From Nanobdellota archaeon (GTDB taxonomy: Archaea; Nanobdellota; Nanobdellia; Pacearchaeales; GW2011-AR1), in the NCBI GenBank assembly GCA_018815925.1, contig JAHIWS010000019.1:252-64251 (forward strand): 64,000 nucleotides of DNA. Direction: 5' to 3'. Shown one piece after another: positions 1-64,000 of this stretch. The position numbers and the translations under genes are program-made. The notes beneath the pieces are model-generated. The model was not told the DNA's origin and searched no databases. It saw only the letters and a list, made by a program, of their open reading frames with translations. Each line of letters starts with the position of its first letter. Positions within the stretch are counted from its first letter, which is position 1.

Positions 1-1
1 A

Positions 2-187
2 AAATTAATTCATGGAAAAATAGGAAAGAACTCTCAAATTTTTAGATCAAAAAATAATAAAAAACAAATTATATTATACACATCTGTCGTAAAAGAAGAA
101 AAAGATAACCTATCAATAATAGAACAAATTGCAGAAAAATACAGTAGTTATAATATAAAACATGGATTATTAACAAAACAAAGCTAA
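2..187 (+). CDS. C-terminal end of an upstream gene entering from the window edge (product unknown)
   Basis: Frame open from nt 2 to TAA 185-187 (...ILYTSVVKEEKDNLSIIEQIAEKYSSYNIKHGLLTKQS*). No start codon inside the window, so it is absent from the ORF track. Confidence 0.3.
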   Translation, partial: KLIHGKIGKNSQIFRSKNNKKQIILYTSVVKEEKDNLSIIEQIAEKYSSYNIKHGLLTKQS

Positions 188-237
188 AAATAATTTCATA
201 TACTAATCTATAAAAACCACACATACTTATTTTTTAC

Positions 238-2697
238 ATGAAAACAAGTTTTATCCCTATAGATTATGATTATTTTGACTTCAATGGAAGAAACTATACT
301 AAAATAATTGGAAGAAATTCAGAAGGAAAAAGAGTTTGTATTATTGATTCTTGCCCTGTTTATTTATGGGCTATTCTAAAAAATAACCTTAGCCAAAAGG
401 AAATTGGGGATGTAATAAAAAAAATATCAAAAATTAAACTCAATATTAAAGGAAGGCAAACAAAAGTAGAAAAAGTTGAATTACACAATAAAAAATTCCT
501 TGAAAAACCAGTAAAAGCATTAAAAATATTTGCTACAAATTACAAAGATCTTCATGACATAGCAGATAAATTAGGAATAAAAGAAATAGAAAAAAGAAGA
601 GGTTATGATTTAGGGTTTATTACTCATTATATAATAGAGAAAAAAATAAACCCCTTACAAAAATATGAAATTGAGGGAGAAATGTTAAACAATTCTTCAG
701 AATTTGGAGGAGTTGATATGGGTCTTGATGTTGATCTCTGCATAAATCTAAAAAAAGCTAAACTCCTAGAAAACAAAAAAACCAAATTCTTTCCAAAAAT
801 TCTTGCATATGATATAGAAACAGATGATCTTAAAATAGGAAAAGGAGAAATTTTAATGGTTTCTCTGGTTTCTGAAAAATTCAAAAAAGTTATAACTTGG
901 AAAAAATCATATTCAAAACCTTCATATGTTGAATATGTAAAAGACGAAACAGAACTTATAGAAAAATTCATAGAATATGTAAAAAAAATATCTCCTGATT
1001 TTTTGGTAGGATATTTTTCAGATGGATTTGATTTACCATATCTAAAGGCAAGAGCAGAAAAACACAAAATAAAATTAAATCTTGGGTTAGATAATAGCCA
1101 ACCAAGATTTTCAAGAGGAATAAACCTAACAGGAAAAATAAAAGGAATTGTACATATAGATATTTTAAAATTTATAAAAACAGCTTACGCTCAATATATG
1201 AAATCAGAAACTCTTTCTTTAAATGAAGTAGCAAAAGAATTTTTAGGGGACACAAAAAAACCATTTAAAATTAAACATTCTTCAGAACTTGAAAAAAAAG
1301 ATTGGAATAATTACTATGAATATAATTTACATGATTCTGTCCTAACCTTAAACCTCTTCCAAAAATTCTGGCCAGATATTAAGGAATTTACAAAAATTGT
1401 AAAAGAACCTGTTTTTGATATTACAAGATACGGGCTTTCAAAAATAGTTGAATCTTATCTTTTACATAATTTAGAAAAATTTAATGAAATTCCAGAAAAA
1501 AGACCAACTTCTGAAGAACTTAGCCAGAGAAGGAGAGATGGACCAGTAGAAGGAGCTTTTGTTTTTGAACCAAAACCTGGATTATATGAAAATATTGCAA
1601 TGTTTGATTTTACCTCTATGCATACAAGTATAATAATTTCAATGAACATTTCAAAATCCACTTTATTAGAAAAACCAGAAAAAAATACAAATTCAATAGA
1701 AACAAAAAGAGGGAAATTTTATTTTACAAAAAAACCAGGATTTCTTCCTTCCTTATTAAAAGAGATTTTTGAACAAAGAAGAAAAGCCAAATCTGAATTT
1801 AAAAAAAACCCTAATCCAATAACTCAAGCAGGAAGTAATGCATTTAAAGTATTGTCAGCTTCTGTCCATGGATATATTGGATTTTTTGGAGCTCGTTATT
1901 ATTCTAAAGAAGCTTCTGCATCTATTTTAGCTTTTGTTAGAAAATTTAATAAAGATACTATAAAAAATATTGAAAAAAAAGGATATAAAGTGATTTATGG
2001 GGACACTGATTCTATTGCATTTTTAATAAATAAAAACAAAGAAATTGAAATAAAATCACTTCTTCAAGATCTCAATGATAAACTCCCGGGAATAATGGAA
2101 TTAGAACTTGAAGGTTTTTTCGAAAGAGGACTTTGGGTAACTACAAGAGCAGGAATTACAGGGGCAAAAAAGAAATATGCTCTCTTATCTAAAGATAAAA
2201 AAATTAAAATCAGAGGTTTTGAAACAGTCAGAAGAGATTGGTGCAATTTAGCAAGAAAATTACAGGATCAAATAATAAAACAGATTCTTATTGATGGAAA
2301 TGAAAAAAAGTCACTTGAATATTTAAAAGATATTGTAAAAAAAATAAAACAAAGAAAAATAAGAAAAGAAGAACTCATTATTAAAACCCAATTAAAAAAA
2401 CCTATTTCTGAATATAAAGCAACAACACCCCATGTAGTTGCCGCTAAAAAAATGCATGAAAAGAAAATACCTATTGGAACAGGAACTCTAATTAAATATT
2501 ATGTTGCAGAAGCTAACCAAAAAAAAGCTCTTGTAAGAGAAAGAGTAAAACTTCCAGATGAACCAGGAAAATATGATATTAAATATTATTTAGAAAGGCA
2601 GATTCTTCCAGCAGTTGAAAATATTTTTCAGGTCTTTAAGATAAATACAAAAGAAATCATTGAAGGAAAAAAACAAATGACTTTAGGAGATTTTTAA
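238..2697 (+). CDS. polB: Family B DNA polymerase (archaeal PolB)
   Basis: 819 aa. Exonuclease motifs AYDIETDD (Exo I), YFSDGFDLPYL (Exo II), YNLHDS (Exo III). Polymerase motifs DFTSMHTSII (A), KVLSASVHGY (B), YGDTDS (C), KKKYA. Confidence 0.95.
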   Translation: MKTSFIPIDYDYFDFNGRNYTKIIGRNSEGKRVCIIDSCPVYLWAILKNNLSQKEIGDVIKKISKIKLNIKGRQTKVEKVELHNKKFLEKPVKALKIFATNYKDLHDIADKLGIKEIEKRRGYDLGFITHYIIEKKINPLQKYEIEGEMLNNSSEFGGVDMGLDVDLCINLKKAKLLENKKTKFFPKILAYDIETDDLKIGKGEILMVSLVSEKFKKVITWKKSYSKPSYVEYVKDETELIEKFIEYVKKISPDFLVGYFSDGFDLPYLKARAEKHKIKLNLGLDNSQPRFSRGINLTGKIKGIVHIDILKFIKTAYAQYMKSETLSLNEVAKEFLGDTKKPFKIKHSSELEKKDWNNYYEYNLHDSVLTLNLFQKFWPDIKEFTKIVKEPVFDITRYGLSKIVESYLLHNLEKFNEIPEKRPTSEELSQRRRDGPVEGAFVFEPKPGLYENIAMFDFTSMHTSIIISMNISKSTLLEKPEKNTNSIETKRGKFYFTKKPGFLPSLLKEIFEQRRKAKSEFKKNPNPITQAGSNAFKVLSASVHGYIGFFGARYYSKEASASILAFVRKFNKDTIKNIEKKGYKVIYGDTDSIAFLINKNKEIEIKSLLQDLNDKLPGIMELELEGFFERGLWVTTRAGITGAKKKYALLSKDKKIKIRGFETVRRDWCNLARKLQDQIIKQILIDGNEKKSLEYLKDIVKKIKQRKIRKEELIIKTQLKKPISEYKATTPHVVAAKKMHEKKIPIGTGTLIKYYVAEANQKKALVRERVKLPDEPGKYDIKYYLERQILPAVENIFQVFKINTKEIIEGKKQMTLGDF

Positions 2698-3132
2698 TTA
2701 TTTTAATTCTAAACCACTATTTCTAAGCACTGTTCTTACAATATCTAAATCATCTGCTGAAGTTATATCAAAATAAGTAAACTCTACACCTAAGGAACTT
2801 ACACTATCAGAATCAAATTCTGGAGTACTTGATCTTGAATGTCCAGATGGTTCAATATAAGATTTAATCCTCAAATGAGCATTAATAGAAGGAATTGAGA
2901 ATAATGTTTCATTCTTACATATATCTCCCTCTTTTTTTTGCACTACTTTTCCTAAATTTGGAACAATCCCTTCAGGAATACTAATACAATTACTCGCTAC
3001 GGGATATTTACCAAAAAGCATATAATCACCCAAACCATTAATAATATTATTATAAGCTAGTAAAACATTCTTACCACTAGCCGTATTATTTTTCAAAATA
3101 TATTTTTCTCGCACAATTTTACTCAAATTCAT
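2698..3132 (-). CDS. hypothetical protein
   Basis: 144-aa ATG-initiated ORF convergent with polB; no motif recognised. Confidence 0.4.
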   Translation of the reverse strand: MNLSKIVREKYILKNNTASGKNVLLAYNNIINGLGDYMLFGKYPVASNCISIPEGIVPNLGKVVQKKEGDICKNETLFSIPSINAHLRIKSYIEPSGHSRSSTPEFDSDSVSSLGVEFTYFDITSADDLDIVRTVLRNSGLELK

Positions 3133-3387
3133 AAAAAAAATTACACTAATTAATAGATAAATATTATTATCCTAAAAACTATGGATTAGATAAATGACTT
3201 TAAAAAACCAAAAGCCCCTTAGCAAGATTTAGAGTAAATTTAAAAATATCTGTTCCAAAAAATATAAAACTTACAGTTGGAAAAAAACATATAAAACCCA
3301 ACATTAATAAATTACCAAATTTATGCCTCATTAGAAATCGAAGAATTAGTAATTTATAAAACTTTACCTAACAAAAATTATAAAAAA

Positions 3388-3604
3388 TCAAACATCCCCT
3401 AGTAATTCTAATGGTTCAAGCCCATCTTCACTAATAGCTCCTAATGGCTCAATAGAAGCAGAACCAACAATCAATTTGCATACTGGCTCAGAATTTCCCC
3501 ATGGAACAACATCAAAGTCAGGCCTAAATGCATATGATAAATCGTCAGTACTAATTCCACTACCATTAAAAATAATAGTCGGACTACTTGCTCCTATAAA
3601 CCAT
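3388..3604 (-). pseudogene. Small ORF whose ATG is one nucleotide out of frame (71 sense codons open without any ATG/GTG/TTG start)
   Basis: Minus strand: ATG(3604-3602) GTT TAT AGG AGC AAG TAG. The adjacent frame is open from 3603 to TGA 3390-3388 (WFIGASSPTIIFNGSGISTDDLSYAFRPDFDVVPWGNSEPVCKLIVGSASIEPLGAISEDGLEPLELLGDV*). A TATA-like TTTATAAATATA lies 20-30 nt upstream of the ATG. Confidence 0.35.
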
Positions 3605-3647
3605 CAAAATCTTAATACTTTATAAATATAACTCTACTTACTAATTC

Positions 3648-4703
3648 ATGCAAAGAAAAAACTTCCCCCTACTAAAACCACTTTTCCTAGAAAGAATGCA
3701 AAAACTATTATCAGAAAAATCTGATTTTCAATCCTATCTAGATATACTCAAAATTCCTCCTGTAAGGTCAATTCGTTGCAATACCCTAAAACTAACTCCA
3801 CAAGATCTCAAAACTAGACTTGAAAATAAAACATGGAAAATAAAACAACCATGGAAAAATCATCCTGAAATAATGGTTGTTGAAGGGAAAATTATTGATC
3901 AAAATCAAATTGATAAAGAAACTATTAATAGAAAAAGAAGGGATAATAAAAATGTGGTAATTGGGAATGTGGAAAATCTCCAACCAGGTGAACTTGGGAA
4001 AGCTCTTGAACATCTTTTAGGATATTATTATATTCAAGAATTAGCAAGTATGCTTCCGATAATTACATTAAATTCAGAATCAGGTGGATTTATTTTAGAC
4101 TTATGCTCTGCTCCAGGAAGCAAAACAACTCAAGCAGCTGCAGAAATAAAAAATACAAGAACAATAATTGCAAATGAAGTTTCATTAGGAAGAATAAAGA
4201 TTCTTGCTTCAAATCTAGAAAGATGTGGGGTAACAAACACAATAATAACAAAAAAAGAGGGAACAGCATTATGTAAAAGATTAAAAAAACAAAACTTTCA
4301 ATTTGATACAATTTTAGTGGATGCTCCTTGTTCAGGAGAAGGAACTTTAAGATCAAGTCCTAAAACATATTTAATGTGGAACATCAAAACAATAAAAAAT
4401 CTTCCTAAAATTCAAAAAAACCTTGTAACCTCTGCACTAGAAATTCTAAAACCAAACGGAACACTTATTTATTCGACCTGCACCCATGCTCCAGAAGAAA
4501 ATGAAGGAGTTATAAATGAAATCTTAAAAGAAAATAAAAATCTAAAATTAGAAAAAATTAAACTCCCCATAAAACCAAGACCAGGGATAACAAATTGGGA
4601 AGATAAAAAATATTCTAAAGAAATAACTAAATGTGCAAGAATTTATCCTCAAGATAATAACACCGAAGGATTTTTCATTGCTAAACTAAAAAAAACAAAA
4701 TGA
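3648..4703 (+). CDS. RNA cytosine-C5 methyltransferase, NOL1/NOP2/Sun family
   Basis: 351 aa. SAM-binding DLCSAPGSKT, catalytic DAPCSGEGT and YSTCT motifs. Confidence 0.85.
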   Translation: MQRKNFPLLKPLFLERMQKLLSEKSDFQSYLDILKIPPVRSIRCNTLKLTPQDLKTRLENKTWKIKQPWKNHPEIMVVEGKIIDQNQIDKETINRKRRDNKNVVIGNVENLQPGELGKALEHLLGYYYIQELASMLPIITLNSESGGFILDLCSAPGSKTTQAAAEIKNTRTIIANEVSLGRIKILASNLERCGVTNTIITKKEGTALCKRLKKQNFQFDTILVDAPCSGEGTLRSSPKTYLMWNIKTIKNLPKIQKNLVTSALEILKPNGTLIYSTCTHAPEENEGVINEILKENKNLKLEKIKLPIKPRPGITNWEDKKYSKEITKCARIYPQDNNTEGFFIAKLKKTK

Positions 4704-5008
4704 CAAAACTCTTATTTTTACCATACTGCTTAAAAAAAATCCAAATCCAAAAATTAAAAAAAATTGCCATAGAAAAAAATTATGAAGTTTATGTTGTTGG
4801 AGGAAGCTCAAGAGTAAAAAAAATACTACAACAATACAAAAATATTGAATATCTCGTAGGAATTGCATGTGAAGATGAAATTAAATTAGCACAAAATTAT
4901 ATTCAAAAATTAAAAAATAATGGAACAAAAACCAAAGCAATCTTACTCACTAATGATGGTTGCAAAGGAACTTGTGTAAACATTGAAAAAGTTATAGCTG
5001 AGTTATAA
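4700..5008 (+). CDS. DUF116-like Cys-containing protein (shortened)
   Basis: 102 aa. LLFLPYCL, VVGGSS, VGIACEDE and NDGCKGTCVNIEKV resemble the DUF116 pattern recalled from memory. ATGA overlap with the methyltransferase stop. Confidence 0.45.
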   Translation: MTKLLFLPYCLKKIQIQKLKKIAIEKNYEVYVVGGSSRVKKILQQYKNIEYLVGIACEDEIKLAQNYIQKLKNNGTKTKAILLTNDGCKGTCVNIEKVIAEL

Positions 5009-5009
5009 A

Positions 5010-5465
5010 ATGTCTATTAAAATCCTAAACAAATCTGAAAAACAAGAAATCCTAAACAAATTAAAAAATCAGTTTGGAATTACAGATATTCAGGGATTAC
5101 TAGTAAAATGCGGAGCAGAAAGAATCTTTCTTTTTCAAGGCTCTTTAAACCAAAAAGAAATTAAAAAACTTGAAAAAATAGTACCAATTGAAAGAGTGGG
5201 AATTTATTTTGCAAAAGAACAAAATAATCTAATTAGATTAAGTATTGATGGTATCCTCATCCTTAAAAACCAAATTAAAAAAAACATATTTGAATTAAAT
5301 CAAGAACAAATGAAAGAATGGATGTGTGGAAATGAACTAAATATAAATTCAGGTCTTAACGATTTTGTTATTATAAAATACAAAAATGATTTTCTAGGAA
5401 CAGGAAAAGCTTCTGAAAATAAAATAACCAATTTCATACCTAAAGCAAGAAGACTTAAAAAATAA
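5010..5465 (+). CDS. PUA-domain RNA-binding protein (NIP7-like)
   Basis: 151 aa. The C-terminal DFVIIKYKNDFLGTGKA...ITNFIPKARR resembles a PUA domain. Same operon as the Sun-family methyltransferase. Confidence 0.45.
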   Translation: MSIKILNKSEKQEILNKLKNQFGITDIQGLLVKCGAERIFLFQGSLNQKEIKKLEKIVPIERVGIYFAKEQNNLIRLSIDGILILKNQIKKNIFELNQEQMKEWMCGNELNINSGLNDFVIIKYKNDFLGTGKASENKITNFIPKARRLKK

Positions 5466-5482
5466 AAATCCTTTAAAAATAA

Positions 5483-5947
5483 ATGTTGAAAAAAATAAAG
5501 AGGTTTTTAGATAAAACAACTTCTCTAAACGGAAAAGCTTCAAATATCTTAACTAGGCTTATAAGATACAGTCTAACAGGGTTAAGTTCTGGAACAGTAG
5601 ATTTAACTTTATTAATAATTCTTGTAGAAATTTTTAAAGTATATTATTTAATAGCAGCAACAATTTCATTTATAGCAACACATTCAAGTGCATATTTTAT
5701 TAATAGAAAATGGGGTTTTAAGGATTCAAAATCTTCAACATCAACAGGATATTATTTTTTTATTACATTTGGTATAATAGGAATAATTTTAACACTTTAT
5801 TTATTAAAATTTGGTGTAGAAACTCTTAAAATAAACTATATTTTAGCCAGAATTATAGTGGGAATCACAGTAGGAATTTTTAATTTTTCAATGAATTTTT
5901 TTATAACATTTAGAATGAAAATTTTTAATCCTAAAAAAACTAAATAA
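5483..5947 (+). CDS. GtrA-family membrane protein
   Basis: 154 aa, four predicted TM helices. N-terminal RYSLTGLSSGTVDLTLLIILVE is typical of GtrA-like proteins. Confidence 0.65.
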   Translation: MLKKIKRFLDKTTSLNGKASNILTRLIRYSLTGLSSGTVDLTLLIILVEIFKVYYLIAATISFIATHSSAYFINRKWGFKDSKSSTSTGYYFFITFGIIGIILTLYLLKFGVETLKINYILARIIVGITVGIFNFSMNFFITFRMKIFNPKKTK

Positions 5948-6146
5948 ATTTTTTTTTCAACCCCTTAACATTAATATGCATCAAAGAAGAACCATTTTTT
6001 TTATAAAATAACTGATCTACCTCATTTCCCTTTCTAAAATCAAAATAATCACTCCAATCATAAGTACAAATAAAACCCTTAAGTAAAGTCTTTGCAATAA
6101 AAACAAATCCCCTTCCAGGACTATAATCACTATTACAATTTACCAT
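5940..6146 (-). CDS. hypothetical small protein
   Basis: 68-aa ATG ORF in the gap between two plus-strand genes; no motif. Confidence 0.25.
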   Translation of the reverse strand: MVNCNSDYSPGRGFVFIAKTLLKGFICTYDWSDYFDFRKGNEVDQLFYKKNGSSLMHINVKGLKKKFI

Positions 6147-6196
6147 AAAAACTAGTCATACAAAGCATATTTAAATGTTGTTATTTTAAATTTTTT

Positions 6197-7072
6197 ATGA
6201 ATACTAAAAAGATATTAGAAGCAGGCAAAATAGCAAAACAAGCTAAAGAATATGCTAAAAACCTCATAAAAAAAGACATGCTCTTACTTGAAATAGCAGA
6301 AAAAATAGAATCAAAAATAATAAAATTAGGAGGAAAACTCGCTTTTCCAGTTAATCTTTCTATAGATAACATAGCCGCACATTACACCCCTTCTTACAAT
6401 GACAAATTAAAAGCATACGGGCTATTAAAAGTAGATTTAGGAGTTCATATTGATGGCTTTATTGCTGACACAGCTTTTTCATTAGACCTTGAAAACTCTG
6501 AAGAAAATAAAAAACTCATAGAAGCCAGTAAAAAAGCACTTGAAGTAGCTCAAAAAACAATAAAAAAAGAAATTAAAGTAAATGAAATAGGAAGAATAAT
6601 AGAAAAAACAATTGAATCTCAAGGATTTTCACCTATAATTAATCTTTCAGGTCATGAAATGAAAAAATACGAACTTCACGCAGGATTAACAATTCCAAAT
6701 ATAGATAATAAAAAAAGAATTCCCTTACTTACAGGACTCTATGCAGTAGAACCTTTTGCAAGTACAGGAAACGGAAAAATCCATGATGGAAAACCTTCTG
6801 GCATTTATATGTTACAATTACAAAACCAACCAAGAAGCCCTATTGCAAGAGAGATTTTACAATACATAATTGAAGAGTATCAAACACTTCCATTTTGTTC
6901 TAGGTGGCTAATTAAAAAATTTAACACCAAAGCTCTTTTTGCATTAAGAGAACTAGAAAATAATGGTAACTTACATCACTTTCCTCAATTAGTTGAAAAA
7001 GAAAACAGTAAAGTCAGCCAAGCAGAAAACACAATTCTTGTAGAAGATAAAACAACAGTTACAACAGAGTAA
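6197..7072 (+). CDS. map: Methionine aminopeptidase, type 2 (archaeal)
   Basis: 291 aa. AAHYTP, metal-ligand context VDLGVHIDGFIADTA, SGHEM, C-terminal QAENTILV. Confidence 0.9.
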   Translation: MNTKKILEAGKIAKQAKEYAKNLIKKDMLLLEIAEKIESKIIKLGGKLAFPVNLSIDNIAAHYTPSYNDKLKAYGLLKVDLGVHIDGFIADTAFSLDLENSEENKKLIEASKKALEVAQKTIKKEIKVNEIGRIIEKTIESQGFSPIINLSGHEMKKYELHAGLTIPNIDNKKRIPLLTGLYAVEPFASTGNGKIHDGKPSGIYMLQLQNQPRSPIAREILQYIIEEYQTLPFCSRWLIKKFNTKALFALRELENNGNLHHFPQLVEKENSKVSQAENTILVEDKTTVTTE

Positions 7073-7091
7073 TTAATATTTAGAACTATAT

Positions 7092-7259
7092 TCAACTCTT
7101 TTTACCCAACCCTATACCTGTACCATATTCTTTCTCTAACTCTCGCCTCACAAAAAGATAACTAAAAGTATGACTATCTTCTTGACAAGAACCTTTTTCT
7201 AAATTAACTTTTAACCTTACAAATCTTCCTTCATTATCAATAACATTAGTAAACTTCAT
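7092..7259 (-). CDS. hypothetical small protein (55 aa, below ORF-track cutoff)
   Basis: ATG 7259 to TGA 7092-7094: MKFTNVIDNEGRFVRLKVNLEKGSCQEDSHTFSYLFVRRELEKEYGTGIGLGKKS. Fills an otherwise empty 200-bp gap. Confidence 0.25.
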   Translation of the reverse strand: MKFTNVIDNEGRFVRLKVNLEKGSCQEDSHTFSYLFVRRELEKEYGTGIGLGKKS

Positions 7260-7279
7260 AAAACCTCATCAACAAAATC

Positions 7280-7594
7280 TTATTTAAATCTTTCTTTTAT
7301 TAAGGTTTTATGAGGAAGAATTTCATACATAGGCCATATTGGGAAAAAACCAACTTCTTCAAATTTCTTAGGTCTATAGATTTCTTTTAAAATTTTTTTC
7401 TTTTGCAAATCACCAAGGACCTTGCTTGTTAAATTTAAAATATCTTTTTCAGATTTTTGATAAGATTTATCATCTAGATTATCCCTAAAAGGTAAAGGCC
7501 ATAAAATTCTAAATGCAGTAAAAAAAGATCTCTTTCCTATATTTTTGTCACAATATTTATAAATTTCTCTCTTAAAAACATCTTCAACACACAT
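7280..7594 (-). CDS. hypothetical protein downstream of cdc48
   Basis: The track ORF starts at a TTG (7669) overlapping cdc48. The first ATG (7594, MCVEDVFKREIYKY...) avoids the overlap. No motif. Confidence 0.4.
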   Translation of the reverse strand: MCVEDVFKREIYKYCDKNIGKRSFFTAFRILWPLPFRDNLDDKSYQKSEKDILNLTSKVLGDLQKKKILKEIYRPKKFEEVGFFPIWPMYEILPHKTLIKERFK

Positions 7595-7646
7595 AAACCC
7601 AAAAAAATTTATGATTTTATAAAAATTATTGTGGTAAAAAATAAAC

Positions 7647-9962
7647 TCAACCCAAATAACTATTTCCAAGAGGAACAGATGCTTTTGCAGATTTTAAAAA
7701 TGATTCTTCAACCTTTTTATAAACATCAAGTGTTTGCTTACTTACACTTGGTTTAATCTTTTTCAAAGCTTCTTCAAAATGTCTTTTAGTGACTAATTTA
7801 CATTCTTTATTTTCCCTCAAGGCCAACATTGCTGCCTCCCTAACTAAAGACCCAAGATCAGCACCAGTATAGCCCATTGTTTTTTTAGCTAAATCTACTA
7901 AAAATCTAATTTTATCTTTATCACCCAATAATTTCTTTTCATTTCCCAAGGGAGTCCTCCTTGTATGAATATTCAGAATCATTTCTCTTCCTTTTTCTTC
8001 AGGAGCTCCAACAAGCAAAATTTTATCAAATCGTCCAGGCCTTAATAAACCAGCATCTAACATATCTGGACGATTTGTGGCCCCAATAACTAAAACATCA
8101 TTTATTTCCTCAAGACCATCCATTTCTGCAAGCATTTGATTAAGAACTCTTTCAGTAACCTTTGTTCCTACCTCTGCCCCTCTTTTACCTGCTAAAGAAT
8201 CAATCTCATCAAAAAAAACTATGCAAGGAGCAACTTGTCTAGCTCTTTCAAAAATCTTTCTCATTCCTTTTTCAGATTCTCCAACCCATTTACTTAAAAG
8301 TTCAGGACCTTTAATGTGAATAAAATTAGCCTCTGATTCTTTTGCTACTGCTTTAGCCAAAAGAGTTTTCCCTGTTCCAGGAGGACCATAAAGTAAAATG
8401 CCTCTTTGAGGCCTAACCCCCATTCTCTCAAAACTCTCAGGATATTTTAAAGGCCATTCCACAGCTTCTATTAATTCTCGTTTAATTATATCAAGGCCTC
8501 CAACTTCTTTCCACCCAACACTAGGTGTTTCAACTAAAACTTCCCTCATAGCACTAGGCCTAACTACCTTTAAAGCATCTATAAAATCTTTTTGTCTAAC
8601 AATTAATTTTTCTAAAATTTCTGGAGAAATTTGTTCTTCCCTATCTAAATTCATTTGAGGTAATAATTTTCTTAAAACATTCATAGCAGATTCTTTAGCT
8701 AAAGCCTCTAAATCAGCTCCAACAAAACCATGAGTTAAAGAAGCAATATCATCAAGCTTAACATCTTTAGTTAAAGGCATCCCCCTAGTATGAATTCCCA
8801 AAATTGTCCTTCTTCCTTTTTTATCAGGAACTCCCACTTCAATTTCCCTATCAAATCTTCCAGGCCTTCTTAAAGCAGGATCAATTGCATTAACCCTATT
8901 TGTAGCTCCAATAACAATAACTTTACCTCTAGATTTAAGACCATCCATCATAGTTAAAATTTGACTCACAACTCTTCTTTCAACTTCTCCCTGAACATCT
9001 TCTCTTTTAGGTGCTACTGCATCTAATTCATCAATAAAAATAATAGCAGGAGCTGTTTTTGAAGCTTCCTCAAACATATCTCTAATTTTTTTTTCTGATT
9101 CACCATAAAATTTACTCATAACTTCAGGACCATTTAAAAGAATAAAATTGGCCTCTGATTCATTTGCTACTGCTTTAGCCAAAAGAGTCTTCCCTGTTCC
9201 AGGAGGACCGTGAAGTAAAACCCCTTTAGGAGGTTCAATTCCAAGTTTATCAAAAATCTCAGGATGCTTCAAAGGAATTTCAACCATCTCTCTTATTTTT
9301 TTAATCTCATCACTTAAACCACCAATATCTTCATAAGTTATTTCAGGAATTTTTTCATCAGTTATTTCAACTGCCTTTGGATTTAAACTAACTTCTGTAT
9401 TTTCAGTAATTATTACTGGTGTACCAGGTGTTACACTAACCACCATAAATTTAAGTTGAGAAACACCTCCACCTAATTGACCAAACATATTACTAAAAGG
9501 ACTATCTCCAAAATCTTCTCCAAAAAACTCTGATAATAAATCATGTCTTCTTTGAACACCACCTAAAACAACAATATCTCCTTTTACAAGTGTCCTTCCT
9601 AAAAGTCCTCTTCTGAGACTCTCAGGATCTCCTTGAACCATAATTCCTTTTTGAGCAGGAGCAATCATTATTTTTTTTGCTTCTTTAACATCTATTTTAG
9701 AAACAACAACAACATCTCCAATACCTGTTCTTGCATTTCTTCTCAAGATACCATCAATTCTAATTATCCCCTCTCCAACATCTGCAGGATATGCTCTATC
9801 AGCAATTGCAACTGTCTCTCTATTTCCTTTAATAAGAATAATATCTCCCTTTCTAATTTCTAATTTCCTCATAATTTCAGAATCTACCCTAGCAATTCCT
9901 TTATATGCATCATCTTGCATTGATTCAACAACCTTTAACTTAATACTTTTTTTATCTGTCAT
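7647..9962 (-). CDS. cdc48: AAA+ ATPase Cdc48/VCP
   Basis: 771 aa. N-domain plus two AAA modules, each with Walker A GPPGTGKT and Walker B ([16 protein letters not shown]). Confidence 0.95.
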
Positions 9963-10315
9963 TTTCCATTCTCCAAAATTTCATTAAAGCATAAACTGAC
10001 TCTTCCTGCTTCTTCAAAACATAATTTAACCATGTCATTCACCATTTTCTCTTGTTCTTGCATAAAATTTACTATCTCTCTTGGAATTGAAACAGCGTAA
10101 CTATTTCCTACCAACCTCATCTTAACTCTAAATTCTCTATTCTTTAGATTAATAAACCTATTGTATTCTTGTTCATCAACAGGATGTAAAACTTTTGAAG
10201 AACATTTAGGACAAACAACTGCTCTTAAAATAAAACCATTTTTAGAAATATTTACCTTTTGCATCTCTTTTTTACATTTCTTACATAAAATAGGATTATC
10301 AAGTATATCTACCAT
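9959..10315 (-). CDS. Zn-ribbon + AbrB/SpoVT-like DNA-binding protein
   Basis: 118 aa. CKKCKK...CPKCSS zinc ribbon followed by [17 protein letters not shown] (AbrB-type looped-hinge helix). Stop overlaps the cdc48 start as ATGA. Confidence 0.55.
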
Positions 10316-10346
10316 GTGTATACATACAAGTGTATACTATTTAAAT
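10316..10346 (-). promoter_or_regulatory. Promoter with candidate operator: two GTGTATAC direct repeats between a TATA box and the ATG
   Basis: GTGTATAC at 10316-10323 and 10330-10337 (each contains the GTATAC palindrome, 14-bp period). TATTTAAAT at 10338-10346 is a TATA-like box for the minus-strand gene starting at 10315. Confidence 0.35.
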
Positions 10347-10390
10347 GTTTTGATGAAAATTTATTAAAAATTTGCAATAAAATTACCTTG

Positions 10391-10723
10391 TTAATCCATA
10401 TAAAAAGGACCACTATTCCTTATTTCATAAGAACTATCAACAACATTAGGACCTTTAAAATTATAACAACTATCAACTAGATCAATTCTTACTGAGGTAT
10501 TATCTACTGATTTAGAAATTGAATCTGAGAAAAAAGGAGTGCAGAAATATTCTGCAAAGCTTTGATATTTTCGCTCTTCTTCAACATTTCTAATTTTTTT
10601 ATTAATCTCTCTAATCTCTTGTAAATCAGGTACACCGCCCACAATCATCTTACTATCTCCAATCTTAGGAACCAAAAACAAAAACCCAAAAGCAACCACT
10701 AAAGTCATTAAATTTCTTCCCAT
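10391..10723 (-). CDS. hypothetical secreted/membrane-anchored protein
   Basis: 110 aa with an N-terminal hydrophobic segment LMTLVVAFGFLFLV. Confidence 0.4.
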   Translation of the reverse strand: MGRNLMTLVVAFGFLFLVPKIGDSKMIVGGVPDLQEIREINKKIRNVEEERKYQSFAEYFCTPFFSDSISKSVDNTSVRIDLVDSCYNFKGPNVVDSSYEIRNSGPFYMD

Positions 10724-10810
10724 ACAACCAATAACATCTCACACTTTTTAAGTATTATTACAAAAAAACACTACATAAATTTTTATAAAAATAAAATACA
10801 AATTAATAAT

Positions 10811-11200
10811 ATGATTTCAAAATTATATGTTATCTTGGGAACAATGACAACAAAAATAAATGAAAAATCTACAGATTTTCCTACAGCAGGTATAATTGAA
10901 CAAAAACACACAGGAAAATTTACAGGAAAAGGCTTTGATTTTATGGGATATTACACATTAATAGGTGATGAAAAAGAAAATAAAATTAGATTAATAAAAA
11001 TATACGACGAAAAACCAGAAAACATAGTACTTAATCTTAATAAAATAAATAATAAAATATGGATAGGAGAATGGAAATACAAAGCTAGAAAAGGAACAGT
11101 AGAATTTACAATAAATGAAATTCAAACAAATCAAATTAATTTAAGAATATTTGAAGCATATAAACAAGGAAGACCTCCTAAAAAAAGAAGAAGAAACTAA
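10811..11200 (+). CDS. hypothetical protein
   Basis: 129-aa ATG ORF with a basic C-terminal tail PPKKRRRN; no motif. Confidence 0.4.
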   Translation: MISKLYVILGTMTTKINEKSTDFPTAGIIEQKHTGKFTGKGFDFMGYYTLIGDEKENKIRLIKIYDEKPENIVLNLNKINNKIWIGEWKYKARKGTVEFTINEIQTNQINLRIFEAYKQGRPPKKRRRN

Positions 11201-11204
11201 AAAA

Positions 11205-11606
11205 ATGAAAATCTGGCTTGAAAAATATTCTAAAATTTTTTGGATAATTACCTTAGTAATTGCTATTTTTATTTTTTATACTTCAACACTAACTTTCCCA
11301 CTTGCAACAGGTAAATTAGGAATAACCTCAATACTTTATCACCTTTCAGTATTTTTTGCATTAGGTTTCTTTTTATTAATATCTTCTTTAAAAGGAAAAT
11401 TAAATTGCAAAATTTATTTAGTAATAATTATCTCAGTTTTATATGGGATTTTAGATGAACTTCATCAATTTTTTGTTCCTGGAAGATATACTGCATTTTC
11501 TGATATTCTAACAGATTCTGTTGGGATAATTTTAGCATCTACAATTTATCTTATAATTATTAAATTAAAAAACCTTAAAAACTACAAAAAACTAATCCCC
11601 CTATAA
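11205..11606 (+). CDS. VanZ-like membrane protein
   Basis: LDELHQFFVPGRYTAFSDILTDSVGI motif and 4 TM helices. The track start (11151) is TTG; the first ATG is at 11205, directly after the upstream stop. Confidence 0.6.
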   Translation: MKIWLEKYSKIFWIITLVIAIFIFYTSTLTFPLATGKLGITSILYHLSVFFALGFFLLISSLKGKLNCKIYLVIIISVLYGILDELHQFFVPGRYTAFSDILTDSVGIILASTIYLIIIKLKNLKNYKKLIPL

Positions 11607-11648
11607 GTTCAGAAGGAAAATAAAACTTTCCACTATATCTTATTTAAA

Positions 11649-12290
11649 ATGAATAACAAAGAGGTACTAAAAAACATTAAAAGATTTTGGAAAAAGTTTT
11701 GGTTTATTGTTTGGAAAGATGAATCTCTAAGAGGATGGATTTTATCAATAATTTTTTTATTTGTTTTAATTAAATTTATTTTCTTCCCTACTCTAAGTTT
11801 CATAACAGGAACTTCCTTACCTTTAGCAATTGTTGAATCATGTTCTATGTATCATTCAGGAAATCTATTTTCAGATTTTGATTCTTGGTGGCAAAAACAC
11901 GATACAAAATATGAACCTTTTGTAATAGAAAAATTAGAATTTCAAAATTACAAATTCAAAAATGGTTTTAACAAAGGAGATATTTTATTTGTTATTGGAA
12001 TAAAACCTGAAAAAATAAAATTAGGCGATGTAATAATCTTTAATGCAAATAAACAAAACCCATTAATTCATAGGGTCATAAGTATAAAAACAGATTCTAA
12101 TGGAAAAAAAATATTCTCAACAATAGGAGATAATAATAATGGACAATTAAGTATAGAAAAGAATATTAATGAAGATCAATTGATAGGAAAAGCAATTTTC
12201 AAACTAGCCCCATATGCTGGGTGGGGAAAACTCATATTTTTTGAATCATTTAGACCTGAATCAGAAAAAGGTTTTTGTAAAGAAAATTAA
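11649..12290 (+). CDS. Signal peptidase I, archaeal/Sec11 type (S26B)
   Basis: 213 aa. N-terminal TM helix, nucleophile box ESCSMYH, GDILFV, LIHRV (His general base), GDNN box. Confidence 0.7.
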   Translation: MNNKEVLKNIKRFWKKFWFIVWKDESLRGWILSIIFLFVLIKFIFFPTLSFITGTSLPLAIVESCSMYHSGNLFSDFDSWWQKHDTKYEPFVIEKLEFQNYKFKNGFNKGDILFVIGIKPEKIKLGDVIIFNANKQNPLIHRVISIKTDSNGKKIFSTIGDNNNGQLSIEKNINEDQLIGKAIFKLAPYAGWGKLIFFESFRPESEKGFCKEN

Positions 12291-12331
12291 AAAAACAAAA
12301 AATTTAAAAAGAGGTGGGTACAAAAGCTACA

Positions 12332-12640
12332 ATGGAATTTTGCCCTAAATGTGGAGCTGTTCTAATTCAAAAAAGAAAAAACTATGGGTGTGCTAGATGC
12401 AATTATTCTTCAAAAGATAAAGTAAAAATAGCCACTTCTGAAAAAATAGAAGAAAAAAAGAAAATAGCAGTTATCTCAGAAAAAGACACACAAATTCTTC
12501 CTATAATTGCAGAAACATGCAAAAGATGTGGAAACAATAAAGCTTATTTCTGGACAGTTCAAACACGTTCAGGTGACGAAGCAGAAACAAAATTCTTCAA
12601 ATGCACAAAATGTGATTTTACTTGGAGAGAGTATCGTTAA
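12332..12640 (+). CDS. tfs: Transcription factor S (TFS / RpoM-like)
   Basis: MEFCPKCG...CARC N-terminal Zn ribbon. C-terminal CKRCG...QTRSGDEAETKFFKCTKC with the acidic loop. The track start 12314 is GTG, so ATG 12332 is preferred. Confidence 0.85.
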   Translation: MEFCPKCGAVLIQKRKNYGCARCNYSSKDKVKIATSEKIEEKKKIAVISEKDTQILPIIAETCKRCGNNKAYFWTVQTRSGDEAETKFFKCTKCDFTWREYR

Positions 12641-13419
12641 TCTTTCTCCTTAAACAAACTAGTAAAATCAGTATCTTTTTCCTCTTCATGTTCTTCTGGA
12701 GGCATATTTGAATTAGGACAATCAAAAGGATGCCAAGAATCATTTCCAAGAGCCATATCAATCAAAATCCACCTGCCATCCTTAGCTTTGCAAAAGTCAA
12801 CACCCCAATAACCATAAACATTCTGGGAAACTTTTTTAGAATATTGTGTCAAAAGATTAACTTCTTCTCCTTCATAATTCATTTTAGATACAATAGCTTT
12901 CCAATTTTCTGGAAGTAATGTAGAAAGAGTTCCTTTTTCAACAGCTTTTTCAATCCAATAAGCATGATGACATAAAAGTTTTCCATCTTCCACAAAATAT
13001 CTCCTCTCAGGATTAACAGGCATTTCTCCAGAAAAAGCATTAAATCCAGTATCCATAGGAATAAATTCTCTAACAACAATAGCTTCTAAAGGCAATCCTA
13101 AAAAATCTGCAAGCTTATTATGTATAACAAGTTCAGCAAGATGGTTTTTCAATTCACTAAAATTATTAAGATAACAAGTATCCTTCCAAGAATGTTTAGC
13201 TGAAAGTTCATCTGTTCTTAAAAAAACAGGTAAAGAAAATTTAGATTCAATCAAATGTCGAACTTCTCTTTCTATCCTATCTAAATTAAAAAAATCTCCC
13301 TCCCCTTCATAATATTCCTTTTTTTCATTATCATTTAATCTAATAATTTCTGTTCTAGGAATAGGAATCTCCAAATTCTTAATTTTAGGAAACCAATATA
13401 ATAAACTATTTTTATCCAT
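12637..13419 (-). CDS. ATP-grasp-like protein (phage-type R2K-like family, tentative)
   Basis: 260 aa. N-terminal YWFPKIKNLEIPIPRTEI, FLRTDELSAKHSWKD, VVREFI, PERRYFVEDGK, WGVDFCKAKDGRWILIDMA resemble the ATP-grasp pattern common in phage proteins (from memory). Confidence 0.4.
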   Translation of the reverse strand: MDKNSLLYWFPKIKNLEIPIPRTEIIRLNDNEKKEYYEGEGDFFNLDRIEREVRHLIESKFSLPVFLRTDELSAKHSWKDTCYLNNFSELKNHLAELVIHNKLADFLGLPLEAIVVREFIPMDTGFNAFSGEMPVNPERRYFVEDGKLLCHHAYWIEKAVEKGTLSTLLPENWKAIVSKMNYEGEEVNLLTQYSKKVSQNVYGYWGVDFCKAKDGRWILIDMALGNDSWHPFDCPNSNMPPEEHEEEKDTDFTSLFKEKD

Positions 13420-13475
13420 TATAAAAAAGTAGAAAAATATAGGTTTTAAAGATTATTGTAAACAAGAATAAAAAA

Positions 13476-13608
13476 TGGCCCTGGAGGGATTTGAACCCCC
13501 GACACCCGGATAACTCTAGACTAGAATCAATAGATTCTGTCGAAGCCCGCGAATTAAAATTCACGTCCTTAAGAGTCCGGCGCTCTAACCAGGCTGAGCT
13601 ACAGAGCC
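13476..13608 (-). tRNA. tRNA-Lys(CUU) with a 58-nt intron at canonical position 37/38
   Basis: Acceptor GGCTCTG/CAGGGCC. D arm GCTC-AGCCTGGTTA-GAGC. Anticodon stem CCGGA/TCCGG, loop CT-CTT-AA. T arm GGGGG-TTCAAAT-CCCTC, discriminator A, no encoded CCA. A T-run follows the 3' end. Confidence 0.9.
13512..13569 (-). other. tRNA-Lys intron (bulge-helix-bulge)
   Basis: Central 4-bp helix CTCT/AGAG flanked by 3-nt bulges (TAA on the 5' side, TTA on the 3' side) and outer helix GGAC/GTCT. Internal hairpin GAATC-TATT-GATTC. Confidence 0.75.
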
Positions 13609-13626
13609 ACTTGTTTTTGTTAAGGC
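13584..13626 (-). repeat. 43-bp direct repeat, copy 1 (tRNA-Lys nt 1-25 plus 18 nt upstream)
   Basis: Identical to 13654-13696 at every position on character-by-character comparison. Confidence 0.95.
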
Positions 13627-13653
13627 CAAGCTCATCATGGTTTAACTTTAGAT

Positions 13654-13696
13654 TCTAACCAGGCTGAGCTACAGAGCCACTTGTTTTTGTTAAGGC
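13654..13696 (-). repeat. 43-bp direct repeat, copy 2 (orphan tRNA-Lys 5' fragment with native upstream context)
   Basis: Perfect copy 70 bp upstream of copy 1. The 27-nt spacer 13627-13653 is unrelated to the sequence following copy 2. Confidence 0.95.
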
Positions 13697-13796
13697 AAAA
13701 ACATAAAATAACTAGAAATAATTTATTTAAAAACATATCCTCAGCTACTCCCAGCCACAATTATTAAAACTAATTCAGGGGCGGTAGTTTAAAAAA

Positions 13797-14063
13797 TTAT
13801 TTTATTAAACCTTGAATATTTCCAATTGCATCTGCAACTTCCCTTCCTTTCTTAGTTAGCTTTATCACCTTTATTCGCCCCCTTTTTTCAAAATCAACTA
13901 ACTTCAAAATTTCTAAAGTTTGCAGAATCTTTACTGCATGGCTATAGGTACAATCAACCTCTTTAGCCAAAATACTACCATACCTCATTCTTGTATTCTT
14001 CTTCAAAGAGACCAACATCAAAGCTGGCTTTCTTCTAAAAAAGATATCAAAATTGTCTTTCAT
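13797..14063 (-). CDS. Winged-helix transcriptional regulator (ArsR/MarR-like)
   Basis: 88 aa. YGSILAKEVDCTYSHAVKILQTLEILKLVDFEKRGRIKVIKLTKKG is an HTH plus wing pattern. Confidence 0.6.
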   Translation of the reverse strand: MKDNFDIFFRRKPALMLVSLKKNTRMRYGSILAKEVDCTYSHAVKILQTLEILKLVDFEKRGRIKVIKLTKKGREVADAIGNIQGLIK

Positions 14064-14219
14064 TTTTGTTTGGTATGTTATAAAACTTAATTAGTTTAAT
14101 GTATATATTCAGATAGTGTCGTCTTTTTAAATGTTTTGTAGTATATATATTTGTCCCCATTCTCTAGTGAAAAATAAACAAAGAGCAAATCTTATTAACC
14201 CTAAAAAATTTCAAATATT

Positions 14220-14855
14220 ATGGACAAAAAAAATAAAGCACTTACAAAAAAAACAAAAATCTTGGCAATAGGAGATATTCATGGAGACACAGGACTTGTA
14301 AAAAAGCTTGCTCAAAAAGCAAAAAAAGAAAATGTTGATGTAGTTATTTTGGCAGGAGATTTAACTTTTGCAGAAATGTCTCTAAAAAACATAATAGGCC
14401 CATTTGCAAAAGCAAAAAAAACTGTTTTAATTGTACCAGGAAATCACGAAGCAGTTTCAACAACAGCTTTTCTTTCTGAAATGTATGCCCCATACTCAAA
14501 ACATCTCCATGGATATTCCTTTAAAAAAGAAGGTGTTGGTTTTTTTGGTGCAGGAACAGCAGAAATAGGACCTAATGTTCTAAAAGATCAAACAATTTTT
14601 AATTTACTTAAAAAAAGTCATTTTAAAATAAAAAATTCAAAAAAGAAAATAATGGTAACACATATGCATCCAGAAGGGTCAAAATCTGAGTTTTCAGGTT
14701 TTCCAGGATCAAAGGCAATAAAAAGGGCCATAATAGAGCTTCAACCAGATATTGCAATTTGCTCACATATTCACGAAGCAGCAGGACTAGAAGACAAAAT
14801 AGGAAAAACCAAAGTAATAAATGTCAGCAGAAAAGCAAAAATTTTTGAAATTTGA
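14220..14855 (+). CDS. Calcineurin-like metallophosphoesterase
   Basis: 211 aa. GDIHGD, GDL, GNHE, THMHP and CSHIHE metal-ligand motifs in canonical order. Confidence 0.8.
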   Translation: MDKKNKALTKKTKILAIGDIHGDTGLVKKLAQKAKKENVDVVILAGDLTFAEMSLKNIIGPFAKAKKTVLIVPGNHEAVSTTAFLSEMYAPYSKHLHGYSFKKEGVGFFGAGTAEIGPNVLKDQTIFNLLKKSHFKIKNSKKKIMVTHMHPEGSKSEFSGFPGSKAIKRAIIELQPDIAICSHIHEAAGLEDKIGKTKVINVSRKAKIFEI

Positions 14856-14896
14856 ACATTAAAAACTCTTAAATACCCTTTTTCTTCCCTATATTA

Positions 14897-17218
14897 ATGC
14901 CCAGAAAGCTTAAAAAATCCAAGGAAGAAAAATTAGCTGAAAGTTTCTTTCCAGTCGATCAAGACGATCTAAAAAGAACAACTGAGAAATCTATGAAAGA
15001 ATCAATTTCAGAAAAAGATCTAACCAAAAAAGCTATTGAAAAAAAACATACAAAACTTCTTGGATATGATTTAGAAAATGTAAAAAAAATTCCAAGAAAA
15101 AGATATAAAAGAAAAACAAAAAAGACAATTGATTCTAAAAGATATTCTCCACCAAAAATAAATTATACAGATTATGAATTAATTATTACTGAAAAACCAC
15201 AAGCAGCAGCAAAAATCTCAGAAGCATTAGGAAAATCAACAAGGAGGGATTCAGGAGGTGTAACTTATTATGAATTAATAAAAAATGGAAATAGAATAAT
15301 TGTTGCCTGTGCTGTAGGACATTTATTTACTTTAAAACAAAACAATCCAGGATCAGAAATACCCACTTTTGACATAAGCTGGACTCCAAATTATTTAATA
15401 AAAAAAAATGATTTCACAAAAAAATATTATAACACTTTATCAGCACTTTCAAAAAAAGCAAATTCCTTCACTGTAGCTACAGACTATGATGTTGAAGGAG
15501 AAGTTATTGGATTTAATATTATAAGATTTATATGTCATAAAAAAGATGCAAATAGAATGAAATTCTCCACACTAACAGAAAAAGAATTAAACCAGGCTTA
15601 TAAGAACAAGTCAAAAAACATAAATTGGGGGCAGGCTATTGCAGGAGAAACAAGACATTATTTAGACTGGTTTTATGGTATTAATCTTTCAAGAGCCCTA
15701 ATGAATTCTATTAAAACCACAGGAAGTTTTAGAATAATGTCTATAGGAAGAGTTCAGGGTCCAACACTAAATCTAATTGTCCAAAAAGAAAGAAAAATCC
15801 AAGATTTTAAATCAGAACCCTATTGGCAAGTTTTTATTACAGTTAAAAATGGCCATATTCTAGAATTAAAATACAACAAAGATATTTTCAAAAAAGAAGA
15901 ATTAGATAAATTTCAGGAACTTAAAGGAAAAACAGCAGAATGTTCAACAATTAAAACTCAAGAAACCTTGCCACCCAACCCTCCTTTTAATCTTACTACT
16001 CTACAAACAGAAGCCTACAAATTTTATGGGATAACTCCCTCTAGAACACTACAAATAGCACAATCACTTTATTTAGCTGGACTTATTTCATATCCAAGAA
16101 CATCTTCTCAAAAACTTCCTTCTTCAATAAATTATCTAAGTATTTTAAACAAATTAGCAAAAGAATACAAGGTCTCGCACCTAATAACTAAAAACAAACC
16201 AATTGAAGGAAAAAAATCAGATCCAGCTCACCCTTCAATATATCCAACAGGAAATAAACAAATTTTATCAGGAGATGATGAAAAAATATATAGTTTAATT
16301 ATTAAAAGATTCTTATGTCTTTTTTGTGATTCTGCTATAATAGAAAACAAAAGAATAATAGCAAAAATAAATGAGCTAATATTCAGCACCAGGGGATTAG
16401 AAATAATAAAAAAAGCTTGGATGGAAATATACCCCTCAAAACTCAAAGAAGTAAAAATTCCAGATTTAAATGGAACTATGAAAATAATCAATACCAGGTT
16501 TGAAGAAAAACAAACTCAACCTCCGAAAAGATACTCTCCTGCTTCAATAATTTCTCAATTAGAAAAAAGAAATCTTGGAACAAAAGCAACTCGTAGCAGT
16601 ATTCTTGAAACTCTTTACAATAGAGGTTATATTCAAGACACAAGTATAAAAGCAACACAATTAGGAATGTCTTTAATATCAACTTTAGAAAAGTATTCTT
16701 CTATCATAATCGATGAAAAACTCACAAGAAGTTTTGAAGATTCAATGGAATCAATAACAACCTCTACAAAAAATTGGTTAGATAAAGAAAAAAATATAAT
16801 AGAAAAAGCAAAAAAAACAATAATAGGTATTGCAAAAGATTTTGAAAAGAATGAAAAAAAAATAGGAAAAGAACTCTTAGATGCTAATTTAAAACAACGT
16901 GAACAGCAAAAAAAAGAAAATACACTCATTCAATGCCCTATCTGTAAAAAAGGAAATTTAGGAATTACATATTCTAAAAAAACAAGAAGACAATTTGTTG
17001 CGTGTGATGCATATCCAGATTGTAAAACAACTTTCTCACTTCCTCCAAATGGATTAATAAAAAAAACAGAAAAAGTTTGTGAAGAGTGTAATTACCCTAT
17101 GCTAATGAGACTTTCAAAAGGAAAAAGACCATGGCAATTTTGCTTTAATCCTAATTGTAAAACTAACAAAGAAAGACTAGAAGAATATAGAAAAAAACAA
17201 GAACAAGAAGAAAAATAA
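14897..17218 (+). CDS. topA: DNA topoisomerase, type IA
   Basis: 773 aa. TOPRIM (LIITEKP, DYDVEGE), active-site Tyr context GLISYPRTSSQ, two C-terminal Zn ribbons (CPICKKG...CDAYPDC; CEECNYP...CFNPNC). Lys-rich N-terminal extension of about 95 aa. Confidence 0.92.
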   Translation: MPRKLKKSKEEKLAESFFPVDQDDLKRTTEKSMKESISEKDLTKKAIEKKHTKLLGYDLENVKKIPRKRYKRKTKKTIDSKRYSPPKINYTDYELIITEKPQAAAKISEALGKSTRRDSGGVTYYELIKNGNRIIVACAVGHLFTLKQNNPGSEIPTFDISWTPNYLIKKNDFTKKYYNTLSALSKKANSFTVATDYDVEGEVIGFNIIRFICHKKDANRMKFSTLTEKELNQAYKNKSKNINWGQAIAGETRHYLDWFYGINLSRALMNSIKTTGSFRIMSIGRVQGPTLNLIVQKERKIQDFKSEPYWQVFITVKNGHILELKYNKDIFKKEELDKFQELKGKTAECSTIKTQETLPPNPPFNLTTLQTEAYKFYGITPSRTLQIAQSLYLAGLISYPRTSSQKLPSSINYLSILNKLAKEYKVSHLITKNKPIEGKKSDPAHPSIYPTGNKQILSGDDEKIYSLIIKRFLCLFCDSAIIENKRIIAKINELIFSTRGLEIIKKAWMEIYPSKLKEVKIPDLNGTMKIINTRFEEKQTQPPKRYSPASIISQLEKRNLGTKATRSSILETLYNRGYIQDTSIKATQLGMSLISTLEKYSSIIIDEKLTRSFEDSMESITTSTKNWLDKEKNIIEKAKKTIIGIAKDFEKNEKKIGKELLDANLKQREQQKKENTLIQCPICKKGNLGITYSKKTRRQFVACDAYPDCKTTFSLPPNGLIKKTEKVCEECNYPMLMRLSKGKRPWQFCFNPNCKTNKERLEEYRKKQEQEEK

Positions 17219-17220
17219 AA

Positions 17221-17412
17221 TTATTTCTTTTTCTTTTTACCTTTTGTTACTGGAACTTCTGTAGAGCAAGTATTACACTTAAAAGCATGGAACAAGATAA
17301 TTACACCAGCAAGAACCACTAACCATTTTGTCCAAGTAGTAGGTATCCAAAGTGTAAATACAATTACAATTAAACCCAAAAAAACACCCCACCATTTATT
17401 ACAATCACACAT
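17221..17412 (-). CDS. small Cys-containing membrane protein
   Basis: 63 aa. Two hydrophobic helices, CDC and CNTC pairs, poly-Lys tail. Confidence 0.45.
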   Translation of the reverse strand: MCDCNKWWGVFLGLIVIVFTLWIPTTWTKWLVVLAGVIILFHAFKCNTCSTEVPVTKGKKKKK

Positions 17413-17467
17413 TTAAACTCACCTCATTTAATTGATATTTAATAACAAAGAGTATTTATAAATTTGT

Positions 17468-18673
17468 CTAAAACCATTCCCTTAAATTTTTCTGAGTCCT
17501 AAGTTGTTCTAATAATTTACTTTTATCTAAAAGGTTTTTATTATCAAAACCATATTTTATCATTCCAATTTTCTTACTACTATTAACTACATCATCTAGG
17601 CTATCAAATTTTAGAGGTTTTTTATCCATAGCTTTTTTCACTGATTCTCTAACTACCCAAACCCCAAGTGATGCCCAATAACTTGGAGTCTCTAATCTAA
17701 TAACCAAAACACTGGCTTGTCTCTTAAGATTATTTAAATATTCAAGTATTGGAAGACGAGCAGCATAATAACCTCCTGCAGTAGCTGAAGCATATGTTTT
17801 TCTTCCACTAAACCACTCAAAATCTGTTGAAGCCTTTATCTGTTTTGAAGGATTCCAAGAACTTCCAGGAAAATAAATCTCAAACAACTCATAACTCCAA
17901 ACATTAGGAAATAACATAATCAAATAATGGTTTCCTAAAAAACTTCCAAAAAATAATTCATAATCTTCAATCCATTTATAATCCTTAATATTTTTCAAAA
18001 GAAATTTCCCTAAAGAATCATCAGTAGCTGTTATACTCCATCTTGTAGGAACAAGTCTTTTATTTTTCTTTAATCCTAAAACTCCAACACTCAAAATTTT
18101 ACTTAAAACATATTCAGAAAATTTATTTCTATAAAGATACTCAATACCTTCAGAAGATTTTATTTCATCATTAACAACCTTATCTACCCTCCTATCTATT
18201 TTAACATTCTCTGTAATTCTAGCTTTTTTTAATGGTGCCCTCATTCCTATATCCGTAACAACTCTGTCCTTTTTTCTCCCCAAAACAACATTTTTCTTTA
18301 ACTCAATTTCCACATCTACTGGTTTTGAAGCAAGTGCAATTTCCTGTGCAATTTGAATAAATTTTTTATTTAACCTAGAATCTTGGACATTTGACTGGAA
18401 TCTAGAATTAAGTAAATTATCCCTTAATCTAACCACATCATGTATTGAAAAATCATTATTAGCCCAATAAGGAGCATCATCATAAACCCAAGCATCTTCA
18501 TCTTTTTCTAAAGGACTCAAAATACCAACATTAACCAAAGGATATCTTAATTTACTTCCAATAAAAACACTTGGAGGGGAATTACTATCTAACTTAAAAA
18601 TCTTACATATATCTTTATATTTAAACTTGGTCTGAGCTATTTTCTTAATAATTTCAAACTTAATATCTGACAT
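17468..18673 (-). CDS. Nre-family (NreA-like) DNA repair protein, tentative
   Basis: 401 aa. SPPSVFIGSKLRYPLVNVGILSP near the N-terminus and overall size recall archaeal Nre_N/Nre_C proteins (memory-based). Confidence 0.5.
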   Translation of the reverse strand: MSDIKFEIIKKIAQTKFKYKDICKIFKLDSNSPPSVFIGSKLRYPLVNVGILSPLEKDEDAWVYDDAPYWANNDFSIHDVVRLRDNLLNSRFQSNVQDSRLNKKFIQIAQEIALASKPVDVEIELKKNVVLGRKKDRVVTDIGMRAPLKKARITENVKIDRRVDKVVNDEIKSSEGIEYLYRNKFSEYVLSKILSVGVLGLKKNKRLVPTRWSITATDDSLGKFLLKNIKDYKWIEDYELFFGSFLGNHYLIMLFPNVWSYELFEIYFPGSSWNPSKQIKASTDFEWFSGRKTYASATAGGYYAARLPILEYLNNLKRQASVLVIRLETPSYWASLGVWVVRESVKKAMDKKPLKFDSLDDVVNSSKKIGMIKYGFDNKNLLDKSKLLEQLRTQKNLREWF

Positions 18674-18729
18674 AAAATAGCAAGGTAATAGAAGTTTATA
18701 TTATTTTTTTGTTACTTAGAGGTTAAAGA

Positions 18730-19026
18730 TTATTTGCCAGAAGTTAACAAATCAACTAGATTTTTTACTTCTTCTCTAATAATACGTGAACCACCTCTTG
18801 CTGAGGTATTTGAAGGATTTATTTTTATTGTAACATCATATCGAAGGGAAAAAAGACTGTCCCCTGAAAATTCATTTACCTTAATTTCTTCAATAGAAAA
18901 AATATTTCTTTTCTTAGTATTACTAACACCATACTTTTTATCTCAAATATAATTTAATACTTCAAAATATGTTTCATGAGAAATATTAAATTTGAGGGAT
19001 TTAATATAATCATGTCTTGTAACCAT
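18730..19026 (-). pseudogene. 99-codon ORF interrupted by one in-frame TGA (codon 28)
   Basis: ATG 19026...TAT ATT TGA(18945-18943) GAT AAA...TAA 18732-18730. MVTRHDYIKSLKFNISHETYFEVLNYI*DKKYGVSNTKKRNIFSIEEIKVNEFSGDSLFSLRYDVTIKINPSNTSARGGSRIIREEVKNLVDLLTSGK. The 71 codons after the TGA have no stop and no start codon. Confidence 0.5.
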
Positions 19027-19071
19027 TAGGTTAAATTAATATTGTATCTTTAAAAGCATTATTATAATAGA

Positions 19072-19800
19072 TCATATCCACCCCTTTCTAAATATGCCTT
19101 TGTTTTTTATTTCAAAAATCATTTCTTTTTTAGGCAAACTCCTATGTTTTAATAAAACAGCTTTTCTCTTATTCCCTTCTAATCTTAATTCAATAACACA
19201 TTTACTCCAATACTTAAACAAATCTCCCCCAACAATATTTGACTCAGCTATTTTTCCTGCTCTCCATTCTTCCTCAGACAAAAACCCCTTATACACCTGA
19301 TTTGTTATAATAATTGAAATTTTTTCTGATCTAGCTATCTCTGCTAAAATCCTCATTTGATTTGCAACTTCTCTATTAACTTTCCTTATATTCTCTTCCT
19401 CTCCTACTTGAATAGCATCTCCAAGTTCAAGCCTATAAAGCATTGCCATACTATCTACAATAATAAGTCCCACATGCTCTTTTTTAACTTGATTTAGCAA
19501 GGTCTGAAAAATCTTTTTTTGTTCATCAAAAGATTTTGGTTCAAGTAAAAGTATTTTCTCCAATAAGGTTTTATAATCTTCACCAACAATTTGTTTGACT
19601 CTCTCTGAAGAAAAACCTCCTTCTGTATCAATAAAAATAATTTTCTTCTCTTTTTTAGCCTGACTACAAGCAGCTAAAATACAAAAATTAGTCTTTCCGC
19701 TTCCAGGACCACCTGCAATCATAGTTATAACTCCTAATTCATAACCCCCAAAAAGCCATTTATTCAAATCATAAGAACCTGCTGATATTTTCTCAACCAT
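19072..19800 (-). CDS. radB: DNA repair and recombination protein RadB
   Basis: 242 aa. Walker A GGPGSGKT, IDTEGGFS, Walker B LIIVDS. RadA paralog without the N-terminal HhH domain. Confidence 0.85.
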   Translation of the reverse strand: MVEKISAGSYDLNKWLFGGYELGVITMIAGGPGSGKTNFCILAACSQAKKEKKIIFIDTEGGFSSERVKQIVGEDYKTLLEKILLLEPKSFDEQKKIFQTLLNQVKKEHVGLIIVDSMAMLYRLELGDAIQVGEEENIRKVNREVANQMRILAEIARSEKISIIITNQVYKGFLSEEEWRAGKIAESNIVGGDLFKYWSKCVIELRLEGNKRKAVLLKHRSLPKKEMIFEIKNKGIFRKGWI

Positions 19801-19848
19801 AAAGATTCAAATTTAAAAGAATTAATAAGGATTATTATAAAAGAAAAC

Positions 19849-20112
19849 CTATTTCATCTTTTTAAAATCATCAAGAGTCTTATCAAGATCTTTTGTAATT
19901 GCAACAACAGCATCATTTATAGCTTTTTTCGCTGTTTTGCCTTTTGTTTTTAAATTAAGTATAGGCTTTTCAGTAGGGTGGTCTCTTTTCCAGGCCACAA
20001 AACTAACACCAGAATCTTTATTTAAATAAACCCTAAGAAGTTCAGCAATAGTCAAACTCTCAAGTTTTACTTCTACTTCTTCTTTTTCAGCCTTAAGAAT
20101 ATCAATTTCCAT
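19849..20112 (-). CDS. rpoL: DNA-directed RNA polymerase subunit L (Rpo11)
   Basis: 87 aa. ...LTIAELLRVYL...VSFVAWKRDHP...PILNLKT fits the Rpo11/RpoL pattern. Confidence 0.7.
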   Translation of the reverse strand: MEIDILKAEKEEVEVKLESLTIAELLRVYLNKDSGVSFVAWKRDHPTEKPILNLKTKGKTAKKAINDAVVAITKDLDKTLDDFKKMK

Positions 20113-20150
20113 ATAAAGAATTCTCTAATCTAGTTTAAAAAGCTTGTGAT

Positions 20151-20945
20151 TCACTTACCCCAAATTAAATCATCATCTTCATCTTCAGAAAAACCATTTT
20201 CTTTATCTTGTTCTTCAAGATCAATAAACTCTTCACTAACATAACTAGAACCTTCTTCTTTAATGGGTTTTGGGACTTCCAAATCTTTTTGACTCAAACC
20301 TTTACTTTTCATTTCTTTTAAATCAGAAATAGTCAAATTTCTAGCAGTAGAAGCATCAAAATCTAAAACTTTTTCTTTTTGAAATTCTTCAGAATCAAGA
20401 GGTCTTTTTGTCAGATTAACATTTAAAAAATTCTCAAGTTTAGTTATTATACGATATCCATCTTGAGGAAGAATTCCTTGTTCTAACATTTTTACTGCTG
20501 TTTCAGATTCAGCAATTTCTTTTGCAAACTGAGCTTGATTTAATTTTTTTGACCTTCTCATCCTCATAATAATCCAGTGAAAATTATCAATTAAACTATC
20601 AGTTAGCCTAGACTTTTCCTTAGAAGTTCTCTTAAGATTTCTATCAACAATCTCTTTTAAAGTAGTTTCTTGCCTTCCTAAATCACCAGACATATTTGTT
20701 TTTTTTATATCATTAATTGTCTTTTTATCAAATCCTGACATTTGAGAAAGTCTTTCATAAACTGACTTGTTTGCTTTTTCAAGAGTTTCAGCTTCTTTGA
20801 TTTGAAAAGTTGTTGGTCTTTTAACTAAAGGTAATCTTTCTTTAGAAAAGCACTCTTTACAAACTTTGACAATTCCATCTCCAGAAATAACATCAAAAAG
20901 CCTAACTCTATCCATCCCTACACCACACTTAAAACATCTTACCAT
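20151..20945 (-). CDS. MBF1-like Zn-ribbon + HTH (XRE) protein with acidic tail
   Basis: CFKCG...CKEC ribbon, cro/C1-type HTH LNQAQFAKEIAESETAVKMLEQG, C-terminal EEQDKENGFSEDEDDD. Confidence 0.55.
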   Translation of the reverse strand: MVRCFKCGVGMDRVRLFDVISGDGIVKVCKECFSKERLPLVKRPTTFQIKEAETLEKANKSVYERLSQMSGFDKKTINDIKKTNMSGDLGRQETTLKEIVDRNLKRTSKEKSRLTDSLIDNFHWIIMRMRRSKKLNQAQFAKEIAESETAVKMLEQGILPQDGYRIITKLENFLNVNLTKRPLDSEEFQKEKVLDFDASTARNLTISDLKEMKSKGLSQKDLEVPKPIKEEGSSYVSEEFIDLEEQDKENGFSEDEDDDLIWGK

Positions 20946-20998
20946 GAAGCAAGGCAGTTAAACCTCTTTTTTAAGATTTCTGTGATAGAAAGACATTA

Positions 20999-21658
20999 TT
21001 AATTAATATCTAAAAATTGCCTGATTTCCTTCAAAGAATCAATTGTTTCAAATTTTTGTGCTTCATTAACAAAAATTATAGGGGTTTTCTCTAAATCATA
21101 AAAATCTCTCAAGGCATTTAAAGATTCCACATTAGTATCAACAGCTATTGGAATTAAAACTATCTTATCCCCATATTCTCCTTTAAGGTCTAATAAAAGA
21201 CTGCTCATTGTTCCTTGTGTTGCTTTAGTAGTCAAAGAAGGATTATTATATTGATAAAGATAAACAATTGTATTTATTTTTCCCCCACACTTTTCTTTAG
21301 CCATAATAACATTTTCCCATAATAAAGTCCTAAGTAAATCATATCTTCTATGCAAGGAAATTAACTCCTCTGTAATTTTATTAGAATTATCATACTTTTC
21401 TAATTGCCTGGCCTCCCAGTAAACTTTGTCTGCAAAATAAATGCTTTCATTATTAATTGAATCACAACTAAGTCCAAAACCATAAATAATCTCAGAAGCC
21501 AACTGAAAATCAAAAATATCAGTTTCTATATTAAAATAAAAATCTTGTAATTTTTCTACTCTTGATTTTTCAAAATAAATACCTATTAAAATACCCATCC
21601 AAAATACAATTAATGCTATAACAAGGGCTTGCCAAAAAACATTCTTATTGTTTGACAT
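20999..21658 (-). CDS. membrane-anchored hypothetical protein
   Basis: One N-terminal TM helix (WQALVIALIVFWMGILIGIYF). The track start is GTG, so ATG at 21658 is preferred. Confidence 0.45.
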   Translation of the reverse strand: MSNNKNVFWQALVIALIVFWMGILIGIYFEKSRVEKLQDFYFNIETDIFDFQLASEIIYGFGLSCDSINNESIYFADKVYWEARQLEKYDNSNKITEELISLHRRYDLLRTLLWENVIMAKEKCGGKINTIVYLYQYNNPSLTTKATQGTMSSLLLDLKGEYGDKIVLIPIAVDTNVESLNALRDFYDLEKTPIIFVNEAQKFETIDSLKEIRQFLDIN

Positions 21659-21703
21659 GATTTCATATAAATAAAACACTATTTAAAAATTTATGAGGTG
21701 TTT

Positions 21704-22939
21704 TCACCACCTAAAATCTTTTTTTAAATATCTATAAAAAGTTGCATACCAAATAATAGGATAAAATGCTAAAAACACTAACATATAAAAAATAAGATTC
21801 AAAAACCTCCCAAAAGTAATTCTATTATAAAATTTAGTTTTAGTCAACACATATCTATAATATATTAAAGATGAAAAAAATAAAATTATAAAATAAAATA
21901 TCATTACAGAAGGTATAAGATTTATTTCTTGCATATGAAAAAGAGAAATATTAGAAGCAATTGAATATCCTGTAGTTAAAATTCTCGTTAAAAAAGCTTT
22001 TCCAAGAATATAAGAAGAAAAAGCAAAACCCCCAATACTTAGAAAAATACTTAGAAAAACAAAAGGCATAACAAACCTCCCAAACAACCCTCTCCTTAAA
22101 AATTTATGTTTATATTTTTTAAGAGCCTGAATACCTCCAATTCCCCACCTAACTCTTTGCCTAAACCATTTTTTAAAAGTAGTTGGAACAACAGTAGAAA
22201 CACGTGCATCAAGACACATTCCTGTTTTATATCCCTTACTTAATAAATTCCAGGTAATATCAATATCCTCTGTAATAGAATCTTTATCAAAACCACCAAC
22301 TTTTACAACATAATCCTTCCTATATAAACTCAAAGGCCCATTAGTAACATAAACACTATCAATAAAATCTAATAATTTTCTATTCCACCCCATAATCATA
22401 TACTCTAATGCCTGAACCTTTCCATATAAATTACCTTCTTTATTCCTAACACTAACAAAAGAAGTAACAGCTGCCACCTTTTTATCATCAAAATAACCTG
22501 TAAGCTTTTTTAATGATTCCTTAGAGGGAAAACTATCTGCATCTGTTACAGCAATTAAATCACCATTAGCAATTTTAATAGCCTGGTTAAGAGAATCTGC
22601 TTTTCCAGAATTTTTCTTGTTTAATAATTCCAAATTACTATATTTCTTTAAAAGCCTCCCCACTATCTCTTTAGTTTTATCTGTACTCCCATCATTTACC
22701 ACAATTACTTGAAAATTATTCATAGGATAATCACAAGCCATAACATTTCTAATAGTTTCCTCGATGCTCTCTTCCTCATTAAATGCAGGAACAATAACAC
22801 TTATATTATATCCTAGGTTTGGTTTAGGATAAGAAAAAAGTCTTTTCCTATTTTTTACAGTAAGTATTATGAAAAAAGACATCATGTAAATAGAAATAAA
22901 CATTAATCCAAGATATACACTTGTTACAAATTCCACCAT
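21704..22939 (-). CDS. Processive family-2 glycosyltransferase (PgaC/NodC/chitin-synthase-like)
   Basis: 411 aa. VNDGSTD, TDADS, ITEDID and the QRVRW (QxxRW) motif. TM helices at both ends. Confidence 0.85.
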   Translation of the reverse strand: MVEFVTSVYLGLMFISIYMMSFFIILTVKNRKRLFSYPKPNLGYNISVIVPAFNEEESIEETIRNVMACDYPMNNFQVIVVNDGSTDKTKEIVGRLLKKYSNLELLNKKNSGKADSLNQAIKIANGDLIAVTDADSFPSKESLKKLTGYFDDKKVAAVTSFVSVRNKEGNLYGKVQALEYMIMGWNRKLLDFIDSVYVTNGPLSLYRKDYVVKVGGFDKDSITEDIDITWNLLSKGYKTGMCLDARVSTVVPTTFKKWFRQRVRWGIGGIQALKKYKHKFLRRGLFGRFVMPFVFLSIFLSIGGFAFSSYILGKAFLTRILTTGYSIASNISLFHMQEINLIPSVMIFYFIILFFSSLIYYRYVLTKTKFYNRITFGRFLNLIFYMLVFLAFYPIIWYATFYRYLKKDFRW

Positions 22940-22955
22940 CCTAATCTTTTAGGAT

Positions 22956-23483
22956 TTATTCTTTAAAAGGATTATTGGAGTCATCCACATTAAAATAATC
23001 ATAAAATTCATCACTTAAACTCAATTCATGTGTATGACCTACTCTTTTTTTTCGAATTAAATTTAAATCAACAAATTTCTTAACATGATCGTAAGCCTTA
23101 TTTCCCCTAATCTTAATTATAACTGACTGCTTAATCGGATATTTAAATGCAATAATAGCCAAGGTTTCTTGTTCTGCCTTTGAAAATTCAGAACGTCCTG
23201 TAGCTAATTTATTAATTATGTCAGAATATTCTGGCTTAACATCCATTTTCCACATATCGCTTTTTTCAACAATTCTTAAAGCAGAATCTCCACCATCATA
23301 TTTCTCTTTAAGTTGCTCAAGTAAATCTCTTATTATGATTGGATTTAAATCACTTAAAGAAATAATATCAGCCATTCCAAGAAATCTACCGCTTACAAAA
23401 AGAATAGCTTCTATTCTTTTTAAATCCTCTTTTTCACAAGCCTCATCAACTTCATCTATTGTTTTACTGCTAACTTCCACCAT
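22956..23483 (-). CDS. scpB: Segregation and condensation protein B
   Basis: 175 aa. IEAILFVSGRFL..., ETLAIIAFKYPIKQSVIIKIRG: tandem winged-helix pattern of ScpB. Confidence 0.75.
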   Translation of the reverse strand: MVEVSSKTIDEVDEACEKEDLKRIEAILFVSGRFLGMADIISLSDLNPIIIRDLLEQLKEKYDGGDSALRIVEKSDMWKMDVKPEYSDIINKLATGRSEFSKAEQETLAIIAFKYPIKQSVIIKIRGNKAYDHVKKFVDLNLIRKKRVGHTHELSLSDEFYDYFNVDDSNNPFKE

Positions 23484-23530
23484 TAGAAAATAAAATGAGC
23501 TAAGTTTATAAGAGTTTTTGAAATATCTTT

Positions 23531-23830
23531 TTACCCATAATTAGTAATTAGTCTTTTCTTAGTTTTTCTACCTAAAATCAAATTAGCAGTAAGAGAAGAA
23601 ATATTATATCTTGAACTTACCAAAAATCTAATTTCTTCTTCTAAAAAAGGTAGATTCATTCCAGGAGCAGAATTAAAAAAAGATCTCCATTTATTATCTT
23701 TTTTTATTCCCAAAATAACAATATCTTGGGAAACTCTTCCTTCTGTTTTAAAAATATCTGCAGGAGTAAGTGAAACTGCAACATAATAATCTTCTGTTCT
23801 AAAAATATCGTAACTTATACTTTTTTTCAT
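23531..23830 (-). CDS. hypothetical protein
   Basis: 99-aa ATG ORF; no motif. Confidence 0.4.
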   Translation of the reverse strand: MKKSISYDIFRTEDYYVAVSLTPADIFKTEGRVSQDIVILGIKKDNKWRSFFNSAPGMNLPFLEEEIRFLVSSRYNISSLTANLILGRKTKKRLITNYG

Positions 23831-23864
23831 AAAAAACCAAATAATTAATCTTTTTTAAATTTTC

Positions 23865-25364
23865 CTAAACCTTAAATCTCAAAATACTGCCAATTCCACT
23901 AAGGTTTTTAAACTGATCTCCTTCTTCTGTCTCTGTAGAAACAATTTCTACTTTTGCCCCAGTATCTTCAGCTAGTTTAGATAATTCTTTTACAATCTTC
24001 TTAGAAGTTTCCTTAGAAAGAATCAAAGTATCGACAGCACCATATTTTAAAGCTTGTTCTGTATCTGGTTCTTTTAAAGTAGCCATTTCAGGATTTCTAC
24101 CCAAAGTATCAAAAAATTTCTCTAAAAGTTTTTTCTCATACATTATTTCCTGACTTGCTAAAATATCTTGAGATTTCATTACAAGCTCTTTAAGACCACT
24201 TCCAGAAGTATCTCCTACATCAATCCTACCAATAACTTTCTCTCTAAGTTTTGTAGCCATATACTCTCCATCAAGAAACTCATCTTTTGTTGGAATCGGT
24301 CCTCCAACCAAAATCCCTTTTAATTTCTTATTATCAAAAAAAATCTTTTTCATTTCCTCTGCAATTCTTTTATAAAATTCCTTTGTGAGACCTTCTGTTA
24401 TTCTATGAAATCTTTGAGATGAATTATGGACAAGAAATCCGTTTGCAAAAAAGTTTTTACCTTCTGTTTCTATATCTATTAAATTAAAATTTCCTTCTTT
24501 TTGTTTTATATCAATTACTTTTAATTCTAAAACACCATAATTATTAGAACAAATTAATATGTCACCTTCTTTTAAGTCCTTTGCAATAATTTCCTTAATT
24601 CCATGCTTATCTTTTTTAAAAAAAGTATGATCTAAAGATGAAATAATAGATTCTTCATCTTCAACAAAAATTTCTAGAACTTTATTTTTAATAACCTCCC
24701 ACTTATTTTCTACTCTTGTGAAAATAATTTTATTACTCTTAATATCCAACGCCCTTATTTTATCAGTTAAGTTCAAATCAGCTATATCCTTATTCCCTTT
24801 ATTTAAACCAACCCAACTATTAGGTGCTAGGCATTGACCTCCAGCCCGAACCTTGCTAGGAACTCCTGAAGTCATCTTTTGAAGAACCTCTATTCTCTTC
24901 CCCTCAAGCAGTCCAATAGCTGCTTCCTTTCTATCCATAACAAGCAAACCAAAAACTTCTGTAACCTCCAGCATTTCTTTTAATGCATCTAAAACAAATT
25001 CTTTATCACACCTATAAATTCTAATCTTCAGAGGCATAGGTGGTTCAATATCCCAGAGTTGTAAATCTTGTTGCCCTTCAATTTTTGATATATTCCCTGC
25101 AAAAAGTGCTAAACCATTTTCAGGTGTTTTCTTCAAACTCTTTAAATGCCTAACAATTTTTTCAAGAGCCTCAATAACATTTTTTCTTGTAGCAGTTGAT
25201 TTAATATTTTTAGCAGTACTCTTTTCTGCCTCAAGCTGCCTTTGTACAGAATTCACATCATACCCTGCAGAAATATAAACAGTAATTAACTCTGTATGTC
25301 TCCCATGGTGTTTTTCCAATTCTTCTATTGTCTCCTGTAATTCATCTCTTGACAAAACTGTCAT
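23865..25364 (-). CDS. prf1: Peptide chain release factor aRF1, interrupted by a mini-intein
   Basis: NIKS (AKNIKST), YxCxxxF (IYRCDKEF) and GGQ...SSQRF motifs. The track start 25418 is TTG. ATG 25364 (MTVLSRDELQETIEEL) lies 22-30 nt downstream of a TTTTATAAA box. Confidence 0.92.
   Translation of the reverse strand: MTVLSRDELQETIEELEKHHGRHTELITVYISAGYDVNSVQRQLEAEKSTAKNIKSTATRKNVIEALEKIVRHLKSLKKTPENGLALFAGNISKIEGQQDLQLWDIEPPMPLKIRIYRCDKEFVLDALKEMLEVTEVFGLLVMDRKEAAIGLLEGKRIEVLQKMTSGVPSKVRAGGQCLAPNSWVGLNKGNKDIADLNLTDKIRALDIKSNKIIFTRVENKWEVIKNKVLEIFVEDEESIISSLDHTFFKKDKHGIKEIIAKDLKEGDILICSNNYGVLELKVIDIKQKEGNFNLIDIETEGKNFFANGFLVHNSSQRFHRITEGLTKEFYKRIAEEMKKIFFDNKKLKGILVGGPIPTKDEFLDGEYMATKLREKVIGRIDVGDTSGSGLKELVMKSQDILASQEIMYEKKLLEKFFDTLGRNPEMATLKEPDTEQALKYGAVDTLILSKETSKKIVKELSKLAEDTGAKVEIVSTETEEGDQFKNLSGIGSILRFKV
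24423..24833 (-). mobile_element. 137-aa mini-intein inserted after GGQ of aRF1
   Basis: ...RAGGQ|CLAPNSWVGL...SSLDHTFF...NLIDIETEGKNFFANGFLVHN|SSQRF. Cys1, terminal His-Asn and +1 Ser are present. There is no room for a homing-endonuclease domain. Excision restores GGQSSQRF. Confidence 0.85.
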
Positions 25365-25385
25365 AATAAGAATAAAACTAGGGGG

Positions 25386-25394
25386 TTTATAAAA
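25386..25394 (-). promoter_or_regulatory. TATA-like box for aRF1 (leaderless spacing)
   Basis: Minus strand TTTTATAAA, 22-30 nt upstream of ATG 25364. Confidence 0.35.
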
Positions 25395-25404
25395 TTTAGT
25401 CAAT

Positions 25405-25674
25405 TTAATCAAGTCCAACCAATAATCCTTCTAAATCTTTATAAAATAATTGCCTTTTTTCTAGAGTTGTTAAAAGAGTATATTTTTCCTGATCTTTTTC
25501 TTGATAAGACAATAAACCTAAAAAATAATAATTTCCCTCTTTTCTATCTTTTACCTGAACTATTTTTTTAGAGTGTCTCTGTACTTCTTCTCTGTTATTT
25601 TCTATTGTTCCTTCTAATTGAATCTCAACAAAAACAGAAGGAATAGTATATCTTTTTTTAGCCATTTTAAACAA
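25405..25674 (-). CDS. hypothetical protein
   Basis: 89-aa ATG ORF between valS and prf1; no motif. Confidence 0.4.
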   Translation of the reverse strand: MFKMAKKRYTIPSVFVEIQLEGTIENNREEVQRHSKKIVQVKDRKEGNYYFLGLLSYQEKDQEKYTLLTTLEKRQLFYKDLEGLLVGLD

Positions 25675-25728
25675 AATCCTAAAAAGTATTTAATAATTAT
25701 TGCAATATAAAACAATATAAATTCAATC

Positions 25729-28026
25729 TTAAACAATATTGTGTGTAGCTATTAAATCTTTCTTAAATTCATCTAAAAATTTAGGTATTTTAATTTCTCT
25801 AATTTCATCTCTTAATGAAATTCCTTTTTCTTTTTTCTTTTTCCAAACTTCACTATTAAATTTAATCAACTCATTAAAAATTTTAATATCTTCTTTATTT
25901 TGTTTTATATCTAATTTTTTAGGCCATGAAGAAATATGGATACTTTTTTGTTTTTCTTTTTTCTCAAAATATTCTTGATAAATCTCCTCTGTAATAAAAG
26001 GAATAATTGGAGCCATTAATTTCAATAAAATTAAAAGAGAATTATAAAGTGTAAAAAATGCAGATTGTTTTTCATGATTTGTCCCATTATAAACCCTTTT
26101 TTTAATAAGCTCTAAATAATTATCGCAAAAGATATGCCAAAAAAAGTTACTAGTTTCTAATTTAACTTTATTATATTCATAATTCTTAAAATTCTTAGTA
26201 CAAATTTCAATCAAATCATTTAATCTAGATAAAAACAACCTATCTGTTTCAATTAAATTCGCCTTTTTGGAATTATAATTTTTAAGATTCATAAAGACAA
26301 ATCTAGATGCATTAAACAATTTTATCATAAATTTTTTCCCAGCAACTAAATCTTGTTCTTGATAATTAACATCACTTCCTAAACTAAACCCTGCTGCCCA
26401 AAATCTCAAGGCATCTGCCCCATATTCTTCTAAAAGTTTTTTAGGCTCAATTCCTGTTCCTTTAGACTTTGACATTTTTTCTCCTCCAAGTTTTGTATAA
26501 CCTGAAATCATAATATTTTTCCAAGGCAATTTTTTCTCAGATAAATAACTCCTAACAATTGTGTAAAAAGCCCAAGTTCTAATTATATCATGTGCCTGAG
26601 GTCTTAAGGAATACGGAACTTTAATTTCATTATTAATAAGAGAACTAGCAATTTGAGGAGTCAAAGAAGATGTTGCCCATGTATCAAGAACTTTTTCTTC
26701 TCCTTTAGCTTCTTTTTTACACTTAGAACATATTTTTTTAGTTTGTAAAGGATCAACAGGCAATTCATTTTCTTTTGCTAAAATAAGTTCATTACAATCT
26801 TTACAATGCCAAACAGGAAAAGGAATTCCAAAATGTCTTTCTCTAGAAATACTCCAATCCCATTCTAAACCATTGACCCAATTTTCATATCTCTTATACA
26901 TATATTTAGGGTACCAATTAATTTTTTTCCCTTGAGAAATCCAAGTTTTTTTATTATCTAAAATCTTAATAAACCATTGTTCTGTGGGAAGAAATTCAAT
27001 TTCAGTTCCACATTTATCATGAACATTAACAACATTGGTTATTTGTTTTTGATCTTGAATCAATGTTTTTTCCTTAAGATCTTGAAGAATTTTTTTTCTA
27101 GCTTCTTTAATCTTTAATCCTTTATATTCACCCTCTTTAATTGTTCCATTTGTATTTAAAATAATTTTTTCAACAAGTTTGTACCTGTTTATCGCATCAA
27201 CATCAAATTTATCCCCATAACTACAAACCATCAAAGCCCCTGTACCTTTCCCAATATCAGCAGATTTATCAGCAATAATAGGAACTTCAAAATCAAATAA
27301 GGCCACTTTTGCCTTTTTACCAATTATTTTCTTATATCTATTATCATCAGGATGAACAAAAACAGCAACACAAGCTCCAAGTAATTCAGGCCTAGTTGTT
27401 GCAATTAAAAGATCTTTATCTTCACATTTAAATTTCAAAGTAGAAAACAAGCTATCTTGTTCTTTATCTTCTAATTCTGCTTGAGCAATAGTTGTCTGGC
27501 ACTCAGGACACCAAATTGTTGGAAATTCTTTTTTATAAGCTAGTCTTTTATTATATAAATCAATAAAAGCCTTTTGAGAAATTTTTTGGGTTTTTTTATC
27601 AATTGTAGAATAATAAATATTATAATCTGCACTTATTCCTAAATCTTTATATCCTTTAATAAAATCAGGAGTTATCTTCTTAAGAGTTTTAAGACAAAGC
27701 TCAATAAACTTAGCCCGAGACATGCTCTTACTTTTAATTTTATTTATTTTTTCAACATATCTCTCTGTAGGTAATCCATTATCATCTGTTCCAAATCCAT
27801 AAAAAACAGCTCCTTTAAACATCCTCATAAATCTAGCAATAAAATCTTGTTGAGAATAAGAAAAAGCATGCCCCATATGCATTGCTCCAGAAACATAAGG
27901 TGGAGGAGTATCAATAGAAAAAACAGGTTTTTTATTACTAGAATCAAATCTATAGATTTTCTCTTTTTCCCAAAATTTTTTCCATTTTTCTTCAACCTGT
28001 TTAAAATCATATTTGTTCTTAGACAT
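25729..28026 (-). CDS. valS: Valyl-tRNA synthetase
   Basis: TPPPYVSGAMHMGHAF (HIGH region), TTRPELLGAC (editing domain), KMSKSKG. The track start 28041 is GTG, so ATG 28026 is preferred. Confidence 0.88.
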   Translation of the reverse strand: MSKNKYDFKQVEEKWKKFWEKEKIYRFDSSNKKPVFSIDTPPPYVSGAMHMGHAFSYSQQDFIARFMRMFKGAVFYGFGTDDNGLPTERYVEKINKIKSKSMSRAKFIELCLKTLKKITPDFIKGYKDLGISADYNIYYSTIDKKTQKISQKAFIDLYNKRLAYKKEFPTIWCPECQTTIAQAELEDKEQDSLFSTLKFKCEDKDLLIATTRPELLGACVAVFVHPDDNRYKKIIGKKAKVALFDFEVPIIADKSADIGKGTGALMVCSYGDKFDVDAINRYKLVEKIILNTNGTIKEGEYKGLKIKEARKKILQDLKEKTLIQDQKQITNVVNVHDKCGTEIEFLPTEQWFIKILDNKKTWISQGKKINWYPKYMYKRYENWVNGLEWDWSISRERHFGIPFPVWHCKDCNELILAKENELPVDPLQTKKICSKCKKEAKGEEKVLDTWATSSLTPQIASSLINNEIKVPYSLRPQAHDIIRTWAFYTIVRSYLSEKKLPWKNIMISGYTKLGGEKMSKSKGTGIEPKKLLEEYGADALRFWAAGFSLGSDVNYQEQDLVAGKKFMIKLFNASRFVFMNLKNYNSKKANLIETDRLFLSRLNDLIEICTKNFKNYEYNKVKLETSNFFWHIFCDNYLELIKKRVYNGTNHEKQSAFFTLYNSLLILLKLMAPIIPFITEEIYQEYFEKKEKQKSIHISSWPKKLDIKQNKEDIKIFNELIKFNSEVWKKKKEKGISLRDEIREIKIPKFLDEFKKDLIATHNIV

Positions 28027-28077
28027 AAGGAAAAAAGACACAACAACTTTTAAAAACTATCTATAATTCACTATCTT

Positions 28078-28236
28078 ATGGCAGATAATAAAGTACAAAT
28101 GCCTGCTGGATTTGGCGGGTTAACAAGATTTAGCGAAGAATATGACAGCAAAATAAAACTAAAACCAGTTCATGTCATTGCATTTATAATCTTAATAGTG
28201 GTATTTAGAATAGTATTATCTATATTTTATAATTAA
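28078..28236 (+). CDS. secG: Preprotein translocase subunit Sec61beta (archaeal SecG), 52 aa
   Basis: Below the ORF-track cutoff. MADNKVQMPAGFGGLTRFSEEYDSKIKLKPVHVIAFIILIVVFRIVLSIFYN matches the aGLxRYxdE..SKIxxKPxxVI + C-terminal TM pattern of archaeal Sec-beta. Confidence 0.75.
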   Translation: MADNKVQMPAGFGGLTRFSEEYDSKIKLKPVHVIAFIILIVVFRIVLSIFYN

Positions 28237-28237
28237 A

Positions 28238-28576
28238 ATGTTCGGACTAGGCGGAATGAATCCAAAAAAAATGCAAGGCCTAATGAAACAAATGGGCATT
28301 TCACAGCAAGAAATTTCTGCTTCTAAAGTAATTATAGAAAAAACAGATGGATCCAATATCATAGTGGAACCTGTTTCTGTAACAAAAATTAAGATGCAAG
28401 GCCAAGAAACATTTCAAATTGTTGGAGATATTAAAGAAGAAACTCCAGAAGTAAAAATGAATGAAGAAGATATTAAAACAGTTGCAGAAAAAACAGGAAA
28501 ATCAGAAGATGAAGCTAAAGCTGCTCTTGAAGAAACAGGGGATTTGGCTGAAGCTATTATAAAGTTGAGTGAGTAA
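28238..28576 (+). CDS. nac: Nascent polypeptide-associated complex protein (NAC)
   Basis: 112 aa. NAC domain (KVIIEKTDGSNIIVEPVSVTKIKMQGQETFQIVG) plus C-terminal UBA-like EEDIKTVAEKTGKSEDEAKAALEETGDLAEAI. Confidence 0.85.
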   Translation: MFGLGGMNPKKMQGLMKQMGISQQEISASKVIIEKTDGSNIIVEPVSVTKIKMQGQETFQIVGDIKEETPEVKMNEEDIKTVAEKTGKSEDEAKAALEETGDLAEAIIKLSE

Positions 28577-28627
28577 TATCTTCCTCAGTATAGATTTGTT
28601 TAAAAAAGACAAAGAAATAACAACACT

Positions 28628-28849
28628 ATGGCAGATGATAATAAAAAACCAGCAAAAATAGAAATAATGACTTTAGATTCACAATTAATAGAACAAGCAC
28701 CAGGTTTTGACAATGGATATACCCTAAAAATTAACACGTCTCTTCCAGAAGAGCATAAAACAATCAAAATTGCCCAATTACTTATAGATAAGGGATATAA
28801 ACCAAATCAGATAATTAAGTTAAAAATATATGCTGAACCTGTAGAATAA
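28628..28849 (+). CDS. hypothetical protein
   Basis: 73-aa ATG ORF. TGTTTAAAAAAG box about 25 nt upstream. Confidence 0.4.
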   Translation: MADDNKKPAKIEIMTLDSQLIEQAPGFDNGYTLKINTSLPEEHKTIKIAQLLIDKGYKPNQIIKLKIYAEPVE

Positions 28850-28894
28850 CCCCACCACCAAAATCCATATTAATTCTAATCACTTCTTACTTTA

Positions 28895-29359
28895 ATGGAG
28901 AAATTTTTAGAAAACCTTCAAAAAGCAGAAAAAACAATAAACACATGCGACCATATTGTTTATGTTACTTTTCCTTTAATAAAAGATAAAAACCTTTTAT
29001 TAAAAGTTTTCACAGAAACAAAAAAAGGAATTGGATATTGTATAAATGCAATACTACAATATGAATATCTTTATAAAAGAATCAAACTCTTCAAAAATCC
29101 TAAAATTAATTTGAGAACCTTTCAAGAAAAATGTTCTATAAGATATAACATAACAAAACAAGAAAACAACCTAATAACTAATTTATTTAATCTAGCTGAG
29201 AACCACAAAAAAAGTTCAATGGAATTCATGAGAAATGAAAAAATAATAATTCTTTCAGAAAATTTAGAAACAAAATCAATTTCCATTGAAAAAATAAAAG
29301 AATTTTTAATTCTAGCTAAAAATATCTTAGAAAAGTCAAAAAACAAAATTCTCAGATAA
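28895..29359 (+). CDS. all-helical hypothetical protein, paralog A
   Basis: 154 aa. Shares CDHIVYVTFP... and SMEFMRN...IEKIKEF segments with the next gene. Confidence 0.45.
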   Translation: MEKFLENLQKAEKTINTCDHIVYVTFPLIKDKNLLLKVFTETKKGIGYCINAILQYEYLYKRIKLFKNPKINLRTFQEKCSIRYNITKQENNLITNLFNLAENHKKSSMEFMRNEKIIILSENLETKSISIEKIKEFLILAKNILEKSKNKILR

Positions 29360-29420
29360 ATATAAAAACCCCAAAATGTTAATAGAATATAATTCTACAG
29401 AGGGAATTTAAGAATTGGGA

Positions 29421-29861
29421 ATGGAAGATATAATCAAAGAAAAAATAAGTGCAGACCATCTGCTGTATGTTAGTTTGAAATACACAAAAACTTGTGATGT
29501 TATTGTTAATCTGCTTCTAAGGTGGAGTAAAATGATTGAAACAAGTATTGAATCAGTTTTAAAACATGCAAAAAAGAAAAAAAAGATTTCTTCAATTCCT
29601 TCAAATCCAGTAGGAAAAATTGATGCTGTAAAAAAATTATTCAAAAAAGACCAAAATTATCTAAAGGTTATTGAAGAATATGAAATCTTTAAAAAAATCC
29701 GTGAGCTTAGAAAAGAAAGAATTGGGGAATTTAGAAAGAATGTCACATTAAAAGTATTTTACAAAGGCAAAGAAATTAATATAAATCTTGATAAATTAAA
29801 AGAATATGCAGAGATGTTAGAAAACTTTATAAGCACTACAAAACAATTTCTTCTATCTTAA
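29421..29861 (+). CDS. all-helical hypothetical protein, paralog B
   Basis: ADHLLYVSLK... and IGEFRKN...LDKLKEY align with paralog A. The track start 29415 is TTG; the ATG is at 29421. Confidence 0.45.
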   Translation: MEDIIKEKISADHLLYVSLKYTKTCDVIVNLLLRWSKMIETSIESVLKHAKKKKKISSIPSNPVGKIDAVKKLFKKDQNYLKVIEEYEIFKKIRELRKERIGEFRKNVTLKVFYKGKEININLDKLKEYAEMLENFISTTKQFLLS

Positions 29862-29880
29862 AGACAAAATTTAAATAAAA

Positions 29881-30657
29881 ATGAAAAAAGTTATTGTCAT
29901 TACATCTGGAAAAGGAGGTGTAGGAAAAACAACTACAGCAATTAATTTAGGAGCAGCTATGAATTATTTTGGGAAAGATGTCTTAATAATTGATGGTAAT
30001 TTAACAACCCCAAACGTTGGAATTCATTTAAATTCTCCAGAAGTTCCAATAAATTTAAACCATGTACTTCTTGAAAAAGCGGAACCTTTTGAATCAGTTT
30101 ATGAGCATGAATCTGGAATAAAAGTAATGCCTTCTTCAATCTCCATAAAAGAATTAAGAAAAGTAAAACCAGAAAAAATAGCAAACTACAAAAAAGATTT
30201 CAAAAAAATTTCTGATTATATAATTGTTGATAGTGCTGCTGGACTTGGCCATGAAGCAGAATCAGTAATAAAAATGGCTGATGAATTAATTATTGTCACA
30301 AATCCAGAAATAGCGGCAATCACAGATGCGTTAAAAACAGTAAAACTAGCTGAATTATTAAAAAAACCTGTTTTAGGGATTATTGTTTCTAGAGTTAAAA
30401 AAGATAAAATAGAAATGAAACCAGATGAAGTCAAAGAAATGTTGGAAGCCCCTATACTAGGAATGATTCCTGAAGATATAAATGTACAAAAATCTCTAGC
30501 ATTAAAAGATGCTGTCGTCCACACCCATCCAAAAAGTAAAGCTTCCAGGGCATATAAAGAAGTTGTATCTAAACTTTTAGATATTCCTTATAATTCGGAT
30601 AAAGACAGAGAAAAAACAATAATAAAACTTCTTAAAAAATTAGGATTGAAAAAATAA
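29881..30657 (+). CDS. minD: MinD/ParA-family ATPase (archaeal MinD-like)
   Basis: 258 aa. Deviant Walker A SGKGGVGKTT, Walker B YIIVDSAAG. Confidence 0.85.
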   Translation: MKKVIVITSGKGGVGKTTTAINLGAAMNYFGKDVLIIDGNLTTPNVGIHLNSPEVPINLNHVLLEKAEPFESVYEHESGIKVMPSSISIKELRKVKPEKIANYKKDFKKISDYIIVDSAAGLGHEAESVIKMADELIIVTNPEIAAITDALKTVKLAELLKKPVLGIIVSRVKKDKIEMKPDEVKEMLEAPILGMIPEDINVQKSLALKDAVVHTHPKSKASRAYKEVVSKLLDIPYNSDKDREKTIIKLLKKLGLKK

Positions 30658-31002
30658 TTAACTAATTTTGCTTCCAACTTCAATTTCTTTTTCAGGAGTA
30701 ATCAATATCACTTCCTCATGATCTTCTGTTGAAGCAGCTAAAATCATTCCCTGGCTTTCTATTCCCCTAAGCTTTCTAGGAGATAAATTAACAAAAACAA
30801 CTATTTTTCTATCTTTTAATTCTTCTTTTTTATAATATTCCTTAATTCCTGCACAAATTATCCTCTGCCCAATTTCTTTCCCAAGATCAATAGTAAATTT
30901 GTAAAGTTTATCAGCTCCTTCAATATCTTCTACTTTAACAATTTTACCAACTCTTAAATCTAATTTCTGCCATTCATCAAAACTAACAAGATCCTCAACC
31001 AT
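30658..31002 (-). CDS. Stand-alone tRNA-binding domain protein (Trbp111 / MetRS C-terminal domain-like)
   Basis: 114 aa. LDLRVGKIVKVEDIEGADKLYKFTIDLG...RIICAGIKEYY...VVFVNLSPRKLRGIESQGMILAA is an OB-fold tRNA_bind pattern. Confidence 0.85.
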   Translation of the reverse strand: MVEDLVSFDEWQKLDLRVGKIVKVEDIEGADKLYKFTIDLGKEIGQRIICAGIKEYYKKEELKDRKIVVFVNLSPRKLRGIESQGMILAASTEDHEEVILITPEKEIEVGSKIS

Positions 31003-31003
31003 T

Positions 31004-31228
31004 TTATTTTTTTACTATTACTATTGCTTTTTTATTTACATATTTTTTAGGTAAAATAATATGGCTTGAATTTCTAAATGGTTGTATTTTAATGTCCTTT
31101 ACTTTTTCTGGAATAATTTTCTTCATGCTAGCATAAATTTTTTTAAAATCCTTTTGAAATCTATCTAAATTAATTTTAAATTCTCTAGAATTTAATTCAA
31201 TTCGTTTCGCACTCTTAGTTTTCTTCAT
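31004..31228 (-). CDS. DUF2080/AbrB-like small protein
   Basis: 74 aa. C-terminal IQPFRNSSHIILPKKYVNKKAIVIV resembles the GNSxxVxxPKxxxGKxV signature. The start overlaps the metG stop by 4 nt. Confidence 0.5.
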   Translation of the reverse strand: MKKTKSAKRIELNSREFKINLDRFQKDFKKIYASMKKIIPEKVKDIKIQPFRNSSHIILPKKYVNKKAIVIVKK

Positions 31229-32595
31229 TTTGTCTTAACAAACAAAGGTTCAGCTTTTTTAATCTTTGTTGCACTAAAAATATTCTTAATTTTCTCACTT
31301 GATTCAGGAATAAAAGGCCACAACAACTCAGAAATCTTCAAGATACTTTCTTTTAATTCATAAAGAACTTTTTTATCTTTGGTTTCCCAAGGTTTTTTAT
31401 TCTGAATATACTCATTGCAAACATCAATAAAAGCAAAGATTTCATTTAAAGCCTTATCTAATTCAAAACTTTCAAATAATTTCTCAATCTTTTTTTCATT
31501 TAATTTTTTAATTAGTGTATTATCACATTTTTGAATTCCATTCTTTTCAATTAACCCACTAGTTCTTGAAACTAAATTTCCTAGCTTGTTTGCTAATTCA
31601 TTATTATATCTCTCAATTAATATCTCTTCAGAATAATCAGAATCATCAAAAACACTGCATCTCAGCAAAGAATATCTAACTGCATCTGTTCCATATTTTT
31701 TAATTAATTCTAAAGGGTCTATAACATTTCCAACACTTTTACTAATTTTCCTACCTTTAAGATTTAAATAACCATGGACAAGCAAAATTTTAGGTAATTT
31801 ACAGCCAGCAGATATTAGTATAGCAGGCCAAATAACAGAATGAAACCAATTAATTCCTTTTCCAATAACATGAATATCTGCTGGCCATTTATCTTTTGCC
31901 CCAGAAATATAATTAATAAGTGCATCTACCCAAACATAAACTTTATACTTTTTATCTTTAGGAAAATCAATTCCCCATTTCGCATTGCTCCTAGAAATAC
32001 AAAGATCATTTAAATCATCTTTTAATCTACCTAAAATTTCATTTCTTTTTGATTCTGGAATAACATATGTTTTCACAAATCTAATTAATTTTTCCCTGTA
32101 TTTACCTAGTTTAAAAAAATAAGCTTCTTCAGACATTAATTCAGGTTTTTTATTATGTTCAAGACATTTGCCCTCAACTAAATCTTTTTCAGTTTTATAT
32201 CCTTCACAACCACTACAATAATATCCCTCATATTTACTTTTGTAGATATCTCCTTTTTTAATTATTTTATTTAAAATTTCATGAACAACCAGGGCATGTT
32301 CTTTTGCACTTGTTCTAATAAATTTATTATGGTTTATGTTTAATTTCTCTACTAATTCAACAAAATAACCTGTATTTTTATTTATAAAATCTTTAACACC
32401 CACTCCAGCTATTTCTGCTGCTTGAACATTTTTTTGAGCATTTTCATCTACACCAGTTAAAAAGAAAACCTTCTCTCCTTTTTGTTTATGATATCTAGCT
32501 AAAGCATCTGCTATAACTTTCTCAAATGCATGACCAATATGTGGCTTAGCATTTACATAATCTATTGCAGTTGTAATATAAAATTTCTTTGACAT
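31225..32595 (-). CDS. metG: Methionyl-tRNA synthetase (core enzyme without C-terminal tRNA-binding domain)
   Basis: 456 aa. AKPHIGHAF (HIGH), CSGCEGY...C knuckle, KISKSVGN (KMSKS). Confidence 0.92.
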   Translation of the reverse strand: MSKKFYITTAIDYVNAKPHIGHAFEKVIADALARYHKQKGEKVFFLTGVDENAQKNVQAAEIAGVGVKDFINKNTGYFVELVEKLNINHNKFIRTSAKEHALVVHEILNKIIKKGDIYKSKYEGYYCSGCEGYKTEKDLVEGKCLEHNKKPELMSEEAYFFKLGKYREKLIRFVKTYVIPESKRNEILGRLKDDLNDLCISRSNAKWGIDFPKDKKYKVYVWVDALINYISGAKDKWPADIHVIGKGINWFHSVIWPAILISAGCKLPKILLVHGYLNLKGRKISKSVGNVIDPLELIKKYGTDAVRYSLLRCSVFDDSDYSEEILIERYNNELANKLGNLVSRTSGLIEKNGIQKCDNTLIKKLNEKKIEKLFESFELDKALNEIFAFIDVCNEYIQNKKPWETKDKKVLYELKESILKISELLWPFIPESSEKIKNIFSATKIKKAEPLFVKTK

Positions 32596-32625
32596 GAAAC
32601 TAAAAAAAGAAATGAGTATAAAAAC

Positions 32626-33114
32626 TTAACCAATAAGAATCTTTCTCTCAACATATTCATCAGGTTTTTTCAATCTATCTGCAATAGAAAGGATATGGGG
32701 ATACATAGAAGCTGCCTCTCTTTCTTCAAAACCCAAATCTTTCATAACCTCTACGTAATCACTTTCTGAAAGGTTAAAATCAGGCTTAAGAGAATAAGTT
32801 AAAAAAATACTTCTAGCCTCCCTTGTTTCAGAAATTAATTTTTCTAATTCAGAACCAAGCTTAGAATGTCTTTTTTTGAAAATATCCACTGCATCCCTTA
32901 TAGATCTTGCATATTTTGATTCTGATTCCTGTTTTACTGCAACTAAGATTCTTTTCCCAATTTTTTCTTTTTCTTTAATTAAATTATCTATTTCGCTAGC
33001 TCTTTTATTTAAGTTTCTTACCCCTTTTTGCCCTAAATTATTCAAAAGCCTATAAGTTCTATCTGCAGCTATTAACCTTCTTACTTTTTTCTCAATATCT
33101 GTTCTCTCAGGCAT
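32626..33114 (-). CDS. hypothetical protein
   Basis: 162-aa ATG ORF, helical; no motif. Confidence 0.45.
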   Translation of the reverse strand: MPERTDIEKKVRRLIAADRTYRLLNNLGQKGVRNLNKRASEIDNLIKEKEKIGKRILVAVKQESESKYARSIRDAVDIFKKRHSKLGSELEKLISETREARSIFLTYSLKPDFNLSESDYVEVMKDLGFEEREAASMYPHILSIADRLKKPDEYVERKILIG

Positions 33115-33211
33115 GCAAAACCCAAATATTCCCTATTTATAATAATTTAGATTCTTAATCAACAAATTTAAATATATACAAAAACTTAAAACAATATACA
33201 AAAGAGGAAAA

Positions 33212-34192
33212 ATGAATATAGCTATTAATGGTTTAGGAAGAATTGGGAGACTTGTGTTAAAAATTGCTTTAGAAAGAGGATTAAACATTGTTGCAGTAAA
33301 TGACCTTGTAGACACAAAAACACTGGCTTATCTCCTAAAATATGATTCTGTGTATGGTATATATAATAAAAAAGTAGAAACTGGAAAAGATTTTATCAAA
33401 ATAAACAATAAAAAAATAGAGGTTTTTTCTGAACAAGATCCAGAAAAACTTCCTTGGAAAAACCTAAAAATAAATTATGTTGTAGAAGCAACAGGGATTT
33501 TCAGAGATAGAGTTGGATCAGAAAAACATCTTAAAGCAGGAGCAAAAAAGGTAATAATATCTGCACCATGTAAAGAACCAGATATAACAATAGTTTTAGG
33601 AGTTAATGAACAAAAACTAAATAAAAACCATAAAATAATTTCAATGGCTTCTTGCACAACTAATTGCCTAGCACCTTTAGCAAAAGTTCTAGAAGATAAA
33701 TTCAAAATAAAAAAAGCATTTATGACTACTATCCATGCATATACTACAAGTCAAAAAATTCTTGATCTTCCCGATAAAAAACTAAGAAGAGGCAGAGCTG
33801 CTGCAATAAATATTATTCCTACAACAACAGGAGCAACAAGTGCAACTTCAGAGGTAATTCCAAGTCTCAAAAACAAGATAAATGGTTTGGCTTTCAGAGT
33901 CCCTGTTGCATGTGGAAGTGTTGTTGATCTTGTAGCTGAATTAGGGAAAAAAGTAAAAAAAGAACAAATAAACCAAGCACTTAAACAAGTTGCTTCTGGA
34001 AAACTCAAAGGAATAATACAATATACTGAAGATGAAATTGTATCGTCAGATATAATAAAAAATACTCATTCTTGTATAATAGATGGTTTATCAACACAAG
34101 TCATTGGAAACACAGTTAAAGTAGTTGCCTGGTATGATAATGAGTATGGTTACAGCTGTAGAATGGTTGAGCTTCTAAAGAGGTTGAGATAA
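33212..34192 (+). CDS. gap: Glyceraldehyde-3-phosphate dehydrogenase, class I (bacterial/eukaryal type)
   Basis: 326 aa. NGLGRIGR, active site ASCTTNCLAPLAKV, WYDNEYGYS. Confidence 0.92.
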   Translation: MNIAINGLGRIGRLVLKIALERGLNIVAVNDLVDTKTLAYLLKYDSVYGIYNKKVETGKDFIKINNKKIEVFSEQDPEKLPWKNLKINYVVEATGIFRDRVGSEKHLKAGAKKVIISAPCKEPDITIVLGVNEQKLNKNHKIISMASCTTNCLAPLAKVLEDKFKIKKAFMTTIHAYTTSQKILDLPDKKLRRGRAAAINIIPTTTGATSATSEVIPSLKNKINGLAFRVPVACGSVVDLVAELGKKVKKEQINQALKQVASGKLKGIIQYTEDEIVSSDIIKNTHSCIIDGLSTQVIGNTVKVVAWYDNEYGYSCRMVELLKRLR

Positions 34193-35113
34193 ATGTTATA
34201 TGATATGGTTATCATAGGAGCAGGGCCTTCAGGAATGACTGCAGCAATTTATGCCGCTAGAAGAAAGATAAAATTTCTAATTCTTAGTATGGATATTGGA
34301 GGACAAATGAACTGGAGCTCTGAGGTAGATAATTATCCAGGAATACCAGACATAACAGGAATTGAAATAGTAAAAAAATTCAATGAACATCTTAAAGATT
34401 ATAATATAAAAGTAAAAAATGAAGAAGTTTTAGACATAAAACAAAAAGGAAAAATCTTAATTGTAAAAACAAAAAAAACAACCTATGAAACAAAAACAAT
34501 AATAATTGGTTCTGGAAAAAAACCTAAAAAACTAAACATTTCAGGAGAAGATAATTTATTAGGAAAAGGTGTTAGTTATTGTGCAACTTGTGATGCCCCC
34601 CTCTACAAAGATAAGATAGTTGCTATTATAGGTGCAGGCAATTCAGGATTAGAAGCAGCACTACATTTAGCACAATATGCAAAAAAAATCTATTTAATTG
34701 ATTCACTAGAAAAAATAGCAGGAGAACCTTATCTCAAGGACAGAGTTTTACAAAATAAAAAAATAAGTTTCATAGGGGGAGCAAAAATAAAGGAAATCAT
34801 AGGTAAACAAACAGTAGAAGCATTAAAATATGAATCAAAAGCAGAACAAACTAATTTACCTGTACAAGGAATTTTTATTGAAACAGGTCTTATTGCCAAA
34901 GTTGATTTTGCAAATCTTGTAAAGAAAAATAAATGGGGGGAAATTATGATTTTTAGGAGCACAAAAACACATGAAGAAAATATGACTAACATTCCAGGAA
35001 TATTTGCAGCAGGAGATGTCACAGATATACCTTCAAAACAAATAGTTGTTGCAGCAGGAGAAGGTTGCAAAGCTGCACTCGCAGCTTTTGATTATATAAA
35101 TAAATTTAAGTAA
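34193..35113 (+). CDS. trxB: Thioredoxin-disulfide reductase
   Basis: 306 aa. GAGPSG (FAD), redox-active CATC, GAGNSG (NADPH), GDV. The ATG directly abuts the gap stop codon. Confidence 0.88.
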   Translation: MLYDMVIIGAGPSGMTAAIYAARRKIKFLILSMDIGGQMNWSSEVDNYPGIPDITGIEIVKKFNEHLKDYNIKVKNEEVLDIKQKGKILIVKTKKTTYETKTIIIGSGKKPKKLNISGEDNLLGKGVSYCATCDAPLYKDKIVAIIGAGNSGLEAALHLAQYAKKIYLIDSLEKIAGEPYLKDRVLQNKKISFIGGAKIKEIIGKQTVEALKYESKAEQTNLPVQGIFIETGLIAKVDFANLVKKNKWGEIMIFRSTKTHEENMTNIPGIFAAGDVTDIPSKQIVVAAGEGCKAALAAFDYINKFK

Positions 35114-35168
35114 AACTAAAACCCAAAATTTATAATACATTCTTTCTTTAATTTATTGAGGTAAAAAT

Positions 35169-36302
35169 ATGAAATTTATTTCTAAAGAAATGAATCTAAA
35201 AGGAAAAACAATACTTCTAAGAGCAGATCTTGATTCAAATTATGTTAATAAGAAAATTATTAGTGGGGGGAGAATTAAGCAAGCAGCTGAAACAATTAAA
35301 TTTTTAAAAAAGAAAGGGGCCAGAGTTGTAGTTATTGCTCATCAAGGAAGACCAAATAGAGGAAATTGTACCTCTTTTAAAAGTCATGCGAAATTCCTTA
35401 GTAAATATACTAAAGTAAAATTTGTTAATGATTTATTTGGAAAAAAAGTTGAAAAGGCCATTAAAAACCTAAAAAATGGAAAAGTTATTTTATTGGAAAA
35501 TGTTAGAAAATATAAAGAAGAGTACAAGTTAGGAAAAAATAAATTTGTTGAAAATTTATCTAATTGGTGCAATATTTATGTTAATGATGCATTTAGCAAT
35601 AGTCATAGAAAGCATACATCTATGGTTAGTTTTGCAAAAGTAATGCCTAATTATTCTGGACCTTTATTAGAAAAAGAAATTGCATCGCTAAAAAGAATTC
35701 ACCTAAAAAAAACTTTATTTATTTTAGGAGGTGCAAAACCAAAAGATAATTTAAAATTATTAAGTAAAGGAAAAATTTTAGCATGTGGTTTATTTGGACA
35801 AATGTGTTTAATTACTAAAGGAAAAAATCTTGGAGCACAAGATAAATATTTGAAAAAATTAGTGAAAGATTTTAATCATGTTGTTAAGAAAATAAAACCT
35901 AGATTAAAAAATGTAATTACCCCGCTTGATTTTGGAGTAAAGATTCATGGAAAAAGAAAAGATTTAAATTTAAGTGAATTTCCAAGCAAATATGAAATCT
36001 TTGATATTGGACCCAAAACAAGAAAATTATTTATTAAAGAAATTAAAAAAGCAAAATCAATCTATATGAAAGGGCCTGTTGGAGATTTTTCAAGTAAAGG
36101 ATTTGAAAAAGGAACTTTTGAAATATTAAAAGCAATTGCAAAGAATAAAGGATTTAGTTTAATTGGGGGAGGGCATTTAAGTGATGCTATTGAAAAATCC
36201 GGGGTTAATAAAAAAAAGTTTAGTCATGTTAGTTTATCTGGAGGAGCATTATTAAATTATATTGCAGGTGAAAAACTTCCTGGTATTGAGGTTTTGAGAT
36301 GA
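35169..36302 (+). CDS. pgk: Phosphoglycerate kinase
   Basis: 377 aa. LRADLDSN, AHQGRP, C-terminal SLSGGALLNYIAGEKLPGIEVL. Confidence 0.85.
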   Translation: MKFISKEMNLKGKTILLRADLDSNYVNKKIISGGRIKQAAETIKFLKKKGARVVVIAHQGRPNRGNCTSFKSHAKFLSKYTKVKFVNDLFGKKVEKAIKNLKNGKVILLENVRKYKEEYKLGKNKFVENLSNWCNIYVNDAFSNSHRKHTSMVSFAKVMPNYSGPLLEKEIASLKRIHLKKTLFILGGAKPKDNLKLLSKGKILACGLFGQMCLITKGKNLGAQDKYLKKLVKDFNHVVKKIKPRLKNVITPLDFGVKIHGKRKDLNLSEFPSKYEIFDIGPKTRKLFIKEIKKAKSIYMKGPVGDFSSKGFEKGTFEILKAIAKNKGFSLIGGGHLSDAIEKSGVNKKKFSHVSLSGGALLNYIAGEKLPGIEVLR

Positions 36303-37006
36303 AACTAATAAAAACAAAAAATTACAAAGAATTGTCTAAAAAAGCTGCAGAATTAATTATCTCTGAGGTTAAGGAAAAACCTAATTTAGTTATTTGTTTT
36401 GCAACTGGTAAGACCCCTAGAGGAATATATAAAAGTTTGGTTAAATCTTATAAGAAAAAGAAGATTGATTTTTCAAAAGTTGGATGTTTTAATTTAGATG
36501 AATATTATCCAATAGAAAAGAGCGATAAAAAGAGCTTTTATTATTATTTAGTTAATAGATTATTTAGTAAGATTAATATAAAAAAGAAAAATATTAATTT
36601 ATTAAATGGGGAGACTAAAAATCCTAAGTTAGAGTGTTTGAATTATGAGAAAAAAATTAAGAAGCAGGGGATTGATTTAGCTATTTTAGGTGTTGGTGTT
36701 AATGGGCATATTGCTTTTAATGAACCTGGTTCTAGTTTTAGTTCTAAGACAAGAGTTGTTGAATTAGCTAAAGAAACAATTAAAAGAAATTCAGGTTTTT
36801 ACAATAAGGTACCAAATAAAGCCTTAACAACAGGAATTAATACAATTATGAAATCAAAAGAAATTATTTTGCTTGCAAATGGAAAATCTAAGTCAGAAGC
36901 AATTAAACACCTAGTTAAAGATAAACCAGATAAATCTTGGCCTATAACATTTTTAAAAAGACATAAAAATCTTATTGTGATAATTAGTAAAGAGGTGTTG
37001 AAATGA
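36299..37006 (+). CDS. nagB: Glucosamine-6-phosphate deaminase / 6-phosphogluconolactonase family (NagB-like)
   Basis: 235 aa. ATGKTP, FNLDEY, GVGVNGHIAFNEPGS. ATGA overlap with pgk. Confidence 0.72.
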   Translation: MKLIKTKNYKELSKKAAELIISEVKEKPNLVICFATGKTPRGIYKSLVKSYKKKKIDFSKVGCFNLDEYYPIEKSDKKSFYYYLVNRLFSKINIKKKNINLLNGETKNPKLECLNYEKKIKKQGIDLAILGVGVNGHIAFNEPGSSFSSKTRVVELAKETIKRNSGFYNKVPNKALTTGINTIMKSKEIILLANGKSKSEAIKHLVKDKPDKSWPITFLKRHKNLIVIISKEVLK

Positions 37007-38109
37007 AAAAAGATATTCTTGAAGAAGCATATGAAAGAGCAAAAGAAACTTTAAGATTATGCTCAACAAAATATGGGCTTTATGCTAGTGGAGGAAAAAA
37101 TGGATATTTTGGAGTGTGGAGTAGAGATTCTAATATTAGCTTAATTGGTGCTAGTACAGAAAAAAATGATTTATTTAAAGGACAATTTAAAAAAAGTCTT
37201 GAAACTTTAAAAAAACATCAGAGTAAACTTGGACAGATTCCTAATGCTGTTCTTAAATTTAATAGAAAAAACCCTCAAGTTGATTTTAAATCAATTGATT
37301 CTAGTTTATGGTTTATTATTGGACATTATATTTACAAAGAAAAATACAAAGATGCAGGTCTTTTTAGAAAACATAAATCTGCTATTAAGAAAGCAATACT
37401 TTGGGTTAAGAATAGAGATGTTGGTGAAGATCTGACTCTTGAGCAACTTCCAACAACTGATTGGCAAGATGCTTTTCCTCATAAATATGGAAGTGTTATT
37501 AGCACTCAAGCACTTTATTATTATGTTTTAAGATTAATTGGAGAAAATAGAAATGCGCGAAAACTTAGGAAAATTGTAAATAAAAGTAAAGAAGATGGTT
37601 TATGGAATAAAAATTATTATTGGGCTTATAGATGGAAAAATCATAATAAATATAAAGAGATTGGTGATTGGTTTGACTCTTTTGGAAATTTAATTTCAAT
37701 TATTTTTGGTTTAGCAAATAAAAAAAGAGCTAAAAAAATTATTTCTTATATTAAAAATAAAGGAATTGCTACTCCTTATCCTGTAAAATCAATTTATCCT
37801 GTAATTAAAAAAACAAGTGCTTATTGGAGAGATTATTATTTAGATGCCGGAGCAACCCCTAATCATTATCTTAATGGGGGAATTTGGCCTTATCTTGGGG
37901 GTTTGTATATTTTAGCTTTAATAAAATTAAAAATGTTTAAAGAAGCTGAAAAAGAATTAATAAAATTAGCTGAAAGTAATTTGAAAAATAATTTATTTCC
38001 TGAATGGATTGACCCCAAAACAAAAAAAACTCATGGTAAATTTCAGGCATGGAGTGCTGGCACTTATATTTGGGCTTATAATAGTGTGAAGATGAAGAAG
38101 GTGTTGTAA
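37003..38109 (+). CDS. (alpha/alpha)6-barrel glycoside hydrolase, glycogen-debranching/GDB1-like
   Basis: 368 aa. GVWSRDS, DSSLWFI, TTDWQD, LNGGIWPYLGG, QAWSAGTY. ATGA overlap with nagB. Confidence 0.6.
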   Translation: MKKDILEEAYERAKETLRLCSTKYGLYASGGKNGYFGVWSRDSNISLIGASTEKNDLFKGQFKKSLETLKKHQSKLGQIPNAVLKFNRKNPQVDFKSIDSSLWFIIGHYIYKEKYKDAGLFRKHKSAIKKAILWVKNRDVGEDLTLEQLPTTDWQDAFPHKYGSVISTQALYYYVLRLIGENRNARKLRKIVNKSKEDGLWNKNYYWAYRWKNHNKYKEIGDWFDSFGNLISIIFGLANKKRAKKIISYIKNKGIATPYPVKSIYPVIKKTSAYWRDYYLDAGATPNHYLNGGIWPYLGGLYILALIKLKMFKEAEKELIKLAESNLKNNLFPEWIDPKTKKTHGKFQAWSAGTYIWAYNSVKMKKVL

Positions 38110-39224
38110 TGGTTAAAGTAAAAAAAGATAAATTGCTTTTAGGTCCTAAGGATATTAAACCTAGTTCTAATAAATTTGAAATTCTTGGAGTATTAAATCC
38201 TGCAGCAGTAAGATTAAAAGATGGAAGAATTTTGCTTTATATTAGGGTAGTAGAGAGACTTAAGAAGACAGAGGATTCTAGATATTTTTATGTTCCGAGA
38301 TTTGCTGGAAAAAATAATTTTAAAGTTGTTATAGATAAATTTTCAAAGAGCAAAGTCACAGGGGAGGATAAAATTGCAATAATATTTAAGAATGACACTA
38401 AACGCTTAACTTTTATTTCTCATTTTAGAAGAGTTTATCTTGATAAATCTGGGTTAAAAATTTTGAAAATAGAACAAAAACCTAGTTTTTTTGGATTAAA
38501 GCATGATGGTGAATTAGGGGTTGAGGATCCACGTATTACAAAAATTAATAAGAAATATTATATGACTTATGTTGGCCTTTCTAGGAGAGAGGGAATTTCA
38601 ACTTATTTAGCCGAATCTGATGATGTCATAAGGTGGAAACGTTTAGGTATAATTTTTGGAGAGCAAGATAAAGATGTTGTTTTGTTTCCTGAAAAAATAA
38701 AAAATAAATATGTTTGTTTTGATAGGCCAGAAGGAAATTTTGAATTTTCAACCCCTCATATTTGGATAGCTTTTTCTCCTGATTTAATCCATTGGGGGAA
38801 ATTAGATGCAGTAAATTTAGGAGGTAAAAATAAAGACTTTTCAAGAATTGGTGCTGGTCCTCCCCCAATAAAAACAGAAAAAGGTTGGCTTCAAATTTTT
38901 CATGCAGTAACTAAGGGTGTTCCAAAAGGATTTTGGATTTCTATTAAAAAAATTTTTGGATATGTTTATTCTGATCTTGATGATTATACTATTTGGGCTG
39001 CTCTTTTAGATAAAAATAATCCAAAAAAACTTTTAGCTAAAAGTCATCTTCCCATTATTATTCCAAAGAAAAAATATGAAATAAGTTTTGAAAATAAAAA
39101 AGTAGTTTTTCCTACTGGAATTATCCAGGATAGAAAAGATATTTTATTATATAATGGGGTCGGAGATAAATTTGTTAGTGTTAAAAAGATAAAGTTAAGT
39201 GAAATTATGAAGAATTTGGATTAG
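38109..39224 (+). CDS. GH130-family glycoside phosphorylase/hydrolase (PH1107-related)
   Basis: 371 aa. GVLNPAAVRLKDGRILLYIRV, GVEDPRITKI, YYMTYVG. TAATG overlap with the upstream gene. Confidence 0.68.
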   Translation: MVKVKKDKLLLGPKDIKPSSNKFEILGVLNPAAVRLKDGRILLYIRVVERLKKTEDSRYFYVPRFAGKNNFKVVIDKFSKSKVTGEDKIAIIFKNDTKRLTFISHFRRVYLDKSGLKILKIEQKPSFFGLKHDGELGVEDPRITKINKKYYMTYVGLSRREGISTYLAESDDVIRWKRLGIIFGEQDKDVVLFPEKIKNKYVCFDRPEGNFEFSTPHIWIAFSPDLIHWGKLDAVNLGGKNKDFSRIGAGPPPIKTEKGWLQIFHAVTKGVPKGFWISIKKIFGYVYSDLDDYTIWAALLDKNNPKKLLAKSHLPIIIPKKKYEISFENKKVVFPTGIIQDRKDILLYNGVGDKFVSVKKIKLSEIMKNLD

Positions 39225-39236
39225 AAAGGTATATAT

Positions 39237-40376
39237 TTATCGAATACCTAACTTCTCTTGAATTACTCTAAGCATTTTTTTTGCAATGACTCTGTAATCT
39301 AAGTTTTCAACAGTGTGTTTTCTTCCAGCTTCTCCCATCTGTTTGCAAAGTTCTGGACTATACAATAGTCTTTTAGTGTATTCTATTAAATCATCAACAT
39401 TTGCCCTATATCCAAAAATTTTGGGAGCATCAAATCTTACTATTTGTTTACTTGAATACCCCATACTAGGGTATGCCCACTCTTCATTTAATTTTATTTC
39501 TTCAGCAACTCTAGCTAAAAATCCTGTTTCTCCATGAATAATGGTTTCTGCAGGCCCTCCTTTATTTATGGAAATTACTGGCTTTCCACAACTCATTGCT
39601 TCAACTTGTATCATACCAAATCCTTCAATTCTTGAAGGAGCTGCATAAAGATCACATGCATTAATTACCTTAGCCATAAATTCCTGGCTCCATGCATCAT
39701 CCACAAATATGATTTTATCCCTAATTCCTAGTTCATCAGCTAATCGCTCTTCTCTTTCTCTCCACTCATGTGCACACTCACTAGGCCAAGTCTTACACAC
39801 ATATTTCCAATCTTTGAACTCCTTATTAATTTCTGCAAGTGCCTTTATCATTTCTTGGGCTCCTTTACTTGTCACATCTCCCCCCATTGTTAAAATCATT
39901 TTTTCATTATCTCTTACACCCAACATTCTTCTTAATGCAAAATTTAGTCCATTATTTTTTTCTGGTTTAAATAAATCTGTATCAATTCCAATATGCATAG
40001 GAATTATTTTAGAAACATCTGTTCCATCTCTAGCATAAACACCCCTAACCCACTCACTTGTTGTGAACATTAATTTTAATTGATTAAATTCTGCTTGATA
40101 ATTAGCTACCCATCCATCAGAATTAAACCAAGGAATTGGTGTAACACCCCACTTTAAAGGTTCTCTAACAATTTCTGGTACATTCCCCCAAAAACCAACT
40201 CCAATGCAAATATCTGGTTTAAAATGTCTTAAATAAAATTCTTTTTGAATACTATCATTATGATGGCAAGGTATTGCTTCTACTCCTGCTGCAAGAAGTC
40301 CTTTGTATAAATAATGCCCTTGAAGACTAACTCCATCAGGTTCAGGAGGATATGCATATAGAATTAAAGCCTTCAT
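39237..40376 (-). CDS. Glycosyltransferase family 4 (GT-B, group 1)
   Basis: 379 aa. EGFGMIQVEAMSCGKPVI (E-x7-E region). Visibly more G+C and Trp/Arg/Ala/His/Cys than neighbouring genes (not computed). Confidence 0.8.
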   Translation of the reverse strand: MKALILYAYPPEPDGVSLQGHYLYKGLLAAGVEAIPCHHNDSIQKEFYLRHFKPDICIGVGFWGNVPEIVREPLKWGVTPIPWFNSDGWVANYQAEFNQLKLMFTTSEWVRGVYARDGTDVSKIIPMHIGIDTDLFKPEKNNGLNFALRRMLGVRDNEKMILTMGGDVTSKGAQEMIKALAEINKEFKDWKYVCKTWPSECAHEWREREERLADELGIRDKIIFVDDAWSQEFMAKVINACDLYAAPSRIEGFGMIQVEAMSCGKPVISINKGGPAETIIHGETGFLARVAEEIKLNEEWAYPSMGYSSKQIVRFDAPKIFGYRANVDDLIEYTKRLLYSPELCKQMGEAGRKHTVENLDYRVIAKKMLRVIQEKLGIR

Positions 40377-40427
40377 TTTATTTTTTTTGAAGACGAATGA
40401 ATGAAAATTTAATATCCGCTTTCATCT

Positions 40428-41030
40428 TTATTCTTTAAATTTATCAAATGCTTCTATTAAACCTGCACTATTTTCCTCAAAACCAATGCCCCCCCTATCA
40501 TAACCATAAACATCAATTGCAAGTTCTCTTTTAATTAAAAGTTCATTGCTATTAAGTTTTATAAGAATATCTGCACTCGAGTTATATATTGCATATCCCT
40601 GATGTCTGTTTTTTATTTTATGATATGAAAAGAAAAAAACTTGTTTTGACTTGATTAAATTTTTTTTGATTGCTATTACAACTGCTTTATAAATTTCTTT
40701 ATGTCTAGGGTGGCCATATTCTCCGTTTAATCCGTGTGTAAAGAGAATATCAAATGTTTTATTTTTAGTATGTTTGGAAATTGTTTTTAAAAATTGTTGT
40801 TGATTTAATGGTTTATTTAGGTGTTCATCATCTAAATCATAAATAAATCCTTTTACACCAAGAACTTTTATGACTTTTTTAAATTTAAGATATCTATCTT
40901 TGTCTGATTTCCTAGTCAAACAAACAATTGTTGTATCCCACCTTTTTTTGTTTCTAATTAAAGTTCCTCCTACCCAAAGTGTTTCATCATCTGGGTGTGC
41001 TACAATAACTAATACTTTTTTCTTTAACAT
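40428..41030 (-). CDS. PIG-L/LmbE-family N-acetylglucosaminyl deacetylase
   Basis: 200 aa. VLVIVAHPDDETLWVGG and HPRH motifs. Confidence 0.85.
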   Translation of the reverse strand: MLKKKVLVIVAHPDDETLWVGGTLIRNKKRWDTTIVCLTRKSDKDRYLKFKKVIKVLGVKGFIYDLDDEHLNKPLNQQQFLKTISKHTKNKTFDILFTHGLNGEYGHPRHKEIYKAVVIAIKKNLIKSKQVFFFSYHKIKNRHQGYAIYNSSADILIKLNSNELLIKRELAIDVYGYDRGGIGFEENSAGLIEAFDKFKE

Positions 41031-41298
41031 GTTGAGGACAAGGTTTTTAATTACATAAATCTTTGTATGATTATATGAAAAAAGAGCAGAAGATTTTTGT
41101 TTATGTTTTAGCGGTGATATTAGTTATATTGTTTCTTACTTGTATTTGGGGGGCCCGCACCTGTTGAGCAACCTGGGATTTGTTCTGCTCTTATTGGAGA
41201 TCGAGGTCCTCAGGCAATGACATATGAAAAAGTTCAGACTGAGTTAAGAAATGCTCAATCTAGTTTTATTTAGAAACCTTTATTATCTCATAAACTCA

Positions 41299-41340
41299 GT
41301 CCGAAAAGTAATTAATGTCCGATAAGTGTCCGAAAAGTAA
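41299..41340 (+). promoter_or_regulatory. Three GTCCGA(A/T)AAGT direct repeats upstream of the HEPN gene
   Basis: GTCCGAAAAGTAA 41299-41311, GTCCGATAAGT 41317-41327, GTCCGAAAAGTAA 41328-41340. The ATG is at 41373. Confidence 0.3.
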
Positions 41341-41372
41341 AGATTAAAAAGAAGTATTTCTTAATTAATTTT

Positions 41373-41918
41373 ATGAATAAAGAATTGAAAAATATACTTA
41401 ATTCAAAAGAGAAGATAGAAGAAATGGAATTAAGATATATGAAAGAAATAAATTTTTTTATTAAATTAACTAAAGAAAAAAAACTTAGATTAGTGGAACC
41501 AAGTGAAGAACTAAAAAAATCTTATTTGGAAAAATCTGAGAGTAATATGGTTTCTGCAAAAATCTTATTAAAAAACTCCAGATTAGAAGAAGCTGTTTCT
41601 TTAACTTATTATAGTATGTATAACCTTTTAATGGCATTATTTTTTAAGTCAAGAATAAAAAGTGAAAATCATTTAGCTACAACAAGCCTATTAGAGAAAA
41701 TATTTGGATTAGATAATTCTTTTGTTATTTTTGCTAAAAAGGAAAGAGTTGATAAACAATATTATGTTGACTTTAAAATAACTAAAAAAGATGTAGAAAT
41801 TTTAATTCAAAAAGCAGAGGATTTTAATTTAAATTTATTTGATTTTATTTCAAAATTGACTAATGAGAAAATTAAAAACTATAGAGATAAATTTATTAAT
41901 TTAATTAATTTTAATTAA
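41373..41918 (+). CDS. HEPN-domain protein
   Basis: 181 aa, helical. SYLEKSESNMVSAKILL..., and RIKSENH fits the Rx4-6H HEPN motif. Confidence 0.55.
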   Translation: MNKELKNILNSKEKIEEMELRYMKEINFFIKLTKEKKLRLVEPSEELKKSYLEKSESNMVSAKILLKNSRLEEAVSLTYYSMYNLLMALFFKSRIKSENHLATTSLLEKIFGLDNSFVIFAKKERVDKQYYVDFKITKKDVEILIQKAEDFNLNLFDFISKLTNEKIKNYRDKFINLINFN

Positions 41919-41937
41919 TTAACAAAAAGGTGAATAA

Positions 41938-42849
41938 ATGTTTGATGTAATTACTTTTGGAAGTGCTGTTATTGATGTTTTTGTAGACACAGATATAGCT
42001 GAAAAAAAAGGATTTATGGCTTATCCTGTTGGATCAAAAATATTACTTAAAGATATAAAATTTGATATTGGGGGTGGAGGAACTAATACTGCTGTAGCTT
42101 TCTCTAGGTTAGGATTAAAAACAGGTTATATGGGAAAAGTAGGTGATGATACTGACGGAAAATCCATTTTAAATGTATTACATAAAGAAAAAATAAAATT
42201 TCTAGGTAAAATTGAAAAACAAGGAATATCAGGTTATTCTATTATTTTAGATAGCAAAGAAAATAATAGAACCATCTTAACATTTAAAGGGACAAATAAT
42301 AATTTAAAATTTGATGAATTAAAATTAAAAAAAATAAAAACAAAATGGCTTTATTTAACTTCCTTGTTAGAAAACAGCTTTATTGCTCAAAAAAAACTAG
42401 TCTCCTATTTAGCTAGTCGGGGGATAAAAATTGCATTTAATCCAAGTTCTTACCTAATTAAAAGATTAGATTTAAAACCAATTTTAAAATTTTGTGAAGT
42501 AATAATTTTTAATAAAGAAGAAGCACAAATGTTGGCTAAAAAAAATAAAATTAAAAACAAGAATTTGATTAAAGGACTTCATGATTTAGGTGTAAAAATT
42601 ATTGTTATAACTGATAAAAACAAAAAAATCTGGGCTTATGATGGTATAAAAAAATACTCTATCCAACCTCATAAAATAAAAGTTGTTGAAAGAACTGGTG
42701 CAGGAGATGCTTTTGGTGCAGGATTTGTTGCTGGATTAATTGTTAATAAAAGCATTGAAGGATGTTTAAAATTAGGTTTAAAAGAAAGTGAGAGTGTATT
42801 AAGACATTTTGGTGCTAAAAATAATTTGTTAAGGATGAAGTTAAAATGA
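41938..42849 (+). CDS. PfkB-family carbohydrate/nucleoside kinase
   Basis: 303 aa. GGGGTN and TGAGDAFGAGF signatures. Confidence 0.85.
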   Translation: MFDVITFGSAVIDVFVDTDIAEKKGFMAYPVGSKILLKDIKFDIGGGGTNTAVAFSRLGLKTGYMGKVGDDTDGKSILNVLHKEKIKFLGKIEKQGISGYSIILDSKENNRTILTFKGTNNNLKFDELKLKKIKTKWLYLTSLLENSFIAQKKLVSYLASRGIKIAFNPSSYLIKRLDLKPILKFCEVIIFNKEEAQMLAKKNKIKNKNLIKGLHDLGVKIIVITDKNKKIWAYDGIKKYSIQPHKIKVVERTGAGDAFGAGFVAGLIVNKSIEGCLKLGLKESESVLRHFGAKNNLLRMKLK

Positions 42850-43595
42850 TTAATTTAAATAAAATAACTCACAGAGGAAAAGCACTTTTTTTAGCATATG
42901 ATCAAGGACTTGAACATGGACCAATTGATTTTAATGATAAAAATGTTGATCCTCTTTATATTTTAGATATTGCTAAAAAAGGAAAATATACAGGTATAGT
43001 CTTTCAAAAAGGAATTGCAGAAAAATACAAAAAAGAAATCAAAAAAAGTAAAATTCCACTTATTTTAAAATTAAATGGGAAAACTAATTTAGTTAAAGGA
43101 GATCCTATATCCGAGGAATTATGCACTGTTAAAGAAGCAGTTAAGTTGGGGGCTAGTGCTGTTGGTTATACTATTTATTTAGGAAGTGTTCATGAATCAA
43201 ATATGTTTGATGATTTTGAAGATATTCAAAAAGAGGCTCATAAAGTAGGTTTGCCTGTTATTGTTTGGATGTATCCTAGGGGTAAGAACATTAAAGGAAA
43301 GTCAAAAACAGAATTAATGGCTTATGCTACAAGAGTTGCATTAGAGCTTGGTGCAGATATTGTTAAAATTCAGCCTTTTGGGAAATTGAAAGATTTAGCT
43401 TGGGCAGCAAAGTCAGCAGGAAGAGTAAAAGTTGTTAGTGCTGGGGGAAGCAAGAAGAATGAGAATGATTTAATTAAACAAGTTAAAGAATACATTAAAG
43501 CAGGATTTATTGGAATGGCAATTGGAAGAAATGTTTGGCAAGCTAAAAATCCTATGGATGTAACTAATAAATTAAAAAAGGTGATTTGGGGATGA
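42846..43595 (+). CDS. fba: Class I fructose-bisphosphate aldolase, archaeal DhnA type
   Basis: 249 aa. FLAYDQGLEHGP, and Schiff-base Lys context GADIVKIQ. ATGA overlap with the kinase. Confidence 0.78.
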   Translation: MINLNKITHRGKALFLAYDQGLEHGPIDFNDKNVDPLYILDIAKKGKYTGIVFQKGIAEKYKKEIKKSKIPLILKLNGKTNLVKGDPISEELCTVKEAVKLGASAVGYTIYLGSVHESNMFDDFEDIQKEAHKVGLPVIVWMYPRGKNIKGKSKTELMAYATRVALELGADIVKIQPFGKLKDLAWAAKSAGRVKVVSAGGSKKNENDLIKQVKEYIKAGFIGMAIGRNVWQAKNPMDVTNKLKKVIWG

Positions 43596-44218
43596 AACCA
43601 ATTGTAATAATTAATTTCAAAACATATAAATCTGGAAAAGATACATTGAAGTTAGCTAAAGTAATTGAGAAATTTGATAAGAAAATAATAATTGGAGTTC
43701 AGGCAACAGATTTACATTCAATTTACTCTTTAACAAATTTACCTATATTTATTCAACATGTTGATTTTGTTGAGTCTGGAAAAAATACAGGGTTTATTAC
43801 TCCTGAAGCAGTTTATGATGTTGGGGCTAGGGGGGTCTTTTTAAATCATTCAGAGCATAAGTTGAAATATAGAGTTATTAAGAAAACAGTTAAGAGATGT
43901 AAAAAAATTGGTTTGAAAGTTGCTGTTTTTGCAGGTAGTTTAAAAGAAGCAAAAAAATTAAGAAGATTAAAGCCGGATTATTTAATTTATGAACCTCCTG
44001 AACTTGTTGGAGGTAAAATTTCTGTTTCAAAAGCAAAACCAGAAATTATTGGGAAAATTGCAGAAAAACTCAAATATCCTTTTTTAGTTGGAGCTGGAGT
44101 TAAAACTAGTGAAGATATTAAGATTGCAATGAAATTAGGTGCTAAAGGTATTGCTGTTTCTAGTGCTATTACTAAAGCAAAGAATCCTAAGAAGGTATTA
44201 AAGAAGTTGTTAGGATAA
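43592..44218 (+). CDS. tpiA: Triosephosphate isomerase (short archaeal type)
   Basis: INFKTY, LNHSEH, YEPPELVGG, GAGV. The track start is TTG 43586. ATG 43592 overlaps the fba stop as ATGA. Confidence 0.85.
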   Translation: MKPIVIINFKTYKSGKDTLKLAKVIEKFDKKIIIGVQATDLHSIYSLTNLPIFIQHVDFVESGKNTGFITPEAVYDVGARGVFLNHSEHKLKYRVIKKTVKRCKKIGLKVAVFAGSLKEAKKLRRLKPDYLIYEPPELVGGKISVSKAKPEIIGKIAEKLKYPFLVGAGVKTSEDIKIAMKLGAKGIAVSSAITKAKNPKKVLKKLLG

Positions 44219-44254
44219 AAGAATATAAAACTTATTAAATTAAATTACTAAAAA

Positions 44255-45007
44255 TTACAAAGCAGCAATCCAACCACCATCTGCAACTATCTCTGCCCCA
44301 GTCATATAAGAAGAAGCGTCGCTTGCTAAAAAAACTGCAGGTCCAGCAATATCAACTGGTTTACCAACTCTTTTTATTAAAAATTTAGACATCATTCCTG
44401 CAAGTGTTTTTTTGTCTTTTGTAAATCCTGTTGTCATAGGAGTATCAATCAAACCAGGATGAATTGAATTAACTCTTATTCCCAAAGCTCCAACTTCTGC
44501 TGCAAGTGCTTTTGTAAATAATCTAATAGCACCTTTACTTGCACAATAAGCTGCTCCTCCAGCAGAACCCTCTATCCCTGCTACTGAAGAAATATTAATT
44601 ATACTAGCACCTTTTTTCATATATTTTAAAACAGCCTGACTGCATAAAAAAGGTCCTTTTGCATTTATACCTAAGGTTTTATCCCATATCTCCTCTTTCA
44701 TATCAGAAACATTTCCAGTAAGATAAACCCCCGCATTATTCACTAAAATATTAATTTTCTTAAAAACTTTTATTGTTTGCGAAATAAGATATTCTACTTG
44801 TTTTTTATCAGAAATATCTGTTTTCACATAAATAGCTTTTCTCTTTAATTTTTTTATTTTATTAACTGTATCTTGTCCTGGAATTATATCAGAAACAACA
44901 ATATCTGCTCCATGCTTTGCAAGTTCTAATGCAATTCCTTTACCAATTCCTCTTGCTGCACCAGTAACAATAGCAACCTTACCATTTAAATCGAAAAGAT
45001 TATTCAT
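44255..45007 (-). CDS. Short-chain dehydrogenase/reductase (FabG/glucose-1-dehydrogenase-like)
   Basis: 250 aa. TGAARGIG, NNAG, S...YCASK catalytic set. Confidence 0.9.
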   Translation of the reverse strand: MNNLFDLNGKVAIVTGAARGIGKGIALELAKHGADIVVSDIIPGQDTVNKIKKLKRKAIYVKTDISDKKQVEYLISQTIKVFKKINILVNNAGVYLTGNVSDMKEEIWDKTLGINAKGPFLCSQAVLKYMKKGASIINISSVAGIEGSAGGAAYCASKGAIRLFTKALAAEVGALGIRVNSIHPGLIDTPMTTGFTKDKKTLAGMMSKFLIKRVGKPVDIAGPAVFLASDASSYMTGAEIVADGGWIAAL

Positions 45008-45141
45008 TTTTTTTCCCTCTTTTTATAATATATTAACTTAATTAAAATCCTTAATTATTTAAAGGTTTCTAAAAATATATTATTAACCAAAAAACTCAAT
45101 CTCTCAGCAAACTATTTAAATCATTCTTCCTTTTTTAAATC

Positions 45142-45474
45142 ATGAAAAAAGTGGTTAGGCCTTGGGGTAATTTTAAAGAATTTGTTAAAAATAAAAAATG
45201 TACTATTAAGATTATTGAAGTTAAACCTAGACAAAAATTAAGCCTGCAATATCATAAAAAAAGAGATGAAGTTTGGTATTTTTTAGATAAAGCCGTGGTT
45301 CAGTTAGGAAAAAAGAAATTTAGAGTAAAACCAGGAGAATTAATTAAAGTTCATAAGAAAAAAGCTCATAGGGTCATTGCGGGATTAAAAAAAGTCATAT
45401 TTTTAGAAATTGCCTATGGTAATTTTAGTGAACAAGATGAAGTGAGGTTAGAGGATAAATATGGTAGAAAGTAA
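45142..45474 (+). CDS. Cupin-type phosphomannose isomerase domain protein
   Basis: 110 aa. RPWGNFKEF..., SLQYHKKRDEVWYFL, HRV match the type II PMI cupin. Confidence 0.72.
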   Translation: MKKVVRPWGNFKEFVKNKKCTIKIIEVKPRQKLSLQYHKKRDEVWYFLDKAVVQLGKKKFRVKPGELIKVHKKKAHRVIAGLKKVIFLEIAYGNFSEQDEVRLEDKYGRK

Positions 45475-46276
45475 GGTTATTGCAGTTGATTTAGGAGGAA
45501 CTAATTTAAGAGTTGCATTGGTTAAAGGTAAAAAAATTTTAAATTATGTTAAAGTTTCTACACCCAAAACTAAAAATGAAATACTAGATTCCCTTGTTAA
45601 TTCTATCAAAAAAGTTATGACTAAAGATGTAAAAGCTATTGGAGTTGGTAGTCCTGGTCCTTTAAAAAAAGGAGTTATTATTAATAGTCCAAATCTCCCC
45701 TTTAAAATATTTGATCTTAAGGAATTTTTAAAGAAAAAATTTAATAAAAGAGTTGAAGTTGCAAATGATGCCGATGTTGTAGCATTATCAGAAATGACTT
45801 ATGGGGTAAAGAAAAAGAATTTTTTTATTTTAACTCTTGGAACAGGAATTGGAGGGGGAGTAATCATTAATCATGAACTTTATAGTGGAGAAGGATATGC
45901 AGGGGAATTAGGTCAAATTCTTATCCATAATGGAAAAGATATGGAAACCTACTGGCAAAATCTTAGAAAACAATGTAAAAAATATTTTGGAAGAGAAATG
46001 ATGGTTAAAGAATTACTTAAGTCTAAAGATAAAAGAGCAATAAAAATTCTAAAAGAGGTTAGTTCTTATCTAGGGCAAGGAATAGCAAGCTTAATTCATG
46101 TGTTTGATCCTGAAGTTGTTGTATTAATCGGTGGAGCAAGAGAAACTGGAAACAAATTTTTAAATATGATTAAGAAAGAAACATACAAAGCTCTTATGAT
46201 CCCCCATAAAACTCCAATTAAGTGGAGTAAAATTAAACATCCTGGAATATTGGGAGCCTCATTATTAGTCAAATGA
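45461..46276 (+). CDS. ROK-family sugar kinase (glucokinase-like)
   Basis: 271 aa. DLGGTNLRVA, ANDADVVALSE, LGTGIGGG, GELGQI. No CxCGxxGC zinc motif. Confidence 0.82.
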   Translation: MVESKVIAVDLGGTNLRVALVKGKKILNYVKVSTPKTKNEILDSLVNSIKKVMTKDVKAIGVGSPGPLKKGVIINSPNLPFKIFDLKEFLKKKFNKRVEVANDADVVALSEMTYGVKKKNFFILTLGTGIGGGVIINHELYSGEGYAGELGQILIHNGKDMETYWQNLRKQCKKYFGREMMVKELLKSKDKRAIKILKEVSSYLGQGIASLIHVFDPEVVVLIGGARETGNKFLNMIKKETYKALMIPHKTPIKWSKIKHPGILGASLLVK

Positions 46277-46590
46277 AATTTAAAGAATTTATTCAACTAG
46301 ATAAAAAAAAGTTATTAATAACTTTGGTTTTGTTTATAATCTGGGTTATTTTTGCACATTCTATTAATCAGTTTATGCTTTGTGATTGTATTGATACACC
46401 TTTAGATTATTTTGAAACATGTACTGATTATTATGATTACTTAATTTTTGATAGTATAGAGTGCCATTGTACATGTGTTCAAGGAAACAAATTAATCAGA
46501 AATTATTTTTGGTTTGGATTAATTCCCTTAATAATAATTTACTTAATTGTTAGTATTATTTTTTACTTACTTAATAGGAGGAGAAAATGA
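46273..46590 (+). CDS. Cys-rich two-TM membrane protein
   Basis: 105 aa. The loop CDCIDTPLDYFETCTDYYDYLIFDSIECHCTC lies between two TM helices. ATGA overlaps on both sides. Confidence 0.45.
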   Translation: MKFKEFIQLDKKKLLITLVLFIIWVIFAHSINQFMLCDCIDTPLDYFETCTDYYDYLIFDSIECHCTCVQGNKLIRNYFWFGLIPLIIIYLIVSIIFYLLNRRRK

Positions 46591-47426
46591 AAATCATAAA
46601 ACGTGCGCGTGTTCCTATAAGAATTGATTTTGCAGGAGGAACAACAGATATTGCATATTTTTCCCACAAATATGGGGGAGCTGTTTTAAATGCAGCAATT
46701 AATAAATATGTATCTGGAAAACTTATTAAAAAAAACAACAAAACACATTTGGAATATACTGGAAAAATTCCAACATCATCTGGACTTGGAACATCTGGTG
46801 CAATGAATGTTTTATGGTTATCTTTAATTAATAAAAATAAAAATAGAAAAGAGTTGGCAAATATGGCCTATAAAATAGAACAAGATATGGGAATTGTTGG
46901 AGGAACACAAGACCATTATGCAGCTAGTTTTGGTGGAATAAATTTTTTAGAATTTAAAAAAAACAAAATTATTAGAACCCCCATCAAACTAAAAAAACCC
47001 TTTATAGAAGAACTTGAGAATAATTTAATTTTAGTTTATACAGGTCTTCCTCATTTTGAATCAACTGCAAATAAAAACATGATTGATAATATAAAAAAGG
47101 GAAAGCACATTCAAAATTTAATAAGAATAAGAGAAATAGCAAAAGAAATGAAAAATGCACTTTTAAAAAAAGATTTGACTAGATTTTCTGAATTACTTAA
47201 TGAGGAAACTGAAAATAGGAAAAAACTTGATAGTGCTGTTCTTCCTCCTGGAGCAAAAGAAATCATTAAACATGGATTTTCTCATGGAGCAACAGCAGCA
47301 AAGATTTGTGGCTCTGGAAATGGGGGAAGTATTTTATTTTTTGGAAATAAAAAGAAACTAAAAAAGAAGTTTAAGAAAAGCGTTATTGATTTTAAGTTTG
47401 ATTTTGAAGGGTTGAGGGTTTGGTAA
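46587..47426 (+). CDS. GHMP-family sugar kinase
   Basis: 279 aa. PTSSGLGTSGAM (GHMP motif II), KICGSGNGGS (motif III). Confidence 0.78.
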   Translation: MKIIKRARVPIRIDFAGGTTDIAYFSHKYGGAVLNAAINKYVSGKLIKKNNKTHLEYTGKIPTSSGLGTSGAMNVLWLSLINKNKNRKELANMAYKIEQDMGIVGGTQDHYAASFGGINFLEFKKNKIIRTPIKLKKPFIEELENNLILVYTGLPHFESTANKNMIDNIKKGKHIQNLIRIREIAKEMKNALLKKDLTRFSELLNEETENRKKLDSAVLPPGAKEIIKHGFSHGATAAKICGSGNGGSILFFGNKKKLKKKFKKSVIDFKFDFEGLRVW

Positions 47427-47453
47427 TTATTTGGTTTTTTGTTTTGGGGATTC

Positions 47454-48743
47454 TTACAAATTCTGAATTTCTACTAAAGCTCCAGATTCATTTGCATCAA
47501 GAACTGTTATTACCATTTTGTTGTATTCATCTGTGTAGTTCTGGTTTTTTTCAAGATAAACATACATATTTTCAATTGGGGCTCCATAATCAGTATATAT
47601 AATTGAGTTTTTTGGATGCATATTTAGTAAAACCGTGTACCATCCACTTGTTTGTTCATCTTCAATATAATTACCAAATCTTATAAACACCCCTTTAGTG
47701 GGTTGAAAACCACTTTGGTTTATTAATTTGTATTCAAGGAAATAGTGTGAAAAAAATTCTATGGCTATCTCAGGAAATTCCGCTTCGCCCCATTTTTTAG
47801 GTATCATAAGTCCTTTAATCTCAGATTTGTTTTGGAATTGAGAATTAATTGGAGTAATCCAATAAGTTCCTTTTGTAACTTCAGGAACATTGTTTTTTTC
47901 AAGCCACCCTAAAATTAATTTATTTCTAATGTTATAGTGTTCTTTTGAAGCGCTACCCATTGGATCATAGTGCTCCTCTGAAACAAAATTACAGTTGTTG
48001 CCTATTGTAACTTTGTTTCCCTCATTGTCATTACAATCTAACATATAAGCATGATTCAATCCTAAATTATGCCCAATTTCATGTGCTAATATGTTTGAGC
48101 TAGGGGGTGAAAATGGTTTTTCTGGAGTTTTAGTTTTAGGAAAGCCAACAAAAGAAAGCTGAATTTTTCCTTCATTAGTATTATATTCTAGTCTTCCAAT
48201 AGTTCCATGGGGTCTACAATTCCAAAAAGGATTTTCTGTGTTTTTTTCAAAAATGGTGATTATTCCATAATATTCCTTAAAATCAATAAGGGGGTCTAAA
48301 AGATTGACTATATAAGAGCTCCAATGTTCTCCAACACAGGGTCCCAACTCATTTGGAATCTCATTTGAAATGATGCTAGTAACATACCAATAATTAATAT
48401 TCATTTTTCCATAAGATACCTCTGTAAAATAATCATTAGCATTATTAATAAGGTCTTCACTAAAACCTTGAGAATCAAAATCTGGGTAATCTTCTTGGAA
48501 TGCATAAACTATTGCATATTTTTTTTCTTCAAGAACTCCATTAAAATTTTCTACCTCTGTATTTTTTGTTATAATTGTTTCTGGATTAGAATTATCCTCT
48601 TTTGAATTGAAATAAAAAATAAGTCCGATAAGAAAAACCACTCCAATAATTATTAGAAATAAATAACTCTTTGGTTTTTTTTGCAACTGATTTGAAGGAA
48701 AATGTTGAAATGTTTGTCCTGGAGGGTATTTGGGATCAACCAT
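47454..48743 (-). CDS. Membrane-anchored zincin metalloprotease (M11 gametolysin-like, tentative)
   Basis: 429 aa. N-terminal TM helix (YLFLIIIGVVFLIGLIFYF), HEIGHNLGLNH (HExxHxxGxxH), downstream HYDPMG. Confidence 0.65.
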   Translation of the reverse strand: MVDPKYPPGQTFQHFPSNQLQKKPKSYLFLIIIGVVFLIGLIFYFNSKEDNSNPETIITKNTEVENFNGVLEEKKYAIVYAFQEDYPDFDSQGFSEDLINNANDYFTEVSYGKMNINYWYVTSIISNEIPNELGPCVGEHWSSYIVNLLDPLIDFKEYYGIITIFEKNTENPFWNCRPHGTIGRLEYNTNEGKIQLSFVGFPKTKTPEKPFSPPSSNILAHEIGHNLGLNHAYMLDCNDNEGNKVTIGNNCNFVSEEHYDPMGSASKEHYNIRNKLILGWLEKNNVPEVTKGTYWITPINSQFQNKSEIKGLMIPKKWGEAEFPEIAIEFFSHYFLEYKLINQSGFQPTKGVFIRFGNYIEDEQTSGWYTVLLNMHPKNSIIYTDYGAPIENMYVYLEKNQNYTDEYNKMVITVLDANESGALVEIQNL

Positions 48744-48839
48744 TAACTAATATTGATTTTTGAATTATTAAAGCTTACTAAATAATCAGGTATTAATTTT
48801 TTCCCTATATTTCAAGGCAAAATTAGCTTGTTTTTTAGA

Positions 48840-48854
48840 GGGTAGATTATTTAT
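48840..48854 (+). repeat. Recurrent motif copy a (GGGTAGATTATTTAT)
   Basis: 14 of its 15 nt are identical, contiguously, to 60035-60048. Lies 6 nt from the GT4 stop and about 96 nt upstream of the protease start on the minus strand. Confidence 0.5.
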
Positions 48855-48860
48855 TTAGGA

Positions 48861-50000
48861 TTACTGCACACCCTCATAAATCTTAAAGGTCTTTTTCGCA
48901 ATTATATTCCAACCAGAGACATTCTTAACATATAGCGCTGCGTTTTTGGAATATTTATTTCTTAGTGTTTTTGATGCAAGAAGCTTAAGAATTGTCTTGT
49001 AAAAATCATTTCTTCTGTGTTTCATTTTTACTAATAGACCTGCTTTTGAATTTCTTATTTCTGCTCCAAGACCTTCAATATCTGTTACAATTGCAGGAGT
49101 ATGTGCTGCAAATCCATTAGCTAAAACTCCTGATTGAGACTCAGATTTATACGGAAGAGCTAAAATATCAAAACTTGCAAGTCTTTTCAAAAACTCTAGC
49201 TTTTTATAATCTTTAACAATTAATTCAATGTTATTATTTACTTTGCTCTTCATTATAGCTTTCATTACCTCATTAATATAAATTCTAGTTAGTTTATCTG
49301 CATGTGGTTTTATTTCAAGGACGAGAAATGCATTTGGAAACCTTTTTACTATCTTTGGCCATTGTCTTATCATTGTCCTAAAACCTTTTCTTTGATCAGC
49401 AATTCCAGCTGCTCCTACTACTAATTTATCTGTGTAGCCATATTCTCTTCTTAATTTTTTTTTATCTGGGTTAAATTCATTATCAGATCCATGGGGAAGA
49501 ACATAAAGGTTTTTTGGAATGAAACCTATATTCTTTTTTAAGGCTTGCTTTTGATAATCTTCATGAAAGATTCCTGCACTTAATAATTGAAGACTTTCTT
49601 TAACAAAAAATTTGTGAGGAGGCTCTAATTTTTCATAGATACTGTGATAGGTCATAACTGTTGGAATTTTTTCTTGTTTTAGTTTTTCAAGTAATTTCAA
49701 AAGATGCCTATTTTGATCTTCATAGGTTTCATATAACCCATATTCATGTTGTATATGTACTATAGAAGGTGTTTCTTTTTTTATTATTTTAAATACCTTT
49801 TCATCCCAATCTCTGTCAGTTTGATCAATCACAGGATAATTTGCTTTTGCTGCATCAATATGTGATATTATTTTTATGGATATTTTTTGATTATGTTTTT
49901 TTGCATAATTTTTTATTGCATTAATATAATCTTGTGAATAAAAAGCAATACCACATGAGCGAGGCAAATAACTACTAATCCATATCACCTTTTTCATCAT
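48861..50000 (-). CDS. Glycosyltransferase family 4 (group 1)
   Basis: 379 aa, GT-B fold pattern. SESQSGVLANGFAAHTPAIVTD region. Confidence 0.78.
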   Translation of the reverse strand: MMKKVIWISSYLPRSCGIAFYSQDYINAIKNYAKKHNQKISIKIISHIDAAKANYPVIDQTDRDWDEKVFKIIKKETPSIVHIQHEYGLYETYEDQNRHLLKLLEKLKQEKIPTVMTYHSIYEKLEPPHKFFVKESLQLLSAGIFHEDYQKQALKKNIGFIPKNLYVLPHGSDNEFNPDKKKLRREYGYTDKLVVGAAGIADQRKGFRTMIRQWPKIVKRFPNAFLVLEIKPHADKLTRIYINEVMKAIMKSKVNNNIELIVKDYKKLEFLKRLASFDILALPYKSESQSGVLANGFAAHTPAIVTDIEGLGAEIRNSKAGLLVKMKHRRNDFYKTILKLLASKTLRNKYSKNAALYVKNVSGWNIIAKKTFKIYEGVQ

Positions 50001-50022
50001 AAAAGAAAAAACCCAATAAGTT

Positions 50023-52266
50023 TTAAATATCTTGTGATTCTTTTTTAATTTCCTCTAACATTAATCTTGAAAGGAGGTATGCTATTGTTGACTCTGCTCC
50101 TTGATTTAAGTTCAACGAATGTTTTCCTAATCCATCATAACATCCTCCTGTAACTTCGTCATAAAGCATTTGTTTTAGGTGATTTCTACCTAAAAACCAG
50201 TTAAATGCTAAAACAGCTTTTTCATGATAGTGTTTATCCTCTGTTGCAAGAAATGCAGCCAGATATGCACTCACCATAGAAAATGCATCTATAGGTTGTT
50301 GATCAAAAAAAGCTCTTTTTCCATTTTTATTATACCACCCATTTTGGCCTATAGGGTGTAATTCATCATCAACAAACACTATATCTGATAAAAAATGAAG
50401 TGTTGATTCTGCTATTTCTAAATATGCTTCATTTTTTGTAGATTTATAAGCTAAGAACATTGCTTCAGATAATTTAGCATTTGCATAACTTAGATGATTT
50501 TCAAACCACTGCCACTCATTAGAAGAATTTTTTTTGTATAACTCTACCAGAGAATCTGCAAGATTCCTTATTAAATTTAAATCTCTTTTTCTCCCAAATT
50601 TTTCATAGTGATAATATAATCCAACAATTGAAAAAGCTTTTGCTCTTAAACTATCTAGTTCTAATATTCTTGGGATTGATTTATCAAATAAATCTTCTGC
50701 CTTGTTTAATAATTCTTTATCTTTTGTTGTATGTGTTGTGTACCCTAATGCCCAAATAGCTCTTCCAAACGCATCATCGCTACGTTCTCCTATTAGTTTA
50801 TTTTTATTCATAAAAATATTATTAAAATATCCTTCTTCTGATTGAGCATGTTCTATAAATTTAAGATATTTTTTAGCTAGTTTAAAAGATAAATCAGATT
50901 CTGTTAGAGAATTGTGTAATGTGGCTATAATTAATGCTCTTGTATTATCATCAAGAGTATATCCTGATTTTTTATCTGGCACAGCAGCTTTACAAAATTG
51001 TAGACAACCAAAATTATCTGTAAGATTTCTTAAATGGCTCAATTTTATCTTGGGATATTTCTTAGTAATTTCCTCTCTTAGCTTTACTACCCTATTAAAA
51101 ACACTAAGATGTCTTCTTGCTACATTTGACCAAATCATCTGCCTTCCAAAAGCATATGCAGCTTCTGACATATTTTTTCTTAATTCAATATCTGAAAGTA
51201 GTTTATCAAGAGCTTTAGTAAATTCTTCTGGACTTTTTGTTTTCTTAATTACAATACCTCTATCTTGAGCTAAAAGTTCCTTAGCGTATATGACAGGAGT
51301 TGCTACTACTGGCCTACCACAAGATAATGCATAAGCAAGAGTACCAGAAGTTATTTGTTCTTTTTCTAAATTTGTAAAAGCATATATGTCACACGCAAGA
51401 ATATATGGATCAGCAAGTTCCTTAACATCAACATACCTATCTTGAAACTTAACATATTTTTCTAAACCAAGCTCTTTTACTAAAGCAATTAATTCATTTC
51501 TGTAAGATTCTCCTTCTTCTCTTCTTACATTTGGGTGTGTTTCACCAGAAATAAAATACAACAAATCTGGATATTTTTTAACCAGTGGAGGAAGAGCCAT
51601 TATCATATATTCTATTCCTTTTCCTCTACTCAACAAACCAAAACTAAAAATAACTGTTCTTCCTTCAAAGCCTATCTTTTTTTTATATTGATCAGGAGGA
51701 GAAAATTTAACATTAGGAGTTCCATGATGAATAAGATACATTTTGCTTCTTTCAACTCCATAATCTTTATTTAAAATGTCAATTGCAGCTTCTGCCATTA
51801 CAATTATTGCTGAAACTTTTGCTGCTATTTGTCTAACAATTTTTCTTCTTTCTTTATCTGGATGTGACAAGACACTATGAAAAGTTATAGCTACAGGTTT
51901 TTTAATTGCATTTAAGAAATAAAGAATATCTGACCCATATTCTCCTCCAAATAATCCAAACTCATGTTGTATGCATATTAATCTCTGGTCTGGAGATTCA
52001 TTTAATTCTCTTGCAGTTCTCTCATAATCTTCTTTGCTATTTCTAGTTATTTGATATATTACCTTATTATTATATTTGTGATGGGTTTCAGGATCATTAA
52101 GTGCTATGACTCTCGATCTTAACTTTGGATTAAAAGCACGATTCATAGAATTTGTTAAATTTTCAGCGAATATAGAAATTCCACATTCTTTAGGAGGATA
52201 ATTACTCATAAAACAAATTTTTGGGTCTTTGATTATTTGATCTACTTCAACCTCTTTTCCAATCAT
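50023..52266 (-). CDS. GT4 glycosyltransferase fused to a C-terminal (alpha/alpha)6-like domain
   Basis: 747 aa. N-terminal about 400 aa is GT-B (EQITSGTLAYALSCGRPVVAT). The C-terminal about 340 aa carries DDNTRALI, DAFGRAIWALGY, GQNGWYN, GGCYDGL, NQGAESTIAYLLS, reminiscent of six-hairpin glycosidases. Confidence 0.7.
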   Translation of the reverse strand: MIGKEVEVDQIIKDPKICFMSNYPPKECGISIFAENLTNSMNRAFNPKLRSRVIALNDPETHHKYNNKVIYQITRNSKEDYERTARELNESPDQRLICIQHEFGLFGGEYGSDILYFLNAIKKPVAITFHSVLSHPDKERRKIVRQIAAKVSAIIVMAEAAIDILNKDYGVERSKMYLIHHGTPNVKFSPPDQYKKKIGFEGRTVIFSFGLLSRGKGIEYMIMALPPLVKKYPDLLYFISGETHPNVRREEGESYRNELIALVKELGLEKYVKFQDRYVDVKELADPYILACDIYAFTNLEKEQITSGTLAYALSCGRPVVATPVIYAKELLAQDRGIVIKKTKSPEEFTKALDKLLSDIELRKNMSEAAYAFGRQMIWSNVARRHLSVFNRVVKLREEITKKYPKIKLSHLRNLTDNFGCLQFCKAAVPDKKSGYTLDDNTRALIIATLHNSLTESDLSFKLAKKYLKFIEHAQSEEGYFNNIFMNKNKLIGERSDDAFGRAIWALGYTTHTTKDKELLNKAEDLFDKSIPRILELDSLRAKAFSIVGLYYHYEKFGRKRDLNLIRNLADSLVELYKKNSSNEWQWFENHLSYANAKLSEAMFLAYKSTKNEAYLEIAESTLHFLSDIVFVDDELHPIGQNGWYNKNGKRAFFDQQPIDAFSMVSAYLAAFLATEDKHYHEKAVLAFNWFLGRNHLKQMLYDEVTGGCYDGLGKHSLNLNQGAESTIAYLLSRLMLEEIKKESQDI

Positions 52267-52431
52267 TTTATATCTGCATTAAAGATTAACAATTTATTTA
52301 AAGCTTTCTACAATTAAATATTTAAGTCTTAAAAGAACTAGTTAGAAAATGTGTTTTGCAATTACATAATTTCAAATAAGTCAAAAGTTTTCCTCCAAAA
52401 GACTTTTAAACAAAATTCTCTACTCTTCAAT

Positions 52432-53076
52432 ATGTTTAAGAAAAAAACTTGTAAAAAATGTGGAAAAAAATCAAATAAAGATTTTGATTACTGTCCTTAT
52501 TGTGGAAATCCTGGTGAAACAAATGATGATTGGGGAATGTTGGGAAAAAATGATTTAGTCAGAGATGAAGATATAATTTCTGGCTCCATGCTTGGAGGAC
52601 TAGGTGGAAATATGTTGGGAAAAATGTTAAACAGTGCTATGAAAATGTTAGAAAAAGAAATGCAGAAAGAGATAAAACATTCTAATATGAGGCCTAAAAC
52701 AAATATTAGATTAATGATAAATGGAAAAGAAATAGATTTTAATAATAAAAACATTCAAAAATCAACAAATAAAAAAACAGGAAACAGAAAAAAAATAAAT
52801 CTCCCAAAAATAATTCTAAAGAATTTTTCTAAACTACCAAGAAAAGAACCAAAAGCAAATATTAGAAGATTTTCTGATAAAATAGTTTATGAAATAGAAC
52901 TTCCAAAAGTTACTTCAAACTCAGACATTTCAATAGTTCAACTAGAAAATAGTATAGAAATAAAGGCTATTTCGAAAAATAACTCTTATCTTAAATTAAT
53001 CCCTATAAATCTTCCAATTACAAATTATGATTTTGAAAAAGAAAAATTAACACTTGAATTTGCTATAAAAGGATAA
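52432..53076 (+). CDS. Zn-ribbon protein with C-terminal alpha-crystallin/Hsp20-like segment (tentative)
   Basis: CKKCGKK...CPYCGN ribbon. The C-terminal IRRFSDKIVYEIELPKVTSNSDISIVQLENSIEIKAISKN...EKEKLTLEF has the beta-sandwich rhythm of an ACD. The track start is GTG 52351; the ATG is at 52432. Confidence 0.4.
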   Translation: MFKKKTCKKCGKKSNKDFDYCPYCGNPGETNDDWGMLGKNDLVRDEDIISGSMLGGLGGNMLGKMLNSAMKMLEKEMQKEIKHSNMRPKTNIRLMINGKEIDFNNKNIQKSTNKKTGNRKKINLPKIILKNFSKLPRKEPKANIRRFSDKIVYEIELPKVTSNSDISIVQLENSIEIKAISKNNSYLKLIPINLPITNYDFEKEKLTLEFAIKG

Positions 53077-53118
53077 ATCCTCCAAAATATTTAAATAACT
53101 AAATTATGAATTAATTCT

Positions 53119-53790
53119 ATGAAAAAATTAAATATTGGTATTATTTTGGATGGAAATAGAAGATTTGCTAAGCGCCTAATGAAAGAACCTTGGAAAGGAC
53201 ATGAATACGGTGCAAAAAAATTAAATTCCCTCTTAGAATGGTGTAAAGAATTTAAAATAAAAGAATTAACATTATATTGCTTATCAATAGAAAATTTCAA
53301 TCGTCCTAAAAAAGAATTTAATTATCTAATGAAAGTATTTAAAAAAGAAGCAGAAAATATCCTAAAAGATCCAAGAATTGATAAAGAAAAAATTAAAATA
53401 AACTTCATAGGTAAAATAAACCTCCTTGATAAAGATTTACAAGGTTTGATAAAAAAAATTAAAAACAAAACAAAATCCTATAAAAACCATATTATTAATA
53501 TTGCTATTGCTTATGGGGGTAGACAAGAAATTATTAATACTATAAAAAAACTAATAAAATTCAAAAAACCAATAAATGAAAAAAATTTCCAAAAAGAGCT
53601 CTGGATTTCAAATGAACCTGATTTTATTATAAGAACAGGTGGAGAAAAAAGAACTTCTAATTTTTTACCTTGGCAATCAACCTATAGTGAGTGGTTTTTT
53701 CTAGACAAAATGTGGCCAGAGTTTGAAAAAAAAGATCTCCAAAACTGTATTCAAGAATTCTATACAAGACAAAGAAGATTTGGGAAATAA
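53119..53790 (+). CDS. uppS: cis-prenyltransferase (undecaprenyl/di-trans,poly-cis-polyprenyl diphosphate synthase)
   Basis: 223 aa. ILDGNRRFAK, ENFNRP, IRTGGEKRTSNFLPWQSTYSE. Confidence 0.92.
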   Translation: MKKLNIGIILDGNRRFAKRLMKEPWKGHEYGAKKLNSLLEWCKEFKIKELTLYCLSIENFNRPKKEFNYLMKVFKKEAENILKDPRIDKEKIKINFIGKINLLDKDLQGLIKKIKNKTKSYKNHIINIAIAYGGRQEIINTIKKLIKFKKPINEKNFQKELWISNEPDFIIRTGGEKRTSNFLPWQSTYSEWFFLDKMWPEFEKKDLQNCIQEFYTRQRRFGK

Positions 53791-53797
53791 TAGATAA

Positions 53798-53811
53798 AAA
53801 CCTTTAAATAA
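53798..53811 (+). promoter_or_regulatory. BRE/TATA-like box AAACCTTTAAATAA for tRNA-Ile
   Basis: Centre is about 28 nt upstream of tRNA nt 1 (53834). Same core as the boxes at 53917 and 54329. Confidence 0.45.
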
Positions 53812-53833
53812 CTAATAAGAGTGTTTTTTCTAT

Positions 53834-53908
53834 GAGGCTGTAGCTCAGTCTGGCCAGAGCACTGCTCTGATAAGGCAGGGGTCCACGGTTCAAATCCGTG
53901 CAGCCTCA
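53834..53908 (+). tRNA. tRNA-Ile(GAU)
   Basis: 75 nt. Acceptor GAGGCTG/CAGCCTC. D arm GCTC-AGTCTGGCCA-GAGC. Anticodon stem CTGCT/GGCAG, loop CT-GAT-AA. T arm CACGG-TTCAAAT-CCGTG, discriminator A, no CCA. Confidence 0.93.
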
Positions 53909-53916
53909 CTCATGCT

Positions 53917-53929
53917 AACCTTTAAAAAA
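53917..53929 (+). promoter_or_regulatory. BRE/TATA-like box AACCTTTAAAAAA (leaderless spacing)
   Basis: About 25 nt upstream of ATG 53950. Confidence 0.4.
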
Positions 53930-53949
53930 CGAAAAACTTTTAATTTACA

Positions 53950-54309
53950 ATGAACAAAAAATCAGGTATAGTTTTTGGAATTGTATTAATAATAATTGGG
54001 TTAATCCTAGCCATAATAGGATTAACAAGTTTTTTTAGTGCACCTGGTAATATAAATCAAGAAAATTCTAATCCAATAGGAGCATTTGCAAGTGTAGGAA
54101 TAGGAATAGTTATTATATTTATAGGGGCAATTTTAATTGGAGCAGGAATATTAATAATTTACCTAACTAATATAGAAAAGATTTTTTCTTATATAGCAAC
54201 AGAAACTGCACCAGGAGTAGAAACATCTAGCCATGCATTAGGAAAAGGTTTAGCAAGAGGAGTAAAAGCAGGACTAAAAAATAAATCAAAAAAGAAAAAG
54301 AAGAAATAA
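53950..54309 (+). CDS. membrane protein with poly-Lys tail
   Basis: 119 aa. Two long hydrophobic helices, C-terminal KNKSKKKKKK. Confidence 0.5.
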   Translation: MNKKSGIVFGIVLIIIGLILAIIGLTSFFSAPGNINQENSNPIGAFASVGIGIVIIFIGAILIGAGILIIYLTNIEKIFSYIATETAPGVETSSHALGKGLARGVKAGLKNKSKKKKKK

Positions 54310-54328
54310 ACGTTGAAAACTTTTCAAG

Positions 54329-54342
54329 AAACCTTTAAAAAG
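54329..54342 (+). promoter_or_regulatory. BRE/TATA-like box AAACCTTTAAAAAG (leaderless spacing)
   Basis: About 27 nt upstream of the L15e ATG 54363. Confidence 0.4.
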
Positions 54343-54362
54343 CATTTTTCTATCAATATTCT

Positions 54363-54935
54363 ATGACAAAGGGGATGTATCATTATGTAAAACAAGCATG
54401 GAAAAAACCAGATGTAAAAACCCTTAGACAAAGAATGGTAGAATGGAGAAAAACACCTGCTCAGATTAAAGTAGATAAACCACTAAGAATCGATAGGGCC
54501 AGAAATCTTGGATATAAAGCTAAAAAAGGATTTGTAATAATTAGAATAAGATTAAAAAGAGGGGGTCATAAAAGACCAAGACCAAATAAAGGAAGAAGAT
54601 CAAAAAGACTCCATACTAGAAAAACATTAAAAATGAGTTACAAGTGGATTGCAGAACAAAGAGTCCAAAGAAAACATAAAAATCTTGAAGTCCTTAATTC
54701 ATATTTAATTGGAAAAGATGGAATGCATTATTTCTATGAGGTTATTTGTGTTGACCCTGAAAGACCTGAAATAAAATCAGACAGAACAATGAAATGGATT
54801 TGTAAAGGAGCAAACAAAAAAAGAGTTCTTAGAGGACTAACAAGCGCAGCAAAAAAATCTAGAGGATTAAGAAGTAAAAGTCCAATGAATAAATCAAGAC
54901 CAAGTGTAAGAGCTGGTGGAAGAAAGGGTAAGTGA
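54363..54935 (+). CDS. rpl15e: 50S ribosomal protein L15e
   Basis: 190 aa. MYHYVKQAWKKP..., RIDRARNLGYKAKKGFVIIRIRLKRGG is the typical L15e pattern. Confidence 0.93.
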   Translation: MTKGMYHYVKQAWKKPDVKTLRQRMVEWRKTPAQIKVDKPLRIDRARNLGYKAKKGFVIIRIRLKRGGHKRPRPNKGRRSKRLHTRKTLKMSYKWIAEQRVQRKHKNLEVLNSYLIGKDGMHYFYEVICVDPERPEIKSDRTMKWICKGANKKRVLRGLTSAAKKSRGLRSKSPMNKSRPSVRAGGRKGK

Positions 54936-54953
54936 ATTAATAAATAATCATCT

Positions 54954-54973
54954 AATTTTTTGTTTTTTTCTTC
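54954..54973 (+). terminator. T-rich archaeal terminator candidate after rpl15e
   Basis: AATTTTTTGTTTTTTTCTTC, about 20 nt after the stop codon. Confidence 0.35.
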
Positions 54974-55086
54974 TATTCAATAACTCCAGATTAAAAAGAA
55001 AAGGATTTAATTAAGGGGTGTGTTCTTTTGTATAGGATCAAATAAATTAATTCTTTTATCAATTCTATTAATAACTTCTTTTATAA

Positions 55087-55383
55087 TCTTTTATATTTTT
55101 TAGAGATGCTCAGAACTGGGGCGAAAAGAAAATGGATATTAAAGAAGTTATAAATAAAGCCAGGGCACATCTCAAAGAATGTGATGCTATTCTTGTTGAA
55201 GCTTCAGAAAAAGCAAACGGAATATATTTTGAAGTTGGTTATGCAAAAGCTTTAGGAAAAAAAGTTATGATAATTCATAAAAAAGGAACAGAAGCATCTT
55301 TCTTAGAATCTGCAGGAGATGTTTCTATTGAGTATGAAGACTTTGAGGATTTAAGGAAGAAACTGGAAGGAATTAAATTTTAA
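55087..55383 (+). pseudogene. Nucleoside 2-deoxyribosyltransferase-like fragment (C-terminal half only)
   Basis: The track ORF 55132-55383 (83 aa) carries CDAILVEASEKANGIYFEVGYAKALGKKVMII, the distal motif of NDT-like folds. The N-terminal half (about 60-70 aa) is missing, and the frame is open only back to 55087. Confidence 0.4.
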
Positions 55384-55419
55384 TGTCTATTTATCATCAA
55401 CTACAAACCCGTGATTATC

Positions 55420-56179
55420 TCAAAATTCCTTATAACTCTTATTAACTTTAACTTGTTCTTCTAAATCTTTTCCAAAATATCCCATTTCTTCTAATTTTCC
55501 CCTAGTTGCTGGAAATGGGGGAGCGATTTCCCCAGGATAAATAGTATAAAAACCGTGATTAGCTTCATCTATAGGGCCTGCAACAATAACCCTCTTGTTT
55601 GTTGGTTGTTTCTCCACCCCTTTAACCATGTTAGCTAAGTATCCATCTCTTCCCCTTGGCTCTTGTGCTATCCTAGCAGATTCAGGAAGATTTTCTAATG
55701 AAACTAGAGAATCATATCCAATTGTTCTTTCAGAATCAACACTCTTAACTAATTTAGTTCCATCATATTCTTGAATATTTTCATAAGCATAGTCAATTAA
55801 AGATTTTGCAGTTGGAAAAGCTCCTTCTATAAAATGAGATCCTGCTGTCTAGCTTCCTTGTAAATGCCTTGCTAGATGATCAACTAAGTCTTGATTGTAT
55901 TTTTTGAAGTTATAATTTTCGATTAAGATGATCATGAGAATATCCATAGGTGTTATCTAAATCAACATTAAAGTATTCTCTTGCAATGTTGCCTACAAGT
56001 TCCATTGGATACAATTTTTTATGAAATTCATGCATTATTTCAATTCTTTCTCCTTCGGTTTTTTTGTTTCCATACTCCTTTCGAACTTTTTCTGCTTCAT
56101 CCTTTAAATGCAGGTAAACTCTAGTGAGAATTTCTAGTCCTTTCTCCTTTTCTTGATTTGATAGTTCTTTATCTCTCAT
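55420..56179 (-). pseudogene. Disrupted gene of about 253 codons (one frameshift and one in-frame TAG), product unknown
   Basis: ORF 56179-55910 ends ...SHDHLNRKL*. The adjacent frame continues ...ENYNFKKYNQDLVDHLARHLQGS then TAG (55851-55849), then TAGSHFIEGAFPTAKSLIDYAYENIQEYDG...RDGYLANMVKGVEKQ... into track ORF 55629-55420. Confidence 0.55.
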
Positions 56180-56330
56180 TTTAATTTGATAATAGAAGAA
56201 ATATACCCTTTATAAGTCTTTCTATTTGTAACTACTAGAAAGTAACATAATATTAATTGAACAAGGATGAATCTAATAATTTTATTATGGTCCCAAAATC
56301 TTTATTAAACCAATTTTCTTTCATGAAATA

Positions 56331-56941
56331 ATGGAAAGATATGATGTAGTAATAATTGGCGCTGGACCCTCTGGATCAGGAAAATCCACAACATTTCACC
56401 AAATATCCTTGTTAGATAATCCAACATCAGGAAAAATAAAAATTAGTGGAAAGGATATAATTAAGTTAGATGATAATGAAAAATCAGATTTTCGCTTAAA
56501 AAAAATTGGATATATTTTTCAACACTATGAATTACTTCCAGAATTAACTGCGATAGAAAATATCTATCTTCCATTAATGGTAGAAAGAGGAAATTTAAAT
56601 GAGATTAAAGAACAGGCCGAGAAGATATTAAATGAGATGGGATTAATTAAAAGAAAGGATCATTATCTAAGTGAACTTTCTGGAGGAGAACAACAAAGAA
56701 TTTCAATTGCAAGAGCATTAGTTAAAGAGCCAGAACTAATTTTAGCTGATGAACCAACTGCTAACCTTGATTCTGTTGCAGGAAAAAAATAATGGAAACA
56801 CTTAAGGGCTTAAATAAAAAGAAAGGGATAACTGTTTTTGTGATTAATCATGAAAAGCAATTTGAAAAATATTTTGATAGGATTATTAGGTTGAAGGACG
56901 GAAAAATAATTAAAAGTAGAGAGTTCAAAAAAGAAATATGA
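56331..56941 (+). pseudogene. ABC-transporter ATPase (LolD/MacB-type), N-terminally chimeric and frameshifted
   Basis: MERYDVVIIGAGPSG (FAD/NAD Rossmann start) runs directly into SGKST (Walker A remnant). Then the Q-loop FQHY, signature LSGGEQQR and Walker B LILADEP follow. Stop at 56790 in the A7 run 56783-56789. The C-terminus (METLKGLNKKKGITVFVINHEKQ...RLKDGKII) continues in the next frame to TGA 56939-56941. Confidence 0.7.
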
Positions 56942-58632
56942 AAAAGAGAGTGATAACCATTTTAAAAAATGCCTTGAAAGAAGTAGGAATTTCCCTAACT
57001 GAAAAACAAATTCAAGAACGCATTGAATTGCCTCCAACATTAAAAATGGGAGACTATTCCTTCCCTTGCCATTTTATTGCAAATAAAATCAACAAAAAAC
57101 CAGAACAACTTGCATTAGAAATAAGTAAAAAAATTAAAGAAACTCCAAAAGGAGATATTGAAAATATTCAGGTGATTGGCCCATATATTAATTTCTTTGT
57201 TAATAGGAAAGATTTTACTAAAAATGTTCTAACAGACATAATTAAGAAAAAAGAAAAATTTGGCTCAACAAGTTTGGGACACAAACAAAAAATAATAGTT
57301 GAATTTTCTTCTCCAAATATAGCTAAACCTTTTGGAATAGGGCATTTAAGATCAACCATAATTGGAAATTCTATTGGAAACATTTGTTCCTTTCAAGGAT
57401 TTAAAATAATAAAAATGAATTATCTTGGAGATTGGGGAACCCAGTTTGGAAAAATGATTTGTGGATATAAAAATTTTGGGAAGGAAGAGAAATTAAAGAA
57501 AGATCCTATAAAGTATTTATTAAAAATTTATGTTAAAATTAATAAAAATAAAAAATATGAAGAAGAATCAAGATCTTATTTTAAGAAACTTGAAAATGGA
57601 AATAAAGAATGTTTTCTGTTATGGAAAAAGTTTAAAGAATTGAGTTTAAAAGAATTTAAAAAAATCTACGAAAAATTGGGGATAATTTTTAATGTCTATT
57701 CTGGAGAATCTATGTATAATAAAGAAATGAAAAGTGTTGTTAAAGAATTACAACAAAAAAAACTTTTAAGAAAAAGTAGGGGAGCCTTAGTAGTTGATTT
57801 AAAAAAATATAATCTTGGATTTTGTTTAATTCAAAAAACAGATGGAACTACTCTTTATGCTACAAGGGATTTAGCTTCAGCAATAACAAGGCACAAAAAA
57901 TATAACTTTTCAAAGATGATCTATGAGGTTGGTCAAGAACAAAAACTTCACTTCCAACAAATATTCAAAGTTTTAAATTTAATGGGTTACTCTTGGGCAA
58001 AAGAGTGTATTCATGCAAATCATGGTCTTTATTTAGACAAAGATGGAAAGAAATTCTCTACAAGAAAAGGAAAAACAATTTTCATGGAAGACATATTAAA
58101 CAATACAATTTCTTTTGCAAAAAAAGAGATTTCTAAAAGGGAAGAAAAAATATCTAAAAAAGAATTAGAACACAGGGCATTAAAAGTTGCTCTTGCTGCA
58201 ATATTCTATGGAGATTTAAAAAATACTAGAACACAAAACATTGTTTTTAATCCAAAAAAATTTACTTCGTTTGAAGGAGATACTGGCCCATATCTTCTTT
58301 ACAGTTACGCTAGAGCAAATTCTATTTTAAAAAAATGTAAGTGTAAAGAAAGAAAAATTCTACCGAACAAATTAGAAAAATTAGAGTTTAGCCTGATAAA
58401 AAAATTGTCCCAGTTTCCATCTTCCGCATTAGAAGCATATAATAACCTAAGTCCAGCACACATTGCTCATTATGCTTTTGAACTTGCACAAGACTTCAAT
58501 GAGTTTTATGACCAATGTCACGTAATTGATTCCAAAGAAGAATCGTTTAGATTAGAGTTAGTTAAAGCATTTATGATCGTCCTTAAAAATTCTTTAAATC
58601 TTCTAGGGCTTGAACCCCTTGAAAGAATGTAA
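56938..58632 (+). CDS. argS: Arginyl-tRNA synthetase
   Basis: 564 aa. SSPNIAKPFGIGHLRS (HIGH region), DALR-type anticodon-binding C-terminus ending in ...LERM. Confidence 0.93.
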   Translation: MKKRVITILKNALKEVGISLTEKQIQERIELPPTLKMGDYSFPCHFIANKINKKPEQLALEISKKIKETPKGDIENIQVIGPYINFFVNRKDFTKNVLTDIIKKKEKFGSTSLGHKQKIIVEFSSPNIAKPFGIGHLRSTIIGNSIGNICSFQGFKIIKMNYLGDWGTQFGKMICGYKNFGKEEKLKKDPIKYLLKIYVKINKNKKYEEESRSYFKKLENGNKECFLLWKKFKELSLKEFKKIYEKLGIIFNVYSGESMYNKEMKSVVKELQQKKLLRKSRGALVVDLKKYNLGFCLIQKTDGTTLYATRDLASAITRHKKYNFSKMIYEVGQEQKLHFQQIFKVLNLMGYSWAKECIHANHGLYLDKDGKKFSTRKGKTIFMEDILNNTISFAKKEISKREEKISKKELEHRALKVALAAIFYGDLKNTRTQNIVFNPKKFTSFEGDTGPYLLYSYARANSILKKCKCKERKILPNKLEKLEFSLIKKLSQFPSSALEAYNNLSPAHIAHYAFELAQDFNEFYDQCHVIDSKEESFRLELVKAFMIVLKNSLNLLGLEPLERM

Positions 58633-59289
58633 TTAAAAATAGATAAATTCCATATCTTTTAAAGAATCTTTATATTTGGTTGCAGAGATTATGTCCTTTG
58701 CCTTATTATCAATTTCCTTCCATTTAGAAGGCATAATTGTCATAATTTTTTTACCTGCAAATGATTTTGATCCCTTGAAATTTATTTTTCTTGCTAATCT
58801 TTTTGGATGAATAAGACCCAATCTTATGAGGAACCATGCAGCGATTAACAAGGGGGTATGGATGTAAGTTGGCCTTTTTAAAAAATCTTCCTCTACTAAA
58901 CTTACTGAATCTGTTTGAGGATTTTCTAACATCAATATTTCCTTATCTCCTTTTATTTCTTTTTCCTCTATTTCATCAAGAATCATTTCTTTTGGAATCT
59001 CAGATTTAAGTATTTTTTTTGCTATTTCTAAAAGCCCAGTTTCATAAACTATATAATCTGGAGAGACTTCACTTTTTTGAAATTCTTCTAAATATTCACT
59101 AATATCTAAATATGAATAATTTGGAGAATAATCATCAATCAGAATATTTAGTGAGAAATCTTTCTTTTTTTCTTTCAACTTTTCAGTAAATTCTTTAGCT
59201 AACTCTATGGACTTTTTTTGGGTAGAGTCAATTCTAGGAGAATCTGTAAAAATATGCCCATATTCAATATTATATTCTACCTTTTTCAT
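58633..59289 (-). CDS. uncharacterised protein, tandem paralog 1
   Basis: VEYNIEYGHIF, LIDDYSP, SPDYIVYE, LLIAAWFLIRLGL, FAGKKI align with paralog 2. The track start 59310 is TTG. ATG 59289 lies 1 nt after the upstream stop. Confidence 0.5.
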   Translation of the reverse strand: MKKVEYNIEYGHIFTDSPRIDSTQKKSIELAKEFTEKLKEKKKDFSLNILIDDYSPNYSYLDISEYLEEFQKSEVSPDYIVYETGLLEIAKKILKSEIPKEMILDEIEEKEIKGDKEILMLENPQTDSVSLVEEDFLKRPTYIHTPLLIAAWFLIRLGLIHPKRLARKINFKGSKSFAGKKIMTIMPSKWKEIDNKAKDIISATKYKDSLKDMEFIYF

Positions 59290-59290
59290 C

Positions 59291-59941
59291 TTAGTATAAT
59301 AAAGTTTCAAAATTCTTTATTTGATCCTTAAATTTACTCGACTTAATTATATCTTTATTGGCTTCTTCAACAGGAGCATATTTTCTATCCAAAACATTGA
59401 TTATCTTTTTGCCTGCAAATGGTTTGGGTTCTGTTAATCCAGTTAACTCTACAGCATTTTTAGATTGTACAAGACCCATTCTTAACAAGGCCCATGCAGT
59501 ACTCAAAACAGCGCAAGTGTATCTGCTCAGATGAACCATTTTTCCTTGCGTTTTTAGTTTAATTTTTTTATTATTAATCTTCAAGTAAGAATTTCCTTCT
59601 TTTACCTTAATTGTTGGATGAAATTTTGGAGTTTTCGTAAAATCCTTTGGGATTGATTTAATAAGCAACTTTGCTGCTGAAATCATTCTTGATTCATATC
59701 CTACATAAGTGGGGGAAGCGCCAAGCTTTGCAAGTTTATCCATGTAAGAATGAAAATTTAGTTTATGATATTCTGGATGATACTCATCTATTAAGAAAGT
59801 TAATACATAGGTCTTCCCTTGTTTTTCAAGTTTCTTCACCAACTTCTTAACCACTTCTATTGATCTTAGTTGTTCATCAGAAAGACCTTCTTCATCAGAA
59901 TAAACATGAGCATATTCAATGTTATAATCAACTCTTTTCAT
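59291..59941 (-). CDS. uncharacterised protein, tandem paralog 2
   Basis: 216 aa. VDYNIEYAHVY, LIDEYHP, SPTYVGYE, CAVLSTAWALLRMGL, FAGKKI. Confidence 0.5.
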   Translation of the reverse strand: MKRVDYNIEYAHVYSDEEGLSDEQLRSIEVVKKLVKKLEKQGKTYVLTFLIDEYHPEYHKLNFHSYMDKLAKLGASPTYVGYESRMISAAKLLIKSIPKDFTKTPKFHPTIKVKEGNSYLKINNKKIKLKTQGKMVHLSRYTCAVLSTAWALLRMGLVQSKNAVELTGLTEPKPFAGKKIINVLDRKYAPVEEANKDIIKSSKFKDQIKNFETLLY

Positions 59942-60033
59942 ATTTCAACTAATTAAATATCATATATAAATCTGACTAAAAAATTAGGTGGTTATTTATT
60001 TCTATAATTTCTTTTCTGGATTAATATCTAATC

Positions 60034-60050
60034 TGGGGTAGATTATTTAC
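60034..60050 (+). repeat. Recurrent motif copy b (GGGGTAGATTATTTACT)
   Basis: Matches the reverse complement of 63153-63169 at 16/17 positions and shares 14 contiguous nt (60035-60048) with 48840-48854. Lies about 20 nt from the lig stop and about 93 nt upstream of the 59941 start. Confidence 0.5.
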
Positions 60051-60071
60051 TCAGCATTTCTAGTGGAATTT

Positions 60072-61790
60072 TTAACCATATTTCCAGTTTCGTTTTTGGT
60101 TTAAAAAATCTTTTTCAATTTCTTTTAATCTGGAAACTTGGCTTGATTTTTTATCTGGTCTTAATGCAACAAATCTCGGAAATCTTAGTGCCCAGCCAGA
60201 ATTATAGTTTGGAGATTTTTGAATTTCTTGATATGTAACAGAGATAACAATTTTTGGTTTTATTGTTACTGATTTTCCTTTTTCTTTTTCAATTAATGGT
60301 TTGAGCATTTCTGTTAATTCTTGAAATGAAGTTCCTCCAACTTCTTCTTTGGATTTTTCTTTTATTCCTGTGCCCATTTTTCCAATTTCTAAAAATTTAC
60401 CTGTTTTTCCATCTTTGCATGAAAGTATGAAACTTGACATCCAACCAGATCTTTTTCCTGCTCCATATTCTGCTCCTGTTATGACTAAATCAAGATCTCT
60501 TTCTTCTGGTTTAATCTTAAGCATATGTCCTACTCTTCTTCCAGGATCATATTCTGCTTTAAGATTTTTCATCATTATTCCTTCTTGATTATCTTCAAGA
60601 GCTTTTTTATAAAATTTTTCAGTTGTTTTTTCATCTCCAGTTATTATTTGTTTAGCGTAAATTATTTTATATGGATGATTTTTAATTATTTTTTTAATTA
60701 TTTTTGTACGTTTTTCAAAAGGTTCATTAAGTAGGGATTTTCCATTATAATAAAGAATATCAAAAACATTTATTTCAATTGGAAGTTCTTTTTGAAGTTT
60801 TTCAATATGATATTTTCTTCTTATTCTTTGTGAAATTGCTTGAAAGTCTGTATATTCTTTTGTTTTTTTATTAAATCCTACTGCTTCTGAATCAAGAATA
60901 AATGAGTTTCCTTTAACATAATCTAGAATATAATTAACAACTTCTGGAAATTGTTTTGTTATATTTTCTAGACTTCTTGTAAATAATGTTACTTTTTCCC
61001 TTTGTTTATGAATTATTAATCTAAATCCATCATATTTATATTCAATAGCACATGGAGAACCTAATTTTTTAAAACCTTCTTTAAAGTTAGCTACTTTTTG
61101 AGCTAACATTGCTTTTATTGGTTTGCCTACTTCAAGATGTAATTTTTCAAGTTCCTTTATGTTGCCTTTTCTGACCATTTCAAAAACAATTGCCAAATCA
61201 TTTGTTCTATCTATTGCTTTTTGAATTTTTGGAGCAGATTCTTTTTTATCTTTAAAAAAAGCTTTTGCCATAGAATCTCTTACTGTTGCTTCTTTAAGAC
61301 CAATTCTTAAGTCTCCAATTAAAGTTCTTACTAAAAATAAAGCTTCTGTAGGTGAAGCTGATGTTAATAATTCTGTTATTAACGCAACTTTTTTTCCTAC
61401 TGTTCCTTTTCCTTCAAGCTCAGGAAGTTTTCTTAAATTTTCAAGGACTTTTTCTGTTGTTAAAATATGATACCCAAGTGTTGATTGTTTTTTTTCTTGT
61501 ATTGCTTTTTCAGTAACTTTTCCAATATCCCCTATTTTTTTCCAATCTTTTATTAATTGTTCTTTTGTTGTTCCTGTTGCTGTTGAAACAGCTTTTATTG
61601 CTAATTGGTTACTGATCCCAATTTTTCTTTCATCATATTCTGGATAAATGTCTCCAAGTAATAAATAAAGAACATCTTTATCATCTTTTGAAAGAAATTC
61701 TAAAAATTTAGAGAGTATTTCTATTTTTTTTAGTCTTTTTGTTGTAGAAGATAATTCTTTATATAATTGTGCTAATTTAAGGTACCTCAT
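60072..61790 (-). CDS. lig: ATP-dependent DNA ligase
   Basis: 572 aa. Adenylation motif EYKYDG, DSEAV (III), EGIMMK (IV), LKIK (V), C-terminal OB domain. Confidence 0.93.
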   Translation of the reverse strand: MRYLKLAQLYKELSSTTKRLKKIEILSKFLEFLSKDDKDVLYLLLGDIYPEYDERKIGISNQLAIKAVSTATGTTKEQLIKDWKKIGDIGKVTEKAIQEKKQSTLGYHILTTEKVLENLRKLPELEGKGTVGKKVALITELLTSASPTEALFLVRTLIGDLRIGLKEATVRDSMAKAFFKDKKESAPKIQKAIDRTNDLAIVFEMVRKGNIKELEKLHLEVGKPIKAMLAQKVANFKEGFKKLGSPCAIEYKYDGFRLIIHKQREKVTLFTRSLENITKQFPEVVNYILDYVKGNSFILDSEAVGFNKKTKEYTDFQAISQRIRRKYHIEKLQKELPIEINVFDILYYNGKSLLNEPFEKRTKIIKKIIKNHPYKIIYAKQIITGDEKTTEKFYKKALEDNQEGIMMKNLKAEYDPGRRVGHMLKIKPEERDLDLVITGAEYGAGKRSGWMSSFILSCKDGKTGKFLEIGKMGTGIKEKSKEEVGGTSFQELTEMLKPLIEKEKGKSVTIKPKIVISVTYQEIQKSPNYNSGWALRFPRFVALRPDKKSSQVSRLKEIEKDFLNQKRNWKYG

Positions 61791-61850
61791 TTTAATTACC
61801 TAATAGTTTTAAGGAAATCTAGTTTTTAAGTTTTATTTAGAATGTTAGGA

Positions 61851-62216
61851 TTAATTTGATTTCCAAAGACCATGCAAATTACAATATTCTCTTGCAGAAA
61901 CTGGTTGAAATGGAAATTCTGTTTCTGGAGCTTGCCCTGGTTGTAGAAATACTTTGCAAATTGTTCCTGTTTTTGATGTTACTTCAATCCACTCAATATA
62001 ATGTTCTTGTTCCATTGGGTGTGCAACACTTCCAATTTTAACCTTTTTTGCTTCAATTACTGGAACATGTTTTTCTGTTGCGGCATCAATTGTATTTTCT
62101 TCAAAGAGTTTCATTGGTTGACCACAACAAACAAGTTCTCCTTCTCCTTCATGTAAAACTTCAACAATGTTTCCACATATTTCACATTTATAAATTTGGT
62201 TTTTTTTAGTTGTCAT
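61851..62216 (-). CDS. dfx: Desulfoferrodoxin (2Fe superoxide reductase)
   Basis: 121 aa. N-terminal desulforedoxin CEICGN...CCGQPM, and SOR-domain ligands EKHVPVIE, H...EH.IEWIE, CNLHGLW. Confidence 0.9.
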
Positions 62217-62514
62217 TTTTTATTGAATTTTTTATATTAATAATCATATTTGATCCTAACAAAAATTCTAAATCTTTTTTTGGAAGGTTTAATATTTCTG
62301 TTGATTTAAGATAATTTTCATTTAATATTCTTATTATTTTCTTTTTTTTTGTGTATTTTTGGGCTAAGGCTACAATTGTTTCTGGCTCATTATTAGGGAA
62401 ATGAGCTAACATTCCAAATTCATTTTTTCCATTAAGAAGTAATAAATATGCCTTATATTCTCCTTCCACTGCTTTTAAGCTATATGTTTTCTTTTTTATT
62501 GTTTTTAATTTCAT
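62206..62514 (-). CDS. hypothetical protein between rbr and dfx
   Basis: 102-aa ATG ORF. Abuts the rbr stop and overlaps the dfx start by 11 nt. Confidence 0.45.
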
Positions 62515-63084
62515 TTAATATTCTTCACACTTAAACTCATAATAGGCTTGAGGATGATCACAAGAAGGACATTTTTTTGGAGCTTGTTCTCCATAAAAAG
62601 CATAACCACACTCCCTACAAATCCACCATACTTTTTCATTTTTTTTAAATAGTGTTCCTGCTTTAAGTTGTTCTAATAATTTTTGATATCTTTCTTTATG
62701 ATGTTCTTCTGCTTTTGCAATGCTCCTCATTCTCGATGCAATTTTTAGATATCCTTCTTTTTCAGCTATGTCGGCAAATTCAGGATACATTTTTGTGTGT
62801 TCATAGTTTTCTCCATTAATAGCTGCTTGTAAATTTTCTTCTGTTTTTCCATAAATAGTTGGAGCAATAGCATCTACTTCAATTTCTTCTTTATCTTTTT
62901 TTAATTCTTGAATATGTTCAAATAATCTTTTGGCATGAACTTTTTCTTGGTTTGCTGTTACAAGAAAAATTTCTGCTATTTGTTCATAACCTTCTTTTTG
63001 AGCAATCTTTGCATAATATGTATATCTGTTACGAGCTTGTGATTCACCTATGAATGCTTTACATAAATTTTTTAGAGTTTCCAT
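62515..63084 (-). CDS. rbr: Rubrerythrin
   Basis: 189 aa. Ferritin-like diiron helices with ExxH (EKVH, EEHH) and a C-terminal rubredoxin CRECG...CPSC. Confidence 0.92.
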   Translation of the reverse strand: METLKNLCKAFIGESQARNRYTYYAKIAQKEGYEQIAEIFLVTANQEKVHAKRLFEHIQELKKDKEEIEVDAIAPTIYGKTEENLQAAINGENYEHTKMYPEFADIAEKEGYLKIASRMRSIAKAEEHHKERYQKLLEQLKAGTLFKKNEKVWWICRECGYAFYGEQAPKKCPSCDHPQAYYEFKCEEY

Positions 63085-63152
63085 TTGAAGATAAGAGATA
63101 TGCTGTTTAAATAAATTTTGGTGGAACTGATTTTATATAGGGATTATTTTAT

Positions 63153-63170
63153 AGTAAACAATCTACCCCC
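63153..63170 (+). repeat. Recurrent motif copy c (AGTAAACAATCTACCCCC, inverted relative to a and b); possible IS terminus
   Basis: Its reverse complement GGGGGTAGATTGTTTACT matches copy b at 16/17 positions over the 17 shared nt. Lies about 90 nt beyond the transposase stop. Confidence 0.45.
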
Positions 63171-63261
63171 TAATAGTCATATGTGAACTAATAAAGGAGA
63201 ACCTAGAAAGGAATAATTACCTAGTTGTTTATAGTGTGCAATCCATAGACATATGTCACCC

Positions 63262-64000
63262 CTAAAACAATTTGGTAAAATCATTATAAATTTCATCAGG
63301 AGTTTTTCCACTTAGACTTTTATGAGGTCTAAAATGATTATATTTCATTCTCCATAATTCTGGGTCTCTATCACAGAATTCAAATTCTTGTTTAAATGTT
63401 TGAAATAATCTTTCAACTTTTCCGGTTGTAGTTGGACTATGAATTGCTCCCCTAATATGGTGAATTCCTCTTTTTCGACATTTTCTATCAAATTTTGAGT
63501 GCTTACTTTTTAATCCATAAGCCGAACCATTATCACTCAAAATTTGTTTAGGTTTCCCATAGATCTTAATCAAATCATCAATAATTTTAATTACAACTTC
63601 TGTTGTAACCCTATTCACAGGAATAAAAGCTAAACTCTTTCTAGAACAATCATCAATAACAGAAACAACATATTTATCTTCGATCTTCTGATCACTATGG
63701 TCGATTTGCCAAAGAGAATTCGGATGATTTCTTTGCCAACGAATATACTTATTTCTCTTCTTTTTTCTTTTTGAAGGATTAGTTAATTTATGTTTTCTTA
63801 AAATTTTGTTAATAGAAGTATGTCCGATATCCACAAAATTTTCTATTTTCTCTGCTCCCCAGCCAGTCTTCTTTTTTATTTTTATTATTTTTTCTTCTGT
63901 TTCCTTAGATATTTTTCTATGAATTGTTTTTGGTCTTTTTGATTTATCCTTAAAATTCCATTCAGTTTCGTTAATCTTTTTAGTCCATCTTTGCAATGTT
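63262..64000 (-). mobile_element. IS transposase, DDE/rve integrase-core type (IS481/IS3-like), 5'-truncated by the window edge
   Basis: HTH (GWGAEKIENFVDIGHTSINKILRKH) plus rve core: WQIDHSD, ILSDNGSAYG, TGKVERLFQTFKQE, YNHFRPHKSL. The track start (63996) is a TTG and the frame stays open to nt 64000. Confidence 0.85.

What the first reader, a model, noticed from the sequence alone, without database searches (positions are those of the whole stretch)
13476..13696. Intron-containing tRNA-Lys(CUU) with a perfect 43-bp duplication of its 5' end and leader
Seen in sequence: the minus strand from 13608 to 13476 folds as tRNA-Lys(CUU), 75 nt of exon. A 58-nt intron (13512-13569) sits at the canonical 37/38 site. 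It can be drawn as helix-bulge-helix-bulge-helix: central CTCT/AGAG, 3-nt bulges TAA and TTA, outer GGAC/GTCT.

Separately, tRNA nt 1-25 plus the 18 nt upstream (13584-13626) recur without a mismatch at 13654-13696. The 27 nt between the copies (plus strand caagctcatcatggtttaactttagat) do not match the sequence beyond copy 2. This is therefore not a simple tandem duplication.

The distal orphan copy keeps the AT-rich TATA-like context (minus strand ...TTATTTTATGTTTT-GCC...). The functional gene is now preceded by the spacer.

Inference, with three options: (i) an att-like footprint of an integrase event at the tRNA, with the element almost completely deleted; (ii) transcription starts at the distal copy and yields a pre-tRNA with a 70-nt leader containing a decoy 5' half that could compete for the 3' acceptor strand; (iii) an expressed tRNA 5'-fragment gene. 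The phage-like ATP-grasp gene abutting the tRNA 3' end (12637-13419) is compatible with past mobile-element traffic at this site.
Basis: partly seen in the sequence, partly recalled or inferred. Interest (0 to 1): 0.6.

Follow-up and report, generated by a model that had tools for sequence, protein, structure and literature searches.

The report
Hairpin insert duplicating tRNA-Lys start
The exact repeat in front of this archaeal lysine tRNA gene marks the insertion of a tiny non-coding hairpin module that stranded the gene's old first 25 bases and left a fresh copy on the working gene; the same layout recurs at many tRNA genes of this DPANN family only, and I found no published description of it.

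Summary
Both parts of the observation hold. There is a tRNA-Lys(CUU) gene with a 58-nt intron at 37/38 in a strict bulge-helix-bulge motif. An exact 43-nt direct repeat (18-nt leader plus tRNA nt 1-25) lies 27 nt upstream.

The repeat is not a private accident. The layout [quoted passage not shown] occurs in 36 of 401 genomes of the same family. It occurs in 0 of 373 genomes from other families of the class. It affects mainly the Lys, Ile and Arg tRNA genes.

In one genus the tRNA-Lys(CUU) site is empty in three genomes and filled by at least four different inserts in others. The inserts carry the complement of their own tRNA's D-loop (40 of 48, against 26 expected).

The canonical promoter lies upstream of the stranded fragment and never inside the insert. 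The working tRNA is therefore most likely read through a roughly 95-nt self-folding leader that RNase P removes; the RNase P RNA is present.

No integrase, virus or plasmid link was found. There is no splicing motif for the 70-nt unit, and no sign of a split tRNA.

How the inserts arise is unresolved.

The parts
13476..13608 (-). tRNA-Lys(CUU) gene. Exon 1 is 13608-13570, the intron is 13569-13512 and exon 2 is 13511-13476. This is the working copy.
   Evidence: Rfam RF00005, 54.6 bits. ARAGORN intron mode. Strict hBHBh' motif at 37/38.
13512..13569 (-). 58-nt intron at the canonical 37/38 site. It holds two hairpins, CGUGAAU/AUUCGCG and AGAAUC/GAUUCU.
   Evidence: The CAGAATC..GATTCT hairpin is about ten-fold enriched in the family over a reversed-pattern control.
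13584..13626 (-). Proximal copy of the 43-nt repeat: the 18-nt leader (13626-13609) plus tRNA nt 1-25 (13608-13584).
   Evidence: exact repeat; unique in the genome.
13627..13653 (-). 27-nt unique core of the inserted module, ATCTAAAGTTAAACCATGATGAGCTTG. It consists of a degenerate mini-hairpin (ATC-TAAA-GTT) followed by a segment antisense to the tRNA 5' fragment.
   Evidence: It aligns with the modules of 18 other loci. 78.8% of the proposed pairs form, against 25-46% when the partner columns are slid.
13624..13643 (-). Antisense segment AAACCATGATGAGCTTGGCC. AACCA pairs with the D-loop UGGUU, UGAGCU with AGCUCA (nt 9-14), and GGCC with acceptor nt 1-4.
   Evidence: Fragment-to-module duplex -19.4 kcal/mol, z -3.5 against shuffles. 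Fold shown.
13654..13678 (-). Distal, stranded copy of tRNA nt 1-25. It breaks off inside the 3' strand of the D-stem and has no partner 3' half.
   Evidence: No complementary trailer exists elsewhere in the genome.
13679..13696 (-). Distal copy of the 18-nt leader GCCTTAACAAAAACAAGT.
   Evidence: Duplication of the leader is unusual for single-unit loci. It is otherwise seen in loci with two or more tandem units.
13725..13733 (-). TTTTTAAAT, the nearest match to the TATA box typical of this genome's tRNA genes. It ends 46 nt upstream of the distal +1, so transcription would start about 22-24 nt before the distal fragment.
   Evidence: Consensus and spacing taken from the genome's other tRNA genes. 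No TATA-like heptamer lies within 40 nt of either copy. The start site is an inference.
13739..13756 (-). GGCTGGGAGTAGCTGAGG, a possible older and decayed third copy of the 5' fragment. It lies 30 nt downstream of a second TATA-like box, TTTTTTAAAC (13787-13796).
   Evidence: The resemblance is not significant (P = 0.15 against shuffles). Listed only as a weak lead.

Best explanation
**What it is.** A small non-coding module was inserted into the tRNA-Lys(CUU) gene at the junction of D-loop and D-stem. It comprises 27 unique nt plus an 18-nt leader. The gene's first 21-25 nt now stand on both sides of it. The upstream copy is a stranded relic. The downstream copy, joined to the rest of the gene, is the working tRNA.

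**Anatomy.** The module belongs to a family confined to this DPANN family (Woese-/Pacearchaeota-like Nanoarchaeota). Each unit reads: tRNA nt 1-21, a short variable hairpin, an imperfect reverse complement of nt 21-1, then 7-30 nt of leader, then the full tRNA.

**How it most likely works now (inferred).** Transcription starts at the promoter upstream of the relic. As soon as it is made, the relic pairs with the module's antisense segment into a closed hairpin. This keeps the relic from competing for the 3' acceptor strand. RNase P then cuts at the proximal +1 and discards a leader of roughly 95 nt. The canonical intron is removed by the splicing endonuclease as usual.

**How it most likely arose (inferred, less certain).** I favour recombinational insertion or homing of a pre-existing module that pairs with, or carries, the target's 5' segment, so that the paired segment ends up duplicated. 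I do not favour a large element that was later deleted, nor a one-off replication error.
For: **Shown**
- The repeat and the gene are real.
- The same architecture is found in 36 of 401 family genomes (23 of 191 genera). The reversed-pattern control gives 0. It is found in 0 of 373 genomes of other families of the class.
- In 49 collected units the duplication runs from +1 (give or take 2 nt) to nt 22-26, so the insertion point is constant.
- In genus g7 the tRNA-Lys(CUU) site is empty in three genomes and carries at least four different inserts in others. One module type sits in both Lys genes of one genome. Near-identical hairpins sit at three different tRNA genes of G006. The modules therefore spread.
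- Fragment-to-module pairing has a mean z of -2.5 against shuffles.
- 40 of 48 modules hold the exact complement of their own D-loop variant, against 26 +/- 2.3 after permutation. The acceptor-specific match gives p = 0.008. The pairing register is supported.
- Distal fragments differ from their working copy at acceptor positions in at least 7 loci, so they are relics.
- A TATA-like box lies at canonical distance from the distal +1 in 21 of 42 loci and from the proximal +1 in 0 of 42.
- RNase P RNA is present at 124 bits.
- This genome holds further gene-end duplications around small inserts: at tRNA-Thr, Ala, His and Arg, at an initiator-like tRNA, and at one protein gene.

**Inferred**
- The transcription start, co-transcriptional sequestration of the relic, RNase P cleavage, and the mode of insertion.
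Against: - In this genome neither copy has a canonical TATA box at the usual 22-24 nt. The nearest box ends 46 nt from the distal +1, so the promoter argument is borrowed from relatives.
- The leader hairpin on its own is not significantly more stable than shuffles (z -1.4).
- Thermodynamically the relic can still capture the 3' acceptor strand: -75.3 against -74.3 kcal/mol.
- The 27-mer has no second copy in this genome. No same-genus relative or independent assembly was found, so no empty site exists for this particular locus.
- The 18-nt duplicated leader does not fit the usual +1 boundary.
- No enzyme can be named, and tyrosine-recombinase counts do not correlate with the modules.
- The collected set is biased towards young copies, because the search pattern required GTAGCTCAGNNNGG to be intact in both copies.
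- Reads could not be inspected.
Confidence: 0.6

Rival explanations
1. Classical integrase footprint. A virus or plasmid integrated into the 5' part of tRNA-Lys through a 43-bp att site, and later lost all but 27 nt by deletion.
For: Direct repeats of a tRNA gene end are the known signature of archaeal integrative elements: 44-bp repeats around elements of 9-23 kb (PMC9897764), and a tRNA-Thr fragment beside a 1.8-kb recombinase-bearing insert (PMC3293823). This genome has five PF00589 matches, one of them just downstream of tRNA-Leu(UAA) on contig C9. A roughly 320-nt insert with a small ORF sits between 23-nt repeats at tRNA-Arg.
Against: Dozens of independent loci would all have had to be trimmed to 30-70 nt while keeping the same hairpin-plus-antisense anatomy. 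No integrase lies near the locus, and integrase number does not rise with the modules. No viral contig carries the module beside a tRNA fragment. The insertion point is fixed at the end of the D-loop. As I recall from Williams 2002 (cited in PMC9897764), integrases usually cross over in the anticodon or T loop; I did not check this here.
Confidence: 0.1
2. Local replication or repair error. The replication fork stalls at the D-arm hairpin and switches template twice. It first copies the 5' fragment backwards and then forwards again, giving a duplication-inversion-duplication scar. The scar is neutral and is later copied between similar tRNA genes by gene conversion.
For: The unit is essentially an imperfect palindrome of tRNA nt 1-21 followed by a direct copy, which is what two template switches produce. 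The antisense segment matches each locus's own D-loop and acceptor. Tandem arrays of up to five extra units exist. No enzyme or donor was found.
Against: tRNA D-arms are universal, yet the architecture is absent from 373 genomes of sister families with similar small AT-rich genomes. Near-identical hairpins and leaders occur at different tRNA genes of one genome (G006, G280, G353). The antisense of G233 fits the module consensus (TCTGG type) better than its own tRNA (CCTGG), seen by direct reading. Insertion boundaries are specific to each module type: after nt 21, nt 12 or nt 14.
Confidence: 0.15
3. A selected regulatory leader. The spare 5' strand and its antisense form a switch between two folds that tunes maturation of tRNA-Lys, for example in response to temperature or a protein factor.
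For: The two global folds differ by only 1 kcal/mol. Pairing is kept with some compensatory changes. The architecture persists in many genera.
Against: Close relatives do well with empty sites. Distal fragments decay. Only 3 of 17 inspected tRNA-Lys(CUU) loci in relatives carry the module. Module sequences and lengths vary widely.
Confidence: 0.08
4. Assembly artefact or chimera of two strain variants.
For: The genome is a metagenome-assembled draft of 29 contigs, 88% complete. Reads could not be examined.
Against: The 43-nt repeat with a 70-nt period is shorter than a read and than the final k-mer sizes of common assemblers (my own knowledge). The locus lies in the interior of a 64-kb contig. 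The same architecture appears in 36 other assemblies, some of only 1-10 contigs.
Confidence: 0.03
5. The 70-nt unit is a non-canonical D-arm intron, or the distal fragment is one piece of a split tRNA.
For: The same genome does splice a D-loop intron in its initiator-like tRNA. The lineage carries many introns.
Against: No pair of cuts 70 nt apart lies in a bulge-helix-bulge motif. The best candidate has an all-G-U 'helix' and 1-bp flanks, whereas the scan recovers both true introns. tRNA-Lys(UUU) is intact elsewhere. Nothing else in the genome is complementary to the spacer.
Confidence: 0.03

Closest known systems
Partial tRNA-gene duplications (attL/attR) left by integrase-mediated insertion of archaeal viruses, plasmids and genomic islands (SSV1 and pNOB8 types; PYG1 in Pyrococcus yayanosii, PMC9897764)
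   Same: Foreign DNA sits inside a tRNA gene. A direct repeat of about 40 nt of the gene end flanks it. One copy completes a working gene and the other is a dead fragment.
   Different: The insert is 27-70 nt of non-coding hairpin instead of 9-23 kb with an integrase. The 5' end is duplicated, with a fixed break at the end of the D-loop. The insert holds an antisense copy of the duplicated segment. The inserts can form tandem arrays. No recombinase or extrachromosomal form is known.
tRNA-Thr(GGU) locus heterogeneity in Caldiarchaeum subterraneum and the model of tRNA gene disruption by mobile elements (Sugahara et al. 2012, PMC3293823)
   Same: A 5' tRNA fragment lies upstream of an intact gene of the same tRNA. 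Variants occur within one lineage. The authors propose a link between insertion, stray fragments and intron gain.
   Different: There the insert is 1.8 kb and encodes a recombinase. Here it is tens of nucleotides, with no coding capacity and a conserved self-pairing design.
Non-canonical archaeal tRNA introns and their transposition between tRNA genes (Thermoproteales; reviewed in PMC4090602)
   Same: Short non-coding inserts at non-anticodon positions of tRNA genes. Related sequences sit in different tRNA genes of one genome. The same genome has a true D-loop intron that begins like this module.
   Different: Those inserts are removed by the splicing endonuclease at a bulge-helix-bulge motif and duplicate nothing. 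This unit has no such motif and is bypassed by a duplicated gene start.
MITEs and other small palindromic repeats of prokaryotes
   Same: Tens of nucleotides long, non-coding and hairpin-forming. Many copies per lineage, flanked by direct repeats of the target.
   Different: The flanking repeat is 21-43 nt and variable, instead of a fixed 2-10 bp. There are no terminal inverted repeats. The internal inverted segment matches the target, not the other end of the element. The target is one defined position in tRNA genes.

Membership tests
Archaeal intron-containing tRNA (canonical 37/38 intron) | Cloverleaf recognised by a tRNA covariance model, with the anticodon in place | tested here: met
   RF00005 at 54.6 bits, full-length match 1-71. 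Anticodon CTT.
Archaeal intron-containing tRNA (canonical 37/38 intron) | Helix-bulge-helix-bulge-helix motif, with both cuts between the 2nd and 3rd nt of the 3-nt bulges | tested here: met
   Top hit of the motif scan: central 4 bp, outer 5 bp, inner 4 bp, product CUCUUA|AUCCGG. The constrained fold gives -23.1 kcal/mol.
Archaeal intron-containing tRNA (canonical 37/38 intron) | Splicing endonuclease and ligase encoded in the genome | not tested
   Not searched. Splicing capacity is implied by the 20 or more intron-bearing tRNA genes in the genome.
Integrase-type att duplication at a tRNA gene | Direct repeat of a tRNA gene end on both sides of the inserted DNA | tested here: met
   43-nt exact repeat.
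Integrase-type att duplication at a tRNA gene | An element with an integrase, or its remains, between or beside the repeats | tested here: not met
   Only 27 nt lie between the copies. The neighbours are an ATP-grasp protein, a winged-helix protein, a phosphoesterase, TopA and TFS. There are no PHROG hits.
Integrase-type att duplication at a tRNA gene | An extrachromosomal or viral form carrying the attP sequence | tested here: not met
   None of the 103 module-core hits in IMG/VR lies next to a tRNA fragment. The collections are incomplete for DPANN viruses.
MITE / transposon with target-site duplication | Terminal inverted repeats and a target duplication of fixed length | tested here: not met
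   The duplications range from 13 to 43 nt across loci. The inverted segment matches the target, not the other end of the insert.
MITE / transposon with target-site duplication | Several related copies at different sites | tested here: inconclusive
   The 27-mer is single-copy in its own genome. Related modules occur at several tRNA genes in other genomes of the family.
Non-canonical (D-arm) BHB intron | A bulge-helix-bulge motif at cuts whose joining restores the tRNA | tested here: not met
   The best pair of cuts 70 nt apart has only G-U pairs in the central helix and 1-bp flanks. The scan recovers the canonical intron and the initiator-tRNA D-loop intron as positive controls.
Split or tri-split tRNA | A missing isoacceptor, plus a complementary leader or trailer at a second locus | tested here: not met
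   tRNA-Lys(UUU) is intact on C28. No second site matches the spacer on either strand with up to 4 mismatches.
Simple tandem duplication | The whole unit, spacer included, repeated head to tail | tested here: not met
   The spacer occurs once, and the flanks of the two copies differ.
Box C/D guide RNA in the leader | C box (RUGAUGA) and D box (CUGA) brought together by a terminal stem | tested here: not met
   The spacer has AUGAUGA, but no D box or closing stem (read directly). In relatives the same position reads CUGAGCU or GAUGAGCU, which is explained by complementarity to AGCUCAG.
Hairpin modules that duplicate gene ends in DPANN archaea (a class known only from this scan's earlier notes) | Stranded gene-end copy, hairpin, antisense of that end, then the intact gene, recurring at several genes and genomes | tested here: met
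   for the 5' type. for the 3' type and for a protein-gene case in this genome.

The most novel reading that the evidence does not exclude
These modules may be an undescribed kind of miniature, gene-less insertion element that homes to tRNA genes by base pairing. On this reading the antisense segment acts as a built-in guide, and the stretch it pairs with (nt 1-21) is exactly what gets duplicated. Depending on how much of the gene start is copied, the outcome would be either a harmless self-folding leader, as at tRNA-Lys, or a new non-canonical intron. The 36-nt D-loop intron of the initiator-like tRNA in the same genome could be an example of the second outcome. It begins like this module and carries a 7-nt copy of its own upstream exon. 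If so, the modules would show one concrete route by which archaeal tRNA introns arrive.
Probability: 0.2. Interest if true: 0.85.

Novelty: new variant of a known kind. Interest (0 to 1): 0.62.

Why it matters
Partial tRNA genes are normally read as scars of large integrated elements. Here the same logic, insertion plus a replacement gene end, operates at a scale of tens of nucleotides. It recurs in one DPANN lineage and has a conserved self-pairing design.

If the modules are mobile, they are among the smallest insertion units known, and they show a way to land in an essential gene without killing it.

They also bear on an open question, how archaeal tRNA introns arrive. A 2026 census of Asgard tRNA introns concluded that the route "remains open" (bioRxiv 10.64898/2026.10.13.758758). 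In this genome a similar sequence serves as a leader insert in one tRNA gene and as a spliced D-loop intron in another.

There is also a practical point. tRNA finders miss or mislabel such loci. ARAGORN in default mode missed this gene, and in intron mode it missed the initiator-like tRNA.

Tried and rejected
- **Split tRNA-Lys(UUU) sharing the 5' fragment.** Rejected. The UUU gene is intact; ARAGORN mislabels it 'Stop(tta)'.
- **BHB intron for the 70-nt unit.** Rejected. My first scan used the wrong motif geometry and failed its positive control. It was redone correctly.
- **C/D-box or hammerhead motifs in the spacer.** The GAUGAG and CUGAG words are explained by complementarity to AGCUCAG.
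- **A third, decayed upstream copy at 13739-13756.** Not significant (P = 0.15).
- **Independent assemblies of this locus.** Exact searches for the leader-tRNA junction and for an intron piece found nothing in metagenome contigs or genome contigs. No same-genus genome is held.
- **Viral or plasmid donors.** The hits in IMG/VR are chance matches, pentapeptide-repeat genes or adjacent phage tRNA genes.
- **Link to tyrosine recombinases.** None. The mean is 1.6 copies per genome in 36 module-bearing genomes and 2.2 in 36 module-free genomes. Other enzyme families were not tested.
- **Shared hairpin between the module and the intron (CAGAATC..GATTCT).** The hairpin is enriched in the family, roughly 160 matches against 13 in the control. 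About a quarter of 30 sampled sites lie in or near tRNA genes and most are elsewhere, so it is a generic repeat and not a specific link.
- **Own-versus-foreign duplex energies over the whole D region.** Only a weak signal (p = 0.04). The direct test on D-loop variants was much clearer.
Full report
**1. The observation**

The minus strand 13608..13476 is a tRNA gene. The Rfam tRNA model matches it end to end at 54.6 bits. ARAGORN misses it in default mode but in intron mode calls tRNA-Lys, anticodon CTT, with a 58-nt intron.

The cuts give CUCUUA|AUCCGG. The strict form folds at -23.1 kcal/mol, against -28.0 for the free fold, which keeps the central helix and the 3' bulge.

The direct repeat 13584-13626 / 13654-13696 is exact over 43 nt. 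It consists of an 18-nt leader plus tRNA nt 1-25. Both the repeat and the 27-nt spacer are found nowhere else in the genome, even with four mismatches allowed. The spacer is not repeated beyond the distal copy.

**2. The organism**

The window lies in a 930-kb, 28.5% G+C draft genome of 29 contigs. Most of its tRNA genes carry introns. It has an archaeal RNase P RNA at 124 bits.

The nearest public relatives of a window protein are MAGs labelled Woesearchaeota, Pacearchaeota or Nanoarchaeota. It is therefore a DPANN archaeon. No genome of the same genus is held.

**3. The repeat is a recurrent architecture**

- **First examples.** Among the tRNA-Lys(CUU) loci of relatives, two other genera showed the same layout with different sequences.
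- **Family-wide count.** I searched for two tRNA D-arm starts 49-79 nt apart. This hit 36 of 401 genomes of the family (23 of 191 genera), and the reversed pattern hit none.
- **Outside the family.** The same search across the phylum hit only family members: 0 of 373 genomes from more than 100 other families. For comparison, 7 of 73 high-quality genomes inside the family were hit.
- **The collected units.** I gathered 49 units. About two thirds sit at tRNA-Lys (both isoacceptors), a quarter at tRNA-Ile and a few at tRNA-Arg. ARAGORN mislabels several intron-bearing genes.
- **Boundaries.** In almost all units the duplicated piece runs from the first tRNA nucleotide (give or take 2 nt) to nt 22-26. 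The break therefore always lies at the end of the D-loop.
- **Tandem arrays.** Some loci hold tandem arrays, up to five extra units with a 63-nt period in G347.
- **Longer duplications.** Leader duplication occurs mainly in loci with two or more full units. The 18-nt duplicated leader of this window is therefore somewhat atypical. It hints at a former second unit or a secondary rearrangement. A candidate older copy at 13739-13756 is not statistically supported.

**4. Anatomy of the insert**

After the stranded fragment comes a short hairpin of variable sequence. In the type to which this window belongs it is AGC-TAAA-GCT. Here it is degenerate, ATC-TAAA-GTT.

Next comes a segment that is an imperfect reverse complement of the fragment: AACCA opposite UGGUU, (C)UGAGCU opposite AGCUCA(G), and often RGCC opposite acceptor nt 1-4. 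Then come 7-30 nt of leader and the full gene.

- The pairing is real. Fragment-to-module duplexes are on average 2.5 SD more stable than with shuffled modules. For this window the duplex is -19.4 kcal/mol, z -3.5.
- On an alignment of 19 units, 78.8% of the proposed pairs form, against 25-46% when the partner columns are slid.
- The pairing is tuned to each locus. 40 of 48 modules contain the exact complement of their own D-loop variant (AACC with GGUU, GACC with GGUC, AGCC with GGCU, AUCC with GGAU). Random reassignment of modules gives 26 +/- 2.3, and no permutation in 5,000 reached 40.
- The tail of the module also fits its own acceptor better than foreign ones (p = 0.008).

**5. The inserts come and go**

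In genus g7 the tRNA-Lys(CUU) site is empty in three genomes. In G006, G280, G389 and G423 it carries different inserts. One of these loci holds two nested events. In G280 a different module, about 90 nt long, is inserted after nt 12 and is also present in that genome's tRNA-Lys(UUU) gene.

G006 has nearly the same hairpin at three different tRNA genes, each with an antisense segment adjusted to that gene. G353 has the same hairpin, antisense and leader at two Lys genes with different acceptor stems.

Several stranded fragments differ from their working copy at acceptor positions, so they decay. Taken together, the module sequences spread between sites. They are not generated from scratch at each site, and the upstream fragment is a relic.

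**6. How the locus is expressed (inference)**

In relatives a TATA-like heptamer ends 18-28 nt upstream of the stranded fragment in 21 of 42 single-unit loci. It never does so upstream of the working copy, and no such heptamer lies anywhere within the last 40 nt before the working copy. The working tRNA must therefore be transcribed through the relic and the module.

In this window the best TATA match (TTTTTAAAT, 13725-13733) ends 46 nt before the distal +1. The genome's other tRNA genes have 22-24 nt there. This predicts a start about 22-24 nt upstream of the relic and a leader of roughly 95 nt.

The first 55 nt of relic plus module fold into one hairpin that also ties up acceptor nt 1-4. For the whole precursor, the fold in which the relic takes the 3' acceptor strand gives -75.3 kcal/mol. 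The correct fold, with the relic closed on its antisense, gives -74.3.

The most economical reading is that the antisense segment neutralises the decoy during transcription and that RNase P then removes the leader.

**7. What it is not**

- **Not a D-arm intron.** No pair of cuts that would restore the tRNA lies in a bulge-helix-bulge motif, while the scan recovers two true introns.
- **Not part of a split tRNA**.
- **Not a classical integrated element.** There is no integrase nearby and no PHROG hit in the neighbours. Tyrosine recombinases are not more numerous in module-bearing genomes. No viral contig carries the module.
- **The neighbouring ATP-grasp gene** is an R2K-clade enzyme (PF14243) and gives no hint of mobile DNA.

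**8. Origin**

Three facts argue for spread of pre-formed modules, by homing, recombination or an unknown enzyme, and against independent replication errors:
- the restriction to one lineage;
- insertion boundaries that are specific to each module type;
- shared hairpins and leaders at different genes of one genome.

The locus-specific antisense can be read in two ways. Either pairing with the target is needed for insertion, or the segment is copied from the target during the event. I cannot decide between these, and no enzyme is identified. The template-switch alternative therefore keeps appreciable weight.

**9. Context in this genome**

Small inserts flanked by duplicated gene ends are common here.
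- tRNA-Thr and tRNA-Ala each have an 18-nt duplication of the 3' end around inserts that share the module TTGGTTTGTGTTTCAAA..GAAATACAGG. The break lies in the T-loop.
- tRNA-His has a 13-nt duplication.
- tRNA-Arg(UCU) has a 23-nt duplication around about 320 nt holding a small ORF.
- One protein gene end is duplicated around two palindromic units.

An initiator-like tRNA(CAU) on contig C9 was missed by ARAGORN. It has the same 3' module and also a 36-nt insert in its D-loop. My motif scan places that insert in a relaxed bulge-helix-bulge. Its removal reproduces exactly the uninterrupted sequence found in five relatives. This intron begins ATCTGCTAAAGTT, and the Lys module begins ATCTAAAGTT. 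The intron also carries a 7-nt copy of its own upstream exon. The link to intron origin is suggestive and not demonstrated.

**10. Comparison with what is known**

The closest described cases are att-site duplications at tRNA genes (PMC9897764) and the Caldiarchaeum tRNA-Thr fragment model (PMC3293823). Both involve kilobase-scale elements that encode recombinases. Three full-text searches found no description of the miniature, self-pairing form.

Earlier notes of this scan describe the same kind of structure in other DPANN genomes and at other loci of this genome. I used them as leads and re-derived the relevant facts independently.

**Verdict.** The structure is real. It is a member of a lineage-specific family of hairpin inserts that duplicate the start of tRNA genes. 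Its present role is most likely that of a tolerated, self-neutralising leader. How it is generated remains open.

Noticed in passing
own genome contig C9:48465-48619, minus strand (outside the window; locus L274/L275): An initiator-like tRNA(CAU) that ARAGORN does not call. It has a 36-nt intron in the D-loop between G15 and U16, lying in a relaxed bulge-helix-bulge, and a second intron at the anticodon loop. Removing the D-loop insert reproduces exactly the uninterrupted orthologues of five relatives. The intron starts like the tRNA-Lys module and holds a 7-nt copy of exon nt 7-13.
   Followed up: partly
own genome C14:70168-70243 (tRNA-Thr), C26:2676-2782 (tRNA-Ala), C9 about 48380-48470, C17 about 1660: A second module family sits at the 3' ends of tRNA genes. 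The last 18 nt of the gene (from C56 in the T-loop) are duplicated around inserts of 64-85 nt. These inserts share GAAC(C/T)TTGGTTTGTGTTTCAAA..GAAATRCAGG and begin with an antisense of the T-arm. Similar 'GGATTTGAAC..' trailers follow tRNA-Lys genes in relatives.
   Followed up: partly
own genome C4:45357-45449 and about 320 nt downstream: tRNA-Arg(UCU), which ARAGORN calls 'SeC'. Its last 12 nt plus 11 nt of trailer (CTGTCGGGGGCATGTTTTTTATT) are repeated about 320 nt downstream. Between the repeats lies a roughly 60-aa hydrophobic ORF. This is a mid-sized member of the same insertion logic.
   Followed up: no
own genome C4:111573-111675: The 15-mer TTATTCCTTCAACCC, at the end of a protein gene, is duplicated around two tandem 37-nt units, each centred on GACATATGTC. 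The site lies just upstream of the tRNA-Asn promoter.
   Followed up: partly
window 13519-13537, minus strand; own genome C4:111450, C18:28922; 83 of 401 family genomes: The hairpin CAGAATC-N3-5-GATTCT is about ten-fold over-represented in the family relative to the reversed pattern. G006 has about 18 matches and G148 about 15. Two of the three copies in this genome lie in tRNA introns (Lys and Asn). About a quarter of 30 sampled sites lie in or within 200 nt of a tRNA gene.
   Followed up: partly
own genome C9:32861-33346, next to tRNA-Leu(UAA) at C9:33896-34029: An integrase-like gene of about 392 aa (PF00589, 34 bits) starts a few hundred nt downstream of tRNA-Leu(UAA), which lacks a canonical promoter. 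No repeat of the tRNA 3' end was found on the contig. The genome has five PF00589 matches in all.
   Followed up: partly
own genome C28:56135 (tRNA-His) and C13:49530 (tRNA-Leu CAA), upstream regions: These two unrelated tRNA genes share an upstream block of about 45 nt (cctaatttaaaggaaag.ttgataa..aaa..ttggtt..cTTTATA) that ends in a TATA box only 1-2 nt before the tRNA start.
   Followed up: no
window 12314-12640 (+) and relatives L005, L007, L012, L014, L020: In several relatives the transcription factor S (TFIIS-type zinc ribbon) gene ends just upstream of tRNA-Lys(CUU) on the same strand. In this window TFS and the tRNA are on opposite strands, with the ATP-grasp gene between them. This points to a local rearrangement.
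   Followed up: no
own genome C28:33278-33399: ARAGORN in intron mode labels the intact intron-bearing tRNA-Lys(UUU) as 'tRNA-Stop(tta)'. It mislabels several intron-bearing Lys and Ile genes of relatives as Ser, Glu, Ala or Stop.
   Followed up: yes

What the first reader, a model, noticed from the sequence alone, without database searches (positions are those of the whole stretch)
24423..24833. Mini-intein inserted in the catalytic GGQ loop of release factor aRF1
Seen in sequence: the aRF1 ORF reads ...GVPSKVRAGGQ | CLAPNSWVGL...(137 aa)...GKNFFANGFLVHN | SSQRFHRITEG.... Deleting the 137 residues restores GGQSSQRF, the universal GGQ-S-x-RF peptidyl-tRNA hydrolysis loop.

The insert begins with Cys, ends in His-Asn and is followed by a Ser +1 nucleophile. 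It has a block-B-like ...SSLDHTFF and a block F/G-like IDIETEGKNFFANGFLVHN. At 137 aa it is too short for a homing endonuclease, so it is a mini-intein (Hint domain only).

Inference: the unspliced precursor has its catalytic loop split. The window's only class-I release factor would therefore depend on protein splicing, which could act as a post-translational checkpoint on translation termination. From memory, aRF1 is not among the classical intein hosts (polymerases, helicases, RNR, RadA, VMA and others). I cannot check this here.
Basis: partly seen in the sequence, partly recalled or inferred. Interest (0 to 1): 0.75.

Follow-up and report, generated by a model that had tools for sequence, protein, structure and literature searches.

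The report
Mini-intein splitting archaeal release factor aRF1
The gene for the archaeal protein that ends translation (aRF1) is interrupted, exactly at its catalytic GGQ motif, by a small self-splicing protein element (a mini-intein). The element is real and textbook in form, and it belongs to a large family in DPANN archaea that I could not find described in the literature I was able to search.

Summary
On the minus strand, window 24423-24833 encodes a 137-aa insert (Cys1…His-Asn, followed by Ser) inside an aRF1 gene (23865-25364). Removing it restores GGQSSQRF and one continuous eRF1 domain-2 match.

The insert passes Pfam's intein cut-off and models as a HINT fold close to solved mini-inteins. 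Its splicing residues (C1, S66-x-x-H69, D120, H136-N137) never vary across 56 homologous mini-inteins that are otherwise only 46% identical.

It is not a one-off. Hundreds of aRF1 genes in Pacearchaeota, Woesearchaeota, Nanoarchaeota and Aenigmatarchaeota carry an intein at this codon, as mini forms or full-length forms with a LAGLIDADG homing endonuclease. Close relatives have the precise empty site. The distribution is patchy, and intein and host-gene divergence disagree, so this looks like a selfish homing element and its endonuclease-less descendant.

Nothing supports the proposed "termination checkpoint", although it is not excluded. Ten literature searches found no description of an aRF1 or eRF1 intein.

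Two side findings:
- Occupied alleles always encode the +1 Ser as TCN, whereas 60% of empty alleles use AGY.
- Many intein-bearing Aenigmatarchaeota aRF1 genes would splice to GG[M/W]-SQ (GGxSQ) instead of GGQ.

Verdict: a real feature and a new member of a known kind.

The parts
23865..25364 (-). aRF1 precursor gene (499 codons plus stop; ATG at 25364-25362, stop at 23867-23865). The mechanical ORF extends to a TTG at 25418.
   Evidence: P0001, 100% identical, 499 aa. TIGR03676 aRF-1 equivalog 385 bits, cut-off 234.7. Pfam eRF1_1, eRF1_2 and eRF1_3.
24834..25364 (-). N-extein (177 aa): aRF1 domain 1 (NIKS, YxCxxxF) and the first part of domain 2, ending in G175-G176-Q177 (codons 24842-24834).
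   Evidence: Colinear alignment to 4af1 and 3agk.
24423..24833 (-). Class-1 mini-intein, 137 aa, HINT domain only, no homing endonuclease.
   Evidence: translation. (Pfam Intein_splicing 39.8 bits, above the 35.8 cut-off). (AF2 pLDDT about 85-93, all beta). (Foldseek: NpuDnaB TM 0.87 / rmsd 1.9 A; gp41-1 TM 0.85-0.90; TvoVMA). (lacks the ~295-aa LAGLIDADG block of full-length relatives).
24831..24833 (-). Block A: Cys1 (TGC), the nucleophile for the N-S acyl shift.
   Evidence: Invariant in 56/56 mini-inteins.
24627..24638 (-). Block B: S66-L-D-H69 (Ser variant of the T-x-x-H motif).
   Evidence: S66 and H69 invariant in 56/56.
24474..24476 (-). Block F: Asp120 (within NLIDIETEG).
   Evidence: D120 and E122 invariant in 56/56.
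24423..24428 (-). Block G: penultimate His136 and terminal Asn137 (CAT AAT). The Asn cyclises to release the intein.
   Evidence: Invariant in 56/56. TIGR01443 above its cut-off.
24420..24422 (-). +1 Ser codon (TCA), the C-extein nucleophile and also the Ser of GGQS. It belongs to the TCN class found in every occupied allele.
23868..24422 (-). C-extein (185 aa): the rest of aRF1 domain 2 (SSQRFHRITEG...) and domain 3.
25729..28041 (-). Context only: valine--tRNA ligase gene immediately upstream. The valS -> aRF1 order is also kept at a distant intein-bearing locus (L167).
   Evidence: NF009687, 969 bits for the window and 901 bits for L167.

Best explanation
Window 24423-24833 (-) encodes a canonical class-1 mini-intein sitting in frame in the single aRF1 gene of the window, between Gln177 of the catalytic GGQ motif and Ser of GGQS.

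Mechanism (inferred from the established intein pathway):
1. The gene is translated as a 499-aa precursor whose peptidyl-tRNA-hydrolysis loop is split by a ~15-kDa HINT domain.
2. Cys1 undergoes an N-S acyl shift.
3. The +1 Ser attacks the thioester.
4. Asn137 cyclises, assisted by His136 and Asp120.
5. An O-N shift leaves a normal peptide bond. The products are a 362-aa aRF1 with an intact GGQSSQRF loop and the free intein.

Origin (shown by comparison): this is one allele state of a mobile intein family that targets this one codon boundary of aRF1 in DPANN archaea. A full-length lineage carries an apparently intact LAGLIDADG homing endonuclease. The window's intein belongs to an old lineage that lost the endonuclease once. 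The likely reason it persists is that only a perfectly precise deletion would be tolerated in an essential gene. Selection keeps it able to splice, and there is no sign that it does anything for the host.
For: Identity as an intein:
- Pfam and NCBIfam intein models pass their curated cut-offs.
- The AF2 model is confident across the insert, and Foldseek matches solved mini-inteins at TM 0.85-0.90.
- The best sequence matches in the PDB are inteins (gp41-1, PhoCDC21, TvoVMA).

Exact insertion:
- Excision restores a full eRF1_2 domain.
- 10 of the 120 best protein hits and 52 species-representative genomes have the contiguous sequence GGQSSQRF at this point.

Constraint for splicing:
- C1, S66, H69, D120, E122, H136 and N137 are invariant in 56 mini-inteins that average 46% identity, while their exteins average 71%.
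- dN/dS is 0.17-0.43 for the intein and 0.03-0.10 for the extein in the closest non-identical pairs.

Homing-element behaviour:
- Among the 120 nearest aRF1 proteins, 57 carry a mini-intein, 53 a full-length intein and 10 are empty, all at the same site.
- The LAGLIDADG motifs are intact in 49/51 full-length forms.
- Full-length inteins are as conserved as their hosts (71% vs 73%), and the intein is more similar than the extein in 36% of pairs.
- Allele states are interleaved on the extein tree, with at least 29 occupancy changes.
- Intein and extein similarity are uncorrelated for mini-inteins (rho 0.06).
- In 18 pairs the intein is much less diverged at synonymous sites than its host gene, against 2 pairs the other way.
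- The window's closest exteins are intein-free (80-83% identity).

Single endonuclease loss: mini and full-length forms separate with one state change on the splicing-domain tree.

The window has no second aRF1 and no other intein.
Against: - Splicing itself has not been demonstrated. Everything about activity is inferred from conserved residues and from the essentiality of aRF1.
- In the context of the whole protein the Pfam Intein_splicing score (28.7 bits) is below the cut-off. Only the excised insert passes (39.8 bits).
- The neighbour-joining trees are simple, and synonymous sites in this 28%-GC genome are close to saturation. The horizontal-transfer signal is therefore suggestive rather than rigorous.
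- How a lineage without an endonuclease could move between hosts is not explained.
- A second aRF1 elsewhere in the genome cannot be excluded from a 64-kb window.
Confidence: 0.88

Rival explanations
1. Regulatory intein. Splicing is conditional on temperature, redox state, salt or a ligand. The supply of active aRF1, and hence translation termination, would then be gated after translation. The intein is kept because this benefits the host.
For: - The intein sits in the catalytic loop, so the precursor must be inactive (inference).
- The mini lineage is old and has persisted without an endonuclease, under purifying selection.
- Conditional splicing is documented for other archaeal inteins, for example RadA (title and abstract of PMC11409957, listed).
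Against: - Nothing specific to a switch was found. Apart from Cys1, no Cys is conserved in the intein: C95 of the window's intein is not conserved. The +1 residue is Ser and the flanking extein has no Cys, so a disulfide trap is not apparent.
- The closest relatives of the host gene do without the intein, and occupancy is scattered across the extein tree. That is what a parasite gives, not a fixed regulator.
- Persistence and conservation of the splicing residues are fully explained by the lethality of a non-splicing insert in an essential gene.
Confidence: 0.1
2. The mini-intein is still mobile. It would be mobilised in trans by the LAGLIDADG endonuclease of the full-length inteins that target the same site, or by ordinary recombination of the aRF1 region between lineages, rather than being a purely vertical remnant.
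For: - Intein and extein similarity are uncorrelated (rho 0.06). P0015's intein is 74% identical to the window's while the exteins are 66% identical.
- In four mini-intein pairs the intein is less diverged than the extein at both synonymous and non-synonymous sites, for example L112/L126 with pS 0.39 vs 0.74.
- Near-identical hosts carry very different mini-inteins: L005/L134 have extein pN 0.03 and intein pN 0.37.
- All occupied alleles share TCN at +1.
Against: - The mini-intein has no endonuclease.
- Co-occurrence of both lineages in one cell has not been shown.
- Saturation and AT bias inflate the noise in pS, and the trees are simple NJ trees.
Confidence: 0.35
3. A dead or non-splicing insertion. 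Either this aRF1 copy is a pseudogene or dispensable paralogue, or the HINT domain is a permanent insert and the real release factor is encoded elsewhere.
For: Only 64 kb of the genome is visible, so a second aRF1 cannot be excluded (one search covers the window only).
Against: - The ORF is intact and all catalytic intein residues are present and invariant across the family.
- The extein is under strong purifying selection (dN/dS 0.03-0.10) and keeps NIKS, YxCxxxF and GGQ.
- The gene sits in conserved valS -> aRF1 synteny.
- No assembly among the 62 species-representative loci gave two aRF1 loci. That scan was limited to the chosen patterns.
Confidence: 0.03

Closest known systems
Canonical class-1 mini-inteins (e.g. 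Npu/Ssp DnaB mini-inteins, cyanophage-like gp41-1, TvoVMA, PhoCDC21-1)
   Same: - HINT fold: Foldseek TM 0.74-0.90, rmsd 1.9-2.7 A.
- Cys1, block-B His, block-F Asp, terminal His-Asn and a +1 nucleophile.
- Size of about 130-170 aa with no endonuclease.
- Inserted in a catalytic motif of an essential, highly conserved protein.
   Different: - The host protein is aRF1 (site GGQ|S), for which I found no published intein.
- Sequence identity to solved inteins is only about 20-27%.
- Block B has Ser in place of the usual Thr, in all 56 family members.
Full-length LAGLIDADG inteins and the homing cycle (e.g. Sce VMA1/PI-SceI; haloarchaeal MCM and PolB inteins)
   Same: The same site in related genomes shows all three states of the homing cycle: empty, endonuclease-bearing and endonuclease-less. 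Both LAGLIDADG motifs are present in 49/51 full-length forms. The distribution is patchy relative to the host tree.
   Different: - The window's copy has no endonuclease.
- The mini forms here are one old monophyletic lineage rather than many recent decay products.
- Some full-length forms carry an extra HTH_3 domain.
Inteins in other archaeal translation factors (aIF2/eIF5B intein)
   Same: An intein in a core translation GTPase or factor of archaea. aIF2 is listed with 15 inteins in the prokaryotic census.
   Different: A different host, site and step of translation (initiation rather than termination). The census states that core translation components 'contain few inteins' and does not mention release factors in its main text.
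Conditional (regulatory) inteins such as Pyrococcus/Thermococcus RadA or mycobacterial SufB
   Same: The intein sits in an active site, so the precursor is inactive. In principle the rate of splicing could set the level of active protein.
   Different: No condition-sensing feature was found here, and no experiment exists. The distribution looks parasitic.

Membership tests
Class-1 intein (HINT self-splicing domain) | First residue is Cys or Ser (nucleophile for the N-S/N-O acyl shift) | tested here: met
   Cys1, TGC at 24833-24831. Invariant in 56/56 relatives.
Class-1 intein (HINT self-splicing domain) | Block B T-x-x-H motif | tested here: met
   S66-L-D-H69 (Ser in place of Thr). Both S66 and H69 are invariant in 56/56.
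Class-1 intein (HINT self-splicing domain) | Block F Asp and block G penultimate His plus terminal Asn | tested here: met
   D120, H136 and N137 are invariant. TIGR01443 intein_Cterm 18.1 bits, cut-off 15.6.
Class-1 intein (HINT self-splicing domain) | +1 residue of the C-extein is Ser, Thr or Cys | tested here: met
   Ser (TCA, 24422-24420). Ser in all 230 or so junctions parsed.
Class-1 intein (HINT self-splicing domain) | Curated profile match and HINT fold | tested here: met
   Pfam Intein_splicing 39.8 bits (cut-off 35.8) and PT-HINT 29.0 bits (cut-off 27.7) on the insert; 28.7 bits, below the cut-off, when the whole precursor is scored. The AF2 model plus Foldseek matches solved inteins at TM 0.85-0.90.
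Class-1 intein (HINT self-splicing domain) | In-frame insertion whose removal restores the contiguous host sequence seen in intein-free orthologues | tested here: met
   GGQ|SSQRF. 52 empty alleles in species-representative genomes and 10 among the best protein hits read GGQSSQRF. The eRF1_2 match is restored.
Class-1 intein (HINT self-splicing domain) | Protein splicing demonstrated (ligated exteins plus free intein) | not testable with these tools
   Needs expression followed by western blot or mass spectrometry. Inferred only from conserved residues and host essentiality.
Mini-intein (no homing endonuclease) | No LAGLIDADG, HNH or other endonuclease domain between blocks B and F | tested here: met
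   137 aa with no endonuclease family hit. Aligns to full-length relatives with a clean gap of about 295 aa where their LAGLIDADG domain lies.
Autonomously homing intein | Encodes its own site-specific homing endonuclease | tested here: not met
   None in the window's copy. Relatives at the same site carry PF14528 with both motifs intact in 49/51.
aRF1 / eRF1 class-I release factor (host protein) | Three-domain eRF1 architecture with NIKS, YxCxxxF and GGQ; equivalog-level profile score | tested here: met
   TIGR03676 385 bits for the precursor, cut-off 234.7. Pfam eRF1_1, eRF1_2 and eRF1_3. KNIKS, YRCDKEF and GGQ are visible in the sequence. Foldseek top hits are aRF1 and eRF1.
Conditional / regulatory intein | A sensing feature (e.g. 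a conserved Cys pair forming a redox trap) or condition-dependent splicing | tested here: inconclusive
   No conserved second Cys in the intein or adjacent extein. Condition dependence cannot be tested with these tools.

The most novel reading that the evidence does not exclude
The aRF1 intein may be more than a passenger: long residence in the catalytic loop may have reshaped the loop itself.

In Aenigmatarchaeota, 84 of 116 intein-bearing aRF1 proteins have Met, Trp, Phe or Tyr in place of the 'universal' catalytic Gln at the -1 position. Almost all of these (81 of 84) have a Gln at +2 instead. Splicing would therefore produce GGxSQ, the catalytic motif so far described for Vms1-like release factors rather than classical aRF1/eRF1.

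If the relocation was driven by the intein (selection on the -1 residue for splicing competing with catalysis), this would be a case of a selfish element re-engineering one of the most conserved active sites in biology. In the window's own lineage, the same dependence on splicing could gate translation termination.
Probability: 0.2. Interest if true: 0.85.

Novelty: new member of a known kind. Interest (0 to 1): 0.45.

Why it matters
- It adds a class-I release factor, split exactly at its peptidyl-tRNA-hydrolysis motif, to the list of intein hosts. Core translation proteins are reported to carry few inteins.
- In these DPANN archaea, which have very small genomes, every round of translation termination would depend on a protein-splicing step.
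- The family offers all homing-cycle states at one site in hundreds of natural alleles. That makes it a good system for studying intein invasion, endonuclease loss and persistence, and target-site immunity (the TCN/AGY footprint).
- Annotation pipelines often mislabel these essential genes as 'hypothetical protein', 'helix-turn-helix domain-containing protein' or 'LAGLIDADG family homing endonuclease'. This can make aRF1 look absent from DPANN genomes.
- The small, AT-rich, naturally Ser+1 mini-intein is also a candidate tool for protein engineering.
- The GGxSQ aRF1 alleles found on the way bear on how invariant the GGQ motif really is.

Tried and rejected
- A word-index homology search with the intein alone found nothing. 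The exhaustive HMMER search did work.
- I first thought mini-inteins with full-length-like N-termini (P0049, P0039, P0024) were recent independent endonuclease deletions. This is rejected: mini and full-length forms separate with one change on the splicing-domain tree, and identity between them is at most 49%.
- I considered that the AGY +1 Ser codon marks one uninvaded clade. This is rejected: the character changes at least 22 times on the extein tree, close to the shuffled value of 25.2.
- I considered a broad co-conversion tract for the TCN footprint. This is unlikely, because the adjacent synonymous sites (-1, +3, +4 to +6) show no association.
- I first read the GGF, GGW and GGM junctions as loss of the catalytic Gln, or as a dead paralogue. 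This is revised. The proteins pass the aRF-1 equivalog model at 461-500 bits, sit in valS -> aRF1 synteny, and would splice to GGxSQ, a published catalytic motif of VLRF-1 families.
- Viral-contig scans found nothing, which is uninformative: intein-free GGMSQ or GGxSQ alleles and the window-type junction.
- The supplementary tables of the intein census were not available.
- Ten literature searches found no aRF1 or eRF1 intein. Subscription-only papers and InBase were not searchable.
Full report
**1. The observation**

The finding's coordinates are exact, but the feature lies on the minus strand. The reverse complement of window 24423-24833 translates without stops to the 137 residues CLAPNSWVGL...GKNFFANGFLVHN. 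The plus strand is full of stops.

The insert lies inside ORF 23865..25418 (-). The 499-aa product starting at ATG 25364 is 100% identical to a public protein, P0001, which NCBI labels 'hypothetical protein, Nanoarchaeota archaeon', from a 64.4-kb contig.

Reading the DNA directly gives:
- GGA GGT CAA (G-G-Q) at 24842-24834
- Cys1 TGC at 24833-24831
- CAT AAT (His-Asn) at 24428-24423
- the +1 Ser TCA at 24422-24420

**2. What it is**

The precursor scores 385 bits on NCBI's aRF-1 equivalog model, against a cut-off of 234.7. It carries Pfam eRF1 domains 1, 2 and 3, but the domain-2 match is broken.

The insert on its own passes the curated cut-offs of several intein models:
- Pfam Intein_splicing: 39.8 bits, cut-off 35.8, E=5e-10
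- Pfam PT-HINT: 29.0 bits, cut-off 27.7
- TIGR01443 intein C-terminal region: 18.1 bits, cut-off 15.6

Deleting the insert in silico restores a single eRF1_2 match over profile positions 2-132 of 133. It also gives a gap-free alignment across GGQSxQRF with the solved aRF1 structures 4af1 and 3agk and with eukaryotic eRF1.

An AlphaFold2 model of the precursor, built on 58 homologues, is confident across the insert (pLDDT about 85-93) and all-beta there. Foldseek returns aRF1 and eRF1 structures for the extein. For the insert it returns solved mini-inteins: NpuDnaB (TM 0.87, rmsd 1.9 A), gp41-1 (TM 0.85-0.90), TvoVMA, SspDnaB and PhoCDC21-1.

The window (28.5% GC) contains no second aRF1-like ORF and no other intein. 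The intein is even more AT-rich than its host gene (25.3% vs 33.8% GC).

**3. Is it functional?**

I extracted 56 homologous mini-inteins from aRF1 proteins. They average only 46% identity, while their exteins average 71%. The residues that never vary are the canonical splicing set: C1, S66 and H69 (block B, with Ser in place of the usual Thr), D120 and E122 (block F), and H136-N137 (block G). W45 and F128 are also invariant.

In the closest non-identical pairs, the intein has dN/dS of 0.17-0.43 and the extein 0.03-0.10. So the element is constrained, but less tightly than the release factor. That is what one expects of an insert that must still fold and splice because it interrupts an essential gene. 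Splicing itself has not been shown and cannot be tested here.

**4. It is one allele of a large mobile family**

The 120 best relatives of the precursor fall into three classes, all at the identical junction GGQ|C...HN|S:
- about 361 aa, with a contiguous GGQSSQRF
- about 494-541 aa, with a mini-intein
- about 789-873 aa, with a full-length intein carrying PF14528 LAGLIDADG; two of these also carry an HTH domain

Full-length forms carry about 295 extra residues between the block-B and block-F regions, with both LAGLIDADG motifs (...GYYLGDG......GFFDAEGY...). Both motifs are intact in 49 of 51.

Among species-representative genomes carrying a close aRF1 relative (62 loci, 61 parsed), 52 are empty, 6 have a mini-intein and 3 have a full-length intein. 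Apart from a few evidently mis-binned contigs, all are labelled Pacearchaeota, Woesearchaeota or Nanoarchaeota.

An exhaustive HMMER search with the intein alone found its nearest relatives in aRF1 proteins. Beyond those it found only generic multi-HINT proteins and unrelated intein hosts. A further search showed the same insertion is widespread in Aenigmatarchaeota.

**5. Evolutionary behaviour**

- The allele states are interleaved. On an extein tree, occupancy changes at least 29 times.
- The window's closest exteins (80-83% identity) are intein-free.
- For mini-inteins, intein and extein similarity are uncorrelated (rho 0.06). P0015's intein is 74% identical to the window's, while the exteins are 66% identical.
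- In 18 mini-intein pairs, the intein's synonymous divergence is well below that of its host gene (for example L112/L126, pS 0.39 vs 0.74). Only 2 pairs show the reverse.
- Full-length inteins are as conserved as their hosts (71% vs 73%). In 36% of pairs the intein is the more similar of the two. That fits recent spread by homing.
- On a tree built from the splicing domain alone, mini and full-length forms separate with one state change (shuffled mean 36.7). The mini-inteins are therefore one old endonuclease-less lineage, not many fresh deletions. I had suspected the latter and now reject it.
- The trees are simple neighbour-joining trees, and synonymous sites are near saturation in these AT-rich genomes. 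The transfer signal is suggestive, not proven.

**6. Mechanism**

Inferred from the established class-1 pathway:
1. The 499-aa precursor has its GGQ loop split by a ~15-kDa HINT domain. It should be unable to place the loop in the peptidyl-transferase centre.
2. Cys1 forms a thioester.
3. The +1 Ser attacks the thioester.
4. Asn137 cyclises, helped by His136 and Asp120.
5. An O-N shift yields the 362-aa aRF1 with GGQSSQRF.

The location at the most conserved stretch of the gene is the usual consequence of homing endonucleases targeting invariant DNA.

**7. The 'checkpoint' idea**

I found nothing that specifically supports conditional splicing:
- Apart from Cys1, no Cys is conserved in the intein (C95 of the window's copy is not conserved).
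- The +1 residue is Ser, and the adjacent extein has no Cys.
- Close relatives do without the intein.

The idea remains possible but is not needed to explain persistence. I give it about 0.1.

**8. Known or new?**

Ten full-text searches found no paper describing an intein in aRF1 or eRF1. The queries included intein with aRF1, eRF1, 'peptide chain release factor', GGQ, DPANN and Pacearchaeota, several phrase variants, and Aenigma… with 'release factor'.

The main text of the large prokaryotic intein census lists aIF2 as the translation-factor host. It does not mention release factors, and it says core translation components 'contain few inteins'. Its supplements were not available. Surveys of eukaryotic inteins do not mention eRF1.

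The sequences themselves are public. JGI's automatic annotation calls some of them 'peptide subunit release factor 1 (eRF1)/intein/homing endonuclease'. NCBI labels them variously as 'hypothetical protein', 'helix-turn-helix domain-containing protein', 'LAGLIDADG family homing endonuclease' or 'aRF-1'.

I therefore rate this a new member of a known kind: a textbook intein in a host and site that, as far as I could check, has not been described.

**9. Side finding A: a DNA footprint at the site**

In an unbiased pattern scan of metagenomes that left the +1 codon free, 92 of 92 distinct occupied junctions encode the +1 Ser as TCN. The same holds for the 10 occupied alleles from the species-representative genomes plus the window. 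Among the 52 empty alleles, 21 use TCN and 31 use AGY.

Over 36 nt on each side of the junction, only nucleotides +1 and +2 are associated with occupancy (p=4e-14). The neighbouring synonymous sites, including the +2 Ser codon, vary freely in both classes. AGY is not a single clade: it changes at least 22 times on the extein tree, against 25.2 when shuffled.

Two readings fit, and a cleavage assay would separate them:
- The LAGLIDADG enzyme needs T-C at the centre of its target, so AGY alleles are immune to homing.
- The bases next to the break are always copied from the donor allele. In addition, the TCN-to-AGY switch, which must pass through Thr or Cys, is blocked while an intein depends on the +1 Ser.

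**10. Side finding B: GGxSQ instead of GGQ**

Among intein-bearing aRF1 proteins of Aenigmatarchaeota, the residue before Cys1 is Met in 58, Trp in 24, Phe in 1, Tyr in 1 and Gln in only 32. The DNA confirms in-frame TTT and TTC codons in two unrelated contigs.

The change covaries with the C-extein. A non-Gln residue at -1 goes with Gln at +2 in 81 of 84 cases. Gln at -1 goes with Ala or Ser at +2 in 27 of 31. Four alleles have both Gln residues (GGQ|SQ), a plausible intermediate.

These are genuine aRF1 proteins:
- After in-silico splicing they score 461 and 500 bits on the aRF-1 equivalog model, over its full length.
- They align without gaps to 4af1, with KGGMSQARY opposite KGGQSAQRF.
- They keep YxCxxxF in 84 of 84 and NIKS in most.
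- One (P0179) sits in the same valS -> aRF1 synteny as the window's gene.

[quoted passage not shown] The simplest reading is that the catalytic Gln has moved two positions in these aRF1 proteins, so that the intein sits at GGx|SQ.

I could not determine whether intein-free members of that clade share the motif. So a causal link to the intein is speculation.

**11. Verdict**

The regulatory extension is unsupported. The feature is a canonical mini-intein, new as to host and site, with interest of about 0.45. The most novel reading still open is that the intein has co-evolved with the release factor's catalytic loop.

Noticed in passing
window 24420-24422 (+1 Ser codon TCA); loci L001-L166: Every intein-occupied aRF1 allele encodes the +1 Ser as TCN: 92/92 distinct metagenome junctions, plus 10/10 in species-representative genomes and the window. 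Among empty alleles, 21 use TCN and 31 use AGY. Only nucleotides +1 and +2 are associated with occupancy (p=4e-14), and AGY is scattered over the extein tree. Possible causes are homing-site immunity of AGY alleles, or donor-copying of the bases next to the break combined with a mutational path that is blocked while the intein needs the +1 Ser.
   Followed up: yes
Related proteins P0179, P0148, P0131, P0216-P0330; loci L167:10001-12445 and L168:3098-5725: In Aenigmatarchaeota, 84 of 116 intein-bearing aRF1 proteins have Met, Trp, Phe or Tyr at the position of the catalytic Gln of GGQ, and 81 of those 84 have Gln at +2. Splicing would give GGxSQ, the motif published for VLRF-1 families. The spliced proteins pass the aRF-1 equivalog model at 461-500 bits, and one sits in valS -> aRF1 synteny. 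Whether intein-free members of the clade share the motif is unknown.
   Followed up: partly
Public records for P0001, P0211, P0247, P0249, P0274, P0299 and others: Intein-bearing aRF1 genes are annotated inconsistently as 'hypothetical protein', 'helix-turn-helix domain-containing protein', 'LAGLIDADG family homing endonuclease', 'aRF-1' or 'Dom34'. An essential translation factor can therefore look absent from DPANN genome annotations.
   Followed up: no
Related proteins P0059, P0099, P0142 and many Aenigmatarchaeota alleles (870-975 aa): A subset of the full-length aRF1 inteins carries an extra XRE-type helix-turn-helix domain (PF01381, PF12844, PF13560) in addition to the LAGLIDADG domain.
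   Followed up: no
window 25365-25418 and 25405-25674 (-): The mechanical aRF1 ORF extends 18 codons upstream to a TTG at 25418, but the public protein P0001 and the homologues support the ATG at 25364. The extension overlaps an 89-aa TTG-start ORF (25405-25674) that has no family match. That ORF lies between valS and aRF1 and may not be a gene.
   Followed up: partly
Loci L015, L034, L056: Contigs carrying Pacearchaeota-type aRF1 genes (65-80% identical to the window's) are filed under 'Bacillota bacterium', 'Patescibacteria group bacterium' and 'Promethearchaeota archaeon' MAGs. This is probably binning contamination.
   Followed up: no
window 22956-23483 (-) and 21704-22939 (-): Two ORFs downstream of aRF1, beyond a 99-aa ORF with no family match (23531-23830), lies an ScpB homologue (TIGR00281, 93 bits, just above the 89.2 cut-off). 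It is followed by a family-2 glycosyltransferase. This is ordinary cellular context with nothing phage-like or plasmid-like around the intein-bearing gene.
   Followed up: no
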